In this document: piece by piece, positions 1-24,000 of the stretch
Layout of the letters: each line of letters opens with the position of its first letter
How positions within the stretch are numbered: position 1 is the stretch's first letter
Assembly: GCA_963676945.1 (NCBI GenBank)
Contig: OY781471.1
Span: forward strand, 2,214,482-2,238,481
Length of the DNA: 24,000 nt
From: Tissierellales bacterium
GTDB taxonomy: Bacteria; Bacillota; Clostridia; Tissierellales; GPF-1
Reading direction: 5' to 3'
Notes under the pieces: model-generated
The model's input: only the letters and a program-made list of their open reading frames with translations
What the model was told of the DNA's origin: nothing
The model's database searches: none
Translations under genes and position numbers: made by a program

Positions 1-1
1 A

Positions 2-97
2 TCTCTGACCATATTAAAGGATGATGACTCACCGACAACAGACGAGTATTTGGAAACCATGCACACACTATTGAATGGAATCAAAGAAAGGGGATAG
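2..97 (+). CDS. 3' end of an upstream gene (last 31 codons, product unknown)
   Basis: Frame 2 is open from the window edge (..SLTILKDDDSPTTDEYLETMHTLLNGIKERG) to TAG at 95-97, 4 nt before the likely start of the next gene. There is no recognisable motif. Confidence 0.3.
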   Translation, partial: SLTILKDDDSPTTDEYLETMHTLLNGIKERG

Positions 98-101
98 TGA
101 A

Positions 102-1490
102 ATGAAGTCAATAAAAGAATTTGGAAGTCAGATGGCCGTTCAGCAAGCGGTGAAATACTTACAGGCGGATCCGGAGAAAAACCTTCCGAAGATCTTGAAG
201 CTGGCTGAAAAATTCGCGACAAACCCGCGGGACATCCGGGTGATTCAATCCGCCCAAGTACGCATGCAGGACGAAAATGATCCATGGGCGAAGGCGATCC
301 ATCAGTTTTTTAAAACGGTTAATCCGAAAATGCAAAGAAAATTTGCAGTCAATTTCTTTTTGAATTCCGTTGTTTTTGGAATTCCCAAAAAGAATGAATT
401 GCAGGAGGAACTGGGCGTTCGAATTCCTTGGACGATTTTGATGGATCCTACAGCGAAATGCAATCTGAAATGTACGGGCTGCTGGGCCGCGGAGTATGAT
501 CAAAGAAACGACATGCCATTGGAAACCCTGGACCGCATCATTCGCGAAGGGAAGGAATTGGGGATCTATGTCTATCTATATTCTGGCGGCGAGCCGACTG
601 TTAGAAAAGATGACTTGATTGAATTGGCCAACCGTCACCAGGATTGTTTCTTCCTGGCATTCTCCAACGGCACATTGATTGATGAGGATTTTGCTGACAA
701 GATCGCGGAGGTCGGCAACCTGACCTTTGCCTTCAGTGTGGAAGGCGACGAGGAAGCAACCGATTTTCGTCGGGGAAAAGGCACCTATCAAGGCGTTACC
801 CGCGCCATGCGACTGCTGCAGGAACGCGGCGTCTTCTTCGGGGTGTCCACTTGTTACCATCACTATAACTATCAAGAAATCGGATCTGAGAAGTTTACGG
901 ACGATATGTTGGATCTGGGTGCCTACTTTATGTGGCTATTTACCTATATGCCAATCGGCAAGGATGCAAATCTGGATTTGGTTGCCCGACCGGACGAACG
1001 CGGCTATATGTATGACCGGGTTCGGGATATGCGGACAAGAAAGCCGATGTTCTTTATGGACTTCTGGAATGACGCGGAATATGTGGACGGCTGCATTGCC
1101 GGGGGTCGCAACTACTTCCATATCAATGCAAATGGGGATGTGGAACCTTGTGCTTTTGTTCATTATTCCGATACGAACATCAAGGATGTCAGCCTGGTGG
1201 AAGCCTTGGCTTCGCCATTGTTCAAGGCTTACGCGGCGCGTCAGCCGTTTAACTGCAACCATCTTCGCCCTTGTCCGATTCTGGACAACCCGGTCAATAT
1301 CAAGGAAATGGTGGAAGAATCGGGTGCGCATTCCACACAGCCGGGCGATCGGGAATCCGCTGATTTCCTAAGCGGCAAGTGCATGCCGATTGCAGGCGGA
1401 TGGGCACCGGTAGCCAAAGAAATTTGGGAGAATTCACCGGCAGGAAAAAAAGCGACGAAGAAAGAGGAGTCGGAAGAAAAATACGCATAG
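102..1490 (+). CDS. radical SAM protein with a C-terminal auxiliary-cluster (SPASM/twitch-like) region; substrate unknown
   Basis: Carries the CxxxCxxC motif (CNLKCTGC), a GGEPT SAM-binding motif, and a later GCIAGG..NANGDVEPC plus NCNHLRPC cysteine set. ATG at 102 follows AAAGGGGA by 7 nt, whereas the track start at 75 has no RBS and would overlap the upstream ORF. Confidence 0.85.
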   Translation: MKSIKEFGSQMAVQQAVKYLQADPEKNLPKILKLAEKFATNPRDIRVIQSAQVRMQDENDPWAKAIHQFFKTVNPKMQRKFAVNFFLNSVVFGIPKKNELQEELGVRIPWTILMDPTAKCNLKCTGCWAAEYDQRNDMPLETLDRIIREGKELGIYVYLYSGGEPTVRKDDLIELANRHQDCFFLAFSNGTLIDEDFADKIAEVGNLTFAFSVEGDEEATDFRRGKGTYQGVTRAMRLLQERGVFFGVSTCYHHYNYQEIGSEKFTDDMLDLGAYFMWLFTYMPIGKDANLDLVARPDERGYMYDRVRDMRTRKPMFFMDFWNDAEYVDGCIAGGRNYFHINANGDVEPCAFVHYSDTNIKDVSLVEALASPLFKAYAARQPFNCNHLRPCPILDNPVNIKEMVEESGAHSTQPGDRESADFLSGKCMPIAGGWAPVAKEIWENSPAGKKATKKEESEEKYA

Positions 1491-1497
1491 CATGAAA

Positions 1498-1529
1498 ATG
1501 AGGAAGCGAAGGCTTCCTCATTTTTTTTT
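1498..1529. terminator. bidirectional rho-independent terminator between convergent genes
   Basis: Perfect 10 bp stem ATGAGGAAGC / GCTTCCTCAT with loop GAAG. It is followed by T9 on the + strand and preceded by an A-run, which reads as a U-run for the - strand. The recU stop codon (1518-1520) lies inside the 3' arm. Confidence 0.8.
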
Positions 1530-2036
1530 ACTCATATAGGCGTTGAAGGCGGACAGATAATTGGGCAGGCCCTGTTCCATGGGGATCAGGAATCCTTCTT
1601 CGTTCATGGCATCCAGCGGAATGGACCGGCGTGTCGACTCGAACCAGTAGTGGTTCAAGAGTTCCAGTGGAATCAAATAAAAGTCTCCCGTCACTTTAAA
1701 GTGGCAAATCAGAAAGGCCCAGCCCCCCTGGTCTTTGAACTGGTTCATATATTGGACCTGATGTTCATGAACGTTTTTCAGGGGCAGGTACTTTTGGTTG
1801 GTCTCCTTTACATCGAAACAAAGGCCGAATCCCTGACACATGCCGATGTAGTCGACGGTGGACTTCTTTTCGAAAAAGGCCTTGTTGATGACGCCTTCTC
1901 CGATTTCGATCACCTTGATCGGCACGGGAACCTTGGTCACCATGGCTAGATTTTGCTGCATGTAAAGCTGATTGACTTCATCGACCAGGGTTTCGGTGTA
2001 GTCGCCTCGGTGGTTGAAACTTTTCCAACGTGTCAT
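1518..2036 (-). CDS. recU: Holliday junction resolvase RecU
   Basis: Shows the RecU-like layout: NHRGDYTETLV..N..Y, VPVPIKV, DYIG, FDVKET..LPLKNVHEHQ. I place the start at ATG 2036 (Met16 of the track ORF) because AGGAGG lies 5 nt upstream and the ATG overlaps the rnhB stop as ATGA. Confidence 0.88.
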   Translation of the reverse strand: MTRWKSFNHRGDYTETLVDEVNQLYMQQNLAMVTKVPVPIKVIEIGEGVINKAFFEKKSTVDYIGMCQGFGLCFDVKETNQKYLPLKNVHEHQVQYMNQFKDQGGWAFLICHFKVTGDFYLIPLELLNHYWFESTRRSIPLDAMNEEGFLIPMEQGLPNYLSAFNAYMSKKK

Positions 2037-2668
2037 GACTGTCCTCCTGTGAGGTTGCGGCAAAAGGTTTTTCGATGCCAAGCGGTAAGTCCATGGGCCA
2101 GAATGGCTTCCCGATGCTGTTTGGTGCCGTAGCCCTTGTGCTTGGCAAATCCATAGGCGGGAGCTTCCGCTTCGTAATGATCAATCACATACTGGTCACG
2201 TCCGGCCTTGGCCAGGATGCTGGCCGCCGCGATGCAGGCGCTTTTGGTATCGCCTTTGACGATGCTTTCAGAAGATTCTATTCCAGTATTTTTATAGTTG
2301 CCGTCAATGAGAATGCGATCCGGGCAAACATCGAATTGCTCGGTCAAATGGTCAAGCGCCCGCTGAAAAGCCAGGAAGTTGGCTTTTTGAATGCCGATTT
2401 GGTCCACTTCCTGAGGGCTTGCCATGCCGATTCCCCATTGGGCTAGGGATTTAATCTCATCTGCCAGGGTATACCGCTTTGCTTCCGCAATTTTTTTGCT
2501 GTCGTTTAAGTCTTGGGGCCAAGGCTGGTCCGGCAAAATCACAGCGGCAGCAAAAACCGGACCGGCCAAACAGCCGCGTCCCGCTTCATCGATGCCGCAG
2601 AGCAAAGGATTCTCGTATTGGGCGTCAAAGGCATATAAATTCTGAAGGCGTTCTTCTCTTTTTGTCAT
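2033..2668 (-). CDS. rnhB: ribonuclease HII
   Basis: Has the N-terminal GIDEAGRGCLAGPV catalytic motif, DSKK, and a length typical of RNase HII. AGGAG lies 6 nt upstream of the ATG. Confidence 0.95.
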   Translation of the reverse strand: MTKREERLQNLYAFDAQYENPLLCGIDEAGRGCLAGPVFAAAVILPDQPWPQDLNDSKKIAEAKRYTLADEIKSLAQWGIGMASPQEVDQIGIQKANFLAFQRALDHLTEQFDVCPDRILIDGNYKNTGIESSESIVKGDTKSACIAAASILAKAGRDQYVIDHYEAEAPAYGFAKHKGYGTKQHREAILAHGLTAWHRKTFCRNLTGGQS

Positions 2669-2683
2669 TTTCGACTCCTGTCA

Positions 2684-2712
2684 TTGAATTTCTTCGGTTA
2701 ATCCGGTAAGAT
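2684..2712 (+). promoter_or_regulatory. candidate sigma-A promoter for the small ORF / MATE unit
   Basis: TTGAAT (2684-2689), a 17 nt spacer, then TAAGAT (2707-2712). It sits in the divergent intergenic region next to rnhB. Confidence 0.35.
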
Positions 2713-2780
2713 TAGGGATGAATCATTTGATTACCGTCTTATTCTATCATTGATTCGAACGAGGAAAAAGGAGTGTTTTC

Positions 2781-3026
2781 GTGAAAGATTATTTGCAAGA
2801 GCATTATGACCATGTATTTCAAAAAACCTATGAGAGCTTAATGGTTGACCGGGAGTCAAATCCTAAATTTACCATAGAAGATTTGGAACGATTGTTGGAG
2901 AGCTTGTATATCCGCATGGGGGATGACATCGGCGGACGCGGCGAGATTATGGACGCGTCGATCGATGCGGAAATCGCGGCCGTGCAGGTTGTGTTGCATG
3001 ACTGGAAGGAAGAACTGAAAAAATAG
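2781..3026 (+). CDS. small acidic hypothetical protein (81 aa)
   Basis: GTG start preceded by AAGGAG at 7 nt. It ends 11 nt before the MATE start codon, so the two are probably co-transcribed. I do not recognise the family. Confidence 0.55.
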   Translation: MKDYLQEHYDHVFQKTYESLMVDRESNPKFTIEDLERLLESLYIRMGDDIGGRGEIMDASIDAEIAAVQVVLHDWKEELKK

Positions 3027-3037
3027 GAGGCGTTAAG

Positions 3038-4381
3038 ATGCAAAAAGATTTTATTAAAAGGCTGTTGGCGATCGCCGTACCCGTAACCTTGCAAAATCTG
3101 ATTGCATCTTCTTTGAATTTGGTGGATACGGTCATGATCGGATCCCTCGGAGAGGTTTCCATTGCAGCGGTTGGATTGGCCAATCAATTCTTCTTTCTCT
3201 TCCATCTGCTGATTTTCGGCACTCTCAGCGGGATGACGGTATTTATCGCCCAGTTTTGGGGAAAGAAGGACCTGCCCAACATCCACAAGACCTTGGGAAT
3301 GGGACTGACGATCGGAATTGTCGGAACGATGATCTTTTCGAGTTTGGGCTGGCTGGTTCCTCATTGGGTGCTGGGCTTCTATTCGGATGATCCGGAAGTC
3401 GTGCGTTTGGGCAGTCAGTATTTGCGCATCGTCGTCTCCTGCTATTTGGGAACGGCCCTGTCCTTTACCTTCGGATTTTCTTCCCGGTCCATCGGCAATG
3501 CCAAATTGCCGATGATCGTCAGCATGATCGCCTTGGCCACCAATACCCTCTTGAACTACCTGCTGATCTTTGGCCACTTTGGCTTTCCGCAGCTGGGTGT
3601 GCAAGGCGCCGCCATTGCCACCTTTGTTTCACGCTGGCTGGAGTTTTTCTTGATTCTGATCTTGATGAAGCGACAAAAAAGTCCTTTGTTGACAAAGATC
3701 TCTCATTATTTTTCCTATTCCAAGGAATTTGTCGTTAGGGTCTTGAAGACATCGGGACCGGTGATCTTCAATGAGTTTTTGTGGGCGGTGGGCATGACCC
3801 TGCATATGGTGGCCTATGCCCATATCGGGACCCAGGCGGTGGCCAGCGTGCAGATTGCCAATACGGTCAACGGACTCTTTATTGTCTTTGGATTCGGCGT
3901 AGCCAATGCCTGTGCCGTGATTTTGGGCAATACCTTGGGGGAAGGAAAGATCGATGAAGCAAAAATGGAGGGACGCTGGTTTTTAAAAATCGCCTTTGGC
4001 GTGGGCGCCGTCTTGGCCGTGATTCTCATGGTCAGCAAACCCTTTGCCCTGCAGTTTTATTCCGTGCAGGAATCTACTTTGGTTGTGGCCGGCGGCTTGT
4101 TGACGGTGATGGCCATTTCCATGCCCATTCGCATGATGAACGCCACCATTATTGTTGGTGTGCTCCGCAGCGGGGGCGATACGCGGTATGCCCTGCTGGT
4201 CGATGTGGGCTCTGTCTGGTTTGTGGGAACGGCGCTGGCATTCTTTGGCGCCTATGTGCTTCATTGGCCGATGGTTTGGGTGTATGCCCTGGTGACCCTG
4301 ATGGAGGTGGCCAAGATTGCCACGGGACTGCCGCGGGTCATGACCAACCGATGGGCGCGGAATTTGGTTGACGAATTGTAA
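3038..4381 (+). CDS. MATE family efflux transporter
   Basis: Typical MATE N-terminus (LAIAVPVTLQNLIASSLNLVDTVMIGSLG..AAVGLANQ), about 12 hydrophobic segments, 447 aa. RBS is TAGGAGG. Confidence 0.92.
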   Translation: MQKDFIKRLLAIAVPVTLQNLIASSLNLVDTVMIGSLGEVSIAAVGLANQFFFLFHLLIFGTLSGMTVFIAQFWGKKDLPNIHKTLGMGLTIGIVGTMIFSSLGWLVPHWVLGFYSDDPEVVRLGSQYLRIVVSCYLGTALSFTFGFSSRSIGNAKLPMIVSMIALATNTLLNYLLIFGHFGFPQLGVQGAAIATFVSRWLEFFLILILMKRQKSPLLTKISHYFSYSKEFVVRVLKTSGPVIFNEFLWAVGMTLHMVAYAHIGTQAVASVQIANTVNGLFIVFGFGVANACAVILGNTLGEGKIDEAKMEGRWFLKIAFGVGAVLAVILMVSKPFALQFYSVQESTLVVAGGLLTVMAISMPIRMMNATIIVGVLRSGGDTRYALLVDVGSVWFVGTALAFFGAYVLHWPMVWVYALVTLMEVAKIATGLPRVMTNRWARNLVDEL

Positions 4382-4393
4382 GTTTCATATAGC

Positions 4394-4434
4394 AGAAAGA
4401 AGGATTTCCAAACGGAAATCCTTCTTTCTTTTAT
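4394..4434. terminator. strong hairpin terminator between convergent MATE and MotB-like genes
   Basis: Perfect 16 bp stem AGAAAGAAGGATTTCC / GGAAATCCTTCTTTCT with loop AAAC, followed by TTTTA on the + strand. The U-run is weaker for the - strand. Confidence 0.8.
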
Positions 4435-4446
4435 GATTCTTTTATT

Positions 4447-5397
4447 TTACGAATCGCTGTTCTCTTCTGACGACGAAGCGATTCCAAGGAAATCGTCCGT
4501 CCCGTTCAAGTAGTCGTTGATCAATTTTTGCAGGTTCGGATCTTTCAAGCCGATGGCAATCTCGATCCGACGGTTCTTCGCCCAGGCGTCTTCTGTCATG
4601 CCAGGATCGATCGGTCGGTATTCGGAGTAGCCGGCTGCTGAAATGTACTCGCCGTACTTGCTTTCCAAACTTGGATTTACGGAAGCCATATAATCGGTTA
4701 CAGCCGCAGCGCGGTCGGTAGACAACTCCCGGTTCGGTTCCATGTTTGGCCGTTTGTCCGTATGGCCCTGAATTTCGATGACATCGATATATTGGCGGGT
4801 ATACTCATCGTCCAGGATGTTTTCGAAAGCATCTGCCAATTTACCAAGCAAAGCCTGGCCTTCCGGTGTAATCACGGTGGAGCTTGGTGCAAACAGGACA
4901 CTGCTGTTTAGGATGATATTGCCGTTTTCCCCAATGGTGACAACCGACTCGCCGTTTGCGTTGAATCCGCCCAGCTCGTCCTCAATGGACTGCTTGACGG
5001 CTTCCAGCACTTCAAAACGAAGGGCTGCCAATTGATCCAGCTTGGTTCTGAGTTCAGCCAGTTCCCGATTGGAGTTGGCGATAATCTTTTGCTGTTCGGA
5101 CATTTGAATCAAAGACAGTTGCAGGATTCTTTGTCCTTCGTCGATTTCGGCGTTCAGTTCGTCCAGTTGGTCTTCCAGGATCATCAATTCCTTTTTGGTT
5201 TCCTGAATGTCTGCATTGGCAAGCCGCAATTCTTCTTCTTTTGTTTTTAGGTTGGTGCCGGTAATAATGTTTTGTACATAAGACAAAAGCATCAGGAAGA
5301 ACAGGATCAGGGCGATCGTCGAGATCATATCCGTAAAGGATGGCCAGAAATTCTGTTCTTGTTCCTCGGCCTTAAAGTTTCTGCGTCGCATTTTCAT
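4447..5397 (-). CDS. MotB/OmpA-family protein: N-terminal TM with channel Asp, long coiled coil, C-terminal OmpA-like peptidoglycan-binding domain
   Basis: NFWPSFTDMISTIALILFFLMLL resembles the MotB/ExbD-type TM with a conserved Asp (D23). Residues ~49-141 are heptad-rich (EEELRLANADIQETKKELMILEDQLDELNAEIDE..). The C-terminus carries GHTD..NRELSTDRAAAV..NRRIEI OmpA-like motifs. AAGGAG lies 9 nt upstream, directly after the stop of the preceding gene. Confidence 0.85.
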   Translation of the reverse strand: MKMRRRNFKAEEQEQNFWPSFTDMISTIALILFFLMLLSYVQNIITGTNLKTKEEELRLANADIQETKKELMILEDQLDELNAEIDEGQRILQLSLIQMSEQQKIIANSNRELAELRTKLDQLAALRFEVLEAVKQSIEDELGGFNANGESVVTIGENGNIILNSSVLFAPSSTVITPEGQALLGKLADAFENILDDEYTRQYIDVIEIQGHTDKRPNMEPNRELSTDRAAAVTDYMASVNPSLESKYGEYISAAGYSEYRPIDPGMTEDAWAKNRRIEIAIGLKDPNLQKLINDYLNGTDDFLGIASSSEENSDS

Positions 5398-5410
5398 CGA
5401 TGATCACTCC

Positions 5411-6364
5411 TTACGCACTATGGACGTTCTTGGTTGAATCCTTCATCGCATCTGTGAAATCCGACAAGCTGACGTTCATTCGTTCAATATTGGTTTTCAA
5501 GTGATGGTTGAATTCCGTCAAATCCCGGGTATTGTCCGAGAATGTTTCCAAGGATGCGGCGAACATGGAGATGGCCTGCATCAATGCCTTGGAAGAGGTT
5601 TGAAGCTCGGTTGTTGTTTTGGTCAATTGGATGGTCGAGTCTTGGGCCAGATGAATCAAATCGTTGGACATCTGATCGCCGTAGCGGTCGAATACCTGTT
5701 GAACGGCTTCTGCCAGCATTTGATACTCTTCCTGCATGCGGGTGGAGTAGTCTTTGGCAACAACGTTGTCCAGGTAGGACTCAATCTCAACCAGCAAGGT
5801 TTCCCGCACGGTGCCGATATTGGCAAATGTGGACAAAAGGGTCAGGATAATGGCGCCGGAGATACCGAACAATGAGGTTACGAAGGCAACACTCATGCCC
5901 TGTACCGAGTCAATCAGACCGGTAACCACGCCTTCCACGCTGGTGAATTCAACACCACCGCCGTTGCTTAAGAGATTAACCAGCTCGCTGATGGAAAGGG
6001 TCAATCCATAGAAGGTTCCCAAAAGGCCCAAGATAATCATGATCGAGTTGGCTTGTTTTACAAAGCGTTCTCCCAAAGCCAAAGTGTTGTGCTCGTTGTT
6101 GAAGTGTTTTTCAATAATCGCCTGAGTGTTGACGTCGGGACCATTGGACTCTGCCGCTTTACGATAGTCGTCGGTGATTTTTGTCAGGACAATTTCCGAG
6201 AAGTTCGGATTTTTTAATTTATGATTCCTGTGGAAGTCCCGGCTGATTTTTGCGTATCGGCTCCGCACGGTCGCGGTGGCAATAAATGCCAATAGAAATA
6301 CAACGGCGATTAGTGTTATAATCGTTATGGCTAAAGGGTTCAATTGTTGAATTAAGTCAAACAT
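5411..6364 (-). CDS. MotA/TolQ/ExbB-family proton-channel protein with a ~130 aa C-terminal helical tail
   Basis: Three predicted TMs (~11-31, ~105-127, ~156-179). ILGLLGTFYGL and GMSVAFVTSLFGISGAIIL match the two conserved MotA/TolQ/ExbB helices. Residues 185-317 are polar and helical. AGGAGG RBS. Confidence 0.8.
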   Translation of the reverse strand: MFDLIQQLNPLAITIITLIAVVFLLAFIATATVRSRYAKISRDFHRNHKLKNPNFSEIVLTKITDDYRKAAESNGPDVNTQAIIEKHFNNEHNTLALGERFVKQANSIMIILGLLGTFYGLTLSISELVNLLSNGGGVEFTSVEGVVTGLIDSVQGMSVAFVTSLFGISGAIILTLLSTFANIGTVRETLLVEIESYLDNVVAKDYSTRMQEEYQMLAEAVQQVFDRYGDQMSNDLIHLAQDSTIQLTKTTTELQTSSKALMQAISMFAASLETFSDNTRDLTEFNHHLKTNIERMNVSLSDFTDAMKDSTKNVHSA

Positions 6365-6410
6365 CTTTTTCCTCCTTGTGATGACTCCTGTGTCAGTAAA
6401 TTCTATCTAC

Positions 6411-6440
6411 ATAATACGGGGAGTTGGAAAGGGGTGTCAA
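6411..6440 (-). promoter_or_regulatory. sigma-A promoter of the MotA-like/MotB-like operon
   Basis: On the minus strand: TTGACA (6440-6435), an 18 nt spacer, then TATTAT (6416-6411). The -10 lies about 47 nt upstream of the ATG at 6364. Confidence 0.6.
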
Positions 6441-6558
6441 ATAATGTTTAAAACCCCTCTAATGCCGATGAATACTGGATTGTAACGTGGTCGTAAGGGG
6501 ATATACATAAAAAAGTTACAATTCGGACAAAGATATGCCATAAAAAACGGAGGATTTC

Positions 6559-7794
6559 ATGGGAAAGTTTACAGGATATTTAATTGTTTCTGATCTGGAC
6601 GGGACCTTGCTGAATGATGAGCACAAGGTCAGCGAGAAAAATGCGGAGGCAATTCGCTATTTCATTCAAAACGGAGGCCGGTTTACTGTCGCTACCGGAC
6701 GCATTCGGGAAGAGGTCATTCCTTTTTTGGATGAGTTGATTATGAATGTACCGGCGATTGTTTCCAACGGAGGCATGATCTATGATTTCAATTCGGATTT
6801 TATGATTATGGAACGGTTTCTGCCGCATCATATCGAGTGGTTTACCGAAAAGGTTATGGAGAAGTTCCCGGAACTGGGCGTGATGGTGGTCGCCAAGGGC
6901 GAGGTTGTCATGATTCGGGAGAACGAGATTTTCTTGGCGGATCCGGACTTGTACCGCACCTTTACCCTGCCGAGAAAACAATTGTCGGAATTGGGCGAGT
7001 CCTGGGGAAAAGTGCTTTTCTCTTTAAAGGAAGAAAAAGTGCCGGAACTGGAAGCCTATCTGCGGTCCCAGACAAGCGATGTTGAAGTTGTCCAGTCCTA
7101 TCAGACAACGCTGGAACTGCTTCCCAAAGGTGTGTCAAAGGGTGAGGCGCTGGAATTTATTATCCGCGGCTTGCGGGCCAATCGGGACAAGGTCTTTGTG
7201 CTGGGCGACAATATGAACGACTATGCCATGCTGGAAACTGTGCCTAATGGATGGTGTGTGGAGAATGCCAATCCGCGTCTCAAGGAGATTGCATCCCGCG
7301 TCATGCCGCCGCATACGGAATCGGCCGTTGCCGCTATGATCGAAGAGGTGGAGCGGATCGTGGACAGACAGCTAGAGGCGGATCAGGAGCTGGCGACTGC
7401 TTATTTGAAGGAAAATGACTGTACCTTGGCATTTGTAAAAAACGGCCAGGTGATTTACGAAAGTCATAAAAAGGGCATTCGCCCCATGTTTGAAGCGCTG
7501 CATGCGGACGTGGATTTGAAAGGGGCGGTTTTGGCGGATCGCGTGATCGGAAGAGCGGCGGCCATGCTGGCCTTGTCGGCGGGAGTTCGGTCGATTTACA
7601 CCTTCCTGGTCAGCGAATCGGCATTGGCGGTTTGTCGGGAGAAAGGATTCGAAAAAATCGCGTATGAAAAGATTTCCCCCTATGTGATGAACCGGACGCA
7701 GGATGATCTTTGCCCCATTGAGAAATTGTCTCAGGGAACGGATGATCCGGTGGAGTTGATGGACCGCATTGAGGAGTTTCTAAAGGGCCTGTAG
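6559..7794 (+). CDS. fusion protein: Cof-type HAD-IIB phosphatase (aa 1-~266) plus DUF1893/TM1506-like domain (aa ~277-411)
   Basis: HAD motifs are SDLDGTLL (I), VATGR (II), K..G (III) and GDNMND (IV), with a Cof-like cap. The C-terminal CTLAFVKNGQVIYESHKKGIRP..LKGAVLADRVIGRAAAMLALSAGV..PYVMNRTQDDLCPIEKL resembles the TM1506 family from memory. RBS is ACGGAGG. Confidence 0.8.
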   Translation: MGKFTGYLIVSDLDGTLLNDEHKVSEKNAEAIRYFIQNGGRFTVATGRIREEVIPFLDELIMNVPAIVSNGGMIYDFNSDFMIMERFLPHHIEWFTEKVMEKFPELGVMVVAKGEVVMIRENEIFLADPDLYRTFTLPRKQLSELGESWGKVLFSLKEEKVPELEAYLRSQTSDVEVVQSYQTTLELLPKGVSKGEALEFIIRGLRANRDKVFVLGDNMNDYAMLETVPNGWCVENANPRLKEIASRVMPPHTESAVAAMIEEVERIVDRQLEADQELATAYLKENDCTLAFVKNGQVIYESHKKGIRPMFEALHADVDLKGAVLADRVIGRAAAMLALSAGVRSIYTFLVSESALAVCREKGFEKIAYEKISPYVMNRTQDDLCPIEKLSQGTDDPVELMDRIEEFLKGL

Positions 7795-7807
7795 AAGGCC
7801 CTTTTTT
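7783..7807 (+). terminator. rho-independent terminator overlapping the stop codon of the HAD fusion gene
   Basis: AAGGGCC / GGCCCTT 7 bp stem with a 7 nt loop (containing the TAG stop), then T6. Confidence 0.6.
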
Positions 7808-7884
7808 GATTGACGAAAACCCCATGCCGTGGTACGCTGAAAGTACGAATAATGAACGTGTGTTTACGATTGGGGTTGGACAAA

Positions 7885-8994
7885 ATGAGGAGACGAGAGA
7901 TAAGTAAATGGGTGCCGATAATCCTGTTGCTGGCTGTGGCCACAATGGGTTTGGCCGGCTGCCAGCCGGAACCGCTGGAAGAGGCCATACCGGTCAGCGT
8001 ACGCATTGTGCGCGCGGAGACCAGTCTTTTGGAGCGCACCTATCGCTATATGGGCACCATTGATACGGAAAGCATGATTAAACGAAGTTTTCCCGCCAGC
8101 GGCCGGATTGATTCCATAGCTGTTTCGGAAGGAGATCAGGTAGAAGCGGGCCAGGTGCTGGCAACGCTGGATCCCGAGACGGTTCAATTGCAGGTGGATG
8201 CCAGCAGAGCGCAATGGGAAGCGGCGCGCGCCCAGTATGAAAAGGCGCAGGCGGGCGTGGCGTTTGCCCGCGACACCTATGAAAAGATGCAGACCCTGTA
8301 TGAGTCGGGGGCGGTATCCAGCTTTGAGAGGGATCAGGCCAAGCTGCAATGGGAAACCCTGATTCAAGACCGGGATGCGGCCTACAAGGTCTGGCAGCAG
8401 GCGCAAGCCGCATACGAGGGGGCCGACAAGGTGGCGGAAGAGAGCGTGATTCGGGCGGATGGGACCAGCCATGTCTTGTCGATTCTGAATGAACCGGGCG
8501 AGTTTGTGGCCGCGGGATACCCTGTGATCATTCTGCGGGATCCGGAGAGCCGGGTCCGGCTTTTTGTCACCCAGGAAGAAATCGTGGATGTCCAGGTCGG
8601 CCAGAATGTGCGCTGCCGGTTCGGCGATGAAAGCTACGCGGGAACAGTAGACTGGATTGCAGAGGTGCCCGATGCGGCAACCCTCACCTATGAGGTGCAG
8701 GTGCGTCTGGAGGGGGCCGACCTGCGGCTGGGAACCATTGTGGACGTGGAGATTATCCTGAAACGGGTGACCGCGATTCAAATTCCCATCCAAAGCATTA
8801 TGAACGATGAAAACGGGGACTATGTCTATGTCGTGAAAGATGGTATAGTCGGCAAGAAAATGATCGAACGGAAGACCATTGACGACACCTTTGTGGAAGT
8901 CGAGGGGCTTTCCGCCGGCGACCAAGTGGTTGTAAGGGGCATGGCCTATGTGGAAGAAGGCCAATCCGTGTCCGCAAGGGAGATGGAAGAATGA
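7885..8994 (+). CDS. efflux RND transporter periplasmic adaptor (membrane fusion protein), lipoprotein
   Basis: I place the start at ATG 7885: MRRREISKWVPIILLLAVATMGLAGC is a signal peptide with an LAGC lipobox. It has a coiled-coil hairpin (AQWEAARAQYEKAQA..) and beta-barrel regions typical of the HlyD/AcrA family. Its stop overlaps the next start as ATGA. Confidence 0.88.
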   Translation: MRRREISKWVPIILLLAVATMGLAGCQPEPLEEAIPVSVRIVRAETSLLERTYRYMGTIDTESMIKRSFPASGRIDSIAVSEGDQVEAGQVLATLDPETVQLQVDASRAQWEAARAQYEKAQAGVAFARDTYEKMQTLYESGAVSSFERDQAKLQWETLIQDRDAAYKVWQQAQAAYEGADKVAEESVIRADGTSHVLSILNEPGEFVAAGYPVIILRDPESRVRLFVTQEEIVDVQVGQNVRCRFGDESYAGTVDWIAEVPDAATLTYEVQVRLEGADLRLGTIVDVEIILKRVTAIQIPIQSIMNDENGDYVYVVKDGIVGKKMIERKTIDDTFVEVEGLSAGDQVVVRGMAYVEEGQSVSAREMEE

Positions 8995-11900
8995 AAAACG
9001 GATTGATCGGTGCAGCCATAGAACGGAAACGGGTTACCATCACCCTGGTCATCTTTCTGTTGATCTTTGGATTTGTGCGTTATGCCGAATTGCCCAAGCA
9101 GGAGTCGCCGGAAATCAGCGCGCCCTATGCCATGGTCTACTGCGTGTATCCCGGGGCGAGTCCGGAAGATATTGAAAAGATGGTGACCAAACGGATTGAA
9201 GATGAATTGAATGCCTTGGAGGGAATTGAAAAAGTGACCTCCCAATCCAAAAATTCGGTCTCCGTTGTCATCATTAAATTGAAGGAAAGTGTTTCCGACC
9301 AGGGAATTGATGAAACCTGGGCGGAACTCCGGTGGCGGATGTCGGACTTGCAGGCAGACCTGCCCGAGTTTGCCTTGCCAGTCGAGGTCAATACGGATTT
9401 GATCTCGACGGCGGGCATGTTGATCTCCATATCCAGTCCCCATTACACCTATGAGGAAATGGAAGGCTATGCCGAGACGGTCAAGGACGCGCTGACGGCC
9501 CTCGACGGGGTCAGCCGTTTTGAGATCACCGGCAAGCAGGAGCAGGAGCTGCAGATTCTGGTTGATTTCAAGAAACTGAATCGTTATGACCTGTCCTATG
9601 ACCAGTTGTCCAAGCTGATTGTGGCTTCCAACCTGGCGATCCCTTCCGGTGTCATTGAGAATGAGTATGGAAAAATTAATGTCAGTGCGACTGGCATGTA
9701 TTCGGAACTAGATGAAATCGCCAATACCATCGTGTATGGATCTCCCGAGAGCGGGGCGGTGGTGCGGCTGAAGGATATTGCCCAGGTGCAGTTTGTGCCG
9801 GCAGCTTCCAATTACAAGGTCAAGGATGATGGGCTTCCCAGTCTGCTCTTGACGGGATACTTCGAATCTGGGAAAAATGTGATTGCCGTGGGCGAGGCGG
9901 TCGATGAGACCATCGAAGCCTTGCAAGCGGACTTGCCGGAGGATTTGCGGTTTGAATCCATCGTCTATCAGCCGGATGATGTGAAGACGGCGGTGGATGA
10001 ATTTACGATGAATCTGCTGCAAGGGATCCTGCTGGTGATTTTGGTGGTACTGATTGGCATGGGACCCAGAAATGCGGTGATTGTTTCGCTTGCGATCCCT
10101 TTGTCTATTGCCATCACTTTTTTGGGCATGAGCGGACTGGACCTGAAAATTCATGAGATATCCATCGCTTCCTTGATCATTGCCTTGGGCATGCTGGTGG
10201 ACAACGCCATCGTTGTCAGCGATGCCATTCAATTGCGGATTGATGTCGGCGGCGACAGAATGGCCGCCTGCGTGGATGGCGTGAAGGAAGTCGCCATTCC
10301 GATTTTGACCTCAACCATGACGACCATTGCCGCCTATGCGCCGTTTTTGCTCTTGAACAATACGGCGGGGAAATACATGCACGCCCTGCCCTTGGTGGTG
10401 ATGATGGCTTTGCTGGCTTCCTACGCGATTGCTCTTCTGGTGACGCCGACTTTCGCCTATCTGTTTTTCAAACCCAGCCATGCCCGTTTTAAGACGAGTC
10501 GAATCCGCGATTTTTACGGCCGGATGTTGGATCGGGCCATGGAACATCGAGGGAGAACCCTGGTGTCGGTAGCGGCCGTGACGGTTGCCGTCGGGAGCCT
10601 GGTTTTGCTCTTGACCATGAGTGTATTTCCCTTTAAAGACACCGATTTGCTCTATGTGGATGTCTATTCGGAAGTGGATGGGGACCTGGTCCGTACGGAA
10701 GCAGTGTCGGATCAAACGGTATCCATTCTGAAAGAATTTTCGGAAGTTGGGAAAGTCAGCCAGGTTATTGGCGATGGATTTCCGAAATTCACTTCGACGC
10801 TGAGTCCGCCAATCCGGTCGTCGGACTATTCGCAGATTGTGCTGCGTTATAGCCTGGCGGATTCGCCTGGTTATGAAACCCAGCAAGATTTGGTCAACGC
10901 CATGCAGCGGGAGCTGGATCGAAAATTGGTCGGCGGCCAGGCTTTCGTCCGCCAGCTGCAACTGGCGGAACCACGAGTCTATACGGTGATGGTGAAATTG
11001 GCCGGAGACGACCTTGCCTATTTGACCCGTTCCGCTTCGGAGGTCCAGGAGATTTTGGCACAGATTCCCGGGGCGGTGGAAACGGGAAACAATGCGGCAA
11101 GCCGGATTTACGAGTATTACCTGGAGGTTGACACGGACAAGGCTGCCGCTTTGGGCATTACCAAGTACGATATACAGAATGAAATGAATCTGGCCCTTCG
11201 GGGGCGGGATGTGTCGGTATTCCGGGAAGAGGGGCGCGAAACGAAGATTCGTTTGGTCAGCACCATGGAAAGCTTGTACGATCTTGAAAATTTGGCCATT
11301 GCATCGCAAATAACCGGCAGCAAGGTACTCTTAAAGCAGATCGCCCATGTGGAGCTGAGAAGTGAATTGCCGGTGATCCGCCATGAGGACGGAAAGCGGA
11401 CGGTATCGGTCTATGCCAATGCGGCGAAAGGATACGATCCCATTTCCATTGAGAACCAGTTGGAGGAGGCCCTGGGCGAGCGTCAGTGGAAGGGCATCAG
11501 CTTTTCCTATGACGGGGAGCGGGAATCGGTAAGCCGGTATTTCGGCGATTTGATTCCATTGGGTTTTTTGTCTTTGGCGCTTGTGTTTCTGATTTTATTG
11601 GTTCAGTTTAACTCCTTTGTACAGCCGGCCATCATTATGGCAACGGTGCCCCTGTCCCTGATCGGGTCCGTTATGGGCTTGCTGCTGTTCCGCCAGCCCC
11701 TGTCTTTTACCGCCCTCTTGGGCATGGTCTCCTTGATGGGAATTGTGGTCAACAATGCCATTGTATTGATTGACTTTATCAATGCGGAGCGTGGGATGGG
11801 ACACGATGTGCAAACGGCCTGCCGGGAAGCGGTAGCCAAGCGGATCCGTCCGATTCTCCTGTCCACGACTACGACGGTGATCGGTTTGATTCCCCTGGCT

Positions 11901-12059
11901 TTGGGCGGGAGCAGTTTGTTTAAACCCATGAGCATCGCTCTGATCTTTGGGCTTATGGTTTCAACGGTTCTGACACTGATCGTCATTCCCGTCGTATACA
12001 GTTTGACGGAGGAAAGAAAACAAGGGCGAAAGCTGTTCGGGAAATCAGAAAATTTGTAG
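8991..12059 (+). CDS. efflux RND transporter permease (AcrB/AcrD/AcrF family)
   Basis: 1022 aa with two repeats, each a large extracytoplasmic loop plus TM bundles. Contains ALGMLVDNAIVV and LMGIVVNNAIVLID, the conserved TM4/TM10-type motifs. Confidence 0.93.
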   Translation: MKNGLIGAAIERKRVTITLVIFLLIFGFVRYAELPKQESPEISAPYAMVYCVYPGASPEDIEKMVTKRIEDELNALEGIEKVTSQSKNSVSVVIIKLKESVSDQGIDETWAELRWRMSDLQADLPEFALPVEVNTDLISTAGMLISISSPHYTYEEMEGYAETVKDALTALDGVSRFEITGKQEQELQILVDFKKLNRYDLSYDQLSKLIVASNLAIPSGVIENEYGKINVSATGMYSELDEIANTIVYGSPESGAVVRLKDIAQVQFVPAASNYKVKDDGLPSLLLTGYFESGKNVIAVGEAVDETIEALQADLPEDLRFESIVYQPDDVKTAVDEFTMNLLQGILLVILVVLIGMGPRNAVIVSLAIPLSIAITFLGMSGLDLKIHEISIASLIIALGMLVDNAIVVSDAIQLRIDVGGDRMAACVDGVKEVAIPILTSTMTTIAAYAPFLLLNNTAGKYMHALPLVVMMALLASYAIALLVTPTFAYLFFKPSHARFKTSRIRDFYGRMLDRAMEHRGRTLVSVAAVTVAVGSLVLLLTMSVFPFKDTDLLYVDVYSEVDGDLVRTEAVSDQTVSILKEFSEVGKVSQVIGDGFPKFTSTLSPPIRSSDYSQIVLRYSLADSPGYETQQDLVNAMQRELDRKLVGGQAFVRQLQLAEPRVYTVMVKLAGDDLAYLTRSASEVQEILAQIPGAVETGNNAASRIYEYYLEVDTDKAAALGITKYDIQNEMNLALRGRDVSVFREEGRETKIRLVSTMESLYDLENLAIASQITGSKVLLKQIAHVELRSELPVIRHEDGKRTVSVYANAAKGYDPISIENQLEEALGERQWKGISFSYDGERESVSRYFGDLIPLGFLSLALVFLILLVQFNSFVQPAIIMATVPLSLIGSVMGLLLFRQPLSFTALLGMVSLMGIVVNNAIVLIDFINAERGMGHDVQTACREAVAKRIRPILLSTTTTVIGLIPLALGGSSLFKPMSIALIFGLMVSTVLTLIVIPVVYSLTEERKQGRKLFGKSENL

Positions 12060-12069
12060 GAAAAAATTA

Positions 12070-12078
12070 TGCTATAAT
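12070..12078 (+). promoter_or_regulatory. candidate extended -10 promoter element for plsC
   Basis: TGCTATAAT (TGn plus a perfect TATAAT) lies in the 40 nt RND-plsC gap. No good -35 is present. Confidence 0.35.
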
Positions 12079-12099
12079 GGAAGAATAAGGAGGGGGAAT

Positions 12100-12849
12100 A
12101 TGGCAGTTATTCGTGAAATTATCGCGATCCTCTACGCCATTGTAGGCATTGTTTGGATGCGAATTGGCCCCATGTGGGCGCCAAAGGTGAAGCGCCTTAG
12201 ACGCCAGGGCAAGGAACGGGAGGCGGATCAGGTTATGATTCGCATGCTGAAACGCTTTGTTCAGCGGGAAATGAAGATAATCGGTATTGAAGTGGAAATC
12301 ATCGGGCAGGAGAATTTGCCGAAACACGGGAACTATGTTTTGGTGGGGAATCACCAAGGCCACGCGGATCCATTCTTTCCGTTTTTGTTTATGGATCGCA
12401 GCTTGGGATTTGTGGCAAAGAAGGAAATTCGCAAGTTGCCCATTGTGCCCTATCTGATGGAACTGGATCACTGCGTCTTTATCGACCGGTCGGACTTGCG
12501 GCAAAGCCTGCAGGCTATCAAGCAGGGCGCCGATTATGTACGGCAGGGATATCCCATGATGATCTATCCAGAGGGAACGCGTTCCAGCTCGGAAGAGATG
12601 TTGCCTTTCAAGCCGGGCGCCATGAATCTGGCGGTCAAGGCGGAGGCGGAGATCGTACCGGTAACCATGGTCGGCACCTATTGGATTCAGCAAAAGGGAA
12701 GCAATCTGATTGAAAAGGCGAAGGTGAAAGTGGTCATTGATCCGCCGATCCCGACGGCCAATTTGGATCGTCAAGAAAAGAAAGAACTGAGTGATCGTAT
12801 CCGCGGAATCATTCAAAACAATCTGGATCAATACAAGATCCAACGATAA
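12100..12849 (+). CDS. plsC: 1-acyl-sn-glycerol-3-phosphate acyltransferase
   Basis: Has the NHQGHAD (Hx4D) catalytic motif and YPEGTRS, with an N-terminal hydrophobic anchor. RBS is AAGGAGGGGG. Confidence 0.88.
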   Translation: MAVIREIIAILYAIVGIVWMRIGPMWAPKVKRLRRQGKEREADQVMIRMLKRFVQREMKIIGIEVEIIGQENLPKHGNYVLVGNHQGHADPFFPFLFMDRSLGFVAKKEIRKLPIVPYLMELDHCVFIDRSDLRQSLQAIKQGADYVRQGYPMMIYPEGTRSSSEEMLPFKPGAMNLAVKAEAEIVPVTMVGTYWIQQKGSNLIEKAKVKVVIDPPIPTANLDRQEKKELSDRIRGIIQNNLDQYKIQR

Positions 12850-12854
12850 GAAAG

Positions 12855-12882
12855 GCATTCGGGTTTCTCGAATGCTTTTTTT
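12855..12882 (+). terminator. rho-independent terminator after plsC
   Basis: GCATTCG / CGAATGC stem with a 7 nt loop, then T7. Confidence 0.7.
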
Positions 12883-12907
12883 GTGAGGATGAATGTATCT
12901 TTGCTGC

Positions 12908-12935
12908 TGGAAATCCTTTTCTTGGAAAATCTTTT
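12908..12935. repeat. tandem imperfect direct repeat (15 nt period) just upstream of a -35 box
   Basis: TGGAAATCCTTTT (12908-12920) and TGGAAAATCTTTT (12923-12935) match at 11 of 13 positions. Confidence 0.5.
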
Positions 12936-12945
12936 GCGGTTGTCC

Positions 12946-12974
12946 TTGACTTTCCGGGGAACATGCACTAAAAT
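12946..12974 (+). promoter_or_regulatory. sigma-A promoter of the intergenic transcription unit
   Basis: TTGACT (12946-12951), a 17 nt spacer, then TAAAAT (12969-12974). Confidence 0.6.
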
Positions 12975-12980
12975 ATGAAC

Positions 12981-13100
12981 AAAGTATTACGAAAAAGACA
13001 TGAATGAGTTTGTATTAGCCTGAAGGCTATTGCAATAGGTGTGACGTCAACCCCCTTTTTGATGTCAGGAAAACGCGCGAGTCGGCCTCGCGCGTTTTTT
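12981..13100 (+). ncRNA. candidate ~120 nt small RNA with a C-rich hairpin loop and its own terminator
   Basis: Bounded by the promoter at 12946-12974 and the terminator at 13074-13100. An internal hairpin has a 9 bp stem (13042-13050 / 13059-13067, one G-U pair) and the loop CCCCCUUU. No ORF with an RBS lies within it. The 5' end is inferred from the position of the -10. Confidence 0.45.
13074..13100 (+). terminator. rho-independent terminator of the candidate sRNA
   Basis: CGCGCGAG / CTCGCGCG perfect 8 bp GC-rich stem with loop TCGGC, then T6. Confidence 0.8.
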
Positions 13101-13179
13101 CTTTACGGAAATTTCTGGAAGTTTGTGAACAAAATTTTATAAATATCGATTACAATTACAAAACGGAAATGTTATGTAC

Positions 13180-13208
13180 TTGACAGAGGGACAAATGTCG
13201 GGTATTAT
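13180..13208 (+). promoter_or_regulatory. sigma-A promoter of the peptide ABC transporter operon
   Basis: TTGACA (13180-13185), a 17 nt spacer, then TATTAT (13203-13208). The -10 ends about 50 nt upstream of the ATG at 13258. Confidence 0.6.
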
Positions 13209-13257
13209 AATAGACAAATTGTTACACAAATGAAATAATATAGAAAGAAGGGAAGAA

Positions 13258-14817
13258 ATGAGGAATACGAAAAAAACCTGGATCGCGCTTCTATTATTGG
13301 TAGCGATGATTCTAACAGCGGGTTGCGGCGCTGAAGAGACTGCAGTAGCAGGCGATGATGCACCGGCACCGGCGGAGCCAAAGATTTTTGTCTATGCGCG
13401 TGGCGCTGACTCCATTAGTTTGGATTCCGCCTATGTATCGGACGGCGAGTCATCCAAGGTGTTGACGCAGATCGCAGATACCTTGGTTCGCTACAAAGAC
13501 GGTTCGACAGAAATCATGCCTTGGCTGGCGGAGAGCTGGGATATATCGGATGACGGTACCGAATATATCTTCCATCTTCGTGAAGGCGTGAAATTCCATG
13601 ACGGCAGCGACTTTACCGCAGATGCGGTTGTATGGAGCTTTGAACGTCAATTGGAAGACAACCGGACTTCCGACATGCCATATGCCTCATTTACATATGC
13701 TGGCGTACTGGGTGTGGAAGCGGTAGACGATTTGACTGTTAAAATCACCTTGGCAGGTCCTTCAACACCGTTCCTGGCAAACTTGGCCATGGGTCTTTCC
13801 GCGCAAATCTACAAGCCTGGCGATGATGTGGGAGAGAATCCGATTGGAACCGGTCCATACAAATTGGAAACATGGAAGAAGGATGAATCCATTACCCTGG
13901 TGAAAAACGAAGACTTCTGGGGTGAAGCGCCTAGCTTCGACAAAGTGATCTTCAAGGTAACCAAAGAGAATGCGGTTCGTGCAACAGAATTGATGTCCGG
14001 ATCCGTTGACATGATTGACGGCATCAGCTTCAACGATGTAGAGCAACTGGAATCCAGCGGCGATGTGGAAGTTGAAAAAGTGGCGGGCATGAACATCAAC
14101 TATATGGCCTTCAATACGACTCGTGCACCATTTGACAAGTTGGAAGCCCGTGTTGCGGTTGCCAAAGCCATCAATACCCAAGAGATCGTCGATTTCCTAT
14201 ATCAAGGTTATGCGACCAAAGCCGAGTCTTTCTTCCCAGACTTTATGCCTGGATACAATGGAGACCCTGGTTTGATTGAGTACAATGTAGAAGCAGCCAA
14301 GGCCGAAGTTGCTGCAGCCGGATTGGACCAAACGCCAATCAAGATCATCTGCTACTCAAACCCTCGTCCATACAACCCAGCGGGCGGCAAACTGGCTGAA
14401 ACTGTTCAAGCATACTTGAATGAAGTCGGCATTACTGCAGAAGTTGTGGTATATCCTTGGACAGACTACCGAGACAAAGTAAACCAATATGAAGGCGATA
14501 TTTACTTCATGGGATGGATTGGCGACAATGGTGATCCGGACAACTTCCTGACATTGCTTGAAGGGGCGAGCATTGGCGGATTAAACGACACCGGTTGGTC
14601 AAGCCCGGAATTTGACGCTTTAATGGCGAAAGGCCGTGAGCTTCCAAATGGGGAGGAGCGTTGGGACGTTTACAAGCAAGCACAGGAAGTGCTGGCGAAA
14701 GAAGTTCCTTGGGTACCAATCTCACATGCAATGGATCTGGGCGCTTGGAGAAGCGATGTAACAGGATACCAATTGCATCCAACAGGACGCGTAAGTCTGT
14801 TTGGCGTTGACAAGTAG
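13258..14817 (+). CDS. ABC transporter substrate-binding lipoprotein, family 5 (peptide/nickel; OppA/DppA-like)
   Basis: Signal peptide with an LTAGC lipobox. 519 aa, with family-5 SBP features (WxxS.DG.xYxFxLR.GVKFHDG, TGPYKL..W). It is the first gene of the operon. Confidence 0.9.
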   Translation: MRNTKKTWIALLLLVAMILTAGCGAEETAVAGDDAPAPAEPKIFVYARGADSISLDSAYVSDGESSKVLTQIADTLVRYKDGSTEIMPWLAESWDISDDGTEYIFHLREGVKFHDGSDFTADAVVWSFERQLEDNRTSDMPYASFTYAGVLGVEAVDDLTVKITLAGPSTPFLANLAMGLSAQIYKPGDDVGENPIGTGPYKLETWKKDESITLVKNEDFWGEAPSFDKVIFKVTKENAVRATELMSGSVDMIDGISFNDVEQLESSGDVEVEKVAGMNINYMAFNTTRAPFDKLEARVAVAKAINTQEIVDFLYQGYATKAESFFPDFMPGYNGDPGLIEYNVEAAKAEVAAAGLDQTPIKIICYSNPRPYNPAGGKLAETVQAYLNEVGITAEVVVYPWTDYRDKVNQYEGDIYFMGWIGDNGDPDNFLTLLEGASIGGLNDTGWSSPEFDALMAKGRELPNGEERWDVYKQAQEVLAKEVPWVPISHAMDLGAWRSDVTGYQLHPTGRVSLFGVDK

Positions 14818-14828
14818 AGAATAACGAG

Positions 14829-14860
14829 ACCGGTGCCCTTTCGGCACCGGTTTTCTATTT
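14829..14860 (+). terminator. intra-operon hairpin (partial terminator or mRNA stabiliser) after the binding-protein gene
   Basis: ACCGGTGCC / GGCACCGGT 9 bp stem with loop CTTTC, then TTTTCTATTT. The permease gene starts only 13 nt further on, so read-through is expected. Confidence 0.5.
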
Positions 14861-14872
14861 TAGGGGGTTTCT

Positions 14873-15877
14873 ATGGGAAAGTATATTATCAGACGGCTGT
14901 TGTATCTGATCCCCGTTGTCCTGGGCGTATCGGTTTTGGTGTTTACGGTGATGCACATGTTCACATCCGATCCTGCACTGGTCATATTGGGACAGCACGC
15001 AACCGATGCGGATGCGGCGGCTTTGCGGGAAGAACTGGGATTCAATCTTCCGCTGTATCAGCAGTATTGGAATTTTTTAAGCGGCATGCTGCAAGGAGAC
15101 TTTGGCACATCCCTCTTTACCCATACGCCGGTATTTGAAGAAGTGCTGTCGCGCTTCCCGGCAACGGTGGAATTGGCCTTGTTCGCGATTATCGTCGCCT
15201 CGGTTGTAGGCGTGACCTTGGGGGTCGTTTCAGCTGTGAGACAAAATTCGATTTTTGACTATGCGTCCATGACGGTCAGTCTGATGGGGGTATCCATGCC
15301 GATCTTCTGGCTTGGTCTGATCATGATTGTGATCTTTGCCTTAAAGCTGGGATGGTTCCCGGTATCGGGCCGGATTCAGATGGGGTATGATCCAACCCAT
15401 GTAACGGGCCTCTATATTCTGGACAGTTTGATCACCGGCAATACGCCGGCCTTGAAAAGCGCCATCAGACACCTGATTCTGCCGGGAACGGCGCTTGCCA
15501 TGTATTCCATGGCGATTATCGCGCGGATGACCCGGTCCACCATGCTGGAAACCCTGGGGCAGGATTACATTCGAACCGCCCGGGCGAAAGGGATCTTTGA
15601 GCGCCTGGTGATTGTTCGCCATGCGCTTAGGAATGCCATGATTCCCATTGTGACGGTCATTGGCTTGCAAATGGGCGGACTGTTGGGCGGAGCTGTCTTG
15701 ACGGAGACGGTTTTCTCATGGCCGGGTGTGGGTTCCTATACGGTGGAATCCATTCTGAAATCGGATTATCCGGTGGTTCAGGGCACGGTTATGATGATGT
15801 CGATTATTTTTGTATTGGTCAACTTGGGTGTGGATCTGATCTATAGTTTGCTGGATCCGCGGATCAAGTATTCATAG
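14873..15877 (+). CDS. ABC transporter permease (DppB/OppB-like)
   Basis: Six hydrophobic segments and an EAA-type loop (YIRTARAKG). Operon position and 334 aa length fit. RBS is TAGGGGG. Confidence 0.92.
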   Translation: MGKYIIRRLLYLIPVVLGVSVLVFTVMHMFTSDPALVILGQHATDADAAALREELGFNLPLYQQYWNFLSGMLQGDFGTSLFTHTPVFEEVLSRFPATVELALFAIIVASVVGVTLGVVSAVRQNSIFDYASMTVSLMGVSMPIFWLGLIMIVIFALKLGWFPVSGRIQMGYDPTHVTGLYILDSLITGNTPALKSAIRHLILPGTALAMYSMAIIARMTRSTMLETLGQDYIRTARAKGIFERLVIVRHALRNAMIPIVTVIGLQMGGLLGGAVLTETVFSWPGVGSYTVESILKSDYPVVQGTVMMMSIIFVLVNLGVDLIYSLLDPRIKYS

Positions 15878-15886
15878 GAGGGGCAA

Positions 15887-16789
15887 ATGGCAGAAGAAGT
15901 AAAATTAGAAAACAAAATGGAAATTGCCCCGGTTGAGAAGGGCATTTCCCCTTGGCGGGATATGTGGGACAACCTGAAAAAGAACAAGGCAGCCATGCTG
16001 GGCCTGGGGATCATTGGCCTTCTGGTGTTTTTCGCGCTTTTTGGAAAGTATTTGACGCCTTACGATCCCAACTACGGCGGAAGTTTGAAGGAGAGTCTGC
16101 AAAGTCCGTCGGCTGCCCATTGGCTGGGAACCGATGAACAGGGCCGGGACATGCTGAGTCGAATCATTTCCGGCGCGGCCATTTCACTCCGTGTCGGTTT
16201 GTCGGCGGTGGCGATTGCCCTGAGTGCCGGTATGCTGATTGGTTCAGTTGCCGGATACTATGGCGGCAGAATCGATATGATTCTTATGCGGTTGATGGAT
16301 ATTATGCTGGCCTTTCCATCGCTTTTGCTGGCGATTGCCTTTATGTCCGTACTGGGACGGGGCATTGACAAGGCGATTATTGCCATCTCGATTGTCACCA
16401 TCCCGCAGTATGCCCGCATTGTGCGGGGATCCGTCCTGTCGGTCAAGGAAAATGAGTACGTGCAGGCAGCGCGTGCCATCGGCAATCCGGACTGGCGGAT
16501 TATTCTCTTCCATGTCATTCCGAATATTTTGCCGCCAGTCATCGTCCGGGCGACCTTGGGGATTTCGGTTGCGATTCTGGACACGTCGGCCTTGGGATTT
16601 TTGGGGCTGGGCGTACAGCCGCCAGCCGCGGAATGGGGAACCATGCTGGGTGCCGGCCGGGCATATTTCTTTAATGCGAATCACTTGGTGCTGTTTCCGG
16701 GTCTAGCCATCACGCTGACGGTCATGGCTTTCAATCTGTTGGGCGATGGATTGCGGGATGCTTTGGATCCGCGAGTGCGGAAAGGATAG
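15887..16789 (+). CDS. ABC transporter permease (DppC/OppC-like)
   Basis: HWLGTDEQGRD motif and an EAA-type loop (YVQAARAIG). 300 aa. RBS is TAGGAGGGG. Confidence 0.92.
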   Translation: MAEEVKLENKMEIAPVEKGISPWRDMWDNLKKNKAAMLGLGIIGLLVFFALFGKYLTPYDPNYGGSLKESLQSPSAAHWLGTDEQGRDMLSRIISGAAISLRVGLSAVAIALSAGMLIGSVAGYYGGRIDMILMRLMDIMLAFPSLLLAIAFMSVLGRGIDKAIIAISIVTIPQYARIVRGSVLSVKENEYVQAARAIGNPDWRIILFHVIPNILPPVIVRATLGISVAILDTSALGFLGLGVQPPAAEWGTMLGAGRAYFFNANHLVLFPGLAITLTVMAFNLLGDGLRDALDPRVRKG

Positions 16790-16798
16790 GAGGGGCTT

Positions 16799-17773
16799 AT
16801 GCTACTAGAGGTAAAAGGACTGGAGACGCACTTCCATATCAAAGGCAAGGTGGCCCGCGCGGTCGATGGGGTTTCCTTCTCCGTGGGGCAAGGCGAAGTG
16901 GTTGCCTTGGTCGGCGAATCCGGCAGTGGAAAAAGTGTAACAAGTCTTTCTGTATTGGGGTTGATTCCTTCGCCGCCGGGAAAAATCGAAGGCGGAGAAA
17001 TTTTCTTTGACGGAGAGGACTTGCTGAAGAAAAGCAACCGGGAAATGCAGGATGTGCGGGGGAATGAAATCTCCATGATTTTTCAGGAACCCATGACTTC
17101 ATTGAATCCTGTCTATCCTGTTGGAAAACAAATATCAGAGGCGATCCGACGCCACCAAAAGATTTCGAAAAAGGAAGCGCGCGCCATTGCGGTGGATATG
17201 CTGGACAAGGTGGGCATTCCTTCGCCAGAAACCCGGGTGGACGATTATCCGCATCAGATGAGCGGCGGCATGCGGCAGCGTGTGATGATTGCCATGGCCT
17301 TGGCAACCAAACCGCAGCTCTTGATTGCCGATGAGCCCACAACGGCGCTGGATGTGACCATTCAGGCGCAAATTTTGGATTTGATGAATCGGCTTCGGGA
17401 AGATACAGGGACCTCCATTCTTCTCATCACCCACGATTTGGGTGTCGTTGCGGAAACGGCAGACCGGGTGGTGGTCATGTATTGCGGAAAGGTTATGGAG
17501 ATGGCCAATGTGGTGGATCTTTTTGAAAGACCCCAGCATCCCTATACCCAAGGCTTGATTGCATCCATTCCGAAAATGGAAGGGGCATCTGAACGTTTGA
17601 CCATGATTGAGGGCAATGTACCCAATCCCATGGATATGCCGGAGGGCTGTCCCTTCGAACCGCGATGCACAAAATCCTTGGGGATTTGCAAGCACAAGAT
17701 GCCGGAACTGAAAACCTTCGGCGACCGAGAAGTGCGTTGTTTTTTATACGATGAAAAGGGGGAAGTTGAATGA
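16799..17773 (+). CDS. ABC transporter ATP-binding protein (DppD/OppD-like)
   Basis: Walker A GESGSGKS, signature MSGGMRQR, Walker [13 protein letters not shown]. The C-terminal oligopeptide-type extension contains four Cys. Confidence 0.93.
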
Positions 17774-18741
17774 AGCCATTATTGGAAGTGAAGGGCTTAA
17801 CCAAACACTTTCCTGTTGAGCAGGGATTTATGGCGAAAAAGGGCAAGGTCGTACGCGCGGTCGATGACTTGAATTTTTCCATAGCAGCCGGGGAAACCCT
17901 GGGGCTGGTGGGTGAGTCCGGTTGCGGGAAATCCACAACCGGCAAGCTGATTGTGCAATTGTTGAAGCCGACAGAGGGAGAGCTGTTTTTTGAAGGAAAG
18001 AAGATCAATCAGCTTTCGGGACGCGAGCGGCGCGCTTTGGCCAAAGACATTCAGATTATCTTTCAAGACCCATATGCATCTTTGAATCCTAGGATGACGG
18101 TGGAGCAGATCGTAACCGAACCCATGAAACTGCATCTGAATTTGGGCAAGAAGGAGATGGAGCAGGAGGTGCTCCGATTGATGGATACGGTTGGACTGCC
18201 TTCTTTCTATCGAAACCGGTATCCCCACGAATTCTCCGGCGGCCAGCGCCAGCGGATTGGCATCGCACGCGCCTTGGCCTTGAAACCCAAGCTGATTGTC
18301 TGCGATGAGCCGGTATCCGCCCTGGATGTGTCCATTCAGGCCCAGGTGTTGAACTTGCTGGATGATTTGCAGGAAGAGTTTGGCCTGACCTATCTCTTTA
18401 TTGCCCATGGCTTGAATGTGGTTCGTCATATCTCGGACCGTGTAGGGGTTATGTATTTGGGCAATATGATGGAGTTGGCGCCGGCCAAGCCTCTTTATGA
18501 AAATCCGCTGCATCCTTATACGCAGGCCTTGCTTTCGGCGGTTCCCATACCAGACCCGAAAGCCGAGAAGAATCGCATTTTGTTGGAGGGGGATGTGCCT
18601 AGTCCGATCAATCCGCCTTCGGGATGCCGATTCCATACCCGCTGCCGTTATGCAACGGACCGCTGCAAACAGGAAGCCCCGCAATTGCAGGAAGTCGAAC
18701 CGCAGCATTTTGTTGCCTGCCATCTGATGGACGAGCGCTAG
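17770..18741 (+). CDS. ABC transporter ATP-binding protein (DppF/OppF-like)
   Basis: Walker A GESGCGKS, signature FSGGQRQR, Walker [13 protein letters not shown]. Its start overlaps the upstream stop as ATGA. The C-terminal extension contains four Cys. Confidence 0.93.
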
Positions 18742-18753
18742 GCAAAGCAGGAA

Positions 18754-18785
18754 ACGCAGGAGAAAAAACTCCTGCGTTTTTTTTG
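18754..18785 (+). terminator. rho-independent terminator of the ABC transporter operon
   Basis: ACGCAGGAG / CTCCTGCGT 9 bp stem with loop AAAAAA, then T9. Confidence 0.85.
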
Positions 18786-18851
18786 GTGATAGGCATAGTT
18801 GGAAAAGTTCATTTCGTGTACAATAAAACCATAAGAGAAATGAGGGGTATG

Positions 18852-19343
18852 ATGGGTAAAAAGAAAAAAACCAATGCGATCCGCTTGCTGGATCAGAAAA
18901 AGATTGAATATGAGATTTGCGAATATGACACGGAAGACGGCATGATCGACGGCGTCAGCGTGGCCCTGAAGACGGGTCGTTCGCCGGAAGGGGTCTACAA
19001 GACCTTGGTTGCGCAAAAAGAGGATGGAAGTCTTTGTGTTTTCTGTGTGCCGGTGGCGGCGACCTTGAATTTGAAAAAGGCGGCCAAGGCGGTCGGCGCC
19101 AAACGGATCCGCATGATTCCCATGAAGGATTTACTGAAACACACGGGCTATATTCATGGCGGCTGTTCGCCCGTGGGCATGAAGAAGCATTATCCAACCT
19201 GGATTGACAAGGCGGGAAGGGGACAGGAAGCTGTCTGTGTCAGCGGAGGACTTCGTGGGATTCAAGTCTGCTTGTTGCCGGATGACCTGATTCTGGCAAC
19301 CCAGGCAGAATGGGCGGATTTGGCGGACTTGCCGGTGGAATAA
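18852..19343 (+). CDS. ybaK: Cys-tRNA(Pro)/Cys-tRNA(Cys) deacylase YbaK
   Basis: KKKKTNAIRLLDQKKIEYE..Y, a YKTLV-type segment and the HGGCSPVG motif are typical of YbaK/EbsC. The start is ambiguous among ATGs at 18840, 18849 and 18852 (GAGGGG lies at 18842-18847). The track ORF start at 18624 lies inside the upstream gene and terminator. Confidence 0.85.
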   Translation: MGKKKKTNAIRLLDQKKIEYEICEYDTEDGMIDGVSVALKTGRSPEGVYKTLVAQKEDGSLCVFCVPVAATLNLKKAAKAVGAKRIRMIPMKDLLKHTGYIHGGCSPVGMKKHYPTWIDKAGRGQEAVCVSGGLRGIQVCLLPDDLILATQAEWADLADLPVE

Positions 19344-19348
19344 AGAAA

Positions 19349-19364
19349 ACCCCGGATTCGGGGT
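19349..19364 (+). terminator. weak hairpin after ybaK (possible leaky terminator)
   Basis: ACCCCG / CGGGGT 6 bp stem with loop GATT, followed by CTTGAT, which is a poor U-tract. Confidence 0.3.
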
Positions 19365-19409
19365 CTTGATAGCAAAGGAATTCATAAAAGGGACAAAGGA
19401 GGATCAGAC

Positions 19410-20267
19410 ATGTTAGTATCGGGCAAGGAAATTATGGAACATGCGCATGAAAACGGATATGCGGTTGGCGCTTTCAACGTCAACAACATGGAAGCGGTGC
19501 AAGCGATTGTGGAAGCGGCAGAAGAATTGCAGTCGCCGGTGATTATTCAAGCTTCACAAGGCGGCTTGAAATATGCGGGTGTGAATATGATTGCAGCCAT
19601 GGTGAAAGCGGCAGCGGAAGAGGCTACGGTGCCGGTTGCTCTTCACTTGGACCACGGGACGGAGTTTGCCAAACAGGTCCAGTGCTTCCGGGCCGGATGG
19701 ACATCGCTGATGATTGATGCCTCTCATTATGATTTTCAGGAGAACATTGCAAGAACCAAGCAAATTGTTGAAATGGCGCGACAGGCTGGCGTCGGCGTTG
19801 AAGCGGAGTTGGGAAAAATCGGCGGAGTAGAAGACGATATCGCCGTCGATGAAAAGGACGCGACCTATACCAATGTGGAGGAAGCCTATGCCTTTGTGCA
19901 TGCAACCGGCGTTGATTACTTGGCGATCGCAGTGGGTACCGCCCATGGGCCTTACAAAGGCGAGCCTAAGATTGACTTTGATCGGATTCGTGCAATCAAG
20001 GCGAAACTCAACATCCCCTTGGTATTGCATGGATCGTCCGGTGTTCCGGAAGAATCGATCGCAAGAGCAATCGAAGCCGGTATCAATAAAATCAATATCG
20101 ATACAGACCTGCGTCAGGCCTACCACCGTGCGGTGAAGAAATTTGTTCAGGAAAATCCGGACGTCTATGATCCCCGAAAGATCAACGGACCGGGAAAAGA
20201 GGCGATGAAAGAAGTCGTCAAAAATAAAATGCGTATGTTCAAGTCTGTAAACCAGGCGTGGAGATAA
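19410..20267 (+). CDS. fba: class II fructose-1,6-bisphosphate aldolase
   Basis: 285 aa with YAVGAFNVNN, HLDHG, SLMIDAS, GT.HG.YKGEP, LVLHG.SG and KINIDTD, as in FbaA of Bacillota. RBS is AAAGGAGG. Confidence 0.93.
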   Translation: MLVSGKEIMEHAHENGYAVGAFNVNNMEAVQAIVEAAEELQSPVIIQASQGGLKYAGVNMIAAMVKAAAEEATVPVALHLDHGTEFAKQVQCFRAGWTSLMIDASHYDFQENIARTKQIVEMARQAGVGVEAELGKIGGVEDDIAVDEKDATYTNVEEAYAFVHATGVDYLAIAVGTAHGPYKGEPKIDFDRIRAIKAKLNIPLVLHGSSGVPEESIARAIEAGINKINIDTDLRQAYHRAVKKFVQENPDVYDPRKINGPGKEAMKEVVKNKMRMFKSVNQAWR

Positions 20268-20272
20268 GGGAC

Positions 20273-20304
20273 CAGCCCCCATGGAAAATGCCATGGGGGC
20301 TTTT
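20273..20304 (+). terminator. rho-independent terminator after fba
   Basis: AGCCCCCATGG / CCATGGGGGCT 11 bp stem with a 6 nt loop, then TTTTT. Confidence 0.85.
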
Positions 20305-20316
20305 TGTGACAAAATT

Positions 20317-20330
20317 GTGAAAACATTTTC
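20317..20330. promoter_or_regulatory. cre-like (CcpA-type) palindrome upstream of fhs-hutU
   Basis: TGAAAACATTTTCA matches the cre consensus TGWAANCGNTNWCA at 13 of 14 positions (central CG is CA here). It is nearly palindromic and sits inside a TGTGA..TGTGA context. Confidence 0.3.
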
Positions 20331-20506
20331 ACGGCAAACGGAGAGTGGTGGAGAATGTTCGTGTTTTTTAGAAGATAATCCCAAATAATTGAAAAATGTG
20401 CTGTGCAGATTCGCTTTATCGAGCTAAACCCGTACAAAGAAAAGGTTTTCGTGGTATTTGTTCGTAAAATAATGCCCGAAAAAGGATATTAAAAATTTCT
20501 GAAAAG

Positions 20507-20515
20507 TGTTATTAT
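20507..20515 (+). promoter_or_regulatory. candidate extended -10 promoter element for fhs-hutU
   Basis: TGTTATTAT (TGn plus TATTAT) ends about 62 nt upstream of the fhs ATG. The -35 is poor. Confidence 0.3.
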
Positions 20516-20576
20516 GGTAGATGGCAGGTTACGAGTAGTTTGTTTTTATTGGAGATTTTAATAGAGAGGTGAAGTC

Positions 20577-22256
20577 ATGGCCAAAATACCATCAGACATC
20601 GAAATTGCAAGAAGCGCGAAAATGCAGCCCATTGACACAATTGCGGAGGACGCAGGAATTTTGCCTTCGGAATTGGAGCCGTATGGAAAGTATATGGCGA
20701 AGATTTCTTTAGACGCGATGAAGCGTTTGGAGGACCGGCCAGACGGCAAGTTGGTATTGGTTACCGCAATCAATCCGACACCGGCTGGAGAAGGAAAGAC
20801 AACGACCAATATTGGATTGAGCATGGCGCTGAACAAGCTGGGAAAAAAGACCTTTACAACCCTGCGGGAACCATCATTGGGGCCGGTATTCGGCATCAAG
20901 GGCGGGGCTGCAGGCGGCGGTTTTTCGCAGGTCTTGCCTATGGAACAGATCAATCTCCATTTTACCGGCGATATTCATGCCATTACATCGGCGCATAACC
21001 TATTGGCGGCTTTGCTGGACAACCATATCCACAGGGGCAATGAGTTGAACATTGATCCGCGACGAGTCGTTTGGAAACGGGTAATTGACCTGAACGACCG
21101 CGCGCTTCGCAATGTGAATATCGGTCTTGGCGGACCCCTGCACGGGGTTCCGAGAGAAACGGGTTTTGATATTACGGTGGCTTCCGAGCTGATGGCGATC
21201 CTTTGTCTGTCCAAAGACATTGACGATTTGAAGCGTCGACTGGATCGGATTATTGTGGCCTATACCTATGATGTGCAGCCGATTCGCTGCAAGGATTTAA
21301 AAGCGACGGATTCCCTGGCCATTCTTTTGCGGGATGCCTTGAATCCCAATCTGGTACAAACCATTGAGGGGACGCCGGCCTTGATCCATGGCGGACCTTT
21401 TGCCAATATTGCCCATGGCTGCAACAGCATGCTGGCGACCAAGATGGCCTTGAAACTGGGTGAGTATGTGGTAACGGAAGCCGGCTTCGGCGCGGATTTG
21501 GGCGCAGAGAAATTCTTTAATATCAAATGCCGCAAAGCAGGCCTCCAGCCGGATGCCGCAGTGATTGTGGCGACTTGCCGCGCCCTGAAATTCCACGGCG
21601 GCGTGGAAAAGGCGCGATTGAGCGAAGAAAACCTGGTTGCGGTGAAAAAGGGATTTTCCAACCTGGAAAAGCATGTGGAAAACGTGCGGAAATTCGGCGT
21701 GCCTTGTGTGGTTGCCATCAACGTCTTTGCGACCGATACCCGGGAAGAGTTGGATCTCATTCACCGTCTCTGCCATGAAATCGGCATTGAAGTGGTCTTG
21801 GCGGAAGTTTGGGAAAAGGGCGGCGAAGGCGGCCTGGAACTCGGCAAGAAGGTTATCGATATGGTCGAGAAGAATCATAAGAATTTCCACTTCCTTTATG
21901 ATTCCAACCGGTCCATCAAGGAAAAGATCATTACCATCGCCAAGGAAATCTATGGCGCCGACGGCGTGAAGTTTTCCAAGGAATGCGAGAAGCATATTCA
22001 GGAACTGGAAGAATTGGGTCTGGACAAGTATCCAATTTGCATGGCAAAGACACCCATGTCTCTGTCGGATGACGCACGCATGAAGGGGCGGCCGGAAGGC
22101 TTTAAGATTAACGTGCAGCGGATTCGCGCCAAAGCGGGCGCCGGTTTCCTCATTGTATACACCGGCAATGTATTGACCATGCCGGGGCTGCCGAAAGAAC
22201 CGTCAGCCATTAAAATGACCATTGATTCAGATGGAACGATCGACGGATTGTTCTAG
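20577..22256 (+). CDS. fhs: formate--tetrahydrofolate ligase
   Basis: Carries the diagnostic [12 protein letters not shown]-loop, [16 protein letters not shown] and [13 protein letters not shown]. 559 aa. Confidence 0.96.
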
Positions 22257-22281
22257 AAAAACATTCAAAAAGGGGGACAAC

Positions 22282-24000
22282 ATGATTCGAAACGAAGCGA
22301 TTGATCAGGCGATGCGTGTGAAACTCGAGGACGTATTTGAGGTCTTGCCCGAAGCGCCCATTTTTGACGATTCCAAGCGACGTGCACCCAAAAGGGCATT
22401 TACACTGACCGAGGACGAAACGGTATTGGCCCTGCAAAATGCCCTTCGGTATCTGCCGGAAAAATGGCACAAAGAAATGGCACCGGAGTTTTTAGAGGAG
22501 TTGCGTACCCATGGACGGATTTATGGGTACCGATTCCGTCCCCAAGGCGCCATCAAGGGAAGAGCCATTTCCGCCTACAAGGGAAAGACCCAGGCGGGCA
22601 AGGCTGTTCAGGTGATGATTGACAATAACCTGGACTTTGACATTGCCCTTTATCCCTATGAATTGGTCACCTACGGGGAAACCGGCCAAGTCTGCCAGAA
22701 CTGGATGCAGTACCAGATTATCAAGCGATATCTGGAAGAGATGAAAGAAGACCAGACCTTGGTTGTTGCCTCCGGTCATCCGGTGGGCCTCTTCCATTCC
22801 GACGCCCATGCGCCACGGGTGATTCTGACCAACGCCTTGATGATCGGCATGTATGATGATCAGGAAAACTGGAATCGGGCCATGCAGCTTGGGGTTGCCA
22901 ACTATGGACAGATGACGGCAGGCGGATGGATGTATATCGGTCCGCAGGGCATCGTTCACGGGACCTATTCCACGCTTCTCAATGCCGCACGCCAGCGAGA
23001 CGACCGATCGGCAGACGCGGATTGCAGGGGATTGCTCTTTGTTTCCAGCGGTTTGGGCGGGATGTCCGGCGCGCAGGCGAAATCGGTCGAGATTGCCAAT
23101 GGAGTCGGCATTGTCGCTGAAGTGGATGAATCGCGGATTGTCACCCGCCATGAACAAGGCTGGGTTTCCGAAGTAGCCGAGACGCCGGAAGAGGCTTTTG
23201 CAAAAGCGGAAGTGGCCAAGCGGAACGAAGAAGCCTTGTCCATTGCCTACCATGGAAATATTGTGGATCTTTTGGAACATGCCGTGGAAAACGATATCAC
23301 CATTGACCTTTTGTCCGATCAGACCAGCTGCCATGCAGTCTATGACGGCGGATACTGCCCGGCAGGCGTTAGCTTTGAGGAGCGAACACGGCTGCTGGCG
23401 GAAGAGAAGGACCGGTTTGTAGGCCTGGTTGACGAAACCCTGCAGCGCCATTACCGAGCCATCAAGGCATTGTGCGACAAGGGAACCTACTTTTTCGACT
23501 ACGGAAACAGCTTCCTGAAAGCGGTCTTTGATGCCGGGGTTCCGGAAGTCTGCAAAAACGGGATCGACCCGATTGACGGTTTTGTTTATCCTTCCTATGT
23601 GGAAGACCTGATGGGACCCTTGTTCTTCGATTATGGCTATGGTCCCTTCCGCTGGGTATGCCTGTCCGGCGATTCAGAAGACCTGGACAAGACAGACCAG
23701 GCAGCCATGGACTGCATTGATCCGGAGCGCAGGTTCCAAGATCGGGACAATTACAATTGGATTCGGGATGCCAAGAAGAATGCCTTGGTTGTGGGCACGC
23801 AGGCGCGTATTCTCTACCAAGACGCCTTGGGCCGCATGAAAATCGCCTTGAAATTCAATGAGATGGTGCGACAGGGAACCATCGGTCCGGTGATGCTGGG
23901 CCGCGACCATCACGATACCGGCGGAACAGATTCGCCTTTCCGTGAGACCTCCAATATCAAGGACGGCAGCAACATCATGGCTGAGATGGCGACCCATTGC
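22282..24000 (+). CDS. hutU: urocanate hydratase (long form), 5' partial; runs off the window end
   Basis: This ORF is not in the supplied track. ATG at 22282 follows AAAGGGGGA by 4 nt, and the frame stays open for 573 codons to position 24000. Motifs: YGETGQV.QNW, ASGHPVGLF, MTAGGWMYIGPQGIVHGT, SGLGGMSGAQ, RDHHDTGGTDSPFRETSNI. Confidence 0.93.
   Translation, partial: MIRNEAIDQAMRVKLEDVFEVLPEAPIFDDSKRRAPKRAFTLTEDETVLALQNALRYLPEKWHKEMAPEFLEELRTHGRIYGYRFRPQGAIKGRAISAYKGKTQAGKAVQVMIDNNLDFDIALYPYELVTYGETGQVCQNWMQYQIIKRYLEEMKEDQTLVVASGHPVGLFHSDAHAPRVILTNALMIGMYDDQENWNRAMQLGVANYGQMTAGGWMYIGPQGIVHGTYSTLLNAARQRDDRSADADCRGLLFVSSGLGGMSGAQAKSVEIANGVGIVAEVDESRIVTRHEQGWVSEVAETPEEAFAKAEVAKRNEEALSIAYHGNIVDLLEHAVENDITIDLLSDQTSCHAVYDGGYCPAGVSFEERTRLLAEEKDRFVGLVDETLQRHYRAIKALCDKGTYFFDYGNSFLKAVFDAGVPEVCKNGIDPIDGFVYPSYVEDLMGPLFFDYGYGPFRWVCLSGDSEDLDKTDQAAMDCIDPERRFQDRDNYNWIRDAKKNALVVGTQARILYQDALGRMKIALKFNEMVRQGTIGPVMLGRDHHDTGGTDSPFRETSNIKDGSNIMAEMATHC

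What the first reader, a model, noticed from the sequence alone, without database searches (positions are those of the whole stretch)
4447..6364. Orphan two-gene stator-like ion motor (MotA/ExbB-like plus MotB/OmpA-like) with no known partner genes
The sequence shows a translationally coupled two-gene operon with its own strong promoter (6411-6440) and a 16 bp hairpin terminator (4394-4434). Gene 1 has the three-TM TolQ/ExbB topology and both conserved channel helices (ILGLLGTFYGL; GMSVAFVTSLFGISGAIIL). Gene 2 has the single TM with the invariant proton-carrying Asp (SFTDMIS) and a C-terminal OmpA-like peptidoglycan-binding domain (GHTD, NRELSTDRAAAV, NRRIEI). From established knowledge, such pairs form 5:2 rotary ion-driven motors: MotAB for flagella, ExbBD and TolQR for the outer membrane, and ZorAB for Zorya phage defence. 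Every characterised example works with partner proteins encoded or acting nearby (flagellar rotor, TonB/TolA, ZorC/D/E). No such partner is present here. The flanking genes are a convergent MATE exporter and a divergent HAD fusion gene, and the host appears to be a Bacillota member, where no Ton/Tol target exists. I infer a minimal motor whose output is carried by the extensions of its own two subunits. It could be a reduced Zorya-like defence or envelope-sensing module, or an undescribed wall-associated machine.
Basis: partly seen in the sequence, partly recalled or inferred. Interest (0 to 1): 0.8.

Follow-up and report, generated by a model that had tools for sequence, protein, structure and literature searches.

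The report
Effector-less ZorAB-like ion motor, Clostridia
Two adjacent genes encode a wall-anchored, ion-driven membrane motor most like the sensor half of the Zorya phage-defence system, but it belongs to a large, strongly conserved chromosomal family of Gram-positive anaerobes that lacks Zorya's nuclease partners, so what it drives is unknown.

Summary
Genes A (5411-6364, minus strand, 317 aa) and B (4447-5397, minus strand, 316 aa) form an operon with a conserved sigma-A-type promoter and a 16-bp hairpin downstream.

A is a three-TM ExbB/TolQ/ZorA-class subunit. Its only solved sequence relatives are ZorA chains. It ends in one 134-residue heptad-periodic helix. B has an invariant TM Asp, a roughly 100-residue coiled-coil stalk and an intact OmpA-like wall-binding domain. 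Its best full-length structural match is ZorB.

The pair is not a one-off. Each protein has over 1,000 homologues, found in 113 species genomes, almost all Clostridia/Tissierellia. A is always followed by B. dN/dS is 0.03-0.08. Flanks are housekeeping genes that differ between lineages. No copies were found on plasmids or phages, and no sigma-D signal was found.

No Zorya effector, flagellar gene or TonB/TolA gene accompanies it. A sister subfamily has a tail about 165 residues longer and always (26 of 26 loci) carries a third gene, a TPR protein. This shows that tails of this family recruit soluble partners.

Verdict: an uncharacterised, effector-less ZorAB-type 5:2 motor. It is a new variant of a known kind, and its biological role is unresolved.

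The parts
6411..6440 (-). Sigma-A-type promoter of the operon (TTGACA, 18 nt, TATTAT)
   Evidence: 11 of 12 consensus match. The block is identical in L005 and L006 and has one spacer change in SANA, despite dS>1.4.
6371..6377 (-). Ribosome-binding site AAGGAGG, 6 nt before the ATG of gene A
   Evidence: Read from the sequence; invariant in the 4-genome alignment.
5411..6364 (-). Gene A: 317-aa ZorA-like pentamer (wheel) subunit with three TM helices
   Evidence: ORF. PADLOC ZorA1 2e-9. The PDB profile search hits only ZorA chains. Foldseek matches ExbB, TolQ and ZorA. AF2 mean pLDDT 81.8.
5825..6064 (-). Channel core of A (residues about 101-180): TM2 SIMIILGLLGTFYGLTLSI and TM3 GMSVAFVTSLFGISGAIIL, with conserved Thr117 and Thr163
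   Evidence: Invariant or near-invariant columns in alignment A1. This is the region that aligns to ZorA.
5414..5818 (-). Cytoplasmic tail of A (residues 183-317): one continuous helix of about 20 nm with heptad periodicity
   Evidence: AF2 helix 183-316. Period 3.55, with 0 of 500 shuffles reaching the observed power.
5465..5563 (-). Conserved tail-tip motif (residues 268-300; window FSDNTRDLTEFNHHLKTNIERMNV, family consensus FxENTRDFSEFNHHLRTNIxRMNV), a candidate docking site
   Evidence: Invariant columns F268, F275, N278, D281, F285, N286, L289, N292, R295 and M296. The motif is retained in the Myxococcota homologue.
5407..5412 (-). Ribosome-binding site AAGGAG of gene B, overlapping the stop codon of A
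   Evidence: Read from the sequence.
4447..5397 (-). Gene B: 316-aa ZorB/MotB-like dimer (axle) subunit
   Evidence: ORF. PADLOC ZorB1 1.5e-32. PDB profile best match is 8vvn_B, a type I ZorB, at 3.3e-15. Foldseek best matches are 8vvn_A and 8vvn_B.
5266..5349 (-). TM helix of B (residues 17-44, FWPSFTDMISTIALILFFLMLL) with the ion-carrying Asp23 (codon 5329-5331)
   Evidence: Asp is invariant in A2 and in all 76 intact B proteins from the loci. This segment aligns to the ZorB TM motif.
4972..5265 (-). Extracytoplasmic coiled-coil stalk of B (residues 45-142, about 15 nm)
   Evidence: AF2 gives one helix from residue 18 to 142. Period 3.50, with 4 of 500 shuffles reaching it. The stalk is absent from the 229-234-aa B subunits of distant relatives.
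4546..4941 (-). OmpA-like peptidoglycan-binding domain of B (residues 153-284), with the GHTD...NRxLSxxRA...NRRIEI motifs intact
   Evidence: Pfam OmpA 7e-13. G211, D214, N222, L225, S226, R229 and N275-I280 are invariant. Foldseek matches the MotS, MotB and ZorB wall-binding domains.
4394..4429 (.). 16-bp hairpin between the convergent operon and the MATE gene
   Evidence: z=-7.6. The T-tract lies on the + strand only.

Best explanation
The two genes encode the A (wheel, presumed pentamer) and B (axle, presumed dimer) subunits of an ion-driven 5:2 membrane motor of the ZorAB branch. It belongs to a chromosomal, vertically conserved family of Clostridia/Tissierellia.

Proposed mechanism. Shown: the domain anatomy and its conservation. 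Inferred by homology: the stoichiometry and rotation.

Two B chains insert their TM helices into a ring of five A chains. The invariant Asp23 carboxylates face the conserved Thr117/Thr163 ring of A. B is fixed to the thick Gram-positive wall by its OmpA-like domains, which sit on a coiled-coil stalk of about 15 nm. Ion flow through the A/B interface turns the A ring around the anchored B dimer. The five C-terminal helices of A bundle into a cytoplasmic tail of about 20 nm. The tail's near-invariant tip motif transmits this motion, or a conformational change, to a soluble partner that is not encoded in the locus.

It is not a flagellar stator, not a Ton/Tol motor and not a canonical Zorya system. 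Its genomic behaviour fits a housekeeping role better than a mobile phage-defence role. The most likely such role is sensing or transducing the state of the cell wall.
For: Motor identity:
- PADLOC's best hits are ZorA and ZorB.
- The A profile hits only ZorA among all PDB sequences (6e-8). No MotA, PomA, ExbB or TolQ hit appears even at E<=10.
- The A model superposes on ExbB, TolQ and ZorA. Identity to ZorA is 17-21%, against 10-15% to ExbB/TolQ. PomA appears only at rank 50.
- B's best matches are ZorB, by profile and by fold.
- Asp23 is invariant in 76 of 76 intact B proteins.
- The wall-binding motif residues are invariant.
- The A tail and B stalk are long helices with significant heptad periodicity.

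Genomic behaviour:
- A has more than 1,000 homologues and B more than 1,900. The family is in 113 species genomes.
- A is followed by B in 79 of 81 loci.
- dN/dS is 0.03-0.08.
- The window has the same flanks as Gottschalkiaceae SANA and two MAGs. Other lineages have unrelated housekeeping flanks.
- GC content is normal.
- No copy was found on 72,556 plasmids or 50,697 phages.

Partner logic:
- A long tail (277-303 residues after EEYLDN) co-occurs with a third TPR gene, c2, in 26 of 26 complete loci.
- Short-tail loci never have c2.
- The tail tip is near-invariant.
Against: Nothing here shows 5:2 stoichiometry, ion flow, rotation or wall binding directly. A falls just below the Pfam MotA_ExbB gathering score (22.4 against 22.9 bits). 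It is far below NCBI's curated ZorA_2 cutoff (39.7 against 100 bits). No partner for the short-tail form was identified. c2 has no detectable relative outside its own clade. The housekeeping reading rests only on genomic behaviour; no phenotype exists for any family member. I could not scan whole genomes, so prevalence within Clostridia and co-occurrence with flagella are unmeasured.
Confidence: 0.6

Rival explanations
1. It is a reduced Zorya-type anti-phage system. The ZorAB-like complex senses phage-induced wall or membrane damage. It then either kills or arrests the cell by uncontrolled ion influx (depolarisation), or activates a nuclease encoded elsewhere in the genome.
For: The closest recognisable relatives of both proteins are Zorya components. 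The size and layout resemble the short type II ZorA (378 aa in PDB 8VVI; PMC11890865). Distant long-tailed relatives also occur as A+B with a variable third gene, which echoes Zorya's modularity.
Against: No ZorC, ZorD, ZorE, ZorF or ZorG gene is present, and the only recurrent neighbour (c2) has no nuclease or PADLOC match. In published systems ZorAB alone gives no protection (PMC11946911, PMC11890865). The pair sits at a fixed site among housekeeping genes and is under strong purifying selection, with 50-55% identity across orders. It is absent from plasmids and phages. Scores are far below the curated ZorA cutoff. Zorya is reported to be under-represented in monoderms.
Confidence: 0.2
2. 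It is a Ton/Tol-like or SiiAB-like energiser. The motor does mechanical work on a wall-associated or surface structure, such as an S-layer or SLH protein, an efflux or secretion apparatus, or wall remodelling. Force would be delivered through the long B stalk rather than through the cytoplasmic tail.
For: By fold, A is closest to ExbB and TolQ. B carries an unusual stalk of about 15 nm that recalls the GldM shaft. In Tissierellales-type loci an SLH-domain protein gene (c32, six loci) and/or an RND pump (c6 in 11 loci, usually with c20/c21), the window included, lie close to the pair.
Against: B ends in a peptidoglycan-anchoring OmpA-like domain with intact binding residues. This makes B the fixed part, not a moving shaft. 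There is no TonB/TolA-like or ExbD/TolR-type protein. The SLH and RND neighbours are lineage-specific synteny, absent from most loci. The best-conserved non-channel element is the cytoplasmic tail tip.
Confidence: 0.12
3. It is an alternative flagellar stator, an extra MotAB/MotPS-like unit.
For: Some sources annotate B as 'chemotaxis protein MotB'. B's wall-binding domain resembles MotS and MotB. One distant relative lies 1.8 kb from a che gene cluster.
Against: A has three TM helices, not four, and lacks the MotA cytoplasmic rotor-interface domain. No MotA or PomA sequence match appears even at E<=10, and PomA is only rank 50 by fold. No flagellar gene recurs next to the pair in 81 loci. None appears in the nine loci with Pfam-annotated neighbours. 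There is no sigma-D promoter enrichment.
Confidence: 0.03

Closest known systems
Zorya ZorAB (type I: E. coli 8QYD, Shewanella 8VVN; type II: Sulfuricurvum kujiense 8VVI)
   Same: A three-TM A subunit with a conserved TM2/TM3 channel core and a C-terminal helical tail. A B subunit with a TM Asp and an OmpA-like wall-binding domain. Gene order A then B. These are the only solved sequence relatives of A and the best full-length structural match of B.
   Different: No effector genes. The tail is only about 134 residues, against about 270 (type II) or about 500 (type I). B has an extra coiled-coil stalk of about 100 residues. Scores are far below the curated ZorA cutoff. The genes are chromosomal, syntenic and strongly conserved in monoderm Clostridia, rather than patchy, island-borne and mostly in diderms.
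ExbB-ExbD / TolQ-TolR
   Same: The fold of the A subunit (three TM helices; top Foldseek hits 6YE4, 9KPZ, 5SV0) and the Asp-in-TM logic of B.
   Different: B has an OmpA-like domain instead of the ExbD/TolR periplasmic fold. There is no TonB/TolA partner. The host has no outer membrane. There are no sequence-level hits.
Flagellar MotAB / MotPS / PomAB
   Same: B-subunit architecture (Asp plus an OmpA-like domain; C. sporogenes MotB 7e-15; B. subtilis MotS by fold).
   Different: A is not a four-TM MotA. There is no rotor-interface domain, no flagellar context and no sigma-D signal.
NCBIfam PRK09039 'peptidoglycan-binding protein' (NF006543 and relatives)
   Same: The best NCBIfam hit of B (106.6 bits). 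The match covers both the coiled-coil region and the OmpA-like domain.
   Different: The score is far below the model cutoff of 305 bits. The family's function is uncharacterised to my knowledge. The relationship of their partners to A was not tested.
Long-tail sister subfamily A-B-c2 (Thermoclostridium, Acetivibrio, Herbivorax, Ruminiclostridium)
   Same: Same A core, same tail-tip motif position, same stalked B (37-42% identity to the window's A).
   Different: The A tail is about 165 residues longer (median 283 against 130.5 residues after EEYLDN). A third gene, c2, follows B closely (gap of -25 to +28 nt in most loci, up to 217). It encodes a soluble protein of about 320 aa with an N-terminal TPR domain.

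Membership tests
5:2 ion-driven motor superfamily (MotA/ExbB/TolQ/ZorA + MotB/ExbD/TolR/ZorB) | The A subunit has the conserved TM helix pair lining the channel, with polar Thr residues | tested here: met
   Pfam MotA_ExbB E=1e-4 (22.4 bits, GA 22.9), and many homologues carry PF01618. T117 and T163 are invariant. Foldseek probability is 1.00 to ExbB, TolQ and ZorA.
5:2 ion-driven motor superfamily | The B subunit has a single TM helix with an invariant Asp near its cytoplasmic end | tested here: met
   D23 is invariant in A2 and in 76 of 76 intact locus proteins.
5:2 ion-driven motor superfamily | A5B2 stoichiometry and ion-driven rotation | not testable with these tools
   Only single-chain prediction was available; this needs a multimer prediction or cryo-EM.
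Zorya (types I-III) | A ZorA-type A subunit by sequence | tested here: inconclusive
   The best PADLOC hits are ZorA models (2e-9), and the only PDB sequence relatives are ZorA. However, NCBIfam antiphage_ZorA_2 gives 39.7 bits against a cutoff of 100.
Zorya (types I-III) | A long C-terminal ZorA tail | tested here: inconclusive
   A single 134-residue heptad helix is present. It is much shorter than the tails described for all Zorya types (PMC11946911).
Zorya (types I-III) | ZorB with a TM Asp and a peptidoglycan-binding domain | tested here: met
   PADLOC ZorB1 1.5e-32, covering model positions 5-227 of 232. 8vvn_B aligns over both the TM segment and the OmpA domain.
Zorya (types I-III) | Cognate soluble effector genes in the operon (zorCD, zorE or zorFG) | tested here: not met
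   The window flanks are a MATE gene and an HAD-DUF1893 gene. The only recurrent neighbour in 81 loci is c2, a TPR protein with no PADLOC match.
Zorya (types I-III) | Anti-phage activity | not testable with these tools
   Needs phage challenge experiments.
Flagellar stator MotAB/PomAB/MotPS | A four-TM MotA with a cytoplasmic rotor (FliG) interface between TM2 and TM3 | tested here: not met
   The AF2 model has three TM helices. No MotA or PomA sequence hit at E<=10. PomA is rank 50 by fold.
Flagellar stator MotAB/PomAB/MotPS | Flagellar or chemotaxis gene context, or a sigma-D promoter | tested here: not met
   No recurrent flagellar neighbour. None in the annotated loci except one distant relative near a che cluster. 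Sigma-D pattern in 3 of 73 loci, against 3.0 expected.
ExbBD / TolQR | A three-TM ExbB/TolQ-fold A subunit | tested here: met
   Top Foldseek hits are 6ye4, 9kpz, 9ddo and 5sv0.
ExbBD / TolQR | A B subunit with an ExbD/TolR periplasmic domain, plus a TonB/TolA transducer | tested here: not met
   B carries an OmpA-like domain. No TonB/TolA-like gene is in the window.
NCBIfam PRK09039 peptidoglycan-binding protein | Score above the curated model cutoff | tested here: not met
   106.6 bits against a cutoff of 305.

The most novel reading that the evidence does not exclude
ZorAB-type motors are not primarily defence devices. This family would be a housekeeping, wall-anchored rotary transducer of Gram-positive anaerobes. 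It would report or act on the mechanical or chemical state of the thick cell wall through a short rotating cytoplasmic tail. Zorya would then be a derived use of the same sensor, made by lengthening the tail and adding nucleases. The A-B-TPR sister subfamily would be an intermediate showing how tail extension and partner capture go together.
Probability: 0.3. Interest if true: 0.8.

Novelty: new variant of a known kind. Interest (0 to 1): 0.55.

Why it matters
All characterised 5:2 motors are understood through what they drive: the flagellar rotor, TonB/TolA, GldM tracks or the Zorya nucleases. Here a ZorAB-type motor is a stable core gene pair in many Gram-positive anaerobes with nothing obvious to drive. 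This is a phylum group where Zorya itself is reported to be rare.

If it is a housekeeping wall-state transducer, it would give the ancestral context of the Zorya sensor. It would also be a minimal two-protein system for studying how wall perturbation gates such motors.

The perfect link between tail length and presence of a third gene gives a concrete, testable rule for how these tails acquire partners. The conserved tail tip gives a defined bait for finding the missing partner.

Tried and rejected
1. c2 in the window's clade. An HMM built from 26 c2 sequences found no c2 relative among the called ORFs (at least 80 aa, non-overlapping set) of the window or of any short-tail locus. The 319-aa no-Pfam ORF at 22492-23451 was also absent from the hits; its translation looks low-complexity, and whether it is a real gene was not tested. 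A database-wide profile search found c2 only in a Thermoclostridium-type clade.
2. Alternative sigma promoters (sigma D, E, F/G, K, H) upstream of A in 73 loci. None was enriched over shuffles.
3. Mobile-element origin. No tblastn match on plasmids or phages, and GC content is normal.
4. Are the long-tailed distant relatives true Zorya? They score only 45-72 bits against ZorA models. Their contexts lack effectors, except that one has an unrelated third gene.
5. Literature. Six full-text searches or paper readings found no description of this family.
6. A Foldseek search against afdb50 was not possible because the library was unavailable.
7. I could not test whether the host has a separate flagellar stator, because no whole-genome access was available.
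Full report
OBSERVATION

Gene A is at 5411-6364 (minus strand, 317 aa) and gene B at 4447-5397 (minus strand, 316 aa). All quoted motifs are present in the translations.

They are separated by 13 nt, with AAGGAG overlapping the stop codon of A. They are therefore closely linked but not overlapping.

The promoter-like site TTGACA-18-TATTAT at 6440-6411 matches 11 of 12 consensus positions. The whole block is identical in two related MAGs and has one spacer change in Gottschalkiaceae bacterium SANA. Synonymous sites between these genomes are saturated (dS 1.4-1.7), so this conservation argues that the promoter is functional.

The hairpin at 4394-4429 has a 16-bp stem (-27.1 kcal/mol, z=-7.6). 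Its T-tract is on the + strand, so canonically it is the terminator of the convergent MATE gene. It may serve the pair only as a bidirectional terminator.

WHAT THE PROTEINS ARE

Protein A:
- Pfam MotA_ExbB gives E=1e-4 (22.4 bits, just under the 22.9 gathering score).
- The best matches in PADLOC and NCBIfam are ZorA models. PADLOC ZorA1 gives 2e-9. NCBIfam antiphage_ZorA_2 gives 39.7 bits, far below its cutoff of 100.
- A profile of 20 diverse homologues, searched against all PDB sequences, finds only E. coli ZorA chains (6e-8 to 5e-6) plus coiled-coil noise. No MotA, PomA, ExbB or TolQ appears even at E<=10.
- The AlphaFold model (mean pLDDT 81.8) has three TM helices, a small helical cytoplasmic insert, and one continuous C-terminal helix covering residues 183-316.
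- By fold it matches ExbB, TolQ and ZorA with probability 1.00. Identity is 17-21% to ZorA and 10-15% to ExbB/TolQ. The four-TM PomA appears only at rank 50.
- The tail has heptad periodicity (period 3.55; 0 of 500 shuffles reach the observed power).

Protein B:
- Pfam OmpA gives 7e-13 and PADLOC ZorB1 gives 1.5e-32 over nearly the full model.
- The best solved relative by profile is the type I ZorB of Shewanella (8vvn_B, 3.3e-15). It aligns over both the TM/Asp motif and the OmpA domain. It is narrowly ahead of C. sporogenes MotB (7e-15).
- By fold the top two hits are again ZorB chains.
- The model shows a single helix from residue 18 to 142. This covers the TM segment plus about 100 extracytoplasmic residues, with period 3.50 (4 of 500 shuffles). 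The OmpA-like domain follows at residues 153-284.
- Asp23 is invariant in the 20-sequence alignment and in all 76 intact B proteins recovered from the loci.
- The canonical wall-binding residues of OmpA-like domains are also invariant (GHTD, NxxLSxxRA, NRRIEI).

THE FAMILY AND ITS GENOMIC BEHAVIOUR

Size and spread. A has more than 1,000 homologues and B more than 1,900 in the 5.8-billion-protein collection. The nearest named one is from Gottschalkiaceae bacterium SANA. Beyond that, identity is 40-55% across Alkaliphilus, Tindallia, Anoxynatronum, Geosporobacter, Natronincola, Thermohalobacter, Caldisalinibacter, Caminicella, Maledivibacter, Petroclostridium, Fusibacter, Oceanirhabdus and Clostridium tepidiprofundi.

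An exhaustive profile search finds 93 clusters (at 50% identity) with E<=1e-30 and 2,537 with E<=1e-3. A pattern scan of one genome per GTDB species returned 113 species. Eighty loci were fetched.

Gene order and neighbours. I called ORFs in all loci and clustered them by all-against-all BLAST. A is followed by B on the same strand in 79 of 81 loci; the exceptions are contig ends. Flanking genes differ completely between lineages and are housekeeping genes. They include succinyl-CoA ligase, cardiolipin synthase, NAD synthase, polyphosphate kinase, tRNA synthetases and Trk.

The window itself is fully syntenic with the SANA chromosome. The order is Opp, PlsC-like acyltransferase, AcrB, MFP, HAD-DUF1893, A, B, MATE, RNase HII, RecU. 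This places the host in Tissierellales.

Selection and mobility:
- dN/dS against the two closest relatives is 0.03-0.08 for both genes.
- GC content is unremarkable.
- tblastn of A finds nothing on 72,556 plasmids or 50,697 phages.
- No sigma-D or sporulation-sigma pattern is enriched upstream in 73 loci.

One Myxococcota MAG (L081) carries a genuine, GC-adapted copy of both genes. The family is therefore not strictly confined to monoderms.

A THIRD GENE IN A SISTER SUBFAMILY

The only neighbour that recurs is cluster c2. It lies directly downstream of B on the same strand in 26 loci of the Thermoclostridium, Acetivibrio, Herbivorax and Ruminiclostridium lineages. The gap from B is -25 to +28 nt in most of these loci and at most 217 nt.

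These are exactly the loci where A has a long tail:

| Subfamily | Residues after the EEYLDN motif | Length of A | c2 present |
|---|---|---|---|
| Long tail | 277-303 | about 490 aa | 26 of 26 complete loci |
| Short tail (includes the window) | 114-146 | about 310-340 aa | never |

Three further long-tail loci appear to lack c2, but each sits on a contig that ends within 1 kb after B.

c2 is a soluble protein of about 320 aa. It has two N-terminal TPR motifs followed by an uncharacterised helical domain. It has no nuclease domain and no PADLOC match. Its family is small and sharply bounded: 31 clusters, then a jump from E=1e-88 to generic TPR hits at 1e-8. It includes the cultured Thermoclostridium stercorarium.

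This covariation is the strongest indication here that tails of this family recruit soluble partners. That is the same logic as in Zorya.

More distant long-tailed relatives (A of 605 or 669 aa, with a stalk-less B of 229-234 aa) also occur. One is an isolated pair. Another is followed by an unrelated soluble 365-aa gene. Both lack Zorya effectors.

MECHANISM

By homology with solved ZorAB, MotAB and ExbBD complexes, the likely mechanism is an A5B2 complex. This rests on established knowledge: PMC11946911, PMC11890865, PMC9389320.

- The two Asp23 residues of B face the invariant Thr117/Thr163 ring of A.
- B is fixed to peptidoglycan through its OmpA-like domains, on a coiled-coil stalk of about 15 nm.
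- Ion flow turns the A ring.
- The five tail helices form a bundle of about 20 nm.
- The tail's near-invariant tip (consensus FxENTRDFSEFNHHLRTNIxRMNV; FSDNTRDLTEFNHHLKTNIERMNV in the window) is the probable output or docking surface.

Shown here: the domain anatomy, the conservation and the family affinities. Inferred: the stoichiometry, the rotation, the wall binding and the existence of an unlinked partner.

BIOLOGICAL ROLE

The role is unresolved.

A housekeeping role is favoured by several features. The pair has a fixed chromosomal position. It is under strong purifying selection. Its distribution is broad and lineage-congruent. It has no mobile copies and no effectors. The most likely such role is sensing or transducing wall state.

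A reduced defence system cannot be excluded. It could act by depolarisation or through an unlinked effector.

The flagellar-stator reading is essentially excluded by the three-TM A subunit and by the genomic context. A Ton/Tol-type role is excluded by the OmpA-type B subunit and the lack of a transducer.

COMPARISON WITH THE LITERATURE

I found no paper that describes this family.

- The Nature 2024 Zorya paper states that Zorya is under-represented in single-membrane bacteria and that long tails occur in all types.
- The 2022 review of 5:2 motors lists ExbB-family proteins in Gram-positives as an untested puzzle.
- A 2025 survey regards Ton systems seen in monoderm Clostridia as probably non-functional. 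That is a different family, with an ExbD-type B subunit.
- The mBio 2025 stator phylogeny excluded ZorAB from its trees.

VERDICT

Three refinements apply.

1. It lies on the ZorAB branch.
2. It is a large conserved family rather than an orphan.
3. The evidence points to an unlinked partner rather than none.

I rate it a new variant of a known kind, of moderate to good interest.

Noticed in passing
L045:12528-13502, L078:12402-13382, L085:10956-11912 and 23 other loci: A third gene, c2 (about 320 aa, N-terminal TPR, otherwise uncharacterised), always follows A-B in the subfamily whose A tail is about 165 residues longer (median 283 against 130.5 residues after EEYLDN). The link between tail length and gene presence is perfect, 26 of 26 loci.
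   Followed up: yes
L081:9533-11902: A high-GC Myxococcales MAG carries a real, composition-adapted A+B pair of this otherwise Clostridial family. This implies either an old horizontal transfer or a wider distribution that includes diderms.
   Followed up: partly
window 6499-6546: A 48-nt block next to the start of the divergent HAD-DUF1893 gene is invariant apart from one 2-nt difference in one of four genomes, despite saturated synonymous sites. It is probably that gene's promoter or a regulatory element.
   Followed up: no
window 6559-7794: A fusion of a Cof-type HAD phosphatase with a DUF1893/TM1506 domain (411 aa), conserved in Gottschalkiaceae SANA.
   Followed up: no
window 7810-12059; also L003, L021, L029, L042, L074: An RND-type efflux pair (HlyD-like adaptor plus an AcrB-family pump) in a monoderm Bacillota genome. 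It recurs within a few genes of the A-B pair in 11 loci, and an SLH-domain protein gene does so in 6. This is probably lineage synteny, but a functional link to the envelope was not excluded.
   Followed up: partly
window 2781-3026: An 81-aa ORF between the MATE and RNase HII genes has a same-sized gene with no Pfam hit at the corresponding position in SANA (L087:12404-12649). Sequence similarity between the two was not checked.
   Followed up: no
L089:3788-10280: A cyanobacterial 759-aa ZorA-like protein with no B subunit called next to it. It lies downstream of a 1,093-aa Tubulin_2 protein and beside a restriction-modification pair.
   Followed up: no
L092:4522-13805: A 427-aa A relative with a 78-residue N-terminal extension, together with its B subunit, lies 1.8 kb from a complete che cluster (CheY, CheA, CheW, MCP, CheR, CheD, CheB). 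An integrase-like gene lies in between.
   Followed up: no
L091:4909-6006: A long-tailed relative (A 669 aa, B 234 aa without a stalk) is followed by a soluble, Lys-rich 365-aa protein unrelated to c2. This hints that different third genes accompany different tails.
   Followed up: partly
window 22492-23451: A 319-aa minus-strand ORF with no Pfam hit and a low-complexity, Gly/His-rich translation. It may not be a real gene; what is encoded in this stretch was not determined.
   Followed up: no
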